The position numbers and the translations under genes were made by a program. From the IMG/VR virus record IMGVR_UViG_3300032327_000460, positions 8,422 to 72,421 of that record: a DNA stretch of 64,000 nt; one strand, 5' to 3'. Source of the DNA: a virus. Lineage: Duplodnaviria; Caudoviricetes. The notes under the pieces are model-generated. The model was given only the letters and a program-made list of their open reading frames with translations. It did no database searches and had not been told where the DNA came from. Shown here in pieces: positions 1 to 64,000 of this stretch (the stretch's first letter is position 1; every line of letters starts with the position of its first letter).

Positions 1-109
1 ACTAAGTAATATTTAGGAGTTGAACTATGACTATGTTTTGGTTGCAATTTATTGCAATGTGGGTATTAGTTGTAATGGGTCTAGTAATTATTGTCAAGGA
101 TTGATTCCA

Positions 110-337
110 ATGAAATTAAATGATATCCTACAATGGATTGGTGCAGTATTCATCATCATTGGTCACATTTGTAATTCAATTGGACCTGATGCGTACCCCT
201 ACAATATTGTAGCATTCACCTTAGGCACGATTGCATTTATGACATGGACCATTCGCGTGAAGAATCGCCCTCAATTGGTAGTGAACCTTGTGGCAATTGT
301 AACATGTTTTATAGGTCTTGTTAAGGCTTATATGTAA
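110..337 (+). CDS. small membrane protein
   Basis: Three hydrophobic segments; start moved to ATG at 110 (MKLNDILQW) within track ORF 20..337. Confidence 0.6.
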   Translation: MKLNDILQWIGAVFIIIGHICNSIGPDAYPYNIVAFTLGTIAFMTWTIRVKNRPQLVVNLVAIVTCFIGLVKAYM

Positions 338-404
338 AATTGTTAAAGGCAACCATGTACATATCCTTATAGTGGAATATTTCTAATAACTCATAAATAA
401 GGTT

Positions 405-635
405 ATGCGTTATTGGAAAAATCATTGGTTGACATTTAATAAAATTCTTGCTATACTTATAGCAATAGTTTATTTTGGTTGGATGTTTCAGGAAGACCCT
501 GAAATTGAAGAACCAATTATTACTGTTAGTTACAAATGTGAAATAGTACTACGAAATCCAAATAACATACCTGACCATGTTAAACAACAATGTATTAAAC
601 TTCTAAAAGATAATTATGAAACTGAATCAGATTAA
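405..635 (+). CDS. hypothetical protein, one TM segment
   Basis: ORF track; ATAAATA late-type box at 393-399 just upstream. Confidence 0.6.
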   Translation: MRYWKNHWLTFNKILAILIAIVYFGWMFQEDPEIEEPIITVSYKCEIVLRNPNNIPDHVKQQCIKLLKDNYETESD

Positions 636-1140
636 TGAAGCACTCAATCATCAAATCACTGGTGGCTCTGACTATCATTGGAACTGCTTTCCAGATGCAC
701 GATTCCTAGACTACGAAAGTGAATACGCCCACGTTTCAATATTGTATAGTACAGTAGACCAAACTGTATACCAAGCAGACGCATCAATTAAACGTGATGT
801 ATGGCCTAATGATACTAGATATGACAAACCATATCGTTGGACAAATCCTACATTCAAAGATGCATATATTAATGAATCAAAAGAACGCAATGTAGATCCC
901 AATCAGGCATGGGATGATGTAAAGTATATTGAGTTGGAGACAGACGAAGACTTCCTAGAGAAGGCAAAATCAATGTTTGCCGGCAATTATTGGGATACTC
1001 GCATTCAAGTACCATTAGACCTTGATGATACTATGATGTTACATCTTGCAATGGAAGCACACAAACGTGATATTACATTGAACAAAATGGTAGAAATTGT
1101 ATTGCAAGAAGCAATCAATAAACATAAGGAAACAGTTTGA
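616..1140 (+). CDS. hypothetical protein
   Basis: 174 aa ORF overlapping both neighbours. Confidence 0.65.
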   Translation: MKLNQINEALNHQITGGSDYHWNCFPDARFLDYESEYAHVSILYSTVDQTVYQADASIKRDVWPNDTRYDKPYRWTNPTFKDAYINESKERNVDPNQAWDDVKYIELETDEDFLEKAKSMFAGNYWDTRIQVPLDLDDTMMLHLAMEAHKRDITLNKMVEIVLQEAINKHKETV

Positions 1141-1421
1141 ACGAATTAGTTTTTAACATCGTAGCATGGATCAAAGAGGATTGGCGTAGTAATCCTCTTC
1201 GCTGTTTCTTAGAAATACTAGCATGGTTCTTAAGTATAGGTTGTGCGTTTACAATGATGCTCACAGTACCGACTCCCCCTTTCTTAATTCTCTACCCACT
1301 GTTCATTTTGCAATGTGCAATTTTTGCATGGGCAGCTTGGACACGTAAGAGTTTAGGAATGTTAGCAAATTATATGTTGTTAGTAACGATTGACAGCATA
1401 GCACTTTTTAGGATGATATAA
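1137..1421 (+). CDS. small membrane protein
   Basis: Three hydrophobic helices; overlaps upstream stop. Confidence 0.65.
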   Translation: MNELVFNIVAWIKEDWRSNPLRCFLEILAWFLSIGCAFTMMLTVPTPPFLILYPLFILQCAIFAWAAWTRKSLGMLANYMLLVTIDSIALFRMI

Positions 1422-1741
1422 TGGCAACAACAATTAAAATGACAAATACCAAAACCGGTATCACTAAAGATGGATACATAGGTTTCAGTTTCAGTTACTT
1501 TTTTCTAGGTATATTTAATATGGGCTGGCTAGTTCCTCTATATCGAGGGGAACTATTAGTTACGCTAGTTTGTTTAATTATCCATGTATTAACATTGCCC
1601 TTTTGGATCATCACTGCTGTAGTGTTCGGTTTATTCTTCAATAAATATTATACCCTTAAATTAATCGAAGAAGGTTATACTTTCAGTGACAGTGATACTG
1701 AACTAGTAGAACGGGCTAAAACTATTTTAGGAATTAAATAA
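1421..1741 (+). CDS. membrane protein (DUF2628-like)
   Basis: GFSFSYFFLG...LFFNKYYTLKLIEEGY pattern. Confidence 0.45.
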   Translation: MATTIKMTNTKTGITKDGYIGFSFSYFFLGIFNMGWLVPLYRGELLVTLVCLIIHVLTLPFWIITAVVFGLFFNKYYTLKLIEEGYTFSDSDTELVERAKTILGIK

Positions 1742-2032
1742 ATGGAAATCACATCTGACTGGACAGAAAAAGATTGGGATATTTTTACCCGGTGGCTTAA
1801 AGGCATGTTGCAAGCAAGTGAAGGTGTAGTTACCTTTACTAAAAGTGATGGAACTGAACGGGTGATGAAATGCACATTAGTACCTGAACAACTTCCCAAA
1901 GTTGAAATTAAAGAAGATATAAAACCTCGCAAAGAATCAACTACATCAATGCGTGTGTTTGATTTAGAAAAGAATGAATGGCGTAGCTTCACCATTAAAA
2001 AAGTTAAACAAGTTAATTTCACTATAGAATGA
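1742..2032 (+). CDS. WYL_2/DUF2693-like SH3-fold protein
   Basis: VTFTKSDGTERVMKCTL...VFDLEKNEWRSF motif typical of T4-like phages. Confidence 0.55.
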   Translation: MEITSDWTEKDWDIFTRWLKGMLQASEGVVTFTKSDGTERVMKCTLVPEQLPKVEIKEDIKPRKESTTSMRVFDLEKNEWRSFTIKKVKQVNFTIE

Positions 2033-3357
2033 ACGATTTTGAACAAGGCAACATTCACTACATGGCCAAAGAATATTATGAGGCCACTAAATGTTACAAA
2101 AGATTTTTAAAACAAGATCCAGATAATTATATAGCATGGCATAATCTTGCTCTAGCATTGTCACAACTGGGAAATGACATAGAAGCATTAAAATGTTTGG
2201 AAATTCCCTGCAGTAAAAACTATGTAGAAAGTTGGTTAAGTAAAGGTGCTGCCTTGCGTAGCCTCGGGCAATATCGAGAAGCATTAATTACATTTGCACA
2301 TACCTTTGCATTAGACCCCAAACATTCCACTGCATATAGTAACTATGGTAATACATTGCGTGAGTTTGGATTACCTGAATTAGCCATTCCTTTTTTAAAG
2401 ATAGCACAAGATTTAAAACCCAACGATGTTAACTATGAATTAAATGAAAGTGTTTGTCATTTAATGAAGGGCGATTTAGTTGAAGGGTGGAAAAAATACG
2501 ATGCAAGGTGGTTTTATCAAAGTGATACTAGTTTAAAACCTCAATTGCCCGGGCCAGAATATGATGGTTCTCAAGATATTGTAGGTAAGATGGTTCTTGT
2601 ATATTATGAACAAGGGTTCGGGGATAATATTCAATTTATTCGTTTTGCTAAATTATTACAAGATAAAGGTGCAATTGTAACAGTCATAACAAAATCACAA
2701 TTATACGAATTATTCAAATATAACTTTCCCGAGTTAACTATATTGAATGCCGATGTACAGATTCCTTCATATCATTATCATGTTGCATTAATGGATTTAC
2801 CTAAGTGTTTTAATACAACTATTAATACTATTCCATATACTACACCTTACTTAGATGTAAGTGAGGGGGTTAAACAATCATGGAAACAGTTATTAGGACC
2901 TAAAACAAAAAAACGTATTGGTTTACTATCCAGTCCAAATAAAATTGCATTTATTTCTAGGTTTCGTAGAATTGAATTAGAACAATTATTGTCCATTGTC
3001 AATGATGATTATGAGTTTATCAGCCTATCATATGAAGTAGATGAGCAGATATTAGAAACATTAGAAAAATACAATGTTAAAACATTACATGAAAATCTTA
3101 CTGGATTTTACAATACAGCAGGACTGATTAGTCAACTAGATTTGGTTATATCTATCGATACCGTTATACCTCACTTAAGCGGGGCAATGGGAATACCTAC
3201 TTGGGTAATGTTAACTGATTATGGTTGTGATTGGCGATGGTTTATGAATCGCAACGATAGTCCATTTTATGATTGTGTGAGATTATTCCGTCAGACCAAT
3301 GGGTCATGGGATAGTGTACTTGAGTCCATAACGTCCGAACTAAAAAAATTAAATTGA
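2029..3357 (+). CDS. TPR-repeat glycosyltransferase (GT9-like C-terminus)
   Basis: N-terminal TPRs (AWHNLALAL, AYSNYGNTL); EQGFGDNIQFIRF; TAGLISQLDLVISIDTVIPHLSGAMG; DWRW. Confidence 0.8.
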   Translation: MNDFEQGNIHYMAKEYYEATKCYKRFLKQDPDNYIAWHNLALALSQLGNDIEALKCLEIPCSKNYVESWLSKGAALRSLGQYREALITFAHTFALDPKHSTAYSNYGNTLREFGLPELAIPFLKIAQDLKPNDVNYELNESVCHLMKGDLVEGWKKYDARWFYQSDTSLKPQLPGPEYDGSQDIVGKMVLVYYEQGFGDNIQFIRFAKLLQDKGAIVTVITKSQLYELFKYNFPELTILNADVQIPSYHYHVALMDLPKCFNTTINTIPYTTPYLDVSEGVKQSWKQLLGPKTKKRIGLLSSPNKIAFISRFRRIELEQLLSIVNDDYEFISLSYEVDEQILETLEKYNVKTLHENLTGFYNTAGLISQLDLVISIDTVIPHLSGAMGIPTWVMLTDYGCDWRWFMNRNDSPFYDCVRLFRQTNGSWDSVLESITSELKKLN

Positions 3358-3382
3358 CAATAAATACCCCATGTGATATAAT
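3354..3382 (+). promoter_or_regulatory. sigma70-type early promoter
   Basis: TTGACA 3354-3359, 17-nt spacer, TATAAT 3377-3382; predicted start site falls near ATG 3390 (leaderless mRNA). Confidence 0.7.
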
Positions 3383-3389
3383 ATGGGTT

Positions 3390-3554
3390 ATGAAACGAGA
3401 AATACTATCCTTCAAAATTGAACAGCCCAAACATAGGGCTCACCGTGTGTTGTTTGACGAAAACACACCATTCAAACCTAAGGTTGTTAAGTCCAAAACA
3501 GGCTACCAACGTAAGCCTAAACATCCAAAATTTGACAATAATTCGGATATCTGA
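3390..3554 (+). CDS. small basic protein, ArfA (alternative ribosome rescue factor)-like
   Basis: 54 aa; LFDENTPFKPKVVKSKTGYQRKPKH resembles recalled ArfA core [27 protein letters not shown]. Confidence 0.35.
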   Translation: MKREILSFKIEQPKHRAHRVLFDENTPFKPKVVKSKTGYQRKPKHPKFDNNSDI

Positions 3555-3589
3555 TACAATATATGTATTGAAACGATAAAGAATTGGAT

Positions 3590-3736
3590 ATGAAGTACAC
3601 TCTGATTACAAGTAACGGTAAAGTATTCACTTTCTTTCTCAAAATTGTCGCCGAACAGTTCCAGCAGGCATACGGCGGCAATATCATCACTGCTGAAACT
3701 CTTACAAAGGAAATAAAAAATGAAACTTTCGCTTAA
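3590..3736 (+). CDS. small hypothetical protein (48 aa, below track cutoff)
   Basis: Read by hand (MKYTLITSNGK); promoter TTGACA 3532-3537 / TACAAT 3555-3560 upstream. Confidence 0.5.
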   Translation: MKYTLITSNGKVFTFFLKIVAEQFQQAYGGNIITAETLTKEIKNETFA

Positions 3737-3950
3737 ACAAATTGCCCTGATCCAAACTCTCAAACTGTTTGCCATTGCCCTGTCGATAGGGGTTCTTACT
3801 AATTTGGCCTTTGCCTACCTCACAGTTTCCCAAATTGGCATTGGTTTCTGCACTGTTTTGTTGGCATTCTTGGTCAAGACGATCTATGATATCGAACTGT
3901 GCAAGGCAAAAGACCGAGAAGCACTGAAAGAACTGAACAAAAATATTTGA
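3720..3950 (+). CDS. small membrane protein
   Basis: Two hydrophobic segments. Confidence 0.6.
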   Translation: MKLSLKQIALIQTLKLFAIALSIGVLTNLAFAYLTVSQIGIGFCTVLLAFLVKTIYDIELCKAKDREALKELNKNI

Positions 3951-4008
3951 CAATAAATCGTTTTGGGTATATAATAGAATCTTAAACAGTCAAACAACAG
4001 GAGTTAAA
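3947..4008 (+). repeat. conserved early promoter plus RBS cassette, copy A
   Basis: TTGACAATAAATCGTTTTGGGTATATAATAGAATCTTAAACAGTCAAACAACAGGAGTTAAA; near-identical to reverse complement of 58012-58073. Confidence 0.9.
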
Positions 4009-4293
4009 ATGACTTTGCAAGAAATCAATCGTTCTATCATTGCGGGAACCTTTACCAACGAAGACCTGAATTCTATCGGGGACGCTATCAAGTTTGCCCG
4101 TGCCCAACTTGCTCAGAAGGCCAAGTTCACCTTGCGTACAGGTTCACAAGTGAAATTCACTAATTCACGATCTGGTCAGATTGTACTCGGTACGGTTGAA
4201 AAAGTCAATCGTAAATTTATCATCGTCCGTGAAAACGGCAAAGCATTTGGATGCAACTGGCGAGTTCCTGCTAGTATGTTGACAGTACTTTAA
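4009..4293 (+). CDS. hypothetical early protein
   Basis: Directly behind promoter cassette with AGGAG RBS. Confidence 0.7.
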   Translation: MTLQEINRSIIAGTFTNEDLNSIGDAIKFARAQLAQKAKFTLRTGSQVKFTNSRSGQIVLGTVEKVNRKFIIVRENGKAFGCNWRVPASMLTVL

Positions 4294-4306
4294 GGAGTAA
4301 TTCAAA

Positions 4307-4480
4307 ATGACTAAAGTAGCAGAATTGTATATGGAAATCGAACACATGTTGGAGCAAGGTACACATCCATCAACTATCTCCGCGGTGCTTGACATTCCGG
4401 TCTTCTTTGTCTATGATGTAGTAGAAAGTATTCAATTTGATACTGAGGAATTGAGTCCTTTTAGGACAATTAATTCCTAA
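4307..4480 (+). CDS. small hypothetical protein (57 aa, below track cutoff)
   Basis: Read by hand; TAAGGAG RBS then ATGACTAAAG...TCCTAA. Confidence 0.6.
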   Translation: MTKVAELYMEIEHMLEQGTHPSTISAVLDIPVFFVYDVVESIQFDTEELSPFRTINS

Positions 4481-4485
4481 AAAGG

Positions 4486-4547
4486 TTGACAATAAATCAC
4501 TTTGGGTATATAATAGAATCTTAGACAGTTAAATAAAGGACTCAAAA
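4486..4547 (+). repeat. conserved early promoter plus RBS cassette, copy B
   Basis: TTGACA 4486-4491, TATAAT 4509-4514; about 3 mismatches to reverse complement of 35398-35459. Confidence 0.9.
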
Positions 4548-4964
4548 ATGGCTTACATGAATCAAGAACGCAAACAAAAAATCGCTCAAACACTCAAGCC
4601 AATTTTGGCTAAGTACAAAGTCAAGGGTTCACTGAGAGTGCGTAGTCACATGACCATTGTGTTGACCCTCAAATCGGGCGCAATTGATTTTATTGGCAAC
4701 AGCAACCGTGTTTGCGGTAATGATTTTTATCAAGTATCCCGCGGTTTCAAGCCCAACACTAATGGCTACGATCAGGTAAACCCCTATCACTTCCAAAGTC
4801 ACTATGATGGTGTTGCTAAGGAATTCTTGACCGAAGCATTGAAAGCATTGAAGTCGGCCGACTGGTATGACGAATCCGATGCAATGACAGATTATTTTAA
4901 CACCGCATATTATGTTGATGTTAACATTGGTAACTGGGACAAACCCTACATTTTGGAGGCATGA
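4548..4964 (+). CDS. hypothetical early protein
   Basis: 138 aa behind promoter cassette. Confidence 0.7.
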   Translation: MAYMNQERKQKIAQTLKPILAKYKVKGSLRVRSHMTIVLTLKSGAIDFIGNSNRVCGNDFYQVSRGFKPNTNGYDQVNPYHFQSHYDGVAKEFLTEALKALKSADWYDESDAMTDYFNTAYYVDVNIGNWDKPYILEA

Positions 4965-5337
4965 TGCTAGAACGAATCAAAAATGTTTTTTATAATATCA
5001 TGTATTGGCTAGAACCCTTTTTCTGGCTAGTATTGGCAATGATTGGTGTAACAATGTTATGGGTGAATAAATGAATCAATATTGGATCCTCGTAAAATAT
5101 AAAGACGAACCTGGAGCAGGTTTCGGTCGTGTAGTAATTAATGCTGATAATCCTTACCAAGCTATTCAAATGGCAAAGGCTCAGTATGGACGATTGTTGA
5201 TTAGTGAATCAGCAAACGCCGTTTAATAATGGGTAACACAATGGTTGACAATAATGTCCGATTGTGTTATCATTATGTCAGTGCTGAATGATATCGGCAC
5301 ATTTTTTAAACTTAGCTTTTATTTAAAGGAAATTCAA

Positions 5338-5730
5338 ATGGCTAATTCTAATCAACTTTTCAAAGTCGCAGGTATCACTACTAACAAAGGTGAGGCAAAG
5401 GCTCGTTTCGCAAACGATATGATCCGTCGTATCAAACAATTCACTAAAGGTGGTCACGAACGTGTTGACTTCATTGAATTGCCTAGCGAGATGACAAAGA
5501 TCGAGGCACTCAAATATTTGCAAGCACATGCAGACTTCCAATCTGCCGCAGATCAAGCAACTATTGCTGATACTCTTGCTGACAAAACTAAAGAGGCTAG
5601 CAAAGGTGAAGTTAAAGTCAAGTCTTCTAAGACAAAACCAAGCATCGATGCTATCAAAGCCCGTAGCAAAAAATCTAAAGAAGTGTCCGTTGCTGAGATT
5701 TTGGCAGCAGTAGAAGACGCTCCACTGTAA
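5338..5730 (+). CDS. hypothetical protein with Lys-rich tail
   Basis: Start moved to ATG 5338 after TAAAGGA RBS. Confidence 0.65.
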   Translation: MANSNQLFKVAGITTNKGEAKARFANDMIRRIKQFTKGGHERVDFIELPSEMTKIEALKYLQAHADFQSAADQATIADTLADKTKEASKGEVKVKSSKTKPSIDAIKARSKKSKEVSVAEILAAVEDAPL

Positions 5731-5757
5731 TTAACGGGGCTACGGCCCCTTCAACAT

Positions 5758-5970
5758 ATGAATTTTAACCTAGCTACATTCCGTCGTTCGTTCAATCCTC
5801 GTAGAGAATTTAATCCAGCAAACAAAGAAGATTTGATGGAATTTAAATTCTTTAAACAGAACGGTAAATGGAAATCAGGATGCCCATTCTATCTTGAGGA
5901 TCCGTTTGTTGAGATTCCGGCAATGTGTGAAAGTAAGTTTACTATTCACATGCTAGAAAAGATCAAATAA
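5758..5970 (+). CDS. hypothetical protein
   Basis: ORF track, 70 aa. Confidence 0.55.
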   Translation: MNFNLATFRRSFNPRREFNPANKEDLMEFKFFKQNGKWKSGCPFYLEDPFVEIPAMCESKFTIHMLEKIK

Positions 5971-5996
5971 AAAAGCCCCTTAAGTGGGGCTTTTTT
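5969..5996. terminator. bidirectional rho-independent terminator
   Basis: AAAAAAGCCCC-TTAAGT-GGGGCTTTTTT between convergent gene blocks. Confidence 0.85.
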
Positions 5997-6037
5997 GTGG
6001 ATAGTAAACTGATTATTAGTTCTTGCTCTTATAACAA

Positions 6038-6508
6038 TTAAATTACTGTATATCCCCAGTTGACCACTTGACTTGATCCGCTGTTGTTTGTAATACCAAA
6101 TGTAAATACATTGGAGTTAGAAATAGCAGGAGCAGTATTGATTATTGATCCAGCCGTACCAATAATCTGACTTGGTATTGAATCAATTACCAAAGCATTT
6201 CCAGCTAAATAATACCAAGCAAACTGTTGTCCGATTACAGGAACATTAGTGTTTGTAACAGTGACAGTGGCATTCCACACGCAAATTCCATCCGTAATAT
6301 TACCAAGCACCCACATTGAATAAGTATATCCACCGTTAACTGTAATATTAACTGTGTTGGGACCGGGTGCAAGTATCCAACTACCTCTTACATTGGTAGA
6401 AACATTGGATAATGTATCGCCGTTACCAAAAAAGTTAGCGGCACTGATATTTCCGGTGGTTGAAGTAAACCCACCCTGAGATGAGATTGGTAGTAAATTT
6501 GCTGACAT
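6038..6508 (-). CDS. putative virion accessory/fibre-associated protein
   Basis: N-terminus LLPISSQGGF...NFFGNG resembles that of 13455..16817; beta-rich. Confidence 0.45.
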   Translation of the reverse strand: MSANLLPISSQGGFTSTTGNISAANFFGNGDTLSNVSTNVRGSWILAPGPNTVNITVNGGYTYSMWVLGNITDGICVWNATVTVTNTNVPVIGQQFAWYYLAGNALVIDSIPSQIIGTAGSIINTAPAISNSNVFTFGITNNSGSSQVVNWGYTVI

Positions 6509-6528
6509 TTATTATTTCCTTATTCGTA

Positions 6529-9500
6529 TTAATCTTGTGGTATACCAAACTCTGTAGAATCATATGTTACCCATGATGTTGGGGCACCTGAGTAAATTGT
6601 TACTGTAATTTGCATTTCGTTAGAACCATTCAAGCTAACCAATATAAAACTATTATCAATTGTAGGAGGCGCAACTCTGTTGCTCACAGTATAGAATGTA
6701 TCAGGTCCTGCTAATGTAGCGTATATATCAAACAATTCCATACCTAATCCACTGTGTTGAATCTGCATGGTAACCTTCATCGATGTTATGTTAGAACTAG
6801 AAGCAGTGTAAACTACATTTGGTGTAGAACCGGTAATTTCTGCACTCCATCTAAATGATGGAATAATCTTACGCTGACTACGAATTACTGTTTGCTCGTC
6901 GGTGCTCTCGCCTAGACTAATTGTTGGCAATGTTAAGTTACCGGTGTAGTCAAATACCCAAGGGCTATCAGTAGTTGTAATGTTTACATTGCCTGCATGA
7001 CTGTCTGAACTGGCACCAGAGGTAATATTAACATCGCCGCCGGGAGGTCCCCCACCATCACCAAACGAACCGTATCCGCCAATCAAGTCTAAGTTGCCAC
7101 CTGGATTAGAGGCAAATGAGTCACTAGAGCCGGCCCTAATAGTTATATTGTTACCACCTGCACCGCCTGTTGCGATAGGAGTAAATATGGTTGTATTACC
7201 AGGAACTGATACGTTACCGTCTGTACCAAATGTCCACTCGTTTTTAACAATACTAATAGTAAATGTAGCATTCGAGCTACCACTCGTAACAGTTATCGTG
7301 TCACCCTCAGTATATCCAGTACCTGGAGTAGCAATATCAATATTATTAGCATAACCACCGTCATTGCCAACGTTTACTCTTAATCCAGTACCACTGCCAC
7401 CAGTAGTAGCAAGGTCAGAACTAGGATTACTTTCCCAACCGCCACTACTACCTGTAATAGCGGTAACAGCACCTGGCACACCATTTGGAACTGATAGTAC
7501 TAAGTCAGTGCTAGTAGATATAGTACCATCATCAGGGTGAATTGTAACTGTGTTACTAGTGTATCCACCAAATACAGTATTCAGAGCAGTAATCTCAAGA
7601 TTAGCAGGACCTGCTTCACTAGCATCAATTGATGCGATACCGGGGTTTTCGCCACCATACATTCTTAGTATAGGATCACTGCTAGCACCATCACGCGGGA
7701 ATGTTAATACACCGTCGTAACCAAAGTTCCATTGAGCAGTATTGCCAGCATCGTCATTAGTATTGATAACAATATTACCTGTGTTTGCCAACTTAACATA
7801 CAATTCATCATTACCAAGATACAATTCAGTATTATATAAGTTACCTGAGGTCAAATGCAAGTGATTAAAGTCTTCTCCTGCTGTAGGATAAACTAGTAAC
7901 TGTTGGTCAGCATTAATTCCACCTGATGGCTTTAGTGCAATTGTATTTCCATCAAGTCCGCCGAATGGAATGCCAGTTTCAGAAATAATTCCTCCGGATG
8001 GTAATGTAATAGTTGCCCCGGCACGTGACAATTCAAATGAGTTATTAGCATCACTTATTCTACCAAATATATTACTTGTTAAGAATCCACCTGTCCCAAA
8101 GATAATATCATTTACTGTACCCTGACTACCGGTCGACAATACTAGATTACCTCCAGTATCTCCTGTGATAATTGTACCCGGAGAATATGTCTCTACAAAT
8201 ACATATCCATCTCCTGGACCGGTAATAGTGTAATCTGTATCATTAAATCCTGAACTAGTAAAGCCTAAATCTGCCCAGCCACCATTGTCATCCCCTCGAT
8301 GACCTAAGGCTACCCAGTCAGCACTACCGTTATCTGAAACATTTTCAATAACACCTTGAATATATGCCTCACCAGTGGTACTTGCAATAAACACTGCATT
8401 AGTCAAGTCTGCTAAATTGTCGGCGCCCGGTCCTATTGAGATACGTGAGCCACCTAACACGACATTATCGGGTGCATAGAATGTACCATCATCACCGAAT
8501 ATAAATTCGTGTACACCTGCATTTGCAAAAATAGTTAAATTAGCACTTGCTGGCCCAACAATGTCACCAGGTGTTTGTAAATTACCGGTATTGTCGAAAG
8601 TCCAGGTATGTGCGGCATTGCCGGTTGAAATAGTTGCGTTGCTTTGAGTTACTCTGATGTTACTACCTAGTGTATCATTGATATAACTGATGGTCTTTAA
8701 TTCCACGGATCCACTATCGCCATCATCATACGCATAGAAACTGGTGTTGCCACCATAGATGCCTTGAATATTACCCGGCAAGTTCAATCGACCAGAGTCG
8801 TCAAAGCTCCATTGGTAACCATTGCCTTGATAGTCGGTTTCGATGGTAAATCGGTCACGCAGTAATCTTGTTTGTGACAGGGTATTACCTGCACCGTCAG
8901 TGACCACTTGGTATAATCCCCATCCATCATTGTCTTGATCTTGAGTTATAAGAACAAGGTCTTCATTGATAGGGTTGAGTAAAGTATAGTTAGGCAGTGT
9001 TGTAGTGCCATCATAAGAAAAATTCCATTGAGCACTTGGGCCACCATCTTGTTGTGGGTTAACTATAATATTACCAGTGCCTTCTAGTTTTACATACTTA
9101 CTATCATCACCAAAGTATTGGTCGTAATAAAGATTGTTGCCTGTGTCGAAATGTATATGAGTAGCAACATCTCCGCCGCGCACTCTAAAGTATTGTAGGT
9201 TTGCTAGTTCAGTATCGCCTGGTGCTAGGTATAATCCACCTCCGCCACCGCTGTCGCCTGTACCTATAACAATTTGGTTGTCAAATGTAACATCTCCTGT
9301 ACTACCGCCGCCGGTGACTGGAGCAAAGACGCCATTTCCATATAATACATTGCTTGTACTACCAGTTAAACTGATAGTAGCAATATTACCTAGACCGGAT
9401 ACATTAGCGGCCGCAACACTATTAGCAGTTGTCGCATAACTTACAGCACCTGATACATTTGCACCTGCCACAGACAATGCTGTGTTAGCAATATTAGCAT

Positions 9501-10359
9501 TAGCAACAAATCCCGAAACGTTAGCACCTGCTACTGCATTTGCAGTTGTTGCAAATGTCGCTAATCCAACTGTGCCACTTATATTAGCACCTTGAATGTT
9601 TGACAATCCGTTACCATTACCGGCTAAGAACGGCGAACTAAAAATACCCGTAGTTTTGTTAAATGTGAAACCCAAATTACCAGCAAATGTACCTGAATTA
9701 TTAAATTGTATTTGTGTATTGCTGCCACCCGGAGTACCACCACCACCGCCGCCTGTTTGTGCAGTCCAATTTAAATTGCCAGCACCATCTGTCTGTAATA
9801 CGTATCCACTTTCGCCACCTGTTATTTTTACATTACTCACATCACCTAAGTTAGCAGACGTAGACACGTTCAACCTTGTTAATGACGAAAGACCAGTAGC
9901 AGTCATTCCATCAGTAAAAATATTGTTGTCTACATATATATTTCCGGCAGATACTGCACCTGTATATGTAGGTAGATAATTAGCAACATCATTGTTACTA
10001 TATTCGTTACCTGCATAATTATTAACTTTATAACTATTAACTGTCTGATTAACTGCACTAACAGAAACTGCCTTAGGGCTAGTATATACAGTTACTACAT
10101 CTGCTGGATCATTGCTAGATGATGATGTAACAGTAACAGAATTACCTGACGTTGCTTGAGTGGCTTGATTGTAGGTTACTGTATCTTTACTGACACTAGG
10201 TACGATTCCTCTAGAAATTGAACCACCTGTAGATGTTTCTGCCCCAGTACTGGCCGAGATAGTAGCAGGTGAAGTTCTTGCAATTGAAGGTGATTGTTTT
10301 TCTAATGATTTTAATATTGCTGGATCGGATCCGCCGATCATTGGTGGGGTTGTTGCCAT
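6529..10359 (-). CDS. large Gly/Thr/Ser-rich fibre-like structural protein
   Basis: 1276 aa; ATTANAVAGANVSG repeats, repeated W-x-F modules; CTAAATA late box at 10380-10386. Confidence 0.6.
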   Translation of the reverse strand: MATTPPMIGGSDPAILKSLEKQSPSIARTSPATISASTGAETSTGGSISRGIVPSVSKDTVTYNQATQATSGNSVTVTSSSSNDPADVVTVYTSPKAVSVSAVNQTVNSYKVNNYAGNEYSNNDVANYLPTYTGAVSAGNIYVDNNIFTDGMTATGLSSLTRLNVSTSANLGDVSNVKITGGESGYVLQTDGAGNLNWTAQTGGGGGGTPGGSNTQIQFNNSGTFAGNLGFTFNKTTGIFSSPFLAGNGNGLSNIQGANISGTVGLATFATTANAVAGANVSGFVANANIANTALSVAGANVSGAVSYATTANSVAAANVSGLGNIATISLTGSTSNVLYGNGVFAPVTGGGSTGDVTFDNQIVIGTGDSGGGGGLYLAPGDTELANLQYFRVRGGDVATHIHFDTGNNLYYDQYFGDDSKYVKLEGTGNIIVNPQQDGGPSAQWNFSYDGTTTLPNYTLLNPINEDLVLITQDQDNDGWGLYQVVTDGAGNTLSQTRLLRDRFTIETDYQGNGYQWSFDDSGRLNLPGNIQGIYGGNTSFYAYDDGDSGSVELKTISYINDTLGSNIRVTQSNATISTGNAAHTWTFDNTGNLQTPGDIVGPASANLTIFANAGVHEFIFGDDGTFYAPDNVVLGGSRISIGPGADNLADLTNAVFIASTTGEAYIQGVIENVSDNGSADWVALGHRGDDNGGWADLGFTSSGFNDTDYTITGPGDGYVFVETYSPGTIITGDTGGNLVLSTGSQGTVNDIIFGTGGFLTSNIFGRISDANNSFELSRAGATITLPSGGIISETGIPFGGLDGNTIALKPSGGINADQQLLVYPTAGEDFNHLHLTSGNLYNTELYLGNDELYVKLANTGNIVINTNDDAGNTAQWNFGYDGVLTFPRDGASSDPILRMYGGENPGIASIDASEAGPANLEITALNTVFGGYTSNTVTIHPDDGTISTSTDLVLSVPNGVPGAVTAITGSSGGWESNPSSDLATTGGSGTGLRVNVGNDGGYANNIDIATPGTGYTEGDTITVTSGSSNATFTISIVKNEWTFGTDGNVSVPGNTTIFTPIATGGAGGNNITIRAGSSDSFASNPGGNLDLIGGYGSFGDGGGPPGGDVNITSGASSDSHAGNVNITTTDSPWVFDYTGNLTLPTISLGESTDEQTVIRSQRKIIPSFRWSAEITGSTPNVVYTASSSNITSMKVTMQIQHSGLGMELFDIYATLAGPDTFYTVSNRVAPPTIDNSFILVSLNGSNEMQITVTIYSGAPTSWVTYDSTEFGIPQD

Positions 10360-10421
10360 ATAGGTCCTTATTATATTAGTATTTAGTCTAATTATTGATA
10401 AAAAGACCCCTATATGTGCTA

Positions 10422-11252
10422 TTATGGATTGCTAACTTCTTTTATTATCCAAAAATCATTACTCATTGAAGTGTCCTGTATTACACTAAATGGCATATAA
10501 AAATAGCCCTTATCTCCCCATCCCGTTCCCCAGCTGTTTCTAACAATATAATGTTGCATTACTGCATCGTATCCTACTATTAAAACAGCATGACCACCTA
10601 ATAATCTTTCTTGTCTTTTATTGGGATATGTCATTATGCCGGTTCTGTTTATTCTATAGAAGCTAGGATAAACATCAAAGCCAATAATAATTGGATATCC
10701 GTTGTTTAATGCATCTATGCATCCATCATGGTTAACTACTCGTTCATATCTAGTTACTTTGCGATTAAGAGCATCATTTATTGCCTCAGTTAATGGTCTT
10801 TGTTTAAATTTGGATACTATATAAGGCCAAAGTCTTTCAAGTGACGCACCATATCTAGACACAGATTTTATACCATCACGAATATAAGCACCACTGTCAT
10901 AACTTACTGTACCTAACAGTAGACGCTCAAAATAATAGATAAACAATCTACTAATATCACTGTATTTACCATTGCGTTTGTTCAATAGTTCAATAGCACC
11001 TGCAATCGCTTGTCCAGTACAACTGCCTAAACTACCTTGATTTTCAATAGGGGAGCAAAAGTTTCGTAAATCTACTCTATTAGATACCCTAGTACCATTT
11101 GCTAGATATAAGTAATCTCGATTATCTTTCTTATCACGAATCCATTGGAGATTGTATAGTTTTTGTGTTGTTGGTTTAACAACTGTTCCGGTAGGTTTAT
11201 TAAAGGTATGATCCTCGTTAGTGTTTACTATGGTACGAGGATCTTGTTTCAT
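10422..11252 (-). CDS. papain-family (C1A) cysteine peptidase
   Basis: NQGSLGSCTGQA (Gln/Cys), GGHAVLIVGY (His), VRNSWG (Asn). Confidence 0.9.
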   Translation of the reverse strand: MKQDPRTIVNTNEDHTFNKPTGTVVKPTTQKLYNLQWIRDKKDNRDYLYLANGTRVSNRVDLRNFCSPIENQGSLGSCTGQAIAGAIELLNKRNGKYSDISRLFIYYFERLLLGTVSYDSGAYIRDGIKSVSRYGASLERLWPYIVSKFKQRPLTEAINDALNRKVTRYERVVNHDGCIDALNNGYPIIIGFDVYPSFYRINRTGIMTYPNKRQERLLGGHAVLIVGYDAVMQHYIVRNSWGTGWGDKGYFYMPFSVIQDTSMSNDFWIIKEVSNP

Positions 11253-11332
11253 TTAGGTAACTTGTCACGCATCTTTTGCCAAAAATCTGAATCACCTGGT
11301 TTTGGTTCTTGTTGCAAATTCATAATATTTCC

Positions 11333-11758
11333 TTAAACGCTAAATGTGAATGGATAGTTGTACGTTGCGGCACCCGTTTGCCCTTGTACAAAGAACACCA
11401 AACTACCTCCTGAATTATTAATTACATTAATAGTACTTGATGGTACTGTACTGCCTGGCCCCCAAGTACAAGTATGTGTACCGGTAGTAAAATTGGCTGC
11501 AAACCATGTTTGATTACTTGCTGACAATGCAGTGATAGCAATACCAGTTTTAGTATCATCATTGATTGTAAATCCGATCGGGCTATTGATAGTAGCAGTA
11601 GGATCTTCTAAAGTGCCACCTGGAGTTACCGGAGGCGGCATCTCACTGTAACCGGTTACATTGTCTACTCCTGCAGTTCCACCACCGCCACCACCAGCAC
11701 CGATACTAATACCGGGCCCTATACTTATTCCACCTTCTATTACTATTGACATTGCCAT
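11333..11758 (-). CDS. putative virion accessory protein
   Basis: Shares N-terminal IVIxGGISIGxGISIG with 11771..12511. Confidence 0.5.
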   Translation of the reverse strand: MAMSIVIEGGISIGPGISIGAGGGGGGTAGVDNVTGYSEMPPPVTPGGTLEDPTATINSPIGFTINDDTKTGIAITALSASNQTWFAANFTTGTHTCTWGPGSTVPSSTINVINNSGGSLVFFVQGQTGAATYNYPFTFSV

Positions 11759-11770
11759 AATTTTTTTCCT

Positions 11771-12511
11771 TTATATTCCGTATCTTGTTCTTACAACATT
11801 AAAATTTGTTGTTAATTCAGATTGACTTAACGCACGATCATAAATCAATACTTGTCCAATATTACCGTTCAACCAATTTGTCCAACCACTGTAATCGTTA
11901 CCAATCAAAATATCTGTGGTATTGCCTAGTGTTGGGCCGATTGTGTCGCTGCCTTGCAATACACCGTTATACCAAATTTTGCGTGTGGTGCCGTCCCACT
12001 GTGATACAAAGTTAGCCCAGTTAGTACCGGGTGCACTCGGAGTCCATGATGAGGTTAATAACGGAGTTCCAAACCAATTGACGTATAGATATCCAGTCTG
12101 ATCTAATCCAAAATCATTGATTTGATCGTAAGTAGCAGTGGCTCCTATAGTCACCATGGCAGGACTATATCCACGTCCTGTCCAGCCGCTTGGGAATTGA
12201 ACCCATGTGCTGACTGTATAAGGAGTGCTGCCATTTGGTATGCCTGTTGTAGCACTGGAATTACTGAACCATCCTTGAGCACCGGTACTAAAGTATCCAC
12301 CACCAGATACAGTATATGAAATATCACCTGAGTTTTGCATAGCAACATCGTTGCCATTGCCGCTTAGGTCATACCAAGTTGTACCTGATCCAGAGTAACT
12401 ATCAGCATTGTTTGCGTCTAAGTATAACTGTAATCCGTACAATGTAATTGGTGTAGATCCTATACTAATACCAGAGCCTATACTGATTCCGCCGTCTATT
12501 ACTATTGCCAT
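11771..12511 (-). CDS. concanavalin A/LamG-like lectin-domain protein
   Basis: LYLDANNADSYSGSGTTWYDLSGNGN...NGNIGQVLIYDRALSQSELTTNF; late box 12528-12534. Confidence 0.75.
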   Translation of the reverse strand: MAIVIDGGISIGSGISIGSTPITLYGLQLYLDANNADSYSGSGTTWYDLSGNGNDVAMQNSGDISYTVSGGGYFSTGAQGWFSNSSATTGIPNGSTPYTVSTWVQFPSGWTGRGYSPAMVTIGATATYDQINDFGLDQTGYLYVNWFGTPLLTSSWTPSAPGTNWANFVSQWDGTTRKIWYNGVLQGSDTIGPTLGNTTDILIGNDYSGWTNWLNGNIGQVLIYDRALSQSELTTNFNVVRTRYGI

Positions 12512-12580
12512 TTATTATCCTTTATACTATTTAGTTAAACTGATCATATATTATAAATGCTTTCAACTAGAATGAATTAT

Positions 12581-13441
12581 TTATATATCACCAACGTTTG
12601 TGCTAGGAAATTGTCTAGTTGTCCCGGGCCATATGATTCTTACTGCACCACTACCACTTCCGGCGCCAAGACCACCACCACCACCGCCATATTTACCGCC
12701 AAGGCCGCCGGCACCCGCCCCATTACCACCACCCGAACCACCGCCACCACCACCTCCGTTTAAGGAACTTGAAGCTGGTTGTGCCCCTCCTAAACCACTT
12801 GCACCTTGACCGTAAATTCCTACACCTCCACCAGACCCGGGACTACCTCCACCAGCACCTCCGCCGCCCCCGCCTCCGCCTGCTGGGGCGTTACCGTTAC
12901 CGCTGCCGCCGGTAGTGAATGTTCCACTATAAGCATATGCACCTCTACCGCCACTATATGTTACTACACTACCTGCAGTTCCTCCTCCGGTACCACCCTC
13001 TCCACCTATTGAGGTTGACGATCCTGATCCGGCATACCTACCAGTTCCGCCGTTTCCACTATAACCAGCTGCACCGGCACCGCCACCACGGTATCCACCA
13101 AATCCTCCTTGTGAATTTTGACCTGACCCTGCATACAAATAAGTACTTGTATTAAAGTATGATGGGGTACCATAATTAGCTTCACCAGAAACAGCCGCAC
13201 CTACTTGTACAGTATATGTTTCACCCGGAATAACTGTTAAATTATTTAGGTAGGTTAATGATCCGCCACCGCCACCTGCAGCCCTAACTCCAATACCGCC
13301 TGCCCCCACAAGTAATATTGATATAGATGTGACACCACTGGGTACTATCCAAGAATATGTTCCCGGAGTCGTAAACTCTACCTGATTTGTCACCGGTAAA
13401 TTTCTTATTCCTAAACTAGAACCTATCTGTGATACAAGCAT
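12581..13441 (-). CDS. glycine-rich putative virion protein
   Basis: FTTPGTYSWIVPSGVTSISILLVGAGG...GSGAVRIIWPG. Confidence 0.65.
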   Translation of the reverse strand: MLVSQIGSSLGIRNLPVTNQVEFTTPGTYSWIVPSGVTSISILLVGAGGIGVRAAGGGGGSLTYLNNLTVIPGETYTVQVGAAVSGEANYGTPSYFNTSTYLYAGSGQNSQGGFGGYRGGGAGAAGYSGNGGTGRYAGSGSSTSIGGEGGTGGGTAGSVVTYSGGRGAYAYSGTFTTGGSGNGNAPAGGGGGGGGAGGGSPGSGGGVGIYGQGASGLGGAQPASSSLNGGGGGGGSGGGNGAGAGGLGGKYGGGGGGLGAGSGSGAVRIIWPGTTRQFPSTNVGDI

Positions 13442-13454
13442 TTATATTCTCTTA

Positions 13455-16400
13455 TTAATAGTACGTTGCAAGTTGTCCTATTACAGTGTATGTACCACTA
13501 TTATTAAAAATAGTAAATACCATAACTGATACAGTACTCGCACTTGCAGCTGGTGTAGCTCCTCCATACCATCGTATAGTCTGTGCAACGCCCGCTATTT
13601 GTATAGCATTACATATATAAGGAGTAGCTCCTTGTGCAATTACCAAAGTTAATATGCTTGCGCGGCTCGATGTAGCATTTAAATTAGTGATGTTTGCTGT
13701 AAAGTTTGCAACCACACCTGTGTGATAGAAGGTTCCTCCCAAAGAGTAATTATGTACCACTACACCTGTAGCTCCAGTTATTGTTTGAAATACTTCTTGA
13801 GATTGTTGTACAACAGTTGTTCCGGCAACTGTTACTCCCGTCAATGACCCAACACTTGTAATATTTGGTTGAGCCGCAGTTGTCACCGTGCCTGCAGTAG
13901 TTGCAGTACCTGCAGTTGCTACGGATAAGTTAGCAACTTGCGTAGTTGATGTTACTGTAAACGGTGCAGTACCAGTAGCAATACTTGATACAATAATACC
14001 TGCTGTTCCTAAGTTACCTACGTTGGCATTACCGGTAACAGATAGAACACCACCTGTAGTTAAGTTACCACCAGTAATATTACCAGTTGCAATAATTAAT
14101 CCACTTGTACCTATGTTACCAACGTTAGCATTACCAGTAGCACTTAATATTCCGCCGGTAGTTAAATTGCCACCTGTGATATTACCGGTCGCAATAATTA
14201 ATCCACTTGTACCTAAGTTACCTACGTTAGCATTACCTGTTGCACTTAGTGTTGTGGCGAAGACACCTGTAGTATTAACGTTACCTGCACCAATGTTACC
14301 AGTTGCTGTGATAAGACCACTTGTACCTAAGTTACCTACGTTGGCATTACCGGTAACAGATAGAACACCACCTGTAGTTAAGTTACCACCAGTAATATTA
14401 CCAGTAGCAGTAATTAATCCACTTGTTCCTAAGTTACCTACGTTGGCATTACCTGATACACTTAGACTTGCTAATGTACCTGTACTTGTAATATTTGGTT
14501 GTGCGGCTGTATAAACAGTACCTGCTACTAATGCATTACCTACTTGACCTGATACATTAGCACCAGCCACTGCATTTGCAGTTGTTGCAAATGACACTGC
14601 ACCTGATACATTAGCACCGGCCACTGCATTTGCAGTTGTTGCAAATGACACTGCACCTGATACATTAGCACCAGCCACTGCATTTGCAGTTGTTGCATAT
14701 GTAACCGCTCCGGACACATTAGCACCGGCCACTGCATTTGCAGTTGTTGCAAATGACACTGCACCTGACACATTAGCGCCTTGAATATTACTTAATAAAT
14801 TACCCGACCCACTGAAATAATTACTAGTTGTTAGGTTACCTAAATTAGCATTAGCCGCAGTAACATTGCCAGATATACTTAGTGATGTTAATGTACCTGT
14901 AGCGGTTATGTTAGGTTGAGACCCGGTAGTTAGCGATCCGGCAACAGTAGTAAATACACCTGAGGCTGCACCTATATTACCAACATTTGCGTTTCCTGTA
15001 GCACTGATAACACCACCTGTTACTAAGTTACCACCAGTAACATTACCAGTTGCAATAATTAATCCACTTGTTCCTAAGTTACCTACGTTGGCATTACCAG
15101 TGATACTTAATATTCCGCCGGTAGTTAAATTGCCACCAGTAATATTACCAGTAGCAGTAATTAATCCACTTGTACCTATGTTACCTACGTTAGCATTACC
15201 AGTAACAGATAAAATACCACTCGTACCTATGTTACCTACGTTGGCATTACCAGATACACTTAAACTTGTTAATGTACCAACTGAAGTAATGCTGGGTTGT
15301 GCCACATTAACACTGAATACACTACCTGATAATGTTAAACCTGCACCAGCAGTATATGTACCAGCACCTGAAAATTGTACCCAATTAACAGAACTTGTAC
15401 CAACTGTGGTTACTACATCAGTCATTACCCAACCGGTGTTGTCATATTGTGTACCAGCAGTAACGAATGTAAAGTCGCCGCCTGCCATTTCTACTGGGGT
15501 ATCAAAATCAGTCGAACGAGTTAATACTGTGCTGCTTGTACGATCATATATACCATTATGTGCTGTATTTGCTTCGTTCTTGACAATAATACGCATTCCA
15601 TTTGATAATGTAACACCGTCAATAGTTATATATGATCCTGTTGTTGTTAATGTTGCACCAACACCACTAGCACCGTTATTATATGTAACAGTACCACCCG
15701 AAATTGATGCTAATGTGCCTGTTGTAGCGGCGTTACAACTGTCATGTGTATGTAGACCTTGTGCAACATCATCAACATATTGTTTTGTTGCCGCATCAGT
15801 TGAATTTACCGGAGTAGCAAGACTTGTTATGTTCTTGGTATTCATGTTCAAGTTACCAGCAATAGAACTTACGCCTGTACCAGTAATACTTAATACACCT
15901 GTAACACCTAAGTTACCTACATCCGCATTACCCGTTACGGATAGTACTCCGGTTGTAACTAGATTACCACCTCTGATATTACCACTTGCTGTAATTAATC
16001 CACCGGTGCCCAAATTACCACCATTAATGTTACCACTAGAAATAATCACTCCACTAGTACCTAAATTACCAACGTTAGTATTACCTGTTGCACTTAGTGT
16101 TGTGGCGAATACACCGGTAACACCTAAATTACCAACGTTGGCATTACCAGTAGCACTTAATGTTGTAGCAAATACACCTGTAGTATTAATGTTGCCTGCA
16201 CCAATGTTACCAGTAACAGATAGAACACCACTTGTACCTAAATTACCTACATTGGCATTACCGGTGGCACTTAGTGTTGTGGAAAATACACCGGTGACAC
16301 CTATGTTACCAACGTTAGCATTACCAGTAACAGATAGAACACCACCTGTTACTAAGTTGCTACCGGTAATGTTACCAGTTGCGGTAATTAATCCACTTGT

Positions 16401-16817
16401 ACCTAAATTACCAACGTTAGCATTACCTGTCACTGACAAACTAGTTAATGTGCCAGTACTGGTGATGTTAGGTTGAGCGGCTGTTGTTACCGTACCTGCT
16501 GTAGTAGCACTTGTTGCCTCACCTGATAATGAACCTGTAAATGTTGTTGCAATTACATTACCTGCATTGATATTACCGCTAGTGCTTAGTGTGCCGTTGA
16601 TATTAGCACCTGTACCAGTAACTACCAAAATATTAGCATTACCGGCTACACTTGTAGTTACATTTCCATTTGCTAGTACAGTAACATTACTGTTGCCATT
16701 GTTAATAATAGATATATCAGTTAATTGACTACCATTACCTATGAAGTAGTTAGCATTGACATTGCCTGCAGCGGCAAACCCACCTTCTGATGTTATTGGT
16801 AGTAAAGTTGTTGCCAT
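13455..16817 (-). CDS. long repetitive tail-fibre/adhesin-like protein
   Basis: 1120 aa; many TGNANVGNLGT and TAAQPNITS repeats; DAATKQYVD fibre motif. Confidence 0.7.
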   Translation of the reverse strand: MATTLLPITSEGGFAAAGNVNANYFIGNGSQLTDISIINNGNSNVTVLANGNVTTSVAGNANILVVTGTGANINGTLSTSGNINAGNVIATTFTGSLSGEATSATTAGTVTTAAQPNITSTGTLTSLSVTGNANVGNLGTSGLITATGNITGSNLVTGGVLSVTGNANVGNIGVTGVFSTTLSATGNANVGNLGTSGVLSVTGNIGAGNINTTGVFATTLSATGNANVGNLGVTGVFATTLSATGNTNVGNLGTSGVIISSGNINGGNLGTGGLITASGNIRGGNLVTTGVLSVTGNADVGNLGVTGVLSITGTGVSSIAGNLNMNTKNITSLATPVNSTDAATKQYVDDVAQGLHTHDSCNAATTGTLASISGGTVTYNNGASGVGATLTTTGSYITIDGVTLSNGMRIIVKNEANTAHNGIYDRTSSTVLTRSTDFDTPVEMAGGDFTFVTAGTQYDNTGWVMTDVVTTVGTSSVNWVQFSGAGTYTAGAGLTLSGSVFSVNVAQPSITSVGTLTSLSVSGNANVGNIGTSGILSVTGNANVGNIGTSGLITATGNITGGNLTTGGILSITGNANVGNLGTSGLIIATGNVTGGNLVTGGVISATGNANVGNIGAASGVFTTVAGSLTTGSQPNITATGTLTSLSISGNVTAANANLGNLTTSNYFSGSGNLLSNIQGANVSGAVSFATTANAVAGANVSGAVTYATTANAVAGANVSGAVSFATTANAVAGANVSGAVSFATTANAVAGANVSGQVGNALVAGTVYTAAQPNITSTGTLASLSVSGNANVGNLGTSGLITATGNITGGNLTTGGVLSVTGNANVGNLGTSGLITATGNIGAGNVNTTGVFATTLSATGNANVGNLGTSGLIIATGNITGGNLTTGGILSATGNANVGNIGTSGLIIATGNITGGNLTTGGVLSVTGNANVGNLGTAGIIVSSIATGTAPFTVTSTTQVANLSVATAGTATTAGTVTTAAQPNITSVGSLTGVTVAGTTVVQQSQEVFQTITGATGVVVHNYSLGGTFYHTGVVANFTANITNLNATSSRASILTLVIAQGATPYICNAIQIAGVAQTIRWYGGATPAASASTVSVMVFTIFNNSGTYTVIGQLATYY
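14548..14780. repeat. 54-nt coding tandem repeat (about 4.3 units)
   Basis: Unit cctgatacattagcacc(a/g)gccactgcatttgcagttgttgcaaatgacactgca encoding AVSFATTANAVAGANVSG. Confidence 0.9.
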
Positions 16818-16829
16818 TTTTTATTCTTT

Positions 16830-17585
16830 TTAATTATATGTGCGCCAAGTTGTTCCATTAAAGAATAGACCAAAATTTTGATTATTAGTACTTACTGTCA
16901 TACTTCCTGACGAACCCATTATAGTTTGACCATTTGGATTAATAGTCAGATTATTTGATGCAAACGCACCGCCGGCATCAGCAAAGAATATTGCACCACC
17001 TGTTGATGGACTTGCTGGTAAGGTTGCTGTTATTGCACCGCTAGTTGTATTGACACCATATCTACCGCCAACATTGGCATTAAAGTTTGCACTTTCAATT
17101 GAGAAAGATGCCTCTGTTTGGGCAGTCCAACTTAAATTTCCAGCACCATCAGTACTCAATACATAATTAGCGGTGCCACCTGTAATTTTAACATTGCCGA
17201 CACTACCTAAGTTAGCGGTTGTTCCAACATTTAATGTTGTGATAGATGCAAGTCCCGTAGTACTTATATTACCTAAGTATGCGGTACCAGTACTTGTTAT
17301 ATTGCCGTTAATCGTTGCGTTACCAGACACTGCTAAGGTAGTTAATGTACCAACGCTAGTTATATTAGGTTGTGCCGCGTTAGCCACTGAGTAAGCAATA
17401 TTAGCTCTGTTTGCAGTAACATAGTTTCCACCCGACTGTGACAATATTACATTAGCGAGATTTCCCAATGTAGTTTTTTGTGTGGTGGGTATACCTGCCA
17501 TGTTGACGACTGGAAGCAATGTAGTAACCGCTAAGTTAGCACTTCCTATGTCTGTTAGTTGTGTGATTTTAATTTGTGTTGCCAT
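16830..17585 (-). CDS. fibre-like structural protein
   Basis: Shares ANLGxVxNVKITGG...TDGAGNLxWTAQT module with 6529..10359. Confidence 0.55.
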   Translation of the reverse strand: MATQIKITQLTDIGSANLAVTTLLPVVNMAGIPTTQKTTLGNLANVILSQSGGNYVTANRANIAYSVANAAQPNITSVGTLTTLAVSGNATINGNITSTGTAYLGNISTTGLASITTLNVGTTANLGSVGNVKITGGTANYVLSTDGAGNLSWTAQTEASFSIESANFNANVGGRYGVNTTSGAITATLPASPSTGGAIFFADAGGAFASNNLTINPNGQTIMGSSGSMTVSTNNQNFGLFFNGTTWRTYN

Positions 17586-17603
17586 TTTTATTTTCCAAAA
17601 TTT

Positions 17604-18530
17604 TTATGCCATGGTTATTGTTAACCATGATGTACCATTGTAGCACTTTAATGTATTAGAGCCACTATCATAGTATACCATACCCCTACTAGGACTACTT
17701 GGAGCAGTGCCCGGAGTTAATCTCATAAATGTACCAATTGTCGTAGAACCCGTCACCACAACGTTTGCCGGCAATTCAACTGTAATAGTACCTGATCCTG
17801 TGATTGGACTACCGGTAACTGTCAAGGTTGAGCTTGACAAACCAACTGAGGTCACTGCGGCAACCGGTGTTGTTGATATAGTAACATTTCCGTTACCACT
17901 ACTTACTTGAATTCCTGATCCTGCGCTAACTCTAGTAACACCTGTATTAGTTACTGTAATATTACCATTACTGGTTACAGGACTGTTTGTCACAGATATA
18001 CCTACACCCGGTGTAACACCTACACTAGTTACAGTACCGACACTGTTAGCGTTTGCAATTGTAGTAACCCTACCAAATTGGTCAACCGTGACAGTAGGAT
18101 ATGTATACGTTCCGGCAAGAGTAGGACCCAATGATGTTAAATTTAATGTGATATTACCAGAACTAACAATCGGGCTATTGCTGACGGTTAGTGTACTAGA
18201 TGCAACGCCTACGCTAGTAACAGTACCGTCTCCTCCACCGTTGCCTCCGGAAGAACTAATAGTAACATTGCCATTGGAGCTAGATAATGTAATTCCAGCG
18301 CCCTCAATAAGCGACACTACACCGGTATTTGTTATGTCAACGGTGCCTGTTGTGGCATTGGCATTCGTGCTTATTCCACTATTACCAACAAAATTAACAT
18401 ACTGGCTAGCAGTATTTGCTAATATTGCAAAATTGTTTTTTGTCTTATTAAATGCTAAGTAAAGCGAATCACTGCCAGTGGATTCATTGGCTAAACCAAT
18501 ATCGATTACTTCTAGATTTCCTATGGTCAT
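17604..18530 (-). CDS. fibre/baseplate-associated structural protein
   Basis: GTVTSV repeats; N-terminal IDIGLANESTGSDSLYLAFNKTKNNF; late box 18548-18554. Confidence 0.5.
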   Translation of the reverse strand: MTIGNLEVIDIGLANESTGSDSLYLAFNKTKNNFAILANTASQYVNFVGNSGISTNANATTGTVDITNTGVVSLIEGAGITLSSSNGNVTISSSGGNGGGDGTVTSVGVASSTLTVSNSPIVSSGNITLNLTSLGPTLAGTYTYPTVTVDQFGRVTTIANANSVGTVTSVGVTPGVGISVTNSPVTSNGNITVTNTGVTRVSAGSGIQVSSGNGNVTISTTPVAAVTSVGLSSSTLTVTGSPITGSGTITVELPANVVVTGSTTIGTFMRLTPGTAPSSPSRGMVYYDSGSNTLKCYNGTSWLTITMA

Positions 18531-18579
18531 GTTTAGTCCTTATTCTGTATTTATCAGAAAAGGACTAAATGTTATACTA

Positions 18580-18912
18580 TCAGAATGGGGTAAAACTTGA
18601 TCCGCACCCGCATGTAGTTTGCGCTTGTGGGTTGTTTATTTTGAATCTTGAACCATTTAAATCATCAATATAATCAATTTCAGCATTACTTAAGTACTGC
18701 ATACTCATGCTATCAATCAAGACATTTGTAGTTCCTGATGGAATTTCCCAGTCATCTTCATTTTTTTCTTCATCAAAAGTGAATCCATATTCCATTCCGG
18801 AACAACCCCCACCTTGGACAAAAACTCTAACTCTAGTTTGATCGGATAGACCTTCGTCAGTCAACAATTCAGCCATTTTTAAGGCTGCTGATTCAGTTAT
18901 TTTTAAGTTCAT
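18580..18912 (-). CDS. erpA: A-type Fe-S carrier (ErpA/IscA/HesB family)
   Basis: [15 protein letters not shown] and TTCGCGSSF conserved Cys motifs; late box 18917-18923. Confidence 0.9.
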
Positions 18913-18956
18913 GCACTATTTATGCATGAAGATATACAAATATGTATTTTTGATTG

Positions 18957-19172
18957 TTATCTACGCCGGGTAATACGGCCTTTACTTAAGTCATATGGAC
19001 TAAACTCAATTTCTACTGTGTCACCTAATAGAATTTTAATGTCATTTTTACGCATTCTACCAGATATATATCCATTGACAACTTGTCCACTGTGTAATGT
19101 AACTCTAAAGACGGCGTTAGGTAATACTTCTATTACCTTGCCGTCCATTTTAATACCTTCTTCTTTAGCCAT
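18957..19172 (-). CDS. infA: translation initiation factor IF-1
   Basis: [24 protein letters not shown]...[34 protein letters not shown]. Confidence 0.95.
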
Positions 19173-19193
19173 AAATGTTTCTATTATCTCCTA

Positions 19194-19589
19194 TTAGCCA
19201 CGGCGCATTGTGCTAATCTCTACTGCCTGTTCGTCAGAGAAAATAGGCACGGCATTACTTTTGTGCATAGTACCGATACCAATAATTTTAGTACCTGTGT
19301 ATTGTGGAATATCTTTTGTGCGTACTGCACCAGTGTGACCTGTGTCACGGCTTGCAATACGTTGTGTCTCACGGCCAACTGGCGCGGATAATGTATATGA
19401 TAGTGGTTCAGCCTTTAAGGCTCGGTTGCGCTTTTTGTCATCAGCATCTACTTCCCACTTTTTTTGTAGTTCTTTCCAATCGGCATCAAGCTGGCGAGCT
19501 TTTTGTGCCTCTGCGCTATTGCGAAACTTTACTTTACCCTTGCGTTTACCGCCCATAGAGAGTGCGGGATGTGCTAGATGCATGGTCAT
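19194..19589 (-). CDS. conserved phage hypothetical protein
   Basis: YTGTKIIGIGTMHKSNAVP motif; promoter TTGACA 19645-19650 / TATAAT 19622-19627 upstream. Confidence 0.6.
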   Translation of the reverse strand: MTMHLAHPALSMGGKRKGKVKFRNSAEAQKARQLDADWKELQKKWEVDADDKKRNRALKAEPLSYTLSAPVGRETQRIASRDTGHTGAVRTKDIPQYTGTKIIGIGTMHKSNAVPIFSDEQAVEISTMRRG

Positions 19590-19664
19590 GATGTATGGTT
19601 CATAGTTATAAAACAGTTACTATTATATAGGATATGTGAGTTTTTGTCAAGTATCACTAAAGTA

Positions 19665-20087
19665 TTACTTTTTAAGAATCTTCCACATTTTCTCTTTTTC
19701 TTTAATTTCTGCTTCTAGTTCTATATAAGCATTACGTAGGGCACGTAAATCGTCCCATTTTTCTTCTAGTTCAAAATTTGGGTGAAGAATAGCCAATCTC
19801 TCATCAATTTTATCTAATCGGTCACTTAGTTTGACACCCTGAACAGTTAGTTCCCCAGTGATATCAGCATCTCCATTAACTTGTAATGTTCTGCCTTGCA
19901 AATTTGGGTCTGTTGTAATAGTTCCCCAGCTTCCAGTTGTCCCGTTTAAATTGGCCCAAGTTATTGGACTTGATGTTCCACTAGTGGTATAAACATACCC
20001 AGACTGTGCATTGCCTATTGTAGTACCTGTTGTTAAGGTATCACCAATATAAGTATTATTCATGTTGTTATTCACATTGAATGTCAT
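19665..20087 (-). CDS. hypothetical protein with C-terminal coiled coil
   Basis: ORF track, coupled to upstream gene. Confidence 0.55.
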   Translation of the reverse strand: MTFNVNNNMNNTYIGDTLTTGTTIGNAQSGYVYTTSGTSSPITWANLNGTTGSWGTITTDPNLQGRTLQVNGDADITGELTVQGVKLSDRLDKIDERLAILHPNFELEEKWDDLRALRNAYIELEAEIKEKEKMWKILKK

Positions 20088-20269
20088 ATCTTTTTAATTA
20101 TTACTTTGCCATTTTCATCAATTTGAAAGTCAATATTGTCTCCCTCTTTCCATCCCAACTCAGTTAATAATTGAGGTGGCAAGGGAATAAGCATGTCTCC
20201 TGTTTTAGGATCTTCATGCGTCATAACTTCATACCGGATATTTTCTTGTGCAGTTTTCTTTTTAGACAT
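20084..20269 (-). CDS. AbrB/MazE/SpoVT-family DNA-binding protein
   Basis: DMLIPLPPQLLTELGWKEGDNIDFQIDENGKVIIKK. Confidence 0.7.
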   Translation of the reverse strand: MSKKKTAQENIRYEVMTHEDPKTGDMLIPLPPQLLTELGWKEGDNIDFQIDENGKVIIKKI

Positions 20270-20276
20270 ATGTTAC

Positions 20277-20831
20277 TTATCTCTTTAAGAAAGGAGAATA
20301 AATCTTTTCTAATTCATTGATAGTATGGTTAGTGTTACCATCTTCATGCTTAACTGCAATGCCACCTGCATTACTCCATGCATCAAGATATTTACCAAAA
20401 TCATCTACTAGTACATTAGGTTGTCCACTAGTGGTAGCATATTTATATTTTGCACTTGTAAAAATAGCATTACCACTAGTACCAGGGTTATGATTATCCA
20501 ACCACTCTTTTTTACCTTTAATGCTAGCATTACCTTCTATTCTAAGTGGAGCGCTTAATACAGTAAAGGGAATTTTGTTTTTATGCAACCAAGCAATTAT
20601 TTGTTGTCCACCATTCAATGGGTCTAAGTCTCTAAAAAACTGATAAACTAATTCGGGACCTGATTTAGCTAGTCGTACTATTGCTTCTTCGGGATTAGTA
20701 ATATGCTTGTAATGCATTACTTTTTCAACTTCAGCCCAACGCCCAAAAAAATCAGCTTGCACCCCATCCATATCCAAATATAGATGGGGCATTTTTTTAG
20801 TGGAATCTTCTAGTAAATCTTTAATTTGCAT
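20277..20831 (-). CDS. HAD-family 5'(3')-deoxyribonucleotidase
   Basis: LYLDMDGVQADFF motif I; VLSAP; GKKEW; LVDD motif. Confidence 0.8.
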   Translation of the reverse strand: MQIKDLLEDSTKKMPHLYLDMDGVQADFFGRWAEVEKVMHYKHITNPEEAIVRLAKSGPELVYQFFRDLDPLNGGQQIIAWLHKNKIPFTVLSAPLRIEGNASIKGKKEWLDNHNPGTSGNAIFTSAKYKYATTSGQPNVLVDDFGKYLDAWSNAGGIAVKHEDGNTNHTINELEKIYSPFLKR

Positions 20832-20837
20832 GCCTTA

Positions 20838-21374
20838 TTATATCACAATTGGCATAATAAGCCAAATGCCCTGGGTCAATAGTATTGTTCCAAAAATGCT
20901 AACGCCAATACTTCCCCAAAACATGCGTTTATCTACAGCCAAAATACTAGCAGATAATAATACAATAGCTAACTGAAATGCCATTGCAGCAAAAGTCAAC
21001 CATGGAGTGTGCTTTTTAGCCTCATCTCGTTCTGCTTCAATTTTTAATGCTTTAGCCATTAATTCTTTTTTACCCTCGCCCTTAACTGGATCGCTCTCAT
21101 ATCGTTCAATTTTAGCTTTTAGTTGTTCTTTACGACTTGGATCTTTGGCATCTTCAAGTTGTCCCTCAGCAATACTTTGCTTGATACTTTTAGCTTGATA
21201 GAAATTCCATGTGTCATTTGCTTTAATTGTGTTGTTTAATATTTTGCTACTGAATCCATTGGCCATATATGTTGTAATTGCTAACAATAATGCAATAACT
21301 GTGATGACCCACCCTGCTCTATCTTTAAGTTGTGCTTCACGCTCACTGCGTGATAATGGTTTAACTTCTGACAT
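20838..21374 (-). CDS. DUF4337-family membrane protein
   Basis: ANDTWNFYQAKSIKQ and FQLAIVLLSASIL; TATAAATA at 21394-21401. Confidence 0.75.
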   Translation of the reverse strand: MSEVKPLSRSEREAQLKDRAGWVITVIALLLAITTYMANGFSSKILNNTIKANDTWNFYQAKSIKQSIAEGQLEDAKDPSRKEQLKAKIERYESDPVKGEGKKELMAKALKIEAERDEAKKHTPWLTFAAMAFQLAIVLLSASILAVDKRMFWGSIGVSIFGTILLTQGIWLIMPIVI

Positions 21375-21388
21375 AATTCTATCTCCTT

Positions 21389-22084
21389 CTAATTATTTAT
21401 ATTAAACTCTTTAATTGCTGCCTTTGCCAAACTGTCTATGCTGTTAACTAATGGAATATTTTTATAATGCGTTTCTTTAACTGCTAAAGGTAATTCGGTA
21501 CAACCCAGTACCACAGCATTGACTCCCCATTTTATTAATCTTTCTATTACAATTATTAAAAGATCATGTGCGTCTTCAATATTATTGACCTTGATCAAAT
21601 CAATTGCCGGTTGCACAAGGGTGTCCATTTCATGTGTGTTGGGAGTTACACATCTCCATCCTTTACCACCTAAATAATGTTGATATAGTCCCAAACTCAT
21701 TGTGGCCTTTGTGCCTAGTATGCCTATAGTACCATGGTGTATGTTCAGTGATTTTAATTCTGTTGCAACGCTGTCAACAATGTGTGTTATCGGTACTCCA
21801 AACTGACTCATTCTATCATACCAAAAGTGTGCTGTATTACATGGAATTACAATATGATCGCACCCTGCGTCTTTTAATCCCAGTATACCCTGTTTGAGTT
21901 TTTCCCATGGCAAATCATCACGGTTTATTAAACTGGTACTACGATCGGGTACAGTAGGGTCGCCCCAGATAACTACTGGAATGTGTTCTTGGTCACAACT
22001 TGCGGGTGTTTGTTCTACTAGGCGCTTATAAAATTCAGCAGTTGCTGCTGGGCCCATGCCGCCAAGTACCCCTAACTTTTTCAT
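21389..22084 (-). CDS. aspartate/glutamate racemase family (RacX/YgeA-like) amino-acid racemase
   Basis: LGVLGGMGPAAT, IPCNTAH and LGCTELP: both catalytic Cys present. Confidence 0.9.
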   Translation of the reverse strand: MKKLGVLGGMGPAATAEFYKRLVEQTPASCDQEHIPVVIWGDPTVPDRSTSLINRDDLPWEKLKQGILGLKDAGCDHIVIPCNTAHFWYDRMSQFGVPITHIVDSVATELKSLNIHHGTIGILGTKATMSLGLYQHYLGGKGWRCVTPNTHEMDTLVQPAIDLIKVNNIEDAHDLLIIVIERLIKWGVNAVVLGCTELPLAVKETHYKNIPLVNSIDSLAKAAIKEFNINN

Positions 22085-22683
22085 TTTTTAAATAATAAAC
22101 TAGAAGCAATAACCATAGCAGTTTGTGCAGCCTCTACATCTTCGGGTTTTTCTTTCCAACCTATACTAATTTGTCCAATGAATACACCGGGCTCTGCTGG
22201 AACACTGATACGACACATGTAGTTTACTCCATGTTCTTTATATACAAAACCTATAAGACTTTGCGGTTTAGTATATGGACTACAAGGTATCTTACCAGAC
22301 ATCAAACCAATCACATCGTTATTGTTATCATAGTTTTTACTAAACAATCCAACATCTAATCCGTCATTTCTTTTATCTCTTCCACCACTGCGAGTAGATA
22401 AGTAAACTACCTTGCGTGTGTTGATCAGTGTATTAACTTCTAAAAACGCAACCATCTCAGCATCAGTATTCTTTAATAAGAAGTTTAATGCTTCTTCATA
22501 ATTGCCATTCATCTTAGGCAATGCTTGTTGAGCACGATAACTTGCCATAAATGCATCTTTTTCACTATAAACTATCCAACCACCAAAGCCCAAAATACAA
22601 AGAAACACAACAGTGAATAGACGAAATGGACTAGATCCAATCCAGTTTAATAAACCAAAGAGAAAATCTTTAATCTTGTCCAT
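22081..22683 (-). CDS. T4 gpT-like holin (single TM plus periplasmic GAF-like domain)
   Basis: 200 aa from ATG 22683; DFLFGLLN / one TM / DAEMVAF / GVNYMCRISV...IGQISIGW...ASSLL aligns by eye with recalled T4 T (DILFGVLD / EADFSAV / EINYMYSCPY...AGTITMYW...AARIL). Confidence 0.6.
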   Translation of the reverse strand: MDKIKDFLFGLLNWIGSSPFRLFTVVFLCILGFGGWIVYSEKDAFMASYRAQQALPKMNGNYEEALNFLLKNTDAEMVAFLEVNTLINTRKVVYLSTRSGGRDKRNDGLDVGLFSKNYDNNNDVIGLMSGKIPCSPYTKPQSLIGFVYKEHGVNYMCRISVPAEPGVFIGQISIGWKEKPEDVEAAQTAMVIASSLLFKK

Positions 22684-23944
22684 TTTTTTGTTCTTTCTCA
22701 CATACAAATGCTGTTACTGCTACATTGCCATGTACATGACTTGCTGTACGAATCATGTCCATTAATGGATCAACTGCAATCAACAACACTAATACTGCTT
22801 CGCTTGGGAGTTTTAATAAATCACAAACAACTGCTACTGTAGCAACAGTAAGAATACCTGTTGTGCCTGCGCTAGCTAAACCAGCTAAGATACTACCAAA
22901 CAGTACAACTAATAATCCTGCAACACCTAAAGGGGTGTCATAGATGTTAGCAATGAATACTGTAGCGATAGCATAATACACAATACTACCAATACGGTTA
23001 ACCGTGAAACTTAGTGGAACTGTCAATTCAACTGCGTCTTTATTGAATTTTAATTTTTGTAGTGCTTCTTGAGCATATGGAATACAAGCAAGGCTGCTTC
23101 GTGAACTAACAGCAACAATCAATGTTTCTTTAGTTTCACGGATAACTGTAGATAAACTTAATCCACTACGCATCCAAATTACAGCAGTACCTGTTGCGAT
23201 GACTAGGAATCCACCAATTGCTTGTTGCATTACAAAGTCAAACATAGTCATAAAAATTCCTACACCAACTTTACCTACCTGTGCAGAAATCATTGCTAAC
23301 AATGCTATTGGTAAGAAGTAATTTAAGAACTTGAAAATACTGATACTGGCCTGTTGAACACTTTTTAACACTTCAACTAACATTTTTTGACCATCTGTTT
23401 TCAAGTGACCAAGGGCAACACCAAAGATTAAACAGAAGATAACAATCTTTAAACTTTCACCATTGTTTAATGTATTGAAAATATTTTCAGGAATAAACTT
23501 CTCAGCCATTTTACCAGCACTAACTGGGGCGGCTGTTGGCATCGGCTCTTTAAGAGTGATGTTTAAATCTGTGCCACTGTCTTTGTCATTAATTAGTACA
23601 CCTAACTGTGTTTTTTTCTCCGGTGTCATTTCAGTGCCAGTAACCATAACTGTACCAACACCAATGACTGCGGCAATAAACATACTACTTACAAAACCAA
23701 TGATGATTCTACGAATTAATGTTTGACTACCCTCTTTTTGTAATAATCCAATGATACCTACTAGGATAGTTGCTAACAAGAATGGTAGTACAACTACTTT
23801 AAGTAAACTAATATAGACGCTACCTAAACTTTCAAAGTTTAAACTAAACTCCGGTAAGTAAACTCCACTGAGAATACCTACAACGATTGATCCTAAAATA
23901 GTCCAGGGACTAACTAAAAAACTTTTTAAATGTGCGATTGTCAT
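22670..23944 (-). CDS. dicarboxylate/amino acid:cation symporter (DAACS, GltP-like)
   Basis: Multi-TM; SRSSLACIP (HP1), VPLSFTVNRIGS, LIAVDPLMDMIRTASHVHGN. Confidence 0.9.
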   Translation of the reverse strand: MTIAHLKSFLVSPWTILGSIVVGILSGVYLPEFSLNFESLGSVYISLLKVVVLPFLLATILVGIIGLLQKEGSQTLIRRIIIGFVSSMFIAAVIGVGTVMVTGTEMTPEKKTQLGVLINDKDSGTDLNITLKEPMPTAAPVSAGKMAEKFIPENIFNTLNNGESLKIVIFCLIFGVALGHLKTDGQKMLVEVLKSVQQASISIFKFLNYFLPIALLAMISAQVGKVGVGIFMTMFDFVMQQAIGGFLVIATGTAVIWMRSGLSLSTVIRETKETLIVAVSSRSSLACIPYAQEALQKLKFNKDAVELTVPLSFTVNRIGSIVYYAIATVFIANIYDTPLGVAGLLVVLFGSILAGLASAGTTGILTVATVAVVCDLLKLPSEAVLVLLIAVDPLMDMIRTASHVHGNVAVTAFVCEKEQKNGQD

Positions 23945-23953
23945 GGTTAGTCC

Positions 23954-24772
23954 TTACTTCTTTTCTGCTTTGTAACGATCCATTAACTTTTTAGTGTCAA
24001 TGTTGCTGTATTCATTTTTAATAACATAATTAACAACGCTTAACAGTTGAATCGACTTTGGATTGACTGCTACTGCAATATTGTCTACGCTATCACTGAT
24101 TGTAATTGTCTTAGTGCTAATTGCGGCATCTGGTTTTTCAAAACTAATTTTCTTAATTTCAAATTCATCACGATACGCGGCAGCAATATCTCCGCGGGTA
24201 ACTTTATCAATGATTGTGTCCCATTTGTCTTCAGGAAGAAATATAGCATTAGGAAAGTTAATACGGGCAAATGTATCGTAACTAGAATTACGAATAAAAC
24301 TTATTTTACCATTAAACTCTCTTATAACTTGATATACTTCGCGACCTTGACTATTTTGACTTAACCATAGTCGGTTAACAATCAAACTTTGTCTAAGTTT
24401 GACATAAGGGTCGCTGAATCTAACAACTTGTAATCTAGGACCAGTAACAGATAATTTACTAACTGCAATGTCTGCACGACCATCACGAACTTGTTCTACA
24501 ACTTCGGCAAAACTTTCCGCATCTCGTCTAAATTGTACAGGAACTCCAAGTAATACACCAATTCGTCGGGCAATTTCAACGTCAAGACCACGGATATCAT
24601 CTTCCTCTCCGCTGTAGAAGGGAGGACTATCTTTTTTGGTCATTGCTACAACAAGAACATTGTTTTTCTTGATTAGAGCAATATCAGAGGGTAGGGGTAC
24701 CGTAGAGGTTGGTAATTGTGCGTTAGCAACCGAGGTCAACAGTACAAAAAATAATAGTAGTAGTTTTTTCAT
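23954..24772 (-). CDS. periplasmic amino-acid binding protein (SBP family 3)
   Basis: Signal peptide; GLDVEIARRIG, VRDGRADIAVS, RLQVVRFSDPY; TATAAATA at 24780-24787. Confidence 0.85.
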   Translation of the reverse strand: MKKLLLLFFVLLTSVANAQLPTSTVPLPSDIALIKKNNVLVVAMTKKDSPPFYSGEEDDIRGLDVEIARRIGVLLGVPVQFRRDAESFAEVVEQVRDGRADIAVSKLSVTGPRLQVVRFSDPYVKLRQSLIVNRLWLSQNSQGREVYQVIREFNGKISFIRNSSYDTFARINFPNAIFLPEDKWDTIIDKVTRGDIAAAYRDEFEIKKISFEKPDAAISTKTITISDSVDNIAVAVNPKSIQLLSVVNYVIKNEYSNIDTKKLMDRYKAEKK

Positions 24773-24834
24773 AGTATTGTATTTATACTATTATTTAAAT
24801 AGCATAGTTACAATACTGTTACATTTACCCAAAT

Positions 24835-25455
24835 TTACTTGTTGGCCAGTGGATTATCTATGGCTTTTTGTATTTTGTTATCAACTTCTTTCTTTAATGT
24901 TTCTACTTCACGGTTGATTTCTCTACGGGCCGATGTAAATTCACTGTTAATCTCTTTGCGTGTTGTTTCCATATCCTTACGAATTTGATTGGCTTCGTTT
25001 CTCGCTCTTTCCAAATCTTCACGAATTGCCTTACGCATGTCACGCATTTCTTGCTCAGTTTCACGCTGTGCAGATTTAACACTACGCTCAACTTGCTCGG
25101 TCACAGACTCATTACGGCGTAAGTCGTTTTTTAAATCCGTTTTGATATCACGGGTGTAGTCGCTAGTTTTTGCACTATTTTCTTCGATAACTGCTAGTCG
25201 TTTGTCGAATCCACTTAGGTCCGGAGCACTATAATCGGCAATCTTTTTCTTCATGCTTTGATAATCTTTGTATACTTCAAACGCACCATACAATCCACCT
25301 AGTGTAGATGATACGATTGTAGCAGCCACCATTAGTTTGGCAGGTGTAAATTCATAGCCACCAATACTGATAACAGTATCTTTGCTAGCATACTTCTTCA
25401 TAGCCGCTTCTGCTTCGTCAATCTTTGCGTTGACATCTTTAATTTGTTCACTCAT
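24835..25455 (-). CDS. membrane-anchored coiled-coil protein
   Basis: One hydrophobic segment then long charged heptad region. Confidence 0.6.
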   Translation of the reverse strand: MSEQIKDVNAKIDEAEAAMKKYASKDTVISIGGYEFTPAKLMVAATIVSSTLGGLYGAFEVYKDYQSMKKKIADYSAPDLSGFDKRLAVIEENSAKTSDYTRDIKTDLKNDLRRNESVTEQVERSVKSAQRETEQEMRDMRKAIREDLERARNEANQIRKDMETTRKEINSEFTSARREINREVETLKKEVDNKIQKAIDNPLANK

Positions 25456-25466
25456 TTTTTTTCTCC

Positions 25467-27833
25467 TTATTTGTATTGGCTGTTAACCATTTCATTGTGT
25501 TTAGCATCGCTGCCACCTGTCAATCCTCTAAGTAATCTAACATTATCAACCGTGCGTTGATTCTTATAAACTTCTTTAGGTTCGTAAAAAGTTGTATCTC
25601 TTAATGTAAACGAATATGCTGTAAATCCTACTGGTTGTATTGCCATACCAGCAATGTCTACTTTACCTGCCAATTCGTTTGGTTGCACCTCTCGTTTAAC
25701 TGTTTCTGTTCTTTGTTCTATATTAGATTGTGGTAATTCCATGCGTTGTTGAATTAGATCATTCAATGGATTACCAGTTCTTCCTTGACTATTGAAAGTA
25801 GATATAGACAATTGTGTGCTTTCGGAGTCTGAATGTCTCGATTCTAATCTTGATTGATATACTGTAGTTGGTGGTGTAGGTGTTATGTTACTAGTATTAG
25901 TAGTACTGAACGGGTTATAACTGAATGAACTACGATTAATAGACAATCCCGTACCAACACTAGTTATCTGCTGAGTTTCTATTTGAGTAGTTGTTAGTGG
26001 GTTTAATAATGTGACCACAGATGGTTGAGAATCCTGTTGGTGTGATAGTGTTGTGTATGTTGTTTGTTGATTCTGTACTACACCATTGAATGTTTGAGTT
26101 TGTGTCTGCTGTGCCTGCTGCGTAGCCTGCATTGATTGTGTTGTACTTGTTTGAACAGATGCCTGTGTTGTTTGATTAGAAAACTGTGCGGCAGCAGTAG
26201 CACTGTTCGCACTCATGTCTTGATTCATTGTAATTGCGGCATTACTTGCAGCCTGTGAACTTTGTTGAATATTTTCCAAGGCCTTGGCTGCGTTTTGTAC
26301 TGCTGTTGCTTGTATTGCTTTGTCTTTTTCCTGTGCTGCTCTTGCTATGCTCAATGCCGCACCCGGTGTCATCTTTGCCCCATCGTTAGCATTACCGGGC
26401 CCTGATTGTGATTGTTGCGGTCCATTGCCGCCGAATGGACCATTACCGGGTCCGTCCCCACCGGCCATTGGGCCTGTACGATCCTGTTGTTGTGGTCCAC
26501 TACCCGCCATTGGTGCGTTATCTGGGCGATTGCCTTCGCCACCGGGCCCTGGACCTTCACCTCTTGCAGGGCCGTTGCCCCCAAAATTTACGTCCGGCGG
26601 ACCATTTGGAGCACTGGCATTTGACACCGTTGAACCCAACAACAATGTTTTGGCATAAGCAACGGCATAGCCTTTGCAAGTTGGGCTGCTCAATGGATCA
26701 ACTGCACAAGGATCAGCCGTGTAAATGATATTAGCCCATGCTCCTGTAATCGAAGATCCTGTACCAGATGCCACACCCTGAACTCTACCTGTGCCTAATA
26801 ATGTCTGATTCATACTTGAAGGCAACAGATACTTTTCACTGACTGAGCCACTAGTGCCTTCTTGCGTAAAACTATAATTCTTTTGATGTATTACTTGATT
26901 ACTGCTATTAGTAAAAGTAGCGGCAGCACTGACATAAGCAGGAGTGTTCATGGTCCAACTGCAAGAACCATCTTGATTCCAAGCAGTACAGCCATAGAAT
27001 CCTTGTCCCACTGAGTAATTGAATCCATAGTTGAATCCATGTACCATTGCTCCGGATCCTGCAAGACCCAATGCTGTATTGACAGCAAAGACTTGATTTA
27101 ATGATCCACCGCCCACTGAGGAGTTTAATAGATTTTTAGAATTGATAACATCTCCAAATCCAGCACAAGTAGAACTATATGCAGGGTTACTGGCGCAAGG
27201 ATCAACTCTATACTTTAAAGAAAAGTTAACATTGATAATTTCAGGACCATACGGACCTGCCCAGTAATTATTATCACGACCAACAAAGCCTACTTGTGCA
27301 TTGCTATAGTTTGTAGCCGCTGTCGGGTTGGCAAATGTTTCACTAAAGTTAAATTGTGTCCAGTTGTATTTTTGATTAGTCTGACTTGTATAATCATAAT
27401 TTGCCGCTAATCCACCGCCGGCATTGTAAAACTTTACATAAGCACCCAAGTAGTCTTGTCTACCGTCATCCCATCCATTACCATTCTTGGCCTGAAAACC
27501 AAAGTTAAATCCACTCAGTTGTACTCCAGTACCACCTGCTGCCAACGCTTTGTTTATATTGACAATTTGATGTAGGTCCACTTGACCGTAACTAAAGTTA
27601 ATAGCACCGTTAGTTTGTACGTTGGGATACGGGCCGCAATTGCCAGGGGTGTTGCCACCAAAACAACCCAGTTGATTAACATAAACGCCGTTATTCCAGT
27701 TGCTGGTCGTACCTGTAGGTGTACCAGAGAAATTAATTAAATTCCCTGTAGTACTGTCTACTTGTGCATTAGAATAGTTTGAACACAAGAGCACCAAGCA
27801 AAGCGCCCAGGCCCACTTTTTTATATGTGTCAT
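25467..27833 (-). CDS. large exported protein with Cys pairs and Gln/Pro/Gly-rich linker
   Basis: Signal peptide; DPCASNPAYSSTC and DPCAVDPLSSPTC; low-complexity middle. Confidence 0.65.
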   Translation of the reverse strand: MTHIKKWAWALCLVLLCSNYSNAQVDSTTGNLINFSGTPTGTTSNWNNGVYVNQLGCFGGNTPGNCGPYPNVQTNGAINFSYGQVDLHQIVNINKALAAGGTGVQLSGFNFGFQAKNGNGWDDGRQDYLGAYVKFYNAGGGLAANYDYTSQTNQKYNWTQFNFSETFANPTAATNYSNAQVGFVGRDNNYWAGPYGPEIINVNFSLKYRVDPCASNPAYSSTCAGFGDVINSKNLLNSSVGGGSLNQVFAVNTALGLAGSGAMVHGFNYGFNYSVGQGFYGCTAWNQDGSCSWTMNTPAYVSAAATFTNSSNQVIHQKNYSFTQEGTSGSVSEKYLLPSSMNQTLLGTGRVQGVASGTGSSITGAWANIIYTADPCAVDPLSSPTCKGYAVAYAKTLLLGSTVSNASAPNGPPDVNFGGNGPARGEGPGPGGEGNRPDNAPMAGSGPQQQDRTGPMAGGDGPGNGPFGGNGPQQSQSGPGNANDGAKMTPGAALSIARAAQEKDKAIQATAVQNAAKALENIQQSSQAASNAAITMNQDMSANSATAAAQFSNQTTQASVQTSTTQSMQATQQAQQTQTQTFNGVVQNQQTTYTTLSHQQDSQPSVVTLLNPLTTTQIETQQITSVGTGLSINRSSFSYNPFSTTNTSNITPTPPTTVYQSRLESRHSDSESTQLSISTFNSQGRTGNPLNDLIQQRMELPQSNIEQRTETVKREVQPNELAGKVDIAGMAIQPVGFTAYSFTLRDTTFYEPKEVYKNQRTVDNVRLLRGLTGGSDAKHNEMVNSQYK

Positions 27834-29028
27834 CTATTTTATCCTCGTCAGGTTTTGGTAGTTTTTCCGGATTACTTTCCCATGCAGCCTTTGCCTGTTC
27901 ACCAATCTTACCTTCGTATGGGCAAGGTGTACCTGCGGCTAACATAGCATCGAACACACGACGGTCTTGGCACATAGTAGCAACTGCGGCTACTTTCATA
28001 CCCATGTCATATAGTGTCTTAGATAACTTTAGTCGTTCACAATTCATATCACGAACTGTACCGCCGCCACTGACACCAAAGATTTGTGTTTGTACACTGC
28101 CACTAGTACCAGTACTACATAAATCAGCATTACCACCGCTCATCATAGTAGGTGCAACTGCTGTTGGTGGCGGCTGTATAACTCGCTGAGTAATGTTTGA
28201 TTCGTTGATATTACGATTGGTCATCTCACCGCTGTTGATGTTTTGATTAACGTTGGCATTGTTGTTGGTACTCGTACTGGTATTATTATTGTTATTAGTC
28301 ATTGTACCATTGTTGGTATTTTGATTAATATTGGTCATTGTACCACTGTTGATATTAGTGTTAGTATTACTAGTTGTTGCCGTAGTATTGTTAATATTAC
28401 GGTTAGTCATATCACCTGTGTTAACGTTGTTGTTTGTATTTGTGCTAGTGCTTGTACTAGTGTTAATATTACGATTGGTCATATCACCGGTGTTAATATT
28501 TCTATTTGTATTATCACTGGTACTGGTATTTACATTGTTGTTGTTATTTGTTGATGTGCTGGTACTTACATTGTTGTTGTTGTACGTCATTGTGCCAGTG
28601 TTGATGTTGTTGTTGGTATTGACACTTGTACTGGTACTGGCATTGACATTATTGTTGTTATTAGTCATTGTGCCTGTATTAACATTGTTATTATTAAACG
28701 TTTGAGTGCCGCTATTAACATTGTTATTATTATTTGTATAGGTTACAGAACCACTCATAACATTATTGTTGTTATTATTGTTGGTCATTGTACCACTATT
28801 AACATTGTTGTTGTTATTAGTGTTGGTTGTACCACCAGTTAAATTGGTATTGTTATTAGTAGTGGTAGTACCACTATTAACGTTATTTGTATTGATAGTG
28901 CTTACGCTATTACTGGTACTGTTAGTATCAACTAGACTTTTTGAATCATAACCGCCTTGATTAATAACGGTCTGAGCCATACTCCCAGTGGCAATAACAA
29001 CAGATAGTGCTATTATGGTCTTTTTCAT
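27769..29028 (-). CDS. exported Asn/Thr-repeat protein with Cys-containing C-terminal domain
   Basis: Signal peptide; NNNNNVN(S/T)G repeats; CSTG...CERLK...CQD...TPCP; late box 29080-29086. Confidence 0.7.
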   Translation of the reverse strand: MKKTIIALSVVIATGSMAQTVINQGGYDSKSLVDTNSTSNSVSTINTNNVNSGTTTTNNNTNLTGGTTNTNNNNNVNSGTMTNNNNNNNVMSGSVTYTNNNNNVNSGTQTFNNNNVNTGTMTNNNNNVNASTSTSVNTNNNINTGTMTYNNNNVSTSTSTNNNNNVNTSTSDNTNRNINTGDMTNRNINTSTSTSTNTNNNVNTGDMTNRNINNTTATTSNTNTNINSGTMTNINQNTNNGTMTNNNNNTSTSTNNNANVNQNINSGEMTNRNINESNITQRVIQPPPTAVAPTMMSGGNADLCSTGTSGSVQTQIFGVSGGGTVRDMNCERLKLSKTLYDMGMKVAAVATMCQDRRVFDAMLAAGTPCPYEGKIGEQAKAAWESNPEKLPKPDEDKIDDTYKKVGLGALLGALVFKLF

Positions 29029-29163
29029 CTTTTTTCCTTGTTTTTATTATTTTTGAGTAAAAGATGTTTTTACTATTGATATTTATCAAAAAATGGGTTA
29101 ATAAAACTATGTAGATAACTATCTGCTAATAATGATTAGTGGTATTGCCACTATAAATATCAG

Positions 29164-29490
29164 ATGAAACAAACTATTATTATATTATTAATGGCGCTAG
29201 CATCTCCATTAATACATTCCAAAGAAACTGTGGTATCCGAAGAGATTGTGACTTTTGAAGCACCTTGCTATACTACAACTGAGTTGTTTAGTTCTTTAAA
29301 AGAATTGTACAAAGAATCACCTATTATAATAGGAAAAGCGACTGATGAAGCAGGATCCACGATGAGTTTTTGGATTAATCCAATAAAACTTAGTTGGACT
29401 ATTATTGCTACCAAGGGTAATTTAAGCTGTGTTATTGGATCCGGCACACATTTTAAAATTATGCCAAATAAAAAATCTTTAAGCCTATAA
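29164..29490 (+). CDS. exported hypothetical protein
   Basis: Signal peptide; TATAAATA at 29152-29159. Confidence 0.6.
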   Translation: MKQTIIILLMALASPLIHSKETVVSEEIVTFEAPCYTTTELFSSLKELYKESPIIIGKATDEAGSTMSFWINPIKLSWTIIATKGNLSCVIGSGTHFKIMPNKKSLSL

Positions 29491-29512
29491 TAGGCAATGA
29501 TTGGATAGAAGA

Positions 29513-30247
29513 ATGCTTAGAATTTTTATATTATCATGTCTCTTGCACTTTGGAGCACATGCACAAGTAGTACCACTTACCGCACAATCTTGGTTAGTAG
29601 CCGATAGTAACGGTAAAATATTAGATGGTAATAAAACTACCGATATTCGCAGTATAGCAAGTATTACTAAACTAATGACAGTTATGGTTGTGTTAGATGC
29701 AGAACAAAATCTAGATGAGGTTATTTCTACTAAACTTTATAATAAAAAATTATCTAGAAGGGAACTGATTAGCCTTGCTATAATCAAATCAGATAATCAA
29801 GCCGCAACTATTTTATGTCAAAAATATACAACAGGACTAAGCGGATGCATTCATGCAATGAATGACAAAGCCAAGTCGCTGGAAATGTATGATACAAAAT
29901 ATCTTGAACCCACTGGATTAAGTGTGTTTAATGTTAGTACCGCAGAAGATTTAGTTAAACTTGTAATTGCCGCAAGCAAGTATCAAATTATAAATGAAGA
30001 TAGTAATAAAGATATTATCAAAATGGCAATTAATAAAAAGAAAACTGCACTATTTCACAACACTAATAGTTTAGTTGGACATGGTCATAGATTTATTGTT
30101 AGTAAAACCGGATGGATCAATAAGAGCGGTGGCTGTATCGTAATGATGTTAACCACTGAACGTGGTATACGAACAGTGATTTTATTGGGTAGCAAGAATA
30201 CAAAGACTCGTATTCCTGAAGCTAAAATGATTGCACTAGCTTATTAA
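29513..30247 (+). CDS. peptidase S11 D-Ala-D-Ala carboxy/endopeptidase (PBP7-like)
   Basis: Signal peptide; SITK (SxxK), SDN (SxN) and KTG motifs. Confidence 0.9.
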   Translation: MLRIFILSCLLHFGAHAQVVPLTAQSWLVADSNGKILDGNKTTDIRSIASITKLMTVMVVLDAEQNLDEVISTKLYNKKLSRRELISLAIIKSDNQAATILCQKYTTGLSGCIHAMNDKAKSLEMYDTKYLEPTGLSVFNVSTAEDLVKLVIAASKYQIINEDSNKDIIKMAINKKKTALFHNTNSLVGHGHRFIVSKTGWINKSGGCIVMMLTTERGIRTVILLGSKNTKTRIPEAKMIALAY

Positions 30248-30526
30248 TTTTTTATATTTACTAGCATCCTGTTTAGGAATGTAATCGATTCCGGGTACAG
30301 GACTGAAATCTTTAATATAGTCTTGTCTCATGTCATCGCCGTATTTTAATGTTAGTAGACTAAAGGCTTGATTGTTCTTTTCATTGTCTTCGATTCCAAT
30401 CGTCAACCATTGATACCGATGAATCTTCTCATCGATTAATTTTTTAATACTTACATCATTTAGTATGTCATCAAAATTATTATCTTCACGGTAAAATGTA
30501 TATAGTTTTGTCATTATTTTTTCCAC
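30236..30526 (-). CDS. hypothetical protein
   Basis: ORF track. Confidence 0.5.
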   Translation of the reverse strand: MEKIMTKLYTFYREDNNFDDILNDVSIKKLIDEKIHRYQWLTIGIEDNEKNNQAFSLLTLKYGDDMRQDYIKDFSPVPGIDYIPKQDASKYKKLIS

Positions 30527-30714
30527 AATATAAAATTAATGTAATCAGGTTCAGTTTCAAAATAGAAATCATATAACCCACCATCCTGTCCGGCGGGTAC
30601 TAGACAGTCATACCCCCAATCATTATCACAGTTTCTAGTACACCATTCAATGACTGGTTTTAATTGACCGTAGCCAATTATTATTTCAGTTTTGTACTGT
30701 GTATCTGGTGACAC
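30514..30714 (-). CDS. hypothetical protein
   Basis: ORF track. Confidence 0.55.
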   Translation of the reverse strand: MSPDTQYKTEIIIGYGQLKPVIEWCTRNCDNDWGYDCLVPAGQDGGLYDFYFETEPDYINFILWKK

Positions 30715-31186
30715 TCACGCCGCCCTTTTCTAAGAATTCTATACCAGCATCATCTTTATATGTGTCACGGTAAAATATACTTTTAATACCTGATTGAAAG
30801 ATTGCCTTAGCACAATGAATACACGGAGCAGTTGTTACAAATAATGTAGCACTCTCGCTAGATTCTGTACTACCAGACACCTTAGAAATGGCGTTCATCT
30901 CCGCGTGAAGGACCTCATCTTTAGTAACTAACCTATACCTGCGATTACTTTCAACTATAGGATCATATTCCTCTAGAGGGTATAATTGTCCATTCCAATT
31001 GTCTCCGGGCATGTATTCTTTATATTCACATTCGTTGGTCCACCCTGTTGGCATACCGTTGTAACCATAACTAAGAATACGATTCTCTTTTACAATCACA
31101 GCCCCTACTTGCCTACGAATTGCAGTAGATAGCTTGCTGGTACGTTCCGCAACGTCCATATAATAGTCAATAAATTTTTGTTTCAT
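30686..31186 (-). CDS. dCMP deaminase (cytidine deaminase fold)
   Basis: GYNGMP, HAE, APCIHCAK zinc ligands. Confidence 0.9.
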   Translation of the reverse strand: MKQKFIDYYMDVAERTSKLSTAIRRQVGAVIVKENRILSYGYNGMPTGWTNECEYKEYMPGDNWNGQLYPLEEYDPIVESNRRYRLVTKDEVLHAEMNAISKVSGSTESSESATLFVTTAPCIHCAKAIFQSGIKSIFYRDTYKDDAGIEFLEKGGVSVTRYTVQN

Positions 31187-31422
31187 CTTACGTAGAATTT
31201 TTTAATATGTGCTTTTGCTGAATGATCGGGTAAGATACTCAGTACATAGTTTGGTTCGTCATACTTTTTGCAAAAAGCTTCACCTAATTTAAGTTCACCT
31301 TTAATCTGTTCAAATAGAAATTCTTTGCAAAAATTGTCAAACTCTTGTCTAGTAATTTTAAAATCTTTTTTACCTTTACCTAAAGTTTGTAAGTCTAGTT
31401 GTTTTACCATTTTATCAAACAT
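31183..31422 (-). CDS. hypothetical protein
   Basis: Start trimmed to ATG 31422 just after upstream stop. Confidence 0.5.
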   Translation of the reverse strand: MFDKMVKQLDLQTLGKGKKDFKITRQEFDNFCKEFLFEQIKGELKLGEAFCKKYDEPNYVLSILPDHSAKAHIKKFYVR

Positions 31423-31423
31423 A

Positions 31424-31963
31424 TTAATCCCACAAACTACGATAGTATTTGCCAAACAATTCAAGACCTTCTTGGATACGTTCCTCATGTAACTGATGCC
31501 CCTCACTATCATACCAATGTGCATCGGGATTTTTGTCAACCATTTGAAAAGTTTCTTCTACTTTACCTGTGATTGGATTGGGGAAAGTTTTATCAGTTTT
31601 TATCCAATCATATTCACTTGTACCATGATGATATTTGTCATTGTAATCGTCATGTGAAAGTTGATAAAATGCCCAAATCATTTTATCTAGTATCTCATCC
31701 CATTTTTTACTAGCCTCAGTCCAAGATTCATCGTGTGATTCTTTATAGAAGTCAAAGCTACGTTGACTATTCCATTCTTCTCCACCAACGCTGTCTACGA
31801 TTTCCCCTGGCACACCATGCTTTGTTTCTTTAAGTTGAATCAACGCTGGGTATATGATCATAGCAAGGGTGTGATCTAGACTCCAAGTATCAAACCTATC
31901 AATACGAATATCAATTTTTCTACGACTTCCCTTTTTAGGGAAAGAACCTATTTTAACTTTCAT
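31424..31963 (-). CDS. hypothetical protein
   Basis: DTWSLDHTLA...WDEILDKMIWAF...GKYYRSLWD. Confidence 0.6.
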   Translation of the reverse strand: MKVKIGSFPKKGSRRKIDIRIDRFDTWSLDHTLAMIIYPALIQLKETKHGVPGEIVDSVGGEEWNSQRSFDFYKESHDESWTEASKKWDEILDKMIWAFYQLSHDDYNDKYHHGTSEYDWIKTDKTFPNPITGKVEETFQMVDKNPDAHWYDSEGHQLHEERIQEGLELFGKYYRSLWD

Positions 31964-32325
31964 TTTAATACTTCTTTTTCGGATTTAACAATACCATCAA
32001 CAAACGCATAAACTTCTTTGTCTATCATAACTGCGGCATATTTGATATTTTTATATTTTTGTGCAAGAGTAGCCAATTCTTCTAAAGTAGAACCTTGACA
32101 AATAAAATTATCAGTATCTCTTTCAAAGAGGTATAAAATGTTATTTGATTTCTCTACAAAAAGTTGAGCAACATCTAGTTTTTCTAATTCAGGATCTGTT
32201 TCTTTAAGCACACCCCGACGTTTTGCTTCTTTATATATTAAATCCCGCAAACGATATGCAATAACAGACACACCAAATTGGTAACCTACCCAAAATATAA
32301 AACCAATAAATATAAGTTCTAACAT
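31960..32325 (-). CDS. hypothetical protein with N-terminal TM segment
   Basis: ORF track. Confidence 0.55.
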   Translation of the reverse strand: MLELIFIGFIFWVGYQFGVSVIAYRLRDLIYKEAKRRGVLKETDPELEKLDVAQLFVEKSNNILYLFERDTDNFICQGSTLEELATLAQKYKNIKYAAVMIDKEVYAFVDGIVKSEKEVLK

Positions 32326-32331
32326 AGTTTT

Positions 32332-32613
32332 TTATTTATTAATTTTTAAATTAGACCATTGTTTTAATTTTTCAAATTTAGCTTTCTTAGCCTCTTTAAG
32401 ACCTTGAACAGTAACACCAACTTTATTATCAACTAGTAATTCAATCATTGCTTGTAAGTCACCAAGTTCTTTTTGCAATCGTTGAATGTTAGTAACGTCA
32501 ACTCCTGCCATCATTTGATCTGGACCAAATCTAAAACACTTGCTAACCTCTACAATAACTTCTGCACATTCTTCTTGTAGAATAATTAATATCTCTTTTG
32601 TATCTTCGTTCAT
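32332..32613 (-). CDS. MazG-like NTP pyrophosphohydrolase
   Basis: LQEECAEVI...KELGDL acidic metal-binding helices. Confidence 0.65.
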   Translation of the reverse strand: MNEDTKEILIILQEECAEVIVEVSKCFRFGPDQMMAGVDVTNIQRLQKELGDLQAMIELLVDNKVGVTVQGLKEAKKAKFEKLKQWSNLKINK

Positions 32614-33141
32614 TTAATCTCTCTTTTTATTTGCCATTTGTGAAATTTTAGGTTCAATGTATTGTTTGTGATATTCTTTATAGTTGTTCAAATATGTTTC
32701 CCATTGAATCCAGCGATTTTTTCCAGATCTGGTATTAGTTAAAAAACCCCAATCTCGTTGCTGAGGTCCCATAAAGAATAATGTAGTTGCTGATTTACCT
32801 TCTTCAAGTTCAAGCCAATGATAATCACCTGCACTGCGTTTGATAACAGAACCGGGACCTCGCCAAGTTTGAAATTCAGTAAACATATTTCCGTTGTTAT
32901 CAAAGACGGGAGTATGTTCCCAATAACCGCCTTTAAGTACTACTGTTAGATAGGGCCAGGGATGATCGTGCATAATAGGATCATCACTACGCACAATTTT
33001 ATGCAATGTGACATTAAAGGGGAACCAACTACGATCTTTCAAAAATAGATAGTACCTATGCATATAATCACTACCTGTTCTACGATCAGGAATCAAACGA
33101 TACCGACCTAGCTTGTTCATTACTTTGTGAAAGAAACTCAT
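32614..33141 (-). CDS. cupin-fold protein
   Basis: LHKIVRSDDPIMHDHPWPYLTVVLKGGYWE...YHWLEL. Confidence 0.65.
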   Translation of the reverse strand: MSFFHKVMNKLGRYRLIPDRRTGSDYMHRYYLFLKDRSWFPFNVTLHKIVRSDDPIMHDHPWPYLTVVLKGGYWEHTPVFDNNGNMFTEFQTWRGPGSVIKRSAGDYHWLELEEGKSATTLFFMGPQQRDWGFLTNTRSGKNRWIQWETYLNNYKEYHKQYIEPKISQMANKKRD

Positions 33142-33215
33142 TGATTGCTCCTATAGAAATTGCGTATACACTATTATAGCACACTTTTGAATTAAATGCA
33201 AGTGATAGATATAGG

Positions 33216-33235
33216 AAAAGGGCACGAATGCCCTT
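33216..33235 (-). terminator. rho-independent terminator
   Basis: AAGGGCA-TTCG-TGCCCTTTT on minus strand. Confidence 0.7.
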
Positions 33236-33253
33236 CAGTTTAATCATTAAAGA

Positions 33254-33514
33254 TTAAACTAGACCCATTGCCATAGCCTTGTAACCTGCGGCTACAACTG
33301 CACGGGTTGGGGTACCCAAACGATACTTAGTGAAAGTCTCACCACGCTTGTTTGTACGCTTGTTAGCGTAAACAGCAAAACCACCGCGGATGCGAAGGTC
33401 GCTTACGGTTGCTGTTGGATTAGCAATACCGAAACGGCTAGTGATTTGCTTTGCGGTAAGTTGCTCACCGTTCTGAAGTGCCTTCAACAAGGCTGTTTGC
33501 TTAGTTGCGTTCAT
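33254..33514 (-). CDS. winged HTH-like protein
   Basis: LQNGEQLTAKQITSRFGIANPTATVSDLR; start trimmed to ATG 33514. Confidence 0.55.
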   Translation of the reverse strand: MNATKQTALLKALQNGEQLTAKQITSRFGIANPTATVSDLRIRGGFAVYANKRTNKRGETFTKYRLGTPTRAVVAAGYKAMAMGLV

Positions 33515-33610
33515 TTTATTTTCCTTTAAAATTTCATTGTTCGCACAATGTAGATAGATTATACGATAGATTTTACTATTGAACAATACATTCTGGATAC
33601 CTTGTTTCAC

Positions 33611-34453
33611 TTAGATATCCAAAAACTTTAACTCAAACACATCGGCTTGAGGATCGTGTCCTTTATATCCACGAGGATTACACACCACTCTGGTTGTACC
33701 AATCATGTAGTCAAATGGGTCATGGGTATGTCCATGTGTCCAAAGGACAATTTGCGGGTTATCCAAAATCATTTCACTTAGGTCGCTACGATAAGCACCG
33801 TTCATTAGTGTTTCATTCATAAATCGTGGATGAGTACTCATTGCAGAAGGACCATGATGTCCTACAAACACAACCTTACGATCCTTCATGTCAGGAAGTA
33901 TTGCTTTCAAGTATGCAAGTGTTTGTTGGTGACGATACATTGTATGTGCAGGACGTAATTTGGTGAATTCAAGTTCATCATTGCGAATAACACGATAGTC
34001 GTTCATCATATCAGTCAATGCATGTAATGTAAGTGGATCACCTTTATTACAATCAGTCCACAATGTAGCACCAATAAAGGACACTTCATTGATTACCTTA
34101 ACATCACGTTCCAAAAAGTAAACATTAGGAAACTTGCCACATTCTTCACGCAAGTGTGTGAGACTTTCTTTCCAAGTACCATGATAAAACTCGTGGTTGC
34201 CTGCAACATAAACCACATGTGGGAATTCAGTACTGCAATGTTTCAAAAAGTCACGGAATCGTTGGGCCGTTTCTTGTCGGCGAGTGAGACTGTCAATCAT
34301 GGCCGCAACACGAACCTTTTCCGCAGGATGATCGTGTAGATCCTGTGCAATCATAATGTCACCTGAGAGTATAAGGACTTCTGCGCCCTCAGTGTTCTTA
34401 AGAGTGATGTCTGAGAATTCCAAATGTAAATCCGACGCCAATGCTACTTTCAT
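33611..34453 (-). CDS. calcineurin-like metallophosphoesterase
   Basis: DLHLE, GDI, GNHE, HHGP, GHTH motifs intact. Confidence 0.85.
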   Translation of the reverse strand: MKVALASDLHLEFSDITLKNTEGAEVLILSGDIMIAQDLHDHPAEKVRVAAMIDSLTRRQETAQRFRDFLKHCSTEFPHVVYVAGNHEFYHGTWKESLTHLREECGKFPNVYFLERDVKVINEVSFIGATLWTDCNKGDPLTLHALTDMMNDYRVIRNDELEFTKLRPAHTMYRHQQTLAYLKAILPDMKDRKVVFVGHHGPSAMSTHPRFMNETLMNGAYRSDLSEMILDNPQIVLWTHGHTHDPFDYMIGTTRVVCNPRGYKGHDPQADVFELKFLDI

Positions 34454-34592
34454 AACTTTTTTATTTTGTCAATTAGTTCATTAGCTTCTTTATACTGACT
34501 TTCTTTTAGAATCATATCCATGTAATTATCAACCATTCGTTCCCACTCGGGGTAGTTTTGTGTCCACTTAATAGTGTACAATTCTTTATCAT

Positions 34593-34922
34593 TCATGTCA
34601 ACTCCATAATATGTTTGCAACTACCACGATACACGTATCCTGGGCACGTGCAAGTTTTGTCTTCGGTATCGATAGAATAGATATTACCTTTACTACCGGA
34701 CACTTTGATGATTGTACTCTTTTTTTTTAAGAACTTGAAAGGATTTGGCTTAACTGGAGCAAACTTACGACCACGCTTGTCAATTGTGATCGGTTTTTTG
34801 AAGTAGATAGGAGTAGTAGAACCAACCTTGATGTACGCAACCATTTTTGTTCCGTCAAGCAAGTATGTATGATTAGCATTGTTACTATCATTCCAAACTG
34901 TTGTTTCTACTACTGCTTCCAT
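34593..34922 (-). CDS. SWIM zinc-finger protein
   Basis: CTCPGYVYRGSCKH (CxC...CxH). Confidence 0.75.
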   Translation of the reverse strand: MEAVVETTVWNDSNNANHTYLLDGTKMVAYIKVGSTTPIYFKKPITIDKRGRKFAPVKPNPFKFLKKKSTIIKVSGSKGNIYSIDTEDKTCTCPGYVYRGSCKHIMELT

Positions 34923-34923
34923 A

Positions 34924-35397
34924 TTAAGCCACCTCTGCTTCTAATTCTTTAGCAAATGCTTCTGCCAACAAAACAAACTCACCACCATGATCGGACACAA
35001 ACCATGTAGCAACACCATTTACATTTCGCAAAATGTAATCGTATTCTTCAGATTGACCATTGGCTCTGTAGTCTGCAAAGTCCTTGAAGTAATTTGCATC
35101 AGATTGACCTTCACCGCGGTCACGACCATAGAATGTACACATGTTACCATACAGTTTGTAGAATTCATCCGAGGTCATACCTTCAACATCATAGTGACTA
35201 AAGGGATGCTTTGTACCAATTGTTGTACGCAAACTAGACAAACCACCGAGGTCAATAAGTTCACGCAAGATGAAGGGGTTAGAATAGTTCTCAAGCAGGA
35301 TCTTGCCGTTGTGAACCAAGTAACCATCCCAGTGACAGTACACTTGACCAATAGTACCATCAGCGAATTCCAGAGCGATTGTAGAACGAGTTGCCAT
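34924..35397 (-). CDS. conserved phage hypothetical early protein
   Basis: MATRS...VYCHWDGY; behind promoter cassette. Confidence 0.65.
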   Translation of the reverse strand: MATRSTIALEFADGTIGQVYCHWDGYLVHNGKILLENYSNPFILRELIDLGGLSSLRTTIGTKHPFSHYDVEGMTSDEFYKLYGNMCTFYGRDRGEGQSDANYFKDFADYRANGQSEEYDYILRNVNGVATWFVSDHGGEFVLLAEAFAKELEAEVA

Positions 35398-35459
35398 TTT
35401 TAAGTCCTTTATTTAACTGTTTAAGATTCTATTATATACCCAAACTGATTTATTGTCAA
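35398..35459 (-). repeat. conserved early promoter plus RBS cassette, copy C
   Basis: TTGACA 35454-35459, TATAAT 35431-35436; matches copy B. Confidence 0.9.
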
Positions 35460-35466
35460 ATTTTGG

Positions 35467-36885
35467 TTACTTTTTAGGTGCAAATTTCTTCAATTGGGAT
35501 GTAGTGAATTTTTGTGCAAGATAGACACCCCGAGTTCCATTTCGAACAAATTGAATGCCTGTTAAGGTAGTATCAGTTTTAGATACCGGAATAATTGCAC
35601 CCACTTGATTATTAATCAATAATTGAGGAAACATAGTTTTGCCTTCAACCAAAGTAAATTTACCAGTACCATCATTTATAAAAAATGTTGTACCCCAATT
35701 TTCTTCCTTAGTAGAAAAATAATGACCGATAATATCCATTTTACCATCTGAATTAATATCATATGGAATCAAATTAAAATAATATCTATAACCAAAGTTA
35801 TTGGATAATGATTGATCAGTTAATGAAAACTTATATCCATCATTATTAATTAATACTGAAAAGGCAGAATCTTCAGATGTTGTATTATTCGGAGGTGTTG
35901 ATACTATGTGAGTATGTACTGAAAAAATATCCGGTTTTCCGTCATTATTTAAATCAACTGATATTGAATTTACCTCACTACTGTGAATTATCTGGGTAGA
36001 CCTGAGATTAGGAAAGTCAAATCCACCTTGTCCAAATGGTCCTGCAGGCAATGTATTAAGTGTATTGATATCTAGACCATTTTTTGAACCATAAACTATG
36101 GCATGATTTCTACCAGTCCAATTACCACTGATTAATAAATCATCATATCCATCATTATTAAAATCCCTATTAATCATTGATGTTTGTTTTTCTAAACTAT
36201 TCTTTACCCATGTGCTTATAGGGTTGGGTGAAGTTTGAACCCCGTTGGTAAATGATAACAGCATAGAAGTGCCCGGAACTACATTGCTTGCTTGTGCGGG
36301 CAATAATACTTTTGTAACACCGGTGCCATCAAAATTACCTACAGCAATTGCATAGGATCTAGATGTATTATCAGGTAATTGATTAGTGATATTGGTAAAT
36401 GTATTACCGTTGTTTATTGCCACACCGATTTTTGAACCAGTCCAGGGTGGTTCATCTAATCCAGCTTCGGCAGCAATGATATCTTTTTTACCATCACCAT
36501 TAATATCCACATAATGTATCCATGGTGAGTGCATAACAGTAGGTGCACCATTGGGGAAATATTGATTAGTTAAATCCAATGAACCTGATTGATCGCCTAA
36601 TACCGATAAAGGAATGGGTACTTGTGGATATGAAGTTACGGATAAAACAAATTCATTTTTACCGTCATTGTTTAAGTCTGCCAATTCACCGGATCTAAGA
36701 TAATAAGCATTGTTAGCCCCATAAATGCTATAGTCAAATAATGATCTAGTAGAAGTAACAACATCATTAATAAACGGTGAAGTATCAACAACATTATCTG
36801 ATGGCGAAGTAGTGCCACCTCCACCGCCACATCCAGTAATTAATACTGAGATGGCAATATATATGGCTCTTAATTTATAGGTCAT
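35467..36885 (-). CDS. FG-GAP/VCBS-repeat (beta-propeller) lipoprotein
   Basis: Lipobox LITGC; repeats DLNNDGKNE, DINGDGKKD, DFNNDGYDD, DLNNDGKPD, DINSDGKMD. Confidence 0.8.
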   Translation of the reverse strand: MTYKLRAIYIAISVLITGCGGGGGTTSPSDNVVDTSPFINDVVTSTRSLFDYSIYGANNAYYLRSGELADLNNDGKNEFVLSVTSYPQVPIPLSVLGDQSGSLDLTNQYFPNGAPTVMHSPWIHYVDINGDGKKDIIAAEAGLDEPPWTGSKIGVAINNGNTFTNITNQLPDNTSRSYAIAVGNFDGTGVTKVLLPAQASNVVPGTSMLLSFTNGVQTSPNPISTWVKNSLEKQTSMINRDFNNDGYDDLLISGNWTGRNHAIVYGSKNGLDINTLNTLPAGPFGQGGFDFPNLRSTQIIHSSEVNSISVDLNNDGKPDIFSVHTHIVSTPPNNTTSEDSAFSVLINNDGYKFSLTDQSLSNNFGYRYYFNLIPYDINSDGKMDIIGHYFSTKEENWGTTFFINDGTGKFTLVEGKTMFPQLLINNQVGAIIPVSKTDTTLTGIQFVRNGTRGVYLAQKFTTSQLKKFAPKK

Positions 36886-36894
36886 TGTTAATCC

Positions 36895-37173
36895 TTATAT
36901 CAAGTCAACTTGGACTTGTTTGCCACGAATAGTAGCACCGAGACCAACTGGAGTGGGCTCATTGAATACTTTAGCATTATAACGCATATGAGCCAGTTTA
37001 ATCATAGCCTCCCAGCAAACGGTGCGGGCGGTTGTAGTAGCAAACATTTCTGTCATTTGCTGGATTGTCATATACATACCAATATCGTTTTCGGAACCGT
37101 CACCCTTGAAAATGACACGGAATTTTTGAGAATTTTTGAAGCCATCGATGATAGTTTTTGTACGCATTTTCAA
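36895..37173 (-). CDS. hypothetical early protein
   Basis: Promoter TTGACA 37223-37228 / TACAAT 37200-37205 and AAGGAC RBS. Confidence 0.6.
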   Translation of the reverse strand: MKMRTKTIIDGFKNSQKFRVIFKGDGSENDIGMYMTIQQMTEMFATTTARTVCWEAMIKLAHMRYNAKVFNEPTPVGLGATIRGKQVQVDLI

Positions 37174-37183
37174 GTCCTTTTCT

Positions 37184-37405
37184 TTACTGTCTAGATTCTA
37201 TTGTAACAGAAACACCATTTATTGTCAAATTTTGGTCAAGTTTAATGTCTTCAACGTCTATTTCAACTTCCACGTCGGAGATGACATTGCTAAGGTTGGT
37301 GGACATATCAAAAGCCTCGTCCGCATCACCATAAATTTCTTCGATCAGGTCCTGCGCTTCGTTGAGCAAACCTAACAGTTCCTGGAGTTTTTCAACTTTA
37401 GTCAT
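37184..37405 (-). CDS. acidic hypothetical protein
   Basis: ORF track; its 3' end contains the next promoter. Confidence 0.5.
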   Translation of the reverse strand: MTKVEKLQELLGLLNEAQDLIEEIYGDADEAFDMSTNLSNVISDVEVEIDVEDIKLDQNLTINGVSVTIESRQ

Positions 37406-37418
37406 TTAGTATTACCTT

Positions 37419-37634
37419 TTAGATGTAGAATTCAGTATCAAAATTTAAAGCGGTATAGACACATTCACGGACTGCGGTGTCCGTAGCCTCGCCAAAGTCT
37501 TCGGGGAAACGGTCAGTCAAACTACGGAGTTCAGCAAGAGTTTTGGGCCAGTCTAAATTGAGTACTTTTGCACTACGCACAATTGCTTCAACTGCATCGT
37601 TACCAAAATCTGTGAACATTGAGTAGTTTGCCAT
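37419..37634 (-). CDS. hypothetical early protein
   Basis: Promoter TTGACA 37691-37696 / TATAAT 37668-37673. Confidence 0.6.
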   Translation of the reverse strand: MANYSMFTDFGNDAVEAIVRSAKVLNLDWPKTLAELRSLTDRFPEDFGEATDTAVRECVYTALNFDTEFYI

Positions 37635-37692
37635 TTTGTAGTCCTTTAGTTAACTGTCTATGTAATGATTATATACCCAAAACCATTTATTG

Positions 37693-37908
37693 TCAAATTT
37701 TGGCGTATTCGGGAACCGTTGATTCACGGGCGGCCAAAATGATATCACGGACACGTTCACGGTCTACGCTATCACCACAGAACTCCTCACCCTCGGCCAG
37801 ACGACCTTTATAAAGTTGAGTAGCAAGACTAATTTGGGTACTATTAAAGCCCAACGGATAGATACCATTTGGACCGTAAAAATCAAGCATATATTGTGTG
37901 AAATTCAT
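37693..37908 (-). CDS. hypothetical early protein
   Basis: Start trimmed to 37908; promoter TTGACA 37960-37965 / TATAAT 37937-37942. Confidence 0.6.
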   Translation of the reverse strand: MNFTQYMLDFYGPNGIYPLGFNSTQISLATQLYKGRLAEGEEFCGDSVDRERVRDIILAARESTVPEYAKI

Positions 37909-37967
37909 ATAATCCCTTTCAACTGAATAAGACTCTATTATATACCCAAAATCATTTATTGTCAAAT

Positions 37968-38204
37968 TTAGGCTACTTTTTGATCCATCATTTCTGACAG
38001 GATGAACTTGGCAACGTTCATTTGTTTACGAACGTATTCAACTGAACGAGGGCCGGTGCCCATAGACAGCATTTCTTGGCAGTCACTCATGATTCCCATC
38101 ACAACCATTTCAAGACCAGAACACTTAGCAGTAATACTTTCCATGTACTGTTCACGGATATCAGACTCAGACATACCATAGCACTTGTTTTCAAATTCAG
38201 TCAT
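37968..38204 (-). CDS. hypothetical early protein
   Basis: Start trimmed to 38204; promoter TTGACA 38258-38263 / TATAAT 38235-38240. Confidence 0.6.
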   Translation of the reverse strand: MTEFENKCYGMSESDIREQYMESITAKCSGLEMVVMGIMSDCQEMLSMGTGPRSVEYVRKQMNVAKFILSEMMDQKVA

Positions 38205-38259
38205 TTCAGTTCCTTTTATCAATACAATACATGTATTATAAGCCCAAAACGATTTAATG

Positions 38260-41130
38260 TCAAGTTTTGGAATACAACAGGATTTCTTCTTTGAGGTTGT
38301 TATTTTCTGAAATAGCGTCTATTACGTCAGAGAATTTTTGTTCCAATATTTCGGTAAATCTTTCTAAAACTTCTATTGAATTTGATTTTTTACTTGTGCC
38401 ACTAGTGGTAGCAGTAGACATATTACTAACTTTAGTCAAATCTGGTAATTCACTTTCAACTGATTTTTTCTGCACACTAGTAAACGATTCTCTCATCGAT
38501 GTTAGTACATCATTTGCAGACATGGTGTTATTGTTTAATGCTACTGAATTTTTACCCGGTCCATTAAAGATTCCACCTTCAAGTGCTTTGTTAATTGGAA
38601 CAGTATCTTTTGCAGATGCGTTTGGTGTTACGGGAGACGCACTAGCCTGCTGTTTGTTAAACTTCTCCATGATACTAGAAGGATATTGATTTCCGGATCT
38701 AATTGATGATCCTATTACAGCCATTTGTGCAGCACTTAGTGGCTTATCAGGGTGTACTGGCTCATTAGCAATTCTGAAATCACCTATACCGGTTTCTATT
38801 GTTTTGGGTGTAATAGGTTCGGTAGATACGGGAGATACTGCAGCCGCAGATGCATTATCAATCGCTCTTATTGAGGCTTGAGATGTAGGTATAGTTGGTG
38901 CTGAAGGTGCCGATGCCATTGCGGGTGCTGCACCAGCCTTTCGTGCGTCTTCCATAGTCTTAAATACTTCTTTGCCAGCACCACGCTGTTTTTTGTTTAA
39001 CTCACGCAACTCATTTTGTTCTTTGAGCAAGGCTTCTCTCTTAGCCGCCATTGACTTCATTGATTCTTTATTAGCATTATCCTCTGCTTTTTGTGCGTCT
39101 GCTTTTTGTTTCTCAGTAGCATTAGGATCAGATTTGGTTTGCGTATTAGTATCCATTGCGGCTTGTTGTTTATTCAATGCCGCTGTATCTGTTTGTTTAG
39201 ATTTTTCTACTGAAGATCCTTGTGCCGCGCCAGTACCAGAAGTTTGACTGAATAATTTTACAGCTTCATTGAAAGCCTTAACTGATGAAGCCATTGCAAG
39301 GCCGGCGCCATCCATTGCTCTAGCAGCTTGATCCAGTGTCAGTCCGGTTTTCTGTTGAATCTGTGCTAATTCAACATTTTTCTTTAGAGCTTCATCGTTG
39401 GTCTTTATTTTTTCGTCTTGAATTTTCTTTTGATATTCTTCTATTGTTCCTTTGAATGTTCCCTTAGCTTTAGCATCTTCAAATTCTTGTTTAGTTTTTT
39501 CCGATCGTTTAGTTGCATCTATTGTAGCTACATAATCACCAACTTGTCCCGAAACATCACCGCCTATCGCTCTAGTTCCGGCTGTTCGTTTTAGTGATTC
39601 TTTAGCACTCTCAATACCAGCCTGATAAACAACTTCACCTGTTTTACCTTCACTAATAGCTTTAATAGCACCTGCACTATTTTGCATTGCCATAGCTGAG
39701 TCAGCGTCAACTACATTTTTTCCTGCTGCATAATATTTGGCAACACCGGCTGCTTCTTTCTTTCTACCCTCGGCCATCAAGCGAGTAGAATATTTCATTG
39801 CAGCTTCTAATTCTGCTTGTCGTTTAGTGTCCCCTTTGCGTTCAGCTTCATACATAGCGGCACGCAATTCTTCGATTGCCATTACCTGCTTCTGTGCATC
39901 TTCTTGTTCTTTGCGACCTATACCAGTGACTGCGGCAATTCTATCTAATTCTTCCATGTAGGCAGCAGCACCTTTAACTAAATCTCCCTGTTGCTTGCCC
40001 TGCATCATACCCATGCGGGTCTGATTTGCCATGTACTTTAATGTATGTTCTCTTTGCTCGTCACTTGAAATACCAAGCATCAATAACTTTTTGTTAAGTT
40101 CTTTTGCCGGCCCTTCAAGTCCTGTAATTCCATTTGCTACTTCTGCAAACTTATCTAAACCACTAGATGCTGTACCACCAAATAATGCTAAATCTTTTGA
40201 TCCAGACACTAGTAGAGTGTTAAACTTCTCCATTTCAGCACTGGTTAAGTTTAACTTTTCTAATGTGTCACTAACACCACTCATGCCTTTGCTAGTGGTT
40301 AATCCTACTTCACTTAATTTATTGAATGATTTGTATACTGTATCGTTATACTCTGCACCCATTTCAATGAGTTTAGTAGACTTTTCTGTTGCAAAAGCAA
40401 ATACAGTAAGTGCAGCTCCTAAAAGTTTACTAGCAATACCTAAACCAGGAATAAGCATCATGGCACCACCGATGCCATATAGTGCTGTAGTTACGGACTC
40501 GTTGAAATCCTTGATAGCCTTAGCACCAACTTTTGCACCCCGCTCACCTTTGGACAACGAATCTGCCATCCCAAACGCAGCTTTAGAAACTCCACTAATA
40601 ACCGCGGTAGCTGCGGTAAATCCCATAGCCATCCCGGTACTTTTACCGGTCATGTCAAATAGCTTCTCCTGCATCTCCCCCATGACGCCGTCAAAACTAT
40701 TGACTTTGCCGGACACATTTCTAAATGCTTTTACCGGGTCTTTGGCGTATTCTGCTAATTCACGCTCTTTAGCAATACGCTTATCTAAAGTTTCTAATGA
40801 TTGCTTATTTGCAATACTAAGTTCAGTTGTTGTTTTGACTAAGTTACCGTTTGCATCAATCTTATACTTGCGTAAGCGCAACTCATCCTCAAATAACTTC
40901 TTTTGTGATGAATCTTCTTGTTTGCTTCTGCTTGCTTTAGCCGCAGCGGCTGCAGCCGCCGCTTCCTCAGCATCGGCTCGTTTCTTACCTGATTCTTTTA
41001 ATTTTTTATTTGCCTGAGCCTGCGGGCCCAGCATAGCCTGCATGGCCTCACCGGTATATCTTACTGTACCAGTAAGTTCGTTGAGTGATTCTGAAAGTTC
41101 TTGTAATTTACGCGGATCTAAATCATCCAT
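38260..41130 (-). CDS. tape-measure-like helical protein
   Basis: 956 aa Ala/Gly/Lys-rich helical sequence with one hydrophobic patch; late box 41157-41163. Confidence 0.45.
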   Translation of the reverse strand: MDDLDPRKLQELSESLNELTGTVRYTGEAMQAMLGPQAQANKKLKESGKKRADAEEAAAAAAAAKASRSKQEDSSQKKLFEDELRLRKYKIDANGNLVKTTTELSIANKQSLETLDKRIAKERELAEYAKDPVKAFRNVSGKVNSFDGVMGEMQEKLFDMTGKSTGMAMGFTAATAVISGVSKAAFGMADSLSKGERGAKVGAKAIKDFNESVTTALYGIGGAMMLIPGLGIASKLLGAALTVFAFATEKSTKLIEMGAEYNDTVYKSFNKLSEVGLTTSKGMSGVSDTLEKLNLTSAEMEKFNTLLVSGSKDLALFGGTASSGLDKFAEVANGITGLEGPAKELNKKLLMLGISSDEQREHTLKYMANQTRMGMMQGKQQGDLVKGAAAYMEELDRIAAVTGIGRKEQEDAQKQVMAIEELRAAMYEAERKGDTKRQAELEAAMKYSTRLMAEGRKKEAAGVAKYYAAGKNVVDADSAMAMQNSAGAIKAISEGKTGEVVYQAGIESAKESLKRTAGTRAIGGDVSGQVGDYVATIDATKRSEKTKQEFEDAKAKGTFKGTIEEYQKKIQDEKIKTNDEALKKNVELAQIQQKTGLTLDQAARAMDGAGLAMASSVKAFNEAVKLFSQTSGTGAAQGSSVEKSKQTDTAALNKQQAAMDTNTQTKSDPNATEKQKADAQKAEDNANKESMKSMAAKREALLKEQNELRELNKKQRGAGKEVFKTMEDARKAGAAPAMASAPSAPTIPTSQASIRAIDNASAAAVSPVSTEPITPKTIETGIGDFRIANEPVHPDKPLSAAQMAVIGSSIRSGNQYPSSIMEKFNKQQASASPVTPNASAKDTVPINKALEGGIFNGPGKNSVALNNNTMSANDVLTSMRESFTSVQKKSVESELPDLTKVSNMSTATTSGTSKKSNSIEVLERFTEILEQKFSDVIDAISENNNLKEEILLYSKT

Positions 41131-41202
41131 GGTATACCCATCTATTAGTCATTGTGTATTTATGATTAGTAAATACTGTGCTAATAGATGGGTAAAGTGT
41201 GT

Positions 41203-41790
41203 TTAGATGCGTTTATCGATGATACTGTCGATTAAGCCATACTCAAGTGCTTGTTGCGCTGACATAAAATTATCACGCTCCATGTCTCGGGTCAATTCTT
41301 CAAACGTCTTACCTGCACTATTATGCTTCACGTAAATTTCAGTAAGGTTCTTTTTCATTGTTAGAATTTCTTCTACTTGAATTAACATATCAGTAGCTTG
41401 ACCACGTGCACCGCCACTGGGTTGGTGAATCATATGACGGGCATTTGGTAACATCATGCGCTTTCCGATTGCACCGGCAGTTGCAAGTAAACTTCCCATG
41501 CTACAAGCTTGACCCATAACAATTGTTTGCACATCTGGTTTGATAAATTGCATACAATCATAAATTGCTAGACCAGCCGTTACACTACCGCCCGGGCTAT
41601 TGATGTACATTGCAATATCTTTTTCACCTTCAGATTCCAAAAACAACAATTGAGCCACTACAAGATTTGCCATTTGATCATGTACTTCACCCTCAAGCAA
41701 AATAACACGGTCACGCAATAGACGGCTGTAGATATCATAACTGCGCTCACCTTTAGCGGTTTGTTCGATGACGATTGGGACTAAACTCAT
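41203..41790 (-). CDS. clpP: ATP-dependent Clp protease proteolytic subunit
   Basis: [26 protein letters not shown] (Ser), MIHQP (His), RDNFMSA (Asp). Confidence 0.97.
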
Positions 41791-41855
41791 AAACTTCCTT
41801 TAGTAAAATAATACTATTATACAGGAAGTTTATGTAATGTCAATTGATTTTGGTA

Positions 41856-43280
41856 TTAATCGGTAACCTTGAAACTTAATCCAGCTTTACCGGGCTCGCC
41901 TGGTGAAATTTTTGTATGCAGTGCTACATTACCATCAACCTTACCCGGCCATAATACTTTGGTAGTTAATTTGCCACCAATGATACGGGCAAAGATTTGA
42001 ACAAAGTTCTCATCTAGTAATTCTAACACAGTTGTTCTAAAGTTTTTAATAATACCAGAATTGATAGTGTCTACTAAATCTTTAGTTACTACATATACTA
42101 GTTTGCCGCCATCGGCACCTTTACTTGCTTGTATACTGGGAGCACTGATTAATGGTAAAAACTTTTTTGGAATAGGTGATGTGTTCTTTGTTCTAATATT
42201 GTTCAATACTTGCTTAACATCTTCACTAGTGAAGGGTACTAATTTTCTATATTTTTCTGGCACAGCTTCTGGATAGTTATTTGCAATCCAATTTATACCG
42301 GCAAAACCTTGTGCAGAAGTTGGGCTAACTTCAATTATATGATTAATAAAATCAAGACCATTTCCTCTTCTAATCTTAGACTTACGCTTTTCTATAGAAG
42401 CTCTTAGTCCACCAAGACTTGGCGCGGCACCTGTAGCAGTACTTCCTTTTCCACCTTTGCTACTGATAATAATATTGTGGCCAGTTTCTGCATTTTGCAC
42501 ACCATAACTATCGCCTAGCGGTGAGTTTTGTTCTCCGGGGAAAATAAGAGATAAATTGCTAAAATCAGGTGATTTTAAGAAGTTTAAAAATGCAGCCTTT
42601 TTAGGGAAGTCTGCAATGTCTTTAACCATTGCTAATACACCCAAGTATTCACCTGCATCAATGGCTATTTTTCTTTGCATTGATTCATCGTATTGTTTAA
42701 TAATTGGCTCTTGGCCATTGTTCATATCAGTGGCAGCTTGTTTAATTGCTTTACCTAATTCGCCGGCCGAGTCAAGTACTTTATTTGACATAATAACATC
42801 ATACAAATTGCCTGCCTTGATTTCTTGATGTTTATCTAATGCTTTTTTAATTTCCTCATCAGTAGTCAACACTATCTTATCTTTTGGCTTAGTTCCGGGC
42901 TTGTTAATAGGATCAGCAGTAATGCCAATACCCAATGGTTGTACATTAACATCACTTGTAGCTTGACCTTTTGCTGTTTGTAAGTCAGCTTTTTCTAATT
43001 TACTTACTGATACAGGGCCAACATCTTTCATATTGACAAAGATACTTGGTAAAGGTGCATTTGGTTCAAACTCTAAACGATTTAATACGCCTTTAATAGT
43101 AGGAGCCAAACGCTCGTATTCACCCTTATCTGGATAATATTGATTACCTGCTTTATCGACAAAAGGCGTACCATCTTTTAATTTCTGAAGGAAGTTTTGT
43201 GGTCTCCACTTTAAGTGTCGAGGATCAAACAAAGTTCCAGGGGTTAGTGGTGATTCTGTTAAAAATTCTGTTGCTCTCAT
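41856..43280 (-). CDS. hypothetical protein, possible PD-(D/E)xK nuclease-like core
   Basis: PLGDS...IISSKGG; N-terminal MRATEFLTE; late box 43299-43305. Confidence 0.35.
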   Translation of the reverse strand: MRATEFLTESPLTPGTLFDPRHLKWRPQNFLQKLKDGTPFVDKAGNQYYPDKGEYERLAPTIKGVLNRLEFEPNAPLPSIFVNMKDVGPVSVSKLEKADLQTAKGQATSDVNVQPLGIGITADPINKPGTKPKDKIVLTTDEEIKKALDKHQEIKAGNLYDVIMSNKVLDSAGELGKAIKQAATDMNNGQEPIIKQYDESMQRKIAIDAGEYLGVLAMVKDIADFPKKAAFLNFLKSPDFSNLSLIFPGEQNSPLGDSYGVQNAETGHNIIISSKGGKGSTATGAAPSLGGLRASIEKRKSKIRRGNGLDFINHIIEVSPTSAQGFAGINWIANNYPEAVPEKYRKLVPFTSEDVKQVLNNIRTKNTSPIPKKFLPLISAPSIQASKGADGGKLVYVVTKDLVDTINSGIIKNFRTTVLELLDENFVQIFARIIGGKLTTKVLWPGKVDGNVALHTKISPGEPGKAGLSFKVTD

Positions 43281-43310
43281 AATAATATACCTATAGAGTA
43301 TTTATCAGAG

Positions 43311-43802
43311 TCAACACTTAAATAAGTTTTGATGTTTAAACCATCGTTTGCGACTATGTGCGCTTTTTAATGAAATTCCATGTTTTGCTAACTTATCTCT
43401 AAACACAAAAAAACTAGGACCATGGCTCATGATAGGTTGTTTGCCTTTATTAAGTCGTTGTAATCCTTGAATGTCCCATTGATATTGATGGCACATTTCA
43501 TGCGCTAATATAGAAATTAGCCATTGCCTGCAATACCATTTATCCATCACTCGTATTTTGCAAAAACTTTTAGTCTTTGTGGGCATTTCGATAGAACCAA
43601 AACACATCCCCCAATATTTCCTACAACGAGGCATGACTTCTATTTCGGGCATTATTAACTTGTTGTTAAAAATAGTTTTGTTCAACATTTTGTACAATGC
43701 TATTACTTCGGCTTGGCTAGTTCTATAGCACAGTCGTTTTTGATATGTGATTGGAGGTAATTCCTCTCGCATAAGTTCTGCAATAGTAGTTTTGTTGAAC
43801 AT
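43311..43802 (-). CDS. SprT-like zinc metalloprotease
   Basis: LAHEMCHQYQ (HExxH) plus MSHGPSF. Confidence 0.8.
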   Translation of the reverse strand: MFNKTTIAELMREELPPITYQKRLCYRTSQAEVIALYKMLNKTIFNNKLIMPEIEVMPRCRKYWGMCFGSIEMPTKTKSFCKIRVMDKWYCRQWLISILAHEMCHQYQWDIQGLQRLNKGKQPIMSHGPSFFVFRDKLAKHGISLKSAHSRKRWFKHQNLFKC

Positions 43803-43878
43803 ACTGTATTTAGTTTAAAATTTTTAAAAAAATATATAGATTTAAAAAAGGAGTTAAATATATTTTTAGGAGATAGAA

Positions 43879-44154
43879 ATGATAGACTTTATCAAACGTT
43901 TGTTAGGCTTTTCAGCTAAACCAGTAGAGGCGGCACCGTCTGCACCATACAAAGTACCTGAACCAGCTGCCACCACACCGATCCCATTGGTAGTAGAAGA
44001 AACCGCACCCGTGGTTACTGAAACAAAGCCTGCGGCTCGTGTTACTAAGCCAAAAGCTCCAGCTAAAGCAAAGGCCCCGGCTAAAGCTACAGCTCCAGCT
44101 AAAGCAAAGGCCCCGGCTAAGCCAAGAGCTACAAAAGCTAAACCAACAGCTTAA
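43879..44154 (+). CDS. Ala/Lys/Pro-rich protein with histone H1-like tail
   Basis: KAPAKAKAPAKATAPAKAKAPAK repeats. Confidence 0.6.
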   Translation: MIDFIKRLLGFSAKPVEAAPSAPYKVPEPAATTPIPLVVEETAPVVTETKPAARVTKPKAPAKAKAPAKATAPAKAKAPAKPRATKAKPTA

Positions 44155-44159
44155 ATTTA

Positions 44160-44861
44160 ATGAATATAGGGTTTGATATAATCAGCGATCTAAATATAGA
44201 CGCTGAAGATGACTTTGCATGGGAAGGCAAAGCAACCAGCTTGTACCTAATTATAGCTGGCAATATCAGTAATGATTTGCGAGTCGTACATCAAACACTA
44301 CTTCATATTAGTCGGTTTTATCAGGGTGTGTTTTACATTGACGGTTCATCTGAACATGAATCCATGCACTTTGTAAAACATCGCCATGATGAATTAAACA
44401 AGTTGTGCAAGACTATGAAAAATGTTGCATACTTACATAATCATGTTGTTGTCATCAACGGCATTGCAATATTAGGATGTAATGGTTGGTATGTAAATAA
44501 AATAGATTTAACTTCTGACTTAGAAAAAATACACCTACATGCTCAACACACAGAAAATATTCAATATCTAAAAAATAGTTTACAAAAACTTCAACTACAC
44601 TTAGATGTAAAGAAAATAATGATAGTAACACATTCGGCACCTAGTCCCGAATTGTTTTTTGGTGAAGAGCCGCACAATATATCAGAATATTTTGCGTTAA
44701 AAGACACATTACTTAGCGACACTGAAGGCAAAGTAAGTCATTGGATTTATGGGAGTTATCATAAAAATGTTGATACAACTATAGACAATATTAATTATAT
44801 CAATAATTCTTGTTTCGGCAAAGAACCTTATTGGCCTAAGCGCATAGATATAGAGATTTAA
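44160..44861 (+). CDS. metallophosphoesterase-fold protein with degenerate motifs
   Basis: DIISDLNID, AGNIS, GSSEHE, THSAP, GSYH in place of DLH/GD/GNHE/HH/GHTH. Confidence 0.6.
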   Translation: MNIGFDIISDLNIDAEDDFAWEGKATSLYLIIAGNISNDLRVVHQTLLHISRFYQGVFYIDGSSEHESMHFVKHRHDELNKLCKTMKNVAYLHNHVVVINGIAILGCNGWYVNKIDLTSDLEKIHLHAQHTENIQYLKNSLQKLQLHLDVKKIMIVTHSAPSPELFFGEEPHNISEYFALKDTLLSDTEGKVSHWIYGSYHKNVDTTIDNINYINNSCFGKEPYWPKRIDIEI

Positions 44862-45163
44862 GCTTCTGCTTCTACTTTGATTTGTAGTGGGAAACCTTGA
44901 CTACGTGCGTCTAATGTAACTTCAATGCCCTTTTGTTCGGCAATTTCATATGGCAACACAGCAACAATTGCACTGCCCTGATTATGAATATTATGAGTTA
45001 GTGATGTAGCAGTATCCTCGTTATAATTAAAATAACTAATCAAACTGTTTACTACAAAATTCATGCTGGTTACTTCATCATTGATATAAATGATTTTATA
45101 CAATGGAGGCTCTGTCAGAGCAAGATTAGGTTTGATTTTAATTTTAGTATCAGTTTTAGACAT
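44858..45163 (-). CDS. clpS: Clp protease adaptor ClpS
   Basis: PPLYKIIYINDEVTSMNFVV...HNQGSAIV...AEQK...FPLQ; start trimmed to 45163. Confidence 0.85.
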   Translation of the reverse strand: MSKTDTKIKIKPNLALTEPPLYKIIYINDEVTSMNFVVNSLISYFNYNEDTATSLTHNIHNQGSAIVAVLPYEIAEQKGIEVTLDARSQGFPLQIKVEAEA

Positions 45164-45224
45164 AATTTTCTTTGTTGAGGTGTGCGAGTTACCCCGCACA
45201 CTTATTTATTGAAGTTCTATTATA

Positions 45225-45668
45225 TTACTTAGTGTAAGTAATTGCAATAGACTTGGGCTTTTGTTCTTCAGGAACTTTACGTTCTAAACTGATAGTCAAA
45301 ATACCATTTTCAGACTTGGCTCCTGCAACTTCAACATGGTCAGCTAATGTCCATGTTCGTGCGAAACTTCGTGCTGAGATTCCACGATGTAGATATTCAA
45401 TTTGATTATCTAAATCGACGGCTTGTTCGCCCTTAACAGTAAGTTGATTGCGCTCAACTTGGATGTTAATTTCACCATCTTTGAAGCCAGCAACAGCTAA
45501 TTCAATAGCAAAATTGTCATCACCGTGTTTGACAATGTTGTATGGAGGATAGTTTGTGTTAGCTTGAGATGTTCGCAATAGATCGTCAAACATGTTGTCG
45601 AATCCTACTGCAAATTTATGAATAGACGGAATGTCTAGGGAACGAAGGGTTAGTGTATTGTTTGTCAT
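45225..45668 (-). CDS. small heat shock protein Hsp20 (IbpA-like)
   Basis: VGFDNMFD...YPPYNI...IELAVAGF...YLHRGISARSFARTWTLADHVEV...NGILTI. Confidence 0.93.
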   Translation of the reverse strand: MTNNTLTLRSLDIPSIHKFAVGFDNMFDDLLRTSQANTNYPPYNIVKHGDDNFAIELAVAGFKDGEINIQVERNQLTVKGEQAVDLDNQIEYLHRGISARSFARTWTLADHVEVAGAKSENGILTISLERKVPEEQKPKSIAITYTK

Positions 45669-45720
45669 TTTTTTCTCCTATAAGCAAGTTATGACTGTGT
45701 GAGCCCGACTATCGGCGCTC
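45669..45720 (-). promoter_or_regulatory. ROSE-like RNA thermometer in hsp20 5' UTR
   Basis: CUUGCU-UAU-AGGAG hairpin over the SD (45675-45688) with bulged G; upstream hairpin GAGCGCCGA-UAG-UCGGGCUC (45701-45720); late box 45726-45732. Confidence 0.6.
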
Positions 45721-45770
45721 AATACTATTTATTATATCAGAAAACGCAAAAAAATATATTATTTTGTAAA

Positions 45771-45986
45771 TCAATATTCTTTTTTGGGGAGACTTTGATC
45801 ACGTAAGTATTTCTGCCAGCGTCTTTTTGCCTGGCTTTTTGCAAGTTTGCGCTGGACAGTGGGCTTGACAAACTGTTGTCTGTCACGCACTTCCTGCAGT
45901 AACCCGGAATCAGCAATTTTCTTTTTAAATTTTCTTAATGCTTTTTCTAGGTTGCCGTCTTGCAATAATACTTTTCTACCACTCAT
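45771..45986 (-). CDS. rpsU: ribosomal protein bS21
   Basis: GNLEKALRKFKKKIADSGLLQEVRDRQQFVKPTVQRK; ATGA overlap with clpX. Confidence 0.9.
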   Translation of the reverse strand: MSGRKVLLQDGNLEKALRKFKKKIADSGLLQEVRDRQQFVKPTVQRKLAKSQAKRRWQKYLRDQSLPKKEY

Positions 45987-47185
45987 ATTAACGATTTTGG
46001 CTCCAAAACTAAATCTCTATTTATATTTATCTCAGTAACATTATTTTCACGATACTTTTTAGTGTTAAACATATGTGGCATCAATGTTCTTTCAATTTCG
46101 GTATGAAGTCCTCGTGCACCAGTTTTTAACCTTAGACAATTTTCTGCTAACTGATCCAGTGCGCCATCATCGAAATCTAACACAATATCATCTAAACTGA
46201 GCAAATACTTATATTGGTCAATGTAGTTGTTCTTAACTTCTGTAAGAACCTTAAGAAGTTCTTCTTTAGTCAAATCACTTACACTTACTGTAGTAGTGAA
46301 ACGTCCGATGAATTCAGGAATCATACCAAATCGCACTAAGTCATCGGGAGATACATTAGTCAATGCTGACTCTTTATGATTGTCTTTAATTTCTGCACCA
46401 AAGCCAATGCTTGTACCATTCTCACGGTTGTTGATAATTTCTTTTAATCCAACAAACGCACCACCTGCAATGAACAGAATGTCTTTTGTATTAATCTCAA
46501 GCATATCGCCGCCGGGGTGTTTGCGCCCACCACTTGCCGGGATACGACATACCGTACCCTCAACTAATTTAAGTAGTGCTTGTTGAACGCCCTCACCTGA
46601 CACATCACGTGTGATACTAGCACTCTCACCTCGACGGGCAATTTTATCAATCTCGTCAACGAATACAATGCCACGCTCTGCTAGTTTAGGATCGCCGCCG
46701 GCGGCATTGACCAGCATATTAATCATTGATTCAACATCATCACCTACATAACCTGCTTCAGTGATACTCGTAGCATCTGCAACAACAAAGGGGACTTCTA
46801 AGTATTTTGCTACGGTCTTGGCAAGCAATGTTTTACCACTGCCGGTAGGACCAATCAATAATACATTACCCTTAGAGATTTCTAAGTCTTTTGGTGGTTT
46901 GTTAATACGTTTATAGTGATTAGCAATAGCTACGCTCAATACACTTTTAGCACTATCTTGACCAATAATATGCTGGTCTAAGAATTCTTTGATTGATTCA
47001 GGGTCGTATGAGGAAGTATGTGCTTTGGAGTCTAACTTAACAATCTCATCGTCAGTCATTAATTTACCACATAAGTCCACACACTCATTACAAATTGCCA
47101 CATCTTCGCTGACAATTAGTTTTTTAACTTTATCTTTGTGTTTACTGCAAAAGGTGCAATGATTTAATTTAGTTTCTGTTGACAT
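45983..47185 (-). CDS. clpX: ATP-dependent Clp protease ATP-binding subunit ClpX
   Basis: C4 zinc finger, GPTGSGKT, TEAGYVGDDVE, VDEIDK, RDVSGEGVQQALLK, IGF loop, TGARGL. Confidence 0.97.
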   Translation of the reverse strand: MSTETKLNHCTFCSKHKDKVKKLIVSEDVAICNECVDLCGKLMTDDEIVKLDSKAHTSSYDPESIKEFLDQHIIGQDSAKSVLSVAIANHYKRINKPPKDLEISKGNVLLIGPTGSGKTLLAKTVAKYLEVPFVVADATSITEAGYVGDDVESMINMLVNAAGGDPKLAERGIVFVDEIDKIARRGESASITRDVSGEGVQQALLKLVEGTVCRIPASGGRKHPGGDMLEINTKDILFIAGGAFVGLKEIINNRENGTSIGFGAEIKDNHKESALTNVSPDDLVRFGMIPEFIGRFTTTVSVSDLTKEELLKVLTEVKNNYIDQYKYLLSLDDIVLDFDDGALDQLAENCLRLKTGARGLHTEIERTLMPHMFNTKKYRENNVTEININRDLVLEPKSLI

Positions 47186-47209
47186 AGTTCTACTTATCTG
47201 TTTTGTTAT

Positions 47210-48184
47210 TCACTTACAACTTTCATGTCCCACAACATTTAGTTCAATTCGTTCTATTGATTTTAGTGCATCACTAGTGTTTGATGGACGAATTCTTATC
47301 ACATTGGTTTCTATTTGATTACCATAAATTGTAAGAATATCCCCTGTAGAATACACACCGGGTTTTCTTCCCGTAAATGATTCTGGTAAATAACATTGCT
47401 TGTAAAAAATATTATTATTTTGATCGGTTATTGTTAATTGTATTCTAGGCGTATGTTCTACGAACCGATTAGTAACATAGTTCATGGTTACTACATCATT
47501 AAATTTATAATGATTCTTTTTTCCAAGAACATAATCTTTAGGATTCTTTGCCATCACTATAATATTTCCAGGACTTGTCTTAAGAAATCCATTACTGCCA
47601 TCTTCTAACAAGGATAATGTTTCATTCAATGATTCAATATAATTATAGTTCCAGTAAAACTTAAATGGTACTTCAATGAAGATATTACGATTGGTATCAA
47701 CACCGAATGTATGTTGACCTTGTTCAACTATGAATGCTTTTTTTGGATAGTCATTCAATACAGAACGCAATAATCTATCACCATTATTTTTTGATTGTAT
47801 AAAAGTTTCGTATCGGGTACTATGAGTTTGATTGTCAAAGATTTTAGGATTAGTACTAGTACCTAAAATTCTGTTTGCAATTTTACTAGACGAAACCCAT
47901 ACATCTACAATGATAACTACATTATTATTGTATGTGTTGGTGTTAATAATTTTATAATTATCAACATAACCGGCACTATAATTAATAATGTCATTACGGA
48001 TAAGTTTATTATCTTTCGACTCCTGTTCATTAACTAGAACGGAACCAATTTGTAATTCTACCGCAGTTTTAAATGCGTTGTCTTTAGCCTGCTGTAGTGT
48101 ACTTCCAACGCCTTCTACACGAATGGATTGTGCTAATACAACATTACAAAACAGGCTTAGTAATACAATTAGGTATCTCATCAA
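47210..48184 (-). CDS. exported protein, LPP20/FlgT-N-like start
   Basis: Signal peptide; VEGVGSTLQQAKDNAFKTAVE. Confidence 0.45.
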   Translation of the reverse strand: MMRYLIVLLSLFCNVVLAQSIRVEGVGSTLQQAKDNAFKTAVELQIGSVLVNEQESKDNKLIRNDIINYSAGYVDNYKIINTNTYNNNVVIIVDVWVSSSKIANRILGTSTNPKIFDNQTHSTRYETFIQSKNNGDRLLRSVLNDYPKKAFIVEQGQHTFGVDTNRNIFIEVPFKFYWNYNYIESLNETLSLLEDGSNGFLKTSPGNIIVMAKNPKDYVLGKKNHYKFNDVVTMNYVTNRFVEHTPRIQLTITDQNNNIFYKQCYLPESFTGRKPGVYSTGDILTIYGNQIETNVIRIRPSNTSDALKSIERIELNVVGHESCK

Positions 48185-48849
48185 TTGCCGAAACGCTTAC
48201 GCATATATGATGCGGCTCGCTCATTGTTTTGATCCCAACGAATAACTGCACGTACAGTTTGTCTATCTACAATATCGGCTTCTTTGAGCATTGCCCCACG
48301 CAATTTGCCTTCTGCATTGTTACGAATGCTCTCACTCAGTGTACGTACAACTTCATTATTATTCTCACGCACTGCAAAGTTAGTATCCTTTGATGCATCT
48401 TGATCACTCATTTCAACTACTTCGTCAGCACTAATACGATTCTTAATACGGTCTTGAGCTTTCTCTACATTCTTGGTAATAGTATTGGCAAAGTTACTAG
48501 AACTAACGCCCTCATTCATAAAACGAATTAATCGTGCTTTAGCATCCATTTCTGCGGCAATAAACGCTCGTTCACGCAATGCCTCGCTATTGCCAAAACT
48601 GTTTGCATATCCTGTAACTTCAATTGATTGAATATTACCCTTGACACACATTGCGTCGGTCATGCCAAACATGCCTGTTCCCCAAGCACATGACCATTCA
48701 ATTTTAATACCCTGTCGTTTAAAGCTTGAAGTAAGTTTTTGTGCATTGATAGCAGTGATTGGAGCAGACTCCACACTTGCATTTTTGTTAGTTGACGAAC
48801 ATCCAGCCAACACTAATGCTACTGAGATCGCTAAAAGTTTGAATTTCAT
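48181..48849 (-). CDS. lipoprotein (LPP20-like)
   Basis: Lipobox LAGC; AFIAAEMDAKARL; promoter TTGACA 48905-48910 / TATAAT 48882-48887. Confidence 0.55.
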   Translation of the reverse strand: MKFKLLAISVALVLAGCSSTNKNASVESAPITAINAQKLTSSFKRQGIKIEWSCAWGTGMFGMTDAMCVKGNIQSIEVTGYANSFGNSEALRERAFIAAEMDAKARLIRFMNEGVSSSNFANTITKNVEKAQDRIKNRISADEVVEMSDQDASKDTNFAVRENNNEVVRTLSESIRNNAEGKLRGAMLKEADIVDRQTVRAVIRWDQNNERAASYMRKRFGN

Positions 48850-48906
48850 ATTGACCTTATAAGGTAGTTAAAGATAGACTTATTATACACTATCTTTAAT
48901 TATTTG

Positions 48907-50649
48907 TCAACGATTTTGGTTGATTTTGTTAATTTTTAGGTAATCTTCTATCTGAGATTTTTCGTTTTCGGATAGTAATTCAGGGTCGTACTCACCCTTT
49001 TCAAGTACTTCTATTAAGTATTCAAGGTATTTGGTGTTATAAAGGTATGTATTGGATGTTTCCTTATTGATGTTTATCCAATTACCACCATCAAATTTGT
49101 AAACCTTATTTGGTAAAACGTCTACCCTAGTGAATATATCACCCTTATCAGCCACATCCGGAAATTTAGTTCCAAAACTACTATTAACGGGTTTATTAGC
49201 ATCAGCCGATAATCTTAAAAATTCAGGATGCATACTAAATAATGCATCTTTGTTCATATGCTTACCCTCAAATGAAACATATCCTCCGGGCAATTCCCTA
49301 TAAGGTAAGTCTTGTTTCACTTCCATGGCGTGAATGTCTTCAATTTTAATTTCTGTGTCAGCAGTAATTTCATCATTAAATGGTTCATCCAATGTGAGTT
49401 CCAGTTGTTCATTTATTACAGTTGATTCCGAAATAGGGTCTGTTTCAGATTTGTATACTACTGGTTGTAAGTTTTCAAAATGAGAGAACCCGTTATTCAA
49501 ATAAGGATGTTGTTCTAATATAGACTTTTCTGGTTCAGCAGTTTTAATTTTGTCATCTGGCTCTACGAATATCCATTCTACGCCGTTGGTATTATCCAGT
49601 ATAACGCACTCTGTGTTAGGGCAGAAATTACCTATACCGGGTGCATTTAACAATTCTGTACCACATTGATAGCAGTTTATTGGTTCTTCTGGTAACAATT
49701 CTGATTTAGTAATCAATTCACTGTCTGATACGTCATCTGTAACAGATTCTTTTATCTGTGAGATTTGTTCTTCCGTTAATGTCCCATCATCTGGTTCATA
49801 CTTAGAATCTACAATTTCCTCTTGTTCTTGTATTGGTTTTTCTACTGCATCAGCCACAATGTCTGATGATGCCAAGACTTTACTTTCTTTTTCTTCTCTA
49901 GCCCATCGAATACTTTGTTGAGCCGCCAAGATCAATACAAGTGCAAGTGGGTCAAACACTGCCACAATAATAATGATAACAAGTCGTACTGCTTTGTCTA
50001 ATATATCGGCATCTGGGTTATCACCGTATACCAATGCCGCAATATATTTTAATGGTCCAACTTCGGCTTCAACGTTACGTATCTCGGCGGCAATAGGCGC
50101 ACGGGCCTCATTGAGTTCCGCGATAGACTTTTGCGACTGTGATATTTCATTTTGAATGCGACTACGTTCTTTCTGCTGGGACTTACGCATAGCCACTGCT
50201 CTTTCAGCACCCGTTTCTGTTGTTGAGCGACCCAATACTTGATCCACTCCCTCATCCATCTGTTTAAGTGCCTTACGGTTTGCTTCAATATTCTCTTTTT
50301 CGGTTTTGATTTTTTCATCATATACTGCAATCTTTGCTTGTACATCACCGGATACTAAACCAGAGTCACTGTGTGCTTTACTAAGATATCCAAAACATCC
50401 AATACTGGTTAAAAGCATAAGGATAGCAACAGCGGGAACTAGGTACATCTTGTATACCCATGAAGCACGGTGCCAATTTAGTTTTAGCCATACAGCCGCG
50501 GTTATTTTACCAACACCTAATGCCGCACCCATAATTACAATGGGCCAGAAAGCCGATGAAAAAATTGCTGTTAGTCCAATAATACTGTAGTATTCGGCAA
50601 TTGAACTAATGATTAGTGCCACTAATAGGGTAAAGTATCCGTATATCAT
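48907..50649 (-). CDS. multi-TM coiled-coil protein with acidic tail and CxxC...C motif
   Basis: SIAEYYSIIGL, EAEVGPLKYIA, AVFDPLAL; late box 50660-50666. Confidence 0.6.
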   Translation of the reverse strand: MIYGYFTLLVALIISSIAEYYSIIGLTAIFSSAFWPIVIMGAALGVGKITAAVWLKLNWHRASWVYKMYLVPAVAILMLLTSIGCFGYLSKAHSDSGLVSGDVQAKIAVYDEKIKTEKENIEANRKALKQMDEGVDQVLGRSTTETGAERAVAMRKSQQKERSRIQNEISQSQKSIAELNEARAPIAAEIRNVEAEVGPLKYIAALVYGDNPDADILDKAVRLVIIIIVAVFDPLALVLILAAQQSIRWAREEKESKVLASSDIVADAVEKPIQEQEEIVDSKYEPDDGTLTEEQISQIKESVTDDVSDSELITKSELLPEEPINCYQCGTELLNAPGIGNFCPNTECVILDNTNGVEWIFVEPDDKIKTAEPEKSILEQHPYLNNGFSHFENLQPVVYKSETDPISESTVINEQLELTLDEPFNDEITADTEIKIEDIHAMEVKQDLPYRELPGGYVSFEGKHMNKDALFSMHPEFLRLSADANKPVNSSFGTKFPDVADKGDIFTRVDVLPNKVYKFDGGNWININKETSNTYLYNTKYLEYLIEVLEKGEYDPELLSENEKSQIEDYLKINKINQNR

Positions 50650-50704
50650 TTGTCACTTTTATTTATGCGAATTGTCTGGCAATTCTACTTGACTAAACTA
50701 CATA

Positions 50705-50932
50705 TTATGGGAATAGGTGACCATAATGTTCGTGAAACTGATTCCATTCTAATACGAACTTGGCAGGAACTCCTGGGCCCGTATTTGTTGAATACGTAAC
50801 CCAGTATTGTTCTTCATCACGGCGTTTAATTTGAACGACAGTAATACTATTACCATCTTCGAATGTGTAGGTCTTACCCACACATCGTTGCATTTCTTCC
50901 GTCATCATAGTACTTTGCCAATACCCATCCAA
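50705..50932 (-). CDS. hypothetical protein
   Basis: ORF track. Confidence 0.5.
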   Translation of the reverse strand: MDGYWQSTMMTEEMQRCVGKTYTFEDGNSITVVQIKRRDEEQYWVTYSTNTGPGVPAKFVLEWNQFHEHYGHLFP

Positions 50933-51129
50933 ATCAGCCGATCCAGGTCAAGTTGATAGTCCTGCCCAAGTCTACGCTTTTCATAGATAATCTGCAGGAT
51001 CTCTTTGCCATCACCGAACCCCGGTTCAACTCCTGCACCTCGGCTTTCTAATTCTTCAATTAAGTCATCAGTGTCAAAATCTGACAAGTCAACTTCAACT
51101 TCAACTTCGGTGTAAATTGTTTTATACAT
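50905..51129 (-). CDS. hypothetical protein
   Basis: ORF track. Confidence 0.55.
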   Translation of the reverse strand: MYKTIYTEVEVEVDLSDFDTDDLIEELESRGAGVEPGFGDGKEILQIIYEKRRLGQDYQLDLDRLIWMGIGKVL

Positions 51130-51137
51130 GATTAATC

Positions 51138-52232
51138 TTATTTTGTATTATGGTATATATCAAACCGTGACCACTGTCCACGCCAGTTATCATGTTCACT
51201 GTCCATACCTTCATCACTTAGTTCTTCACCGTCGTATACTAATCGTGTGACTACACTTGTGCCTTCAATGTCCCAGTTGAGTGCTTTAAGTTTCTTAGGT
51301 TCAAATACACCCTCAATACTTGTTTGAATACAAGAACCTTTGCCACCTTGTGTCCACATCAACCAATAGCCCTTACCCAAATGTTCTGGATATAATTCTT
51401 CTACTTCTTCTGTAGCATCATAAAGACTATCTTCTTCCCCGTGTGCTTCACCAAAGAATGATTCCAAATCACCTTCATAGATAGTTTCACCTTCGCTATT
51501 CTCAATAGTCATGTGAGTATCATCTTGGTCAAAGCCCCAAAATGAATGTTTACCCTGATACTCATAGTAAGGCAAGTCAAACTGTGCGGCTTTAGGAGTA
51601 CCATTTTCTTCGTAATCATAGTTTTCGTTAAGGGCATCACTCAAATCATCTTCGTGTTCTTCACTACTCCAATGTTCGTATTGTGCCTTCTTAATCTTAT
51701 GTACACCAATCTCACGTGTACGACCCCAGATACGAATTGTATAGGTATCTTCGGGATAACTTTCTTTTAATGAGCCATCATCGTCATCATCGTTTGCAAA
51801 GGGCCATTTAGCAGTTTCTACAAAATCGCTATCTGGAGTAGGCCAGTGTGTAGAAGTTTTATCTTCAGTTGACAATGTTTCAAACTCTCTTTTAAGTTCT
51901 TCAAGGTCTGCTTCCAAATCAGCCTCATTAACTGGTTCCCCTACATTGTACCAACTTGACTCATCACCTAGTTCATAGGTAACATCATATCCACCTTTAC
52001 GGTCAGTCCAGCAGTCATCATATTGAAATTCCCATTCAATCTCTACATCATTTTCATGTGCATCATTGATAACTTCTTCGTAATCAACTTCACCTGATTG
52101 AATGTCTGTGAGTTTTTTTGCAATCTCATCCTCATCCAAATCAGGGTAGATTTCACTTAATAGTGCTTCATCAAGTTCAATAGCATATTGGCGATCATGT
52201 TGATGCCATTCATGTTTTACGATTGTTACCAT
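51138..52232 (-). CDS. very acidic hypothetical protein
   Basis: 364 aa, Asp/Glu-rich. Confidence 0.65.
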   Translation of the reverse strand: MVTIVKHEWHQHDRQYAIELDEALLSEIYPDLDEDEIAKKLTDIQSGEVDYEEVINDAHENDVEIEWEFQYDDCWTDRKGGYDVTYELGDESSWYNVGEPVNEADLEADLEELKREFETLSTEDKTSTHWPTPDSDFVETAKWPFANDDDDDGSLKESYPEDTYTIRIWGRTREIGVHKIKKAQYEHWSSEEHEDDLSDALNENYDYEENGTPKAAQFDLPYYEYQGKHSFWGFDQDDTHMTIENSEGETIYEGDLESFFGEAHGEEDSLYDATEEVEELYPEHLGKGYWLMWTQGGKGSCIQTSIEGVFEPKKLKALNWDIEGTSVVTRLVYDGEELSDEGMDSEHDNWRGQWSRFDIYHNTK

Positions 52233-52242
52233 GGTAATTTCC

Positions 52243-52482
52243 TTATTTAAAATATTTCACATCTTTGTGTTTAACAATTATAACATTGTATATTGTATTT
52301 TCAAACTTAATTGGCAAATCTAAATGCACACTAATACGAGGGCCCTCGGTCTCATTAACCAATGTGTCGTTGCCGACAGTACCAACAAAAGGAATTTTAT
52401 TCCATTTGCCAAAAACGCGGTCACCGATATCGTATTTTGATTGATATCGGTGTAGCTTGAAATATTCAGCTAGACTAGGCAT
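52243..52482 (-). CDS. hypothetical protein, paralog of 62610..62891
   Basis: SLAEYF...YQSKY...GTVGNDT...GPRISVHLDLPIK. Confidence 0.6.
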   Translation of the reverse strand: MPSLAEYFKLHRYQSKYDIGDRVFGKWNKIPFVGTVGNDTLVNETEGPRISVHLDLPIKFENTIYNVIIVKHKDVKYFK

Positions 52483-52752
52483 TTATTTAACTCCAAAATG
52501 TTTTTTACTTTTTTCTACCAATTTGGTAAAGTGTAAAATCTTACCTTCGTGCCATGCAACATCAAAATCATTACAGGCTGTAGATTTATATCCTTCAACT
52601 AGTTCAATTTCTGTTTTCAAAATGCCAATAAATTCCTGCACAATCAACTCGGCGAACTTTTCTAATTCGTCAGTGTAGAATTGATACACGCCTAGATTTT
52701 GTTTATGTGTTGAACCAGCCTCGTCAGCAAGTTCTCGAATTCGTTCGTTCAT
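52483..52752 (-). CDS. MNERI...KFAELIV family small protein, copy 1
   Basis: Shared start, middle and HFGV end with copies 2 and 3. Confidence 0.65.
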   Translation of the reverse strand: MNERIRELADEAGSTHKQNLGVYQFYTDELEKFAELIVQEFIGILKTEIELVEGYKSTACNDFDVAWHEGKILHFTKLVEKSKKHFGVK

Positions 52753-52755
52753 ACC

Positions 52756-52941
52756 TTATCCCTTTTGTGGTTCTAGACAATATTTTTCATCCAACTGGTT
52801 AATGTTGGTAAATCCCATTCTCAACCAAAGTCGTTCTCGCATAGTCAACCAATGCGGTGTTCCATCACGGCAAATCAACAACGGTCCATCAATGTGATTC
52901 CATTTGATATGTGGTTCGCTATCTGCTGTATATTGAATCAT
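52756..52941 (-). CDS. hypothetical protein
   Basis: ORF track. Confidence 0.5.
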   Translation of the reverse strand: MIQYTADSEPHIKWNHIDGPLLICRDGTPHWLTMRERLWLRMGFTNINQLDEKYCLEPQKG

Positions 52942-53144
52942 TCTTCAACTCCGAAATGTTCTTTCATTCCCTTAGATAAATCCTCTCGCCAAAGAACATT
53001 GAAGTCTCTAACATAATCTTCATTGAAATATCTAACACATTCCCGAACAATCAACTCGGCGAACTTTTTAGAATTAAACCAAGGAGGACCGTACTGTCGT
53101 GCTTCCCAGCACTGTGCTTCAAGTTCATTAATTCGTTCGTTCAT
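52938..53144 (-). CDS. MNERI...KFAELIV family small protein, copy 2
   Basis: 32-nt identity 53037-53068 with 56327-56358. Confidence 0.65.
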   Translation of the reverse strand: MNERINELEAQCWEARQYGPPWFNSKKFAELIVRECVRYFNEDYVRDFNVLWREDLSKGMKEHFGVEE

Positions 53145-53923
53145 TTTCCATTCTTTCGTTTGATGACAATGTTTACCTTAAACCCTGCTTCTTTTGTTGC
53201 TTTGTATTTCGCTAAGTTCTTTTGTTTGTATTTGGTCCAGGTGTATAACGACTTCACTTCAATTATTTGATTAAGTTTAGGAAGATATATGTCAGGGTAA
53301 TATCTACAAATTTTTCCTTCAAATTCATATTGAATGTGAGGAACATTACCAGGACCTGTTATTATATCATCTTCGTGTATACCTGCTTTCAACAAATCTT
53401 CAATTACTAGATTTTCAAACCCTTGATACCTAATTGTTTTACCACTTGCTAATGTCATTGTTTTGGTCGAATACTCTGACTTTGCCCTAGATACAAACGC
53501 CTTATGAAAAATGTCAACATTCTTTGTGGGATTGTCAACACCATATTTTTCAGTCCAAGTCACTTTTCTTCTTTCTGAAAACTCAGAAGTCTTATTATAA
53601 CTGTCTACGCCATATTTGTCAACCATTGTCACTTTTCGTTTAGCATCAATGATTTCCCATTTGTCTTTTATTTTTTGTGCTATTGCCGGTGCTTTAGATG
53701 GGTTATCAACGCCGTATTTTTCTATCCAGGTCTTTTTCTTCCGTTCTTGGACATCGCTCATTTGACTTACATTAGTAACGCCGTACTTCTTTAACAAAGT
53801 CTGTTTTTTCTTTTCCTGAACACCTGGACATTTTTTGACACTCTCTAAACAACACCATTTCTTTGACTTCTCATTAAAGAAAAAACCTTCACCACTACAC
53901 CCATATTCACAAGTATGTTTCAT
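53141..53923 (-). CDS. free-standing putative homing endonuclease (KYGVxN repeats plus PD-(D/E)xK domain)
   Basis: Four K-YGV-N repeats; YYPDIYLPKLNQIIEVKS; late box 53940-53946 and GGAGG RBS. Confidence 0.6.
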   Translation of the reverse strand: MKHTCEYGCSGEGFFFNEKSKKWCCLESVKKCPGVQEKKKQTLLKKYGVTNVSQMSDVQERKKKTWIEKYGVDNPSKAPAIAQKIKDKWEIIDAKRKVTMVDKYGVDSYNKTSEFSERRKVTWTEKYGVDNPTKNVDIFHKAFVSRAKSEYSTKTMTLASGKTIRYQGFENLVIEDLLKAGIHEDDIITGPGNVPHIQYEFEGKICRYYPDIYLPKLNQIIEVKSLYTWTKYKQKNLAKYKATKEAGFKVNIVIKRKNGK

Positions 53924-53969
53924 AATACCTCCGTACATATATTTATGCCTTTGAGGGTATTATGATGGT

Positions 53970-55319
53970 TTATTTATCTTCTCTGAATGTTTTGAATCTC
54001 GGGAATCGCAATGAATAACTACCATCTTGGTTTCGGGTTATGGCGTCCGCTAAAACGACAGCAGTCTGACCAATAACACTATTTTTGTCATCCCAATATG
54101 CTTGCCGTTCTTCATCCGTATAACCTGAACCAACATTGACTGTTATATGCTTACCATCGTCAACACCCTCGCAAACAAGGGCGCCCATACGACCAATATT
54201 CTTGCCAGTACCTTCTTCAACACCAATAACTGTCAAATCATAATCATAGACGGGTTTATATTTCATCCACGAGGTACTTCGTTTACATTCATAAGGTGCA
54301 TCAGTTGCTTTTACCATTACACCTTCAAATCCGTCAGCAACCATATCTTTGCAATACCGATTGAATTGATCCTTGCCGGCAGCGGTGTCAAGGTCAACCA
54401 TAATGTGCGGCAATAGTTCAACATTAGGCATATTGTGAATCACAGGACGCATGTTATCAAGCAGTGCAATTCGCCTACGCAGTTGAGCATTCCAGTGACC
54501 ACGCCTAAAGTCTTGTAGTGGGATAACATCAAAGATATTAAACACACTGTCATCGGCTTGCACATCACTCTTGCGGCGCGCCTGTCGCATCAGTTCTTGG
54601 AATGTATTGCCGATTACCTCACCATCTAATACAAAACCTTCCATAAGACTACGACCTTGATCTACCCCTGCACATGCACGAACCAATGTCAAAAAGTTGT
54701 TGCGAATCTGTTCTTCGATGTGACCAAAGTTGTCAAACTGTTTGCCGTTGCGACTAAAACAAATGACAGTAATTTCTCCGTCATCACTAGGAATAACCAT
54801 GAACAATGCACGAACACCATCTAATTTAGGCTCAAGGCGCTTAGTGCCCTTCATTTCAGGACGACCTTCACTGTTAGTTGCAAGTTGACAACCAAAGATT
54901 GGAATCTCGTAATCAGTACCTTTACAAATTTTGTTGATTGTTTTATCACTAATGCCTGCCCGCATGTCTCTACGCAATACAGGAGCACAGAATGTATTCC
55001 ATTCTTCACTGTCAAAACGCTCTGCCATTTCTTGAATAGCATCACGTGCGGCATGACCTGTCAATCTACGTTGACTAAGTTGTAGCAGTAGTTCATTGAA
55101 TTCAGTCCAGGGATTTTCTGCATCAGTGATACCTACTGTATCAGTAATCTGTTTGACACCAAATGTCACGTATGGATTATAGCAGGCTTTGAGAAAACCC
55201 AAAAACACTTGACTGTTTGTGCTACCGAGGACACTTGCTTCTAGTGCTTGTTTGATAACATCTTCCTTATGCAGGCGGCTATCTGATTCATTTAATTTTC
55301 TTACCCACGATGCTGACAT
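53970..55319 (-). CDS. ATP-dependent DNA ligase
   Basis: EPKLDGVR (adenylated Lys), LDGE, FEGVMVK, WMKYKP, VGSG, LRFPRF. Confidence 0.95.
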   Translation of the reverse strand: MSASWVRKLNESDSRLHKEDVIKQALEASVLGSTNSQVFLGFLKACYNPYVTFGVKQITDTVGITDAENPWTEFNELLLQLSQRRLTGHAARDAIQEMAERFDSEEWNTFCAPVLRRDMRAGISDKTINKICKGTDYEIPIFGCQLATNSEGRPEMKGTKRLEPKLDGVRALFMVIPSDDGEITVICFSRNGKQFDNFGHIEEQIRNNFLTLVRACAGVDQGRSLMEGFVLDGEVIGNTFQELMRQARRKSDVQADDSVFNIFDVIPLQDFRRGHWNAQLRRRIALLDNMRPVIHNMPNVELLPHIMVDLDTAAGKDQFNRYCKDMVADGFEGVMVKATDAPYECKRSTSWMKYKPVYDYDLTVIGVEEGTGKNIGRMGALVCEGVDDGKHITVNVGSGYTDEERQAYWDDKNSVIGQTAVVLADAITRNQDGSYSLRFPRFKTFREDK

Positions 55320-55323
55320 TTTT

Positions 55324-55809
55324 TTATCCTGAGAATGGCCACGCTATTGTTGCTTCAAATGGTGGACGCTGTTTAAGTTCTACTGTTTCAATGCTTGAAT
55401 TATACACGTCCTCGTCAATTTTGTCAACTGTAAAAGGTCCGTAAATAGTAACACTATCGTAGTCAACTAGCCAATCATGTTCTCCGTCATATAACCATCC
55501 TGCGCCACCATCGTCCCATGATTGTTCAATCTCGGCCTTTTCCTCTTCAGTAAAGGATTCATCGAATTCAAAATCTACTGCGCAAAGGTCTTCAAGTTCA
55601 CAACCCCAACCCAAACTAGGATCCACTGTATGTTCTTTGTCATCAATGTAAGGGAGATCCGACTCATCCTCAACGAACCCTTGACCCCAACGATATAGTT
55701 CAGTAACACTCCAACTACGGATATTACCTTGACCATCTTTACTGTAAACATCATAAAATGCTTCAATTGATTTTTTATCTGCTGGTTTGATACGATATAG
55801 TATTGCCAT
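55324..55809 (-). CDS. acidic hypothetical protein
   Basis: ORF track. Confidence 0.6.
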   Translation of the reverse strand: MAILYRIKPADKKSIEAFYDVYSKDGQGNIRSWSVTELYRWGQGFVEDESDLPYIDDKEHTVDPSLGWGCELEDLCAVDFEFDESFTEEEKAEIEQSWDDGGAGWLYDGEHDWLVDYDSVTIYGPFTVDKIDEDVYNSSIETVELKQRPPFEATIAWPFSG

Positions 55810-55817
55810 AACATTCC

Positions 55818-56213
55818 TTAATATAAATGAGGTTCAACTGTGTACTCATCTTTTAGTATCTTCCAAACTTCTTCCTCTTTTGTAAAGACTAAACTAGTCT
55901 GTTCTAAAATAATCCTTCGTTGTTCCGAGTTAAGATTAGTCCACGCCTTGACTTTTTCATAACTTCCATATGCTTCTTCTGGCATAGTATCACGCATCCA
56001 ACCAACTAGTGACTTAAACGCTTCAACAGTGTTTAATGGATGACTATGTAAGATTGCGCTTGCAAAATCATTAGCAAGGACACTTGAAAAACAACTACCC
56101 GGTGTGTACCCAAACACAAGATAGTTGTAGAAAGGTTCCGCAAAATCCTTAGGCACATTCCAAAGATGAAATGTCTTCATGAGTTTGTGTTTACTGTATT
56201 TTGATATGTTCAT
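55818..56213 (-). CDS. hypothetical protein
   Basis: PGSCFSSVLANDF...EEAYGSYEKVKAW. Confidence 0.6.
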   Translation of the reverse strand: MNISKYSKHKLMKTFHLWNVPKDFAEPFYNYLVFGYTPGSCFSSVLANDFASAILHSHPLNTVEAFKSLVGWMRDTMPEEAYGSYEKVKAWTNLNSEQRRIILEQTSLVFTKEEEVWKILKDEYTVEPHLY

Positions 56214-56443
56214 TCTTCAACTCCGAACTTGTGTTTAATTTCCGCTACACAATCTCTACGGAAAGCATCTTCAATCTGGTCACGATAATCTTTGTAACCA
56301 GGTGATATACCTTCTACAGTACTGATACATTCCCGAACAATCAACTCGGCGAACTTTTCAGCAAATACAGGATGGTAATATAGAAGGTCATCACCATCTA
56401 TTTCAGAAGCCTGTTCAGCAAGTTGCTTGATTCGTTCGTTCAT
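56210..56443 (-). CDS. MNERI...KFAELIV family small protein, copy 3
   Basis: Shared motifs and nucleotide identity with copy 2. Confidence 0.65.
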   Translation of the reverse strand: MNERIKQLAEQASEIDGDDLLYYHPVFAEKFAELIVRECISTVEGISPGYKDYRDQIEDAFRRDCVAEIKHKFGVEE

Positions 56444-56546
56444 TCTACTACCTGATATTTTGAGTAAGGATATGTTTCAATCAGCCACTCTAGCAGTTCT
56501 GCACTATAGGGTAGTCTGATTGAATCGTATTTATTTGTGATATACA

Positions 56547-56957
56547 TCACCAGCTACTGTTATAAAACACTTTGAGACCCAAAAACAATTCTGCTTTAGC
56601 ATTAACGCAAAACTTAAGGTCTTCTTCATAATAAGCATTATCAGCCGGTTTTCCAAAAAAGAAACCTTCGGTGAATGGTAGTTGCCCGTACGTCACTGCT
56701 CGTTCGAGATTATCAACATCTTTCCATGTCAATTCAAGTTCAACACCATTGAATGTACCTGTATTACCCCGGCTCTTCCAAAGTTTTTCCATCCAACCAT
56801 GAAGTGAAGGATGTTTGCGCCAGTACGCAATTTCACGTGGTTTACCTACAGTCGTACTTACAAACTCATCAGTAGTTGTATCAAACTCAGCAGTTTCATA
56901 AAATTCATCTTGTTGACCTTTTCTACTGGCAACATAAGCATACATATCTAGACCCAT
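56547..56957 (-). CDS. conserved phage hypothetical protein
   Basis: MGLDMY...YWRKHPSLHGWM...YNSSW. Confidence 0.7.
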   Translation of the reverse strand: MGLDMYAYVASRKGQQDEFYETAEFDTTTDEFVSTTVGKPREIAYWRKHPSLHGWMEKLWKSRGNTGTFNGVELELTWKDVDNLERAVTYGQLPFTEGFFFGKPADNAYYEEDLKFCVNAKAELFLGLKVFYNSSW

Positions 56958-57086
56958 TTACTTCACCTGTTCCTGTGACACTTCTTTAACCTTATTAACA
57001 CCGTTGTCAAGCATTCGTGCAATACCACTAAAACCGACAGTTGAAACAACAATACCAAGAATAAAACCAATTAATAGTTTTGACAT

Positions 57087-57743
57087 TTAGATTACCTTTA
57101 CACGATTAAGTTGAGTTGTATTAGGGTTGTTCTGTACTTTGACAGTACCTTGAATAGAAATTGTCTTACCAACTTCTAATTTATTTTTAATAGCAAAGAA
57201 CAACACTTGGTCTTCGCTAGTAATACATGTAGCAAAATGTGTTCCCCACTTTTCTGAATATACACACTTCAATACCTCGATGTTGGCAACTTGAATTTTA
57301 TTACCAACGGTGCCAATGTAGCCGCCACGTGCAAAATTGATACGCTGTTCTACTGATTGGCGTTCAACGCCTCGTTCGTAACATGAGGGTAAACTAGCAA
57401 TAACTGCAACATCATAACTGCTTTCAATAACTTCACGATTGGCAAGCAACATTGCGGTATTATCAAACTCATTAAGGCGTTTACCTTGCAAGATTTTGAA
57501 AGTATATGCTTGATAGAAGGCACGAACCTTTTTGCCTTGCTCCATATCTTCTTCGGTAATCAAGTTGGCATCAACCATTAAGCCTTCAACCATTTGACGA
57601 TTGGATATTTTGTTTAAACCGTTGTCAGATTCAGACAACACGCTCAACTTAACATAACTACCGTTGATTCGTTGAGCCATGCAAGCCGCACCCCACACAT
57701 TCTCGGCATTAAGATTAAGAACAGGTTTCTGATTGCGAGCCAT
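57087..57743 (-). CDS. hypothetical protein with OB-fold-like C-terminus
   Basis: GTVKVQNNPNTTQLNRVKV terminus. Confidence 0.5.
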   Translation of the reverse strand: MARNQKPVLNLNAENVWGAACMAQRINGSYVKLSVLSESDNGLNKISNRQMVEGLMVDANLITEEDMEQGKKVRAFYQAYTFKILQGKRLNEFDNTAMLLANREVIESSYDVAVIASLPSCYERGVERQSVEQRINFARGGYIGTVGNKIQVANIEVLKCVYSEKWGTHFATCITSEDQVLFFAIKNKLEVGKTISIQGTVKVQNNPNTTQLNRVKVI

Positions 57744-57752
57744 GACTACTCC

Positions 57753-58010
57753 TTAAGCAAATTCGTAAAACTTAACAGATGGGTCCAACTTTTTCAAATC
57801 ACGTGCCGCACCAGTCAATGCACGATACCGGGCCTGAACCTGACTACGGGGCAGTTCACCATCACAAGTTAAATTCTCAGGGCTAAGATCGCAGTCGATA
57901 CAGTCGGCAACTTCCTGACGACCTTTAACAGTTTTAATTTCGTATTGACGCCCTTTGAACATTGCGTTCCATTGATTCTTACGGTCGATGTATGCTTGTA
58001 ATGCTTTCAT
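57753..58010 (-). CDS. hypothetical early protein
   Basis: LSPENLTCDGE; behind promoter cassette. Confidence 0.65.
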   Translation of the reverse strand: MKALQAYIDRKNQWNAMFKGRQYEIKTVKGRQEVADCIDCDLSPENLTCDGELPRSQVQARYRALTGAARDLKKLDPSVKFYEFA

Positions 58011-58011
58011 G

Positions 58012-58073
58012 TTTAACTCCTGTTGTTTGACTGTTTAAGATTCTATTATATACCCAAACCGATTTATTGTCAA
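58012..58073 (-). repeat. conserved early promoter plus RBS cassette, copy D
   Basis: TTGACA 58068-58073, TATAAT 58045-58050; one mismatch to copy A over about 60 nt. Confidence 0.9.
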
Positions 58074-58076
58074 CCT

Positions 58077-58319
58077 TTAGGCTGACACTGTTTCGCAAAA
58101 CCAACCTTCACGTTCAATCTTGCGCTTTGCGGACATCATGGTCTTACGATGTGCCACAAACTCGGGTGTAAGGGTAGCATGGATACCACCCAGTGCTTGC
58201 ATTACAATTAATGCGGCATCACGTTTTGCATACGTTTGTACTGCATTTACAGGAATCATAAATTGACGACCAGTGCCATCGGCGTTTTTGAAAACTGGGC
58301 TAGTGTACAAAACCTTCAT
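58077..58319 (-). CDS. hypothetical early protein
   Basis: Promoter TTGACA 58374-58379 / TATAAT 58351-58356; AAGGAG RBS. Confidence 0.6.
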   Translation of the reverse strand: MKVLYTSPVFKNADGTGRQFMIPVNAVQTYAKRDAALIVMQALGGIHATLTPEFVAHRKTMMSAKRKIEREGWFCETVSA

Positions 58320-58390
58320 TTCGAACTCCTTTGTTTCAATCTATGTATAGATTATACGCTATTAGCCATTTAATGTCAAATTTTGGACAC

Positions 58391-58418
58391 AAAAAAAGCC
58401 CCAATTATTGGAGCTTTT
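58391..58418 (-). terminator. rho-independent terminator
   Basis: AAAAGCTCCA-ATAAT-TGGGGCTTTTTTT on minus strand. Confidence 0.7.
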
Positions 58419-58434
58419 ATTAGAACTAAAAGTA

Positions 58435-58707
58435 TTACTTTTTAACTGTAGTACTTTGATTAACAAATCCGTACATCTTTTCAGCAGTTTCAAGGATCTT
58501 TTCTAGGCCTGGAAACTCTGGCATAGCAACTGTACTAACTAATTGACCAGTCTTGTCATCACGTTTGGCTGACATTTCCCAGCCATGAAACTTCATAGAG
58601 TATTCTTGTTGAACCATATCCTTAGCCATTGCTAAAATATCGGTGCGTAACTCATAGCCATTTTTGTTGAATTTAACTTCGGGTAGTTTTGGTGTAAAAT
58701 CTGTCAT
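58435..58707 (-). CDS. conserved phage hypothetical protein
   Basis: KNGYELRTDILAMAKDM...AEKMYGFV. Confidence 0.6.
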   Translation of the reverse strand: MTDFTPKLPEVKFNKNGYELRTDILAMAKDMVQQEYSMKFHGWEMSAKRDDKTGQLVSTVAMPEFPGLEKILETAEKMYGFVNQSTTVKK

Positions 58708-58769
58708 TTTGTTTTCCTTAAAAAGTGTTTGTGTGTGCTTATTGTATTACAGTTTTGTGTAACTGTATA

Positions 58770-59345
58770 TTATTTCGGTAAGATTGGTGTAGACCACAAT
58801 TTAGTAAGTCTATTTCGTAGTTTGCCAAACTCATCAAAAATTTCTTTTTGTTCCTTGAACAATTGTGTATTTGTTTCTAAAATAGAAGGACTAGGAACTT
58901 CAATGATTGCTGTACGCTCACCGTCGCCCCTATACCTAGTTCTTAAATCGTTTTTATTAGCCAAATGCTGTATAACTCTATTGTCTTCTATGCAGTGCAT
59001 ATATACTTCATTAATTTTGTGAAACTTAGCCCATGCTAATATTTCACTAATCAATTTATTACCAATGCCCTGACGCTGAAAATTGTGTTGTATAGAAACT
59101 GCTAGTTCCCAACTATCGTCATTGTTTTTAGAAAGTTGACCCCAACCCACACGCTCGCCATCATCTCTTGCATACCACAGTTCATGGTCGTGAGGATGAT
59201 AACACATATTCAAAATTAATTGATCAATAGAATAATCGCTTGCTGGATAACCAAACCGTGAGATTTTATCCTCAGGGGACAACGCCTTTAAGTGGCGACT
59301 ATAATCGTTAATTTTATATATGTTGGTGTGATGAATCTGCATCAT
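58770..59345 (-). CDS. GNAT-family N-acetyltransferase
   Basis: ELAVSIQHNFQRQGIGNKL (Q/RxxGxG/A acetyl-CoA motif). Confidence 0.85.
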   Translation of the reverse strand: MMQIHHTNIYKINDYSRHLKALSPEDKISRFGYPASDYSIDQLILNMCYHPHDHELWYARDDGERVGWGQLSKNNDDSWELAVSIQHNFQRQGIGNKLISEILAWAKFHKINEVYMHCIEDNRVIQHLANKNDLRTRYRGDGERTAIIEVPSPSILETNTQLFKEQKEIFDEFGKLRNRLTKLWSTPILPK

Positions 59346-59421
59346 TGCAATTTACTTGCTTTGTACTTTTTATAAGATTGAATAGATTCTAATAGACCTA
59401 GGAAGAATTCTTTAATTTTGT

Positions 59422-59622
59422 TCATAGATACCTCTTACTAGATGACAAATGATAGTCTCTGGCTATACGCTCTACATCAGCCGTGTCTTGTGGATTGCGA
59501 CTAGTGATATATTGTTCTAAATCAGAACCATATGTTGATTGTGATTTAGTTGCCATAGAAATTAATGGTACAACAATACCAACCATAGCTAGTGCGCCAA
59601 TTGTTAATAAAACACTAAACAT
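59422..59622 (-). CDS. small membrane protein, DUF3563-like tail
   Basis: N-terminal TM; LEQYITSRNPQDTADVERIARDY. Confidence 0.4.
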   Translation of the reverse strand: MFSVLLTIGALAMVGIVVPLISMATKSQSTYGSDLEQYITSRNPQDTADVERIARDYHLSSSKRYL

Positions 59623-59624
59623 GA

Positions 59625-59900
59625 TTATTTAGCCTTAGTTTTATTTGTATTAAAAGATGGGACCATTGCTTTGAACTGGTCTCCCATTTCTGTGTAGAAT
59701 TCTTTGCTTGTGAAAATTATACCCAAAGCCATCATTGATTGCATTCCTGCATCTGCGGCTGATTTGGTATATTTTGTTTGTGCATCAACAAAGTTGTTTA
59801 ATGCTGTCTTGATACCGTCATGTTGTACGGTTTCTTCGATAAATTTCTTTTTGAAGTCTGAAACGCCGTCGATAAAGGCGTATGTTGCTGTGTTAAACAT
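59625..59900 (-). CDS. amphipathic helical protein, possibly phasin-like
   Basis: Helical Ala/Phe pattern FVDAQTKYTKSAA; TATAAATA at 59964-59971. Confidence 0.3.
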   Translation of the reverse strand: MFNTATYAFIDGVSDFKKKFIEETVQHDGIKTALNNFVDAQTKYTKSAADAGMQSMMALGIIFTSKEFYTEMGDQFKAMVPSFNTNKTKAK

Positions 59901-60199
59901 TTTATATCTCCTATGTGTGTGTTTAAGTGTGTGACTTTTTATAGAGAGTACTAACTCTGTAAATATTTATACTATAATAATAACACAAAATATTTGTCTA
60001 TAAAAGAAAAACAGGGTATTATCCCCGTAATTCTTTGTGTTTTTGTAGAGCCAGTTCTCTAATTTTGGCTAATCTATCTAGGATGTGATCTGGTAATTCA
60101 GTGTCATCATCCCATAGATTAGTGTTGATTAATTTAGGCCTACTATAGCCCCGATGATAGTCTAGTTCGGCTACATCGGAACTATCGTCATCCTCTAAT

Positions 60200-60487
60200 T
60201 TACTTAGATGGCTTGGCGTCTGCCTTAGGAGCAGTTGTTGCAGGTGTCGCTTCTGTTTTGGCAGGGCTTTTAGTGGCATCCACTTTTTTATCCTCTTTTT
60301 TCTTAGCCAACTTCATTTCAGTCTTAGGAGCTTCTGCTTTAGCAGGTGCAGTTGTGGTTGAAGCAGGTGTTGCAGTTACTGGTGCGGTTGCTGTTGCTGT
60401 TGCTGGCTTTGTAACAGGGGCTGTAGTCTGAGCAAATGCTGTTGCTACTGACAAAGATGCGATAATGGCGATTGCTAATGTTTTCAT
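60200..60487 (-). CDS. exported Ala/Thr/Pro/Lys-rich low-complexity protein
   Basis: Signal peptide MKTLAIAIIASLSVATAFA. Confidence 0.65.
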   Translation of the reverse strand: MKTLAIAIIASLSVATAFAQTTAPVTKPATATATAPVTATPASTTTAPAKAEAPKTEMKLAKKKEDKKVDATKSPAKTEATPATTAPKADAKPSK

Positions 60488-60600
60488 TTAGTTTCCTTTT
60501 ATGTTAATGAAAGTAGAACAACAATTTTGTGTCTACATATATATAACGCGGTAGCCCCAAAATTCGTTGACAAGTTCTTACCCGTTTTACTAAATACAAT

Positions 60601-61092
60601 ATGTTTTATATATCTTATCAAGGAATCTTTAACGGCACAGATTATGAAGATGCCAATACACCCAAACAAATAGGTAAAGCACTTTCCGCTGGGTTTTCTT
60701 GCAATATTGATGTTTGGAGAATAGACAATAAGTTATATGTAGGTAATAACCAGCCCACTATTGAAGTAACTGAAAAATATATACAAGGCAATAGATTTTG
60801 GATTAATGCTAAAAACACTGATATGCAAACTTGGATTGCGACACAACCTTCTAAATTATATCCAAACTATTTTCATTTTGATGCATCAACGCCGCCTCCA
60901 CCGTATGCTACTGCTAGTAACGGTAAATTGATTACTCCGGGTACAGTTCCCATCAATCTAAATAGTGTTATGTACTTGCCAGAGATTAATGACCGCAGTT
61001 TATTAACTATGGTTAAAGTAAGGGCATACGCTATTTGTAGCACATACCTCGTTACTATCAGACGAATGCGTTTTGAGGGAATTTGGTTTTAA
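60601..61092 (+). CDS. GDPD/PI-PLC-like protein with degenerate active site
   Basis: ISYQG...ANTPKQIGKALSAGFSCNIDVW versus usual IAHRG...ENT...ExDV; CTAAATA at 60590-60596. Confidence 0.5.
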   Translation: MFYISYQGIFNGTDYEDANTPKQIGKALSAGFSCNIDVWRIDNKLYVGNNQPTIEVTEKYIQGNRFWINAKNTDMQTWIATQPSKLYPNYFHFDASTPPPPYATASNGKLITPGTVPINLNSVMYLPEINDRSLLTMVKVRAYAICSTYLVTIRRMRFEGIWF

Positions 61093-61253
61093 CCGCCCCT
61101 TGCTGTCCTACGAACAACGGACGAGCCACCAAAACCTTTACTAGGCTTAGGTGCTTTTTGTTGCACTGATTTTGCATTAGGTAATTTTATATTGTTCTTT
61201 TTGGCTTCATTGGCCATGTTGATAAATGGATTTGGACTTTTCTTTTCTGTCAT
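61089..61253 (-). CDS. small basic protein (54 aa, below track cutoff)
   Basis: Read by hand, MTEKKSPNPF...RRTARGG; ATGA overlap with upstream gene. Confidence 0.5.
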   Translation of the reverse strand: MTEKKSPNPFINMANEAKKNNIKLPNAKSVQQKAPKPSKGFGGSSVVRRTARGG

Positions 61254-61669
61254 TTTTTAACCTTAATTGAATCTAAGTATTCATTGACATTCCCATATAG
61301 ACTAACCATCATAGCAATTTTGCTATCATAGAATCTAATGAAGGGTTTGCTTTTCTTTCCATCTTTATTTACCCCCATATAGTAGGGGCATTTGATTTTC
61401 TTGTTTAGTTCCATTACCCATGTATGATAAGTGTCAGCCGGCCGGGCAACTAAATCATATTGGTAGAATTCTATTTCGGCCATTCTAAATGCCAGATCAC
61501 CGTAGTCGGTTAATCTTAATCCATCTTGTCTACCTGTCTGCCACCATTTAAACAATAAATTATCTACTGTGGAGTTCCGCTCCTCTGATAGTTCATCAGG
61601 TAGTTCTTTTGCTACCGCTTCAGTTATTATTTGCTTTAATGATTTTCTGTCACTCATCTGGATAAACAC
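61250..61669 (-). CDS. hypothetical protein
   Basis: GLRLTDYG...CPYY. Confidence 0.6.
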   Translation of the reverse strand: MFIQMSDRKSLKQIITEAVAKELPDELSEERNSTVDNLLFKWWQTGRQDGLRLTDYGDLAFRMAEIEFYQYDLVARPADTYHTWVMELNKKIKCPYYMGVNKDGKKSKPFIRFYDSKIAMMVSLYGNVNEYLDSIKVKK

Positions 61670-61943
61670 ACGCGCCTTGATTCATAAAGACTACAGTGAA
61701 TTTGTCTGTTTTGAATTGCGTATTGAGTTTACGACATAAATTCCTAGCATGTCCCGGATTACTGAAACTAGTTTTTTTATATTTAGGCGTAGCGTCAGGA
61801 TCTTGATAATGCTGTGACTTTAAGTTGATAGGTTGGTTTTGATAAAAAACTGCCCATATGCCGGCGGCTTCCACAATTTGGTCGCATTTATATGTAACTT
61901 TATCTACAATCTCTAATAACAATTTTGGTTGTGTTCTACTCAT
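61650..61943 (-). CDS. conserved phage hypothetical protein
   Basis: MSRTQP...YKKTSFSNPGHARNL. Confidence 0.6.
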   Translation of the reverse strand: MSRTQPKLLLEIVDKVTYKCDQIVEAAGIWAVFYQNQPINLKSQHYQDPDATPKYKKTSFSNPGHARNLCRKLNTQFKTDKFTVVFMNQGACVYPDE

Positions 61944-62149
61944 GACCATTTACCACCATTGACTTCAACTTGAATTACCGTATTGTCAATGGATTCCTTT
62001 TTGTTGTTTAATAAATCGTAATTATCTGACAATAGTTTGGCTATTTCGTCACGGAGCATTCTTGCTTCTTCCATTGGTAAAATCACATTTGTATTGATTT
62101 TACCTTCACTAGCCGAAACTTTGTCGATAAAACGTTTTATTATAATCAT
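61940..62149 (-). CDS. hypothetical protein
   Basis: CTAAATA at 62154-62160 upstream. Confidence 0.55.
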   Translation of the reverse strand: MIIIKRFIDKVSASEGKINTNVILPMEEARMLRDEIAKLLSDNYDLLNNKKESIDNTVIQVEVNGGKWS

Positions 62150-62613
62150 ATACTATTTAGCACATTTTCAGCTTCTTCTTTAGATTTATATGGACCATTA
62201 TACCCATATCGTTGAATAAAAATGTATTTAGGGCAAAAAACTACTTTAGTTTCCTGTCCTTGATTAACCGTATACCAACCTGCCGCATAATAACACTTGC
62301 TCTTTGCTGTTTTTGTAAACAAATGAAGTTTACGCTTTACATCTAACATGCTATTATATACCTTTGCAGTAGTTGGATATTCATTGAAGGGAAGGTCTTT
62401 GCCGCTGGTTTTAAGTTTGGAAATATTCTCAAAACGAATGTTAGTGATGCGCTCAATAGCCTTTGTATTCTTGTAATGGGTTTTGCTACCATTCAATTTA
62501 AGTTCAAAGCCTGAGCCGTCTGCCAATACATTCCCTACTTTTTCCTCCCCGTCAGTTACAATCCAGAATTGATTTTTAACTACAGGTTTTGCAATTAGTG
62601 GTTTATCAGTCAT
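62146..62613 (-). CDS. hypothetical protein
   Basis: ORF track; FCPKYIFIQRY. Confidence 0.6.
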   Translation of the reverse strand: MTDKPLIAKPVVKNQFWIVTDGEEKVGNVLADGSGFELKLNGSKTHYKNTKAIERITNIRFENISKLKTSGKDLPFNEYPTTAKVYNSMLDVKRKLHLFTKTAKSKCYYAAGWYTVNQGQETKVVFCPKYIFIQRYGYNGPYKSKEEAENVLNSI

Positions 62614-62891
62614 ATTTTTTCTTTTTTCTTTGTTGAAAGTTCGTCATCAAAATCAGTTAATCGTGTTACGCCCTTGTGTGTACATACTAACACACGTGTA
62701 TACTTGCCGTCAATCTTTAATGGTAAATCCAAATGAATATGCAATTCAGGACCCCGTAGTTCACTAATAACAGTATCGTTACCAACACTACCAATCCAGC
62801 GAATCTTTCCGTGCATGCCGGTTACCCTAGCCATAAATTCATATTTAGGCTTGTAACGATTTTTTTCAAAGTATTCACTTAGACTTGCCAT
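62610..62891 (-). CDS. hypothetical protein, paralog of 52243..52482
   Basis: SLSEYF...YKPKY...GSVGNDT...GPELHIHLDLPLK. Confidence 0.6.
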   Translation of the reverse strand: MASLSEYFEKNRYKPKYEFMARVTGMHGKIRWIGSVGNDTVISELRGPELHIHLDLPLKIDGKYTRVLVCTHKGVTRLTDFDDELSTKKKEKI

Positions 62892-63072
62892 TTTTCAAAA
62901 CCATGTTAGGTGCAATGTTGGTGTCATAGATTTGCGCCATTGTTTCCCACAAACCTTTGCGCTCTGATTCGGTCATGCCGGCAACCCAAGGAGGATCCTT
63001 GGGATTTTTATCAAGACCATAATCATGTCGATATGTGTTACACATATCGGTAATAATTTGTTCACGATTCAT
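62875..63072 (-). CDS. hypothetical protein
   Basis: Start trimmed to ATG 63072. Confidence 0.5.
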   Translation of the reverse strand: MNREQIITDMCNTYRHDYGLDKNPKDPPWVAGMTESERKGLWETMAQIYDTNIAPNMVLKNGKSK

Positions 63073-63523
63073 TATGTTCTCGGGTAAGTTCACATACCAA
63101 TTGGAAATGCTCATATGCTTTTTTCACTGATGGATTTGACATTAATTTATTTGCTTCTTCCATCATGGCCTTAATACCTTCTTCTGCAATTTCTCTAGCA
63201 CTAGGAATTTCAATATAGTAACGTTCATCGCCAAATGATTTGACTAGATTGTCCCATGCTTTACGTTGTTTTTCTGTAATTGGAGTTCTATGTGGACGCA
63301 TTTCGCTAGCTTTAACTACTGCTTTACTAATAGCATCCTCAGCAACTCGGCCTGCGGCAATCATGGCAGCATAGTTAGGATCAATGTTGAACCTACGGCT
63401 TGTGCCGCCCGGGTAGCACATAACAAGATGATTACCTTTAGGGAAACTATCCATGTAAGTATTGTCATACTCAGCAACGGGTTTATACCTACGCCCAACT
63501 TTTTCGTAGTAGATTTTTTTCAT
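63062..63523 (-). CDS. hypothetical protein
   Basis: ORF track, 153 aa. Confidence 0.6.
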   Translation of the reverse strand: MKKIYYEKVGRRYKPVAEYDNTYMDSFPKGNHLVMCYPGGTSRRFNIDPNYAAMIAAGRVAEDAISKAVVKASEMRPHRTPITEKQRKAWDNLVKSFGDERYYIEIPSAREIAEEGIKAMMEEANKLMSNPSVKKAYEHFQLVCELTREHNES

Positions 63524-63750
63524 TTTAACTGAAACTTTTTTAAGTAGCTGTTAGCCAATGATGTGTCAAATTCTTCGGCAAGTGAATTATCATACATGAT
63601 TTCCATTCTTGCCAATTCTTTTCTATATTCTTTAATAATCCACATAGCATATTCTTGATCTTCTTCATCCATGCTACTCCACCATTCTTCTAGTTCTTCT
63701 GTAGTACGGTTAAGAATAAAATAGATATTGTCCATGTCTTTGTCATTCAT
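63520..63750 (-). CDS. acidic hypothetical protein
   Basis: ORF track. Confidence 0.5.
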   Translation of the reverse strand: MNDKDMDNIYFILNRTTEELEEWWSSMDEEDQEYAMWIIKEYRKELARMEIMYDNSLAEEFDTSLANSYLKKFQLK

Positions 63751-64000
63751 GCAATACTCCTTTATACGGACTGTTCAACCATTTACTATAGGTCTCGGCT
63801 TGCTCTGAAATTTTAGTCAACTCATACCTACCGCAGAATTTCATAAAATGCAGTCCCACCTGAGAAATAGTCTCAACACGGACGCTTTCACGAATACGCT
63901 GGTCAACTGCATCCTTGATTTCTTGAGGCTGTGCCTTCAAATCAATGAGCATCTTATTACGCTCAAACGCATCCTTAACACGCACTTCATTACCATCATG
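63743..64000 (-). CDS. C-terminus of T4-type RNase H / 5'-3' exonuclease (5' truncated by window edge)
   Basis: Frame is open to the window end; FERNKMLIDLKAQP resembles the RNxxLIDL motif. Confidence 0.5.
   Translation of the reverse strand, partial: HDGNEVRVKDAFERNKMLIDLKAQPQEIKDAVDQRIRESVRVETISQVGLHFMKFCGRYELTKISEQAETYSKWLNSPYKGVLHE

Follow-up and report, generated by a model that had tools for sequence, protein, structure and literature searches.

A remote holin-T homologue nested in a predicted amino-acid uptake and racemase operon of a giant freshwater T4-like phage

Why would a phage carry what looks like a holin gene between the genes for an amino-acid transporter and an amino-acid racemase? 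The question is raised by four minus-strand genes in a 64,000-nt stretch of phage DNA, the whole of which is referred to here as the window. From the promoter-like box downstream they encode a family-3 solute-binding protein of 272 amino acids (23954..24772; Pfam SBP_bac_3, 8e-18), a DAACS/SDF carrier of 424 amino acids (22670..23944), a single-TM relative of holin T of 200 amino acids, here called gene 3 (22081..22683; no Pfam or NCBIfam match), and a PLP-independent two-Cys racemase of 231 amino acids (21389..22084; Pfam Asp_Glu_race, 7e-40). ORF analysis of the window finds all four where the initial annotation had placed them, and the junction sequences bear out its description of tightly packed genes with overlapping stop and start codons. 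The binding-protein and carrier genes are 9 nt apart, the carrier stop ends at 22670 and the gene-3 ATG lies at 22683, which gives an overlap of 14 nt, and the racemase ATG overlaps the gene-3 stop as ATGA, the latter two junctions being read from the sequence itself. Together the four make up a single compact unit that follows a conserved box of the T4 late type. By megablast the cassette has no match in cultured phages. Complete relatives of 330-520 kb encode gp23 (1e-99) together with a weak gp55-like match (E 7e-7 to 4e-5 in three of them, with 30-34% identity over about 80 residues), and on these sequence grounds they are classed as T4-like; the source is taken to be a giant freshwater T4-like phage.

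The box, TATAAATA (24780..24787, minus strand), ends 7 nt before the ATG of the binding-protein gene, and no Shine-Dalgarno sequence lies in between. If it acts as a T4 late promoter, its closeness to the ATG and the lack of a Shine-Dalgarno sequence would imply a leaderless or very-short-leader mRNA. The window contains 7 copies of TATAAATA where 9.0 are expected, a total not above chance, and that the box is a mere chance occurrence was a reading we dropped after analysing positional enrichment and conservation. In the 40 nt that precede each of 97 gene starts, the shorter motif ATAAATA occurs 13 times in sense and never in antisense orientation, and none of 2000 shuffles reached 13. Moreover, in most related loci [T/C]ATAAATA stands at -15..-8 (or -13) before the binding-protein gene, while the sequence further upstream is unrelated. 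The box noted ahead of the operon thus holds up, by its strand-specific placement as well as by its conserved position in relatives. That it fires late is suggested by analogy with T4 late promoters and by the gp55-like match and gp23 of the complete relatives. Among the large genes that carry an ATAAATA box Pfam identified no structural proteins, so that late timing gains no support by that route.

What would the first two genes do? The binding protein has a signal-peptide-like N-terminus (MKKLLLLFFVLLTSVANA/Q), and its closest solved relatives are the binding proteins of amino-acid ABC transporters (4i62, 1.7e-14). All of 18 phage copies share Arg113 and Asp202, which we take, partly from the alignment of the 4i62 search, to correspond to the residues with which HisJ-type proteins bind the alpha-carboxylate and alpha-amino groups. 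No ABC permease or ATPase genes were seen in the neighbourhood examined; the protein might nonetheless work with an ABC system of the host. The SDF model covers residues 14-414 of the carrier (Pfam, 1.2e-66), the nearest solved structures of which are aspartate transporters (9bgz, 8e-28) and EAAT3. In the alignment the carrier reads NRIGS for NMDGT and H-V-H-G-N for N-V-x-G-D but keeps the D-x-x-R-T substrate motif (as DMIRT), and these motifs are near-identical in 46 phage loci. NMDGT and the TM8 motif N-x-x-x-D, which after GltPh numbering we take to contribute the Na+-site residues, are both absent in canonical form. By sequence the carrier would therefore represent an unusual DAACS subfamily that has kept the Asp/Arg/Thr substrate triad and lost the canonical Na+-site residues.

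The pairing of such a carrier with a binding protein is not confined to phages. On an alphaproteobacterial contig (64% GC) a binding-protein gene (40% identical) is followed by a carrier gene (35%), the two being convergent with a racemase gene (45%), and the whole genome of this bacterium contains no gene 3. Nine further same-direction pairs of binding protein and carrier were found among 20 alphaproteobacterial matches, an SDF carrier follows the binding-protein gene in about half of the alphaproteobacterial relatives, and no relatives of gene 3 occur at the bacterial loci examined (1.5-6 kb flanks). Six of nine distinct bacterial carriers that come after a binding-protein gene have both the Arg-for-Met change and D-x-x-R-(T/S). 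The phage carrier belongs to a bacterial DAACS subfamily whose members regularly stand beside a family-3 binding protein, and it has itself lost the canonical Na+-site residues; it may thus represent one more class of elevator transporter that depends on a binding protein. In the TRAP and TTT systems and in TAXI-GltS of Bordetella pertussis (PMC12344293) a binding-protein gene is likewise tightly coupled to that of an elevator-type secondary carrier, with no ABC genes nearby. The phage pair differs from these in that it joins a DAACS/SDF carrier to a family-3 binding protein, a combination of which we found no description in the literature searched.

The racemase is predicted to be of the aspartate/cysteate type. 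It scores 218 bits against the NCBIfam model of the CuyB cysteate racemase (NF052483, cut-off 190), 1e-48 against the aspartate racemase model TIGR00035 and 1e-43 to 1e-39 against aspartate racemases in the PDB, and both catalytic cysteines, Cys82 and Cys195, are invariant among its relatives. The nearest cellular racemases (45-54% identical) belong to Acetobacteraceae and Rhodospirillales; at the two closest loci examined the neighbours are genes for citrate synthase, a PEP-mutase-like protein and an aldo-keto reductase, with no conserved cuy context. An SDF carrier beside a CuyB-type racemase is a known bacterial pairing (PMC11193023). In the cysteate locus of Bilophila wadsworthia, an SDF carrier and CuyB are accompanied by the D-cysteate sulfo-lyase CuyA and by RidA (PMC11193023). 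The phage cassette resembles this locus in the neighbourhood of an SDF carrier and a PF01177 two-Cys racemase, but differs from it in that a binding protein and a holin-T relative are present only in the phage and in that a CuyA/PALP-type PLP enzyme was not found, neither in the phage record nor in three complete relatives.

Is gene 3 related to holin T? The initial annotation had seen an end-to-end likeness by eye, and the motifs on which it relied are real: the two proteins share an N-terminal D[FI]LFG[LV]L, an NYM with a Cys after it, and G-x-I-x3-W. The likeness reaches significance at the level of profiles and of predicted structure, but with neither BLASTP (E 0.13 across 46 residues) nor Pfam. 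With E up to 10 allowed, PF11031 (Phage_holin_T) matched neither gene 3 nor three phage relatives, and with E up to 1 it matched none of the 64 members of the gene-3 family, while T4 T itself, the positive control, scored 1.5e-118; gene 3 and the 64 family members hit nothing in Pfam or NCBIfam, and a sequence search of the PDB with gene 3 returned chance matches only. A comparison by hhalign of the gene-3 family with the single T4 T sequence yielded a probability of only 2%, and it was replaced by one of family against family. With 64 sequences on the side of gene 3 and 28 on that of T, this gave a probability of 95.3% (E 2.1e-8) over 191 columns, running end to end from residues 2-197 of gene 3 and 6-214 of T4 T. 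A single-sequence AF2 model of gene 3 (pLDDT 48.8) was set aside in favour of an alignment-based one, and with the latter the structural comparison came out as the annotation had anticipated: the predicted fold is that of a GAF domain, and its top three PDB matches are all T4 T (6PSK, 6PX4, 6PXE).

In architecture gene 3 has the class III topology of T4 holin T, with a short, amphipathic cytoplasmic N-terminus, one TM helix (about residues 17-39) and a large periplasmic GAF domain (58-200). Both proteins, of 200 and 218 amino acids, are N-in with a single TM and a periplasmic GAF domain, and both come from T4-like phages. Among the 64 sequences C134 is invariant and C157 is present in at least 90%. 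The periplasmic disulfide of T4 T joins C175 and C207; by motif alignment C157 of gene 3 corresponds to C175, whereas the partner cysteine lies at a different position. Besides this and its place below the detection of PF11031 and BLASTP, gene 3 differs from T4 T in its surroundings, since the T4 gene lies after the tail-fibre genes and gene 3 is enclosed by the transporter and racemase genes of an operon. Taken together, profile comparison and modelling identify gene 3 as a remote homologue of holin T with a periplasmic GAF domain.

The genomic positions of its relatives point the same way. A member of the family fills the slot of X in the order Q-X-endolysin-Rz in Edwardsiella phage GF-2, another immediately precedes the endolysin gene in Edno5, and in other phages relatives lie within the lysis region. 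Cronobacter phage S13 (Straboviridae) has a family member (5e-44) and lacks PF11031, T4 has PF11031 and lacks a match to the gene-3 family, and in none of T4, S13, GF-2 and three giant relatives do the two occur together. The family comprises about 100 clusters at 50% identity from small lambdoid and Mu-like phages, some Straboviridae and giant freshwater phages, all annotated as hypothetical. In the window no endolysin or spanin gene adjoins gene 3, and a search of the phage record and of three complete relatives turned up no T4-type lysozyme, so that the case for a holin role in the giant-phage lineage is one from homology only.

How firmly do the four genes belong together? The initial annotation had expected them to co-occur in related phages, and they do: the gene order is unchanged in each of the roughly 60 related giant-phage loci whose flanks are long enough, wherever both genes are readable in a phage locus the carrier and gene 3 overlap by 14-53 nt, with a single exception, and gene 3 accompanies the binding protein and carrier in 33 of 33 phage loci with enough flank. 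The cassette stays a unit while its flanks change. Binding protein, carrier and gene 3 diverge in a correlated way (rho 0.44-0.56); the racemase, which several loci lack or carry elsewhere, shows no correlation with them in its divergence. All loci come from one phage lineage, and the gene linkage may thus be a single inherited event. The parts of the cassette are separable: bacteria have pairs of binding protein and carrier, once with a racemase, without gene 3, and phage L046 has gene 3 (70% identity) with none of the other three genes. That no operon of such make-up has been described, as the initial annotation held, is true of the literature searched, apart from the pairing of an SDF carrier with a CuyB-type racemase.

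We consider it somewhat probable that the locus is a composite, co-transcribed module in which a captured bacterial-type uptake and racemisation set shares a promoter with the t-type holin gene of the phage. The exported binding protein, the DAACS carrier and the cytoplasmic two-Cys racemase would make up the captured set, with the diverged holin-T homologue standing between the latter two. The binding protein would capture an acidic amino acid (Asp, Glu or a cysteate-like compound), the carrier would import it and the racemase would interconvert its D and L forms, so that either environmental enantiomer could feed phage metabolism. Gene 3 would act like T4 holin T, accumulating in the inner membrane N-in/C-out with its GAF domain in the periplasm and triggering permeabilisation; this role is suggested by homology, fold, topology and the genomic position of relatives. 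The nesting most likely reflects one insertion beside the t gene and shared late expression, and less likely a signalling link. Such an arrangement resembles the auxiliary uptake genes and late-operon morons of other phages, for example the binding-protein gene pstS of cyanophages and stx upstream of the lysis cassette in Stx phages, which are likewise host-derived genes under a phage promoter or beside a lysis gene. What sets it apart from these is that the holin gene lies inside a full set of binding-protein, carrier and racemase genes and that reading frames overlap. Then again, the overlap of carrier and gene 3 and their co-occurrence in every locus are tighter than simple hitch-hiking needs, which counts against the composite module, as do two further observations: the whole cassette is present twice, in diverged copies, in one 524-kb record, and a late promoter is an odd timing for nutrient scavenging.

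But could the nesting have a function in lysis itself? We think it unlikely that the cassette is a small-molecule control of lysis timing, in which the binding protein, a ligand or a racemase-made D-amino acid would act on the GAF domain of the holin, the binding protein might play the part of antiholin RI, and a signal from lysed neighbours would delay or advance lysis. GAF domains commonly bind small molecules, that of gene 3 would share a compartment with the binding protein, and binding protein, carrier and gene 3 are never apart in the phage lineage, translationally coupled and co-diverging within a cassette that keeps together as its flanks change. In T4 the GAF-like domain of T receives antiholin RI, as the titles of PDB 6PSK, 6PX4 and 6PXE state. 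However, the single lineage behind all loci speaks against such control, as do the bacterial uptake genes that pair without any T-like protein and the relatives of gene 3 in lysis cassettes without uptake genes, and also the 70%-identical copy that stands alone; and the racemase, without which the D-amino-acid idea fails, is the least firmly linked of the four genes. The analysis gave no support to the proposal of the initial annotation that a D-amino acid is made, released and sensed by the phage or sets holin timing. Slightly more doubtful still is the narrower view, drawn by analogy, that the uptake and racemase set provides a chemical input to the T-type holin, with the liganded binding protein or the amino acid engaging the GAF domain as RI engages that of T4 T.

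The racemase might instead serve the envelope, a reading as improbable as small-molecule lysis control. A D-amino acid made by it (D-Asp- or D-Glu-like) would alter peptidoglycan synthesis or cross-linking late in infection, and together with a nearby exported S11 D,D-peptidase this would ready the wall for lysis set off by the holin or prevent superinfection. Non-canonical D-amino acids do modulate peptidoglycan, three complete relatives yielded no T4-type lysozyme, and an exported Peptidase_S11 gene (29501-30247, 1.4e-34) lies 5 kb off among many genes for exported and membrane proteins. Yet this gene is outside the conserved unit and on the strand opposite to the cassette, a D-amino-acid ligase and a periplasmic racemase are absent, the racemase is cytoplasmic and of the Asp/cysteate type rather than MurI, and a binding protein with an inward-type carrier suits uptake better than wall editing. 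Least probable in our estimate is that gene 3 is no longer a holin and has come to assist or regulate the binding-protein-dependent carrier as one of its subunits, with the periplasmic GAF domain docking the binding protein or gating the carrier and the true holin encoded elsewhere. The almost invariant overlap with the carrier gene would fit such a subunit, and newly found binding-protein-dependent elevator carriers of the TAXI-GltS type need extra bridging domains (PMC12344293). However, no gene-3 relative accompanies the bacterial pairs, neither in the flanks examined nor in the one whole genome, relatives of gene 3 occupy holin slots, L046 has gene 3 without any carrier, and a canonical T (PF11031) that could serve as the alternative t gene was not found in complete relatives.

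The holin-T family thus extends beyond the reach of Pfam, and gene 3 supplies a holin candidate for genomes in which members of its family are annotated as hypothetical. The carrier adds a candidate to the binding-protein-dependent elevator transporters, a theme only now emerging (PMC12344293). Were the holin to receive a chemical input, giant freshwater phages would time lysis by an acidic D/L-amino-acid signal from lysed neighbours, a small-molecule form of lysis inhibition. As for the conserved nesting of a lysis-timing protein in an amino-acid uptake and racemisation operon, a functional link would make it a novel means by which a phage reads its chemical surroundings, and without one it would be a clear example of metabolic genes riding a late lysis transcript.

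The cassette consists of four tightly packed genes on the minus strand, which encode, in order of transcription, a family-3 solute-binding protein with a typical signal peptide (23954-24772; Pfam 8e-18), a carrier of the SDF/DAACS family (22670-23944; 1e-66), a 200-aa protein with a single transmembrane segment and no Pfam or NCBIfam match (gene 3; 22081-22683) and an Asp/Glu-type racemase (21389-22084; 7e-40). The initial annotation had described these open reading frames and their coupling correctly: gene 3 shares its first 14 nt, including the ATG, with the end of the carrier gene, and the stop codon of gene 3 overlaps the racemase start codon as ATGA.

The same annotation had noted by eye a resemblance of the gene 3 product to the T4 holin T. 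Direct comparison does not reveal it, as BLASTP against T4 T yields an E value of only 0.13 and the Pfam model PF11031 matches neither gene 3 nor any of 64 members of its family (T4 T control, 1.5e-118). However, when the gene-3 family, which in an exhaustive search comprises 106 cluster representatives at 50% identity, mostly of about 200 aa and with C134 invariant and C157 nearly invariant, is compared profile to profile with a 28-sequence T family, the two match with a probability of 95.3% (E 2.1e-8). The alignment spans 191 columns and pairs gene-3 residues 2-197 with residues 6-214 of T4 T, and the motifs D[FI]LFG[LV]L, NYM followed by Cys, and G-x-I-x3-W are visible in both proteins. Members of the family also lie in or near lysis regions: one fills the slot between antiterminator Q and the endolysin-Rz pair of Edwardsiella phage GF-2 (1e-51 to the profile), one directly before the endolysin of Edno5, one at the end of the lysozyme region of a Mu-like contig, one two genes from the lysozyme of a Manatee Spring phage and another after a LysC-like gene. 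Moreover, in the genomes compared the two families exclude each other, in that T4 contains PF11031 and no gene-3 family member, Cronobacter phage S13, a complete Straboviridae genome, contains a gene-3 family member (5e-44) and no PF11031, and the giant relatives of the phage studied here carry the gene-3 family only. Profile match and genomic context together lead us to regard gene 3 as a very diverged t-type gene of the giant-phage lineage, encoding a predicted holin.

A 72.4-kb IMG/VR virus record with an estimated completeness of 21% (CheckV) contains the window; among its close relatives are complete records, of 332-349 kb and, in one case, 525 kb. In these relatives Pfam Gp23 identifies a major capsid protein of the T4 type (about 1e-99), and the late sigma factor gp55 of T4 is matched weakly but consistently (E 7e-7 to 4e-5). 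Given these two matches, the genome that harbors the cassette is, judged by its sequence relationships, a giant T4-like phage; it has no megablast match among cultured phages and is known from metagenomes alone. One relative (G003, IMGVR_UViG_3300027749_002876, 524,565 bp) contains two diverged copies of the whole cassette, at 274-287 kb and 81-93 kb, whose gene 3 shares 89% and 70% identity with that of the window, and behind the second copy come the same NT5C and small genes that follow the cassette in the window. A single gp23 gene was found in this record, and the two copies may reflect a real duplication or a chimeric assembly.

A synteny survey in IMG/VR, as the initial annotation had suggested, covered 48 loci in a scan anchored on gene 3 (61-93% identity) and 37 in a scan anchored on the carrier. 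On every contig that extends far enough the genes stand in the order binding protein, carrier, gene 3, racemase, and the flanks of the cassette vary among relatives. Gene 3 directly follows the carrier in all 33 carrier-anchored loci with sufficient flank and overlaps it by 14-53 nt in all loci but the most distant one, while the gap between binding protein and carrier is usually 9-15 nt. The racemase is the loosest member: its junction with gene 3 is either ATGA, a 55-nt spacer with a 20-aa hydrophobic peptide, or an insertion of 1-2.2 kb, two loci (L056 and L034) have no racemase next to the cassette, and the divergence of the racemase from the window copy shows no correlation with that of the other three genes, which correlate among themselves.

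The 20-aa open reading frame (MRLPTVIAVGILIIIVFFIL; 6600-6662 in the related locus L016) starts with an ATG that overlaps the gene-3 stop codon and ends with a stop codon that overlaps the racemase ATG. It is also present in other relatives with the 55-nt gap and is missing from the window because gene 3 and the racemase gene overlap there directly; the micropeptide may act in the membrane as a small partner of the holin-like protein. Directly after the racemase follows a gene for a DUF4337 membrane protein (20838-21374, minus strand; 1.6e-32), preceded at 19 nt by an ATAAATA box of its own (21394-21401). In some loci (L012, L016 and L023) relatives of this protein are encoded at the opposite side of the cassette. 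Two further minus-strand genes, for a 206-aa protein with a transmembrane segment, a long coiled coil and the general shape of an i-spanin (24835-25455; no lipoprotein partner was seen) and for an exported 788-aa Gly/Pro/Gln-rich protein (25467-27833), are found close to the cassette in many relatives, where their side and orientation vary. On a related 148-kb contig (L005) a Gram-negative porin gene (12324-13229; Porin_4/Porin_1) lies just downstream of the cassette together with genes for a glycosyltransferase and a metallophosphatase, which points to a Gram-negative host and to envelope-related genes nearby.

What might the uptake genes handle? In GltPh-type carriers a D-x-x-R-T motif serves to bind the substrate through its amino group and side-chain acid. 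The phage carrier, which can be aligned from end to end with aspartate transporters and EAAT3, keeps this motif; NRIGS takes the place of NMDGT and H...N that of the N...D pair at the Na+ site, both substitutions being fixed across 46 phage loci. The nearest relatives of the binding protein are amino-acid ABC binding proteins, and among 18 phage copies its residues Arg113 and Asp202 do not vary. The racemase has both catalytic cysteines and scores 218 bits against the 190-bit cut-off of the NCBI curated cysteate racemase CuyB; the Bilophila cuy locus combines an SDF carrier, CuyB, the lyase CuyA and RidA (PMC11193023). No CuyA-type enzyme was found in the window record or in three complete relatives. 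Asp, Glu or a cysteate-like compound are candidate substrates of the racemase.

These genes have cellular counterparts. In a racemase-anchored bacterial scan the closest cellular racemases (45-54% identity) were those of Acetobacteraceae and Rhodospirillales, and on an alphaproteobacterial contig of 64% GC a binding protein (40% identical) is followed by a carrier (35%), convergent with a racemase, in a genome that contains no gene-3 relative. Among 401 alphaproteobacterial genomes searched, 20 contain a relative of the binding protein; an SDF gene follows it in the same direction in nine of these loci and is divergent in one more. Six of nine distinct bacterial carriers share the Arg-for-Met exchange in NMDGT and a D-x-x-R-(T/S) motif and have lost the Na+-site Asp. 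Since such pairs recur in bacteria without gene 3, we infer that the uptake pair is a cellular invention captured by the phage, and it may represent a binding-protein-dependent DAACS subfamily. A pairing of family-3 binding proteins with DAACS carriers was not found described in the literature searched; binding proteins acting on elevator-type carriers have been called an emerging theme in a 2025 paper (PMC12344293). Conversely, a 70% identical gene 3 occurs in another phage contig beside an aldolase and a T4-type terminase gene, without the other three genes.

The box TATAAATA noticed ahead of the first gene occupies 24780-24787; 7 nt separate its end from the binding-protein ATG, with no Shine-Dalgarno sequence in between. 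Counted over the whole window it is no more frequent than chance predicts (7 observed, 9.0 expected), and we had considered it noise, a view dropped in light of its position and conservation. Within 40 nt upstream of 97 gene starts ATAAATA occurs 13 times in sense and never in antisense orientation, a count reached in none of 2000 composition-matched shuffles, and [T/C]ATAAATA is kept at the same distance from the binding-protein ATG in related loci with entirely different upstream neighbors. Position and conservation thus mark the box as a genuine element of the cassette. By analogy with T4 biology, and given the gp55-like and gp23 matches, it is presumably a late promoter; Pfam identified none of the large genes that carry the same box.

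The box also precedes (29152-29159) a small exported open reading frame (29164-29490), which is followed by a plus-strand gene for an exported Peptidase_S11 of the D-Ala-D-Ala carboxypeptidase type (29501-30247; 1.4e-34). As no T4-type lysozyme was found in the complete relatives, this peptidase may be a wall-acting lysis or remodelling enzyme. On the minus strand the window further encodes a 71-aa homologue of translation initiation factor IF-1, recognised by eye (18957-19172), and an IscA-type Fe-S assembly protein (18580-18912; Fe-S_biosyn, 3.9e-19) with CATAAATA 5 nt before its ATG. A sigma-70-like repeated cassette, TGGGTATATAATAGAATCTTAAACAGT...AAAGGACT, lies ahead of many small genes, among them those starting at 4009 and 4548 (plus strand) and at 35397, 37167, 37634, 37908 and 58010 (minus strand), and has the appearance of an early-promoter family that combines an extended -10 element with a fixed leader containing a Shine-Dalgarno sequence.

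But why would amino acid uptake genes be joined to a holin gene? The initial annotation had proposed small-molecule control of lysis timing, with an amino-acid signal acting via the GAF domain of the holin. The invariant coupling of carrier and gene 3 would fit such control, as would the location of binding protein and GAF domain in the same compartment and the role of the T4 domain as receiver of the antiholin RI. All loci however represent one lineage, so that the linkage may go back to one inherited event, and we consider a timing function unlikely. Remodelling of the cell wall together with the nearby S11 peptidase ranks no higher, and that gene 3 encodes an accessory subunit appears more doubtful still. 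Instead we lean towards a composite late operon, in which a captured bacterial set surrounds the phage's own t-type holin gene. In such an operon the captured set would bind, import and racemise an acidic amino acid, and the uptake genes and the holin gene of this giant phage lineage would share a promoter.
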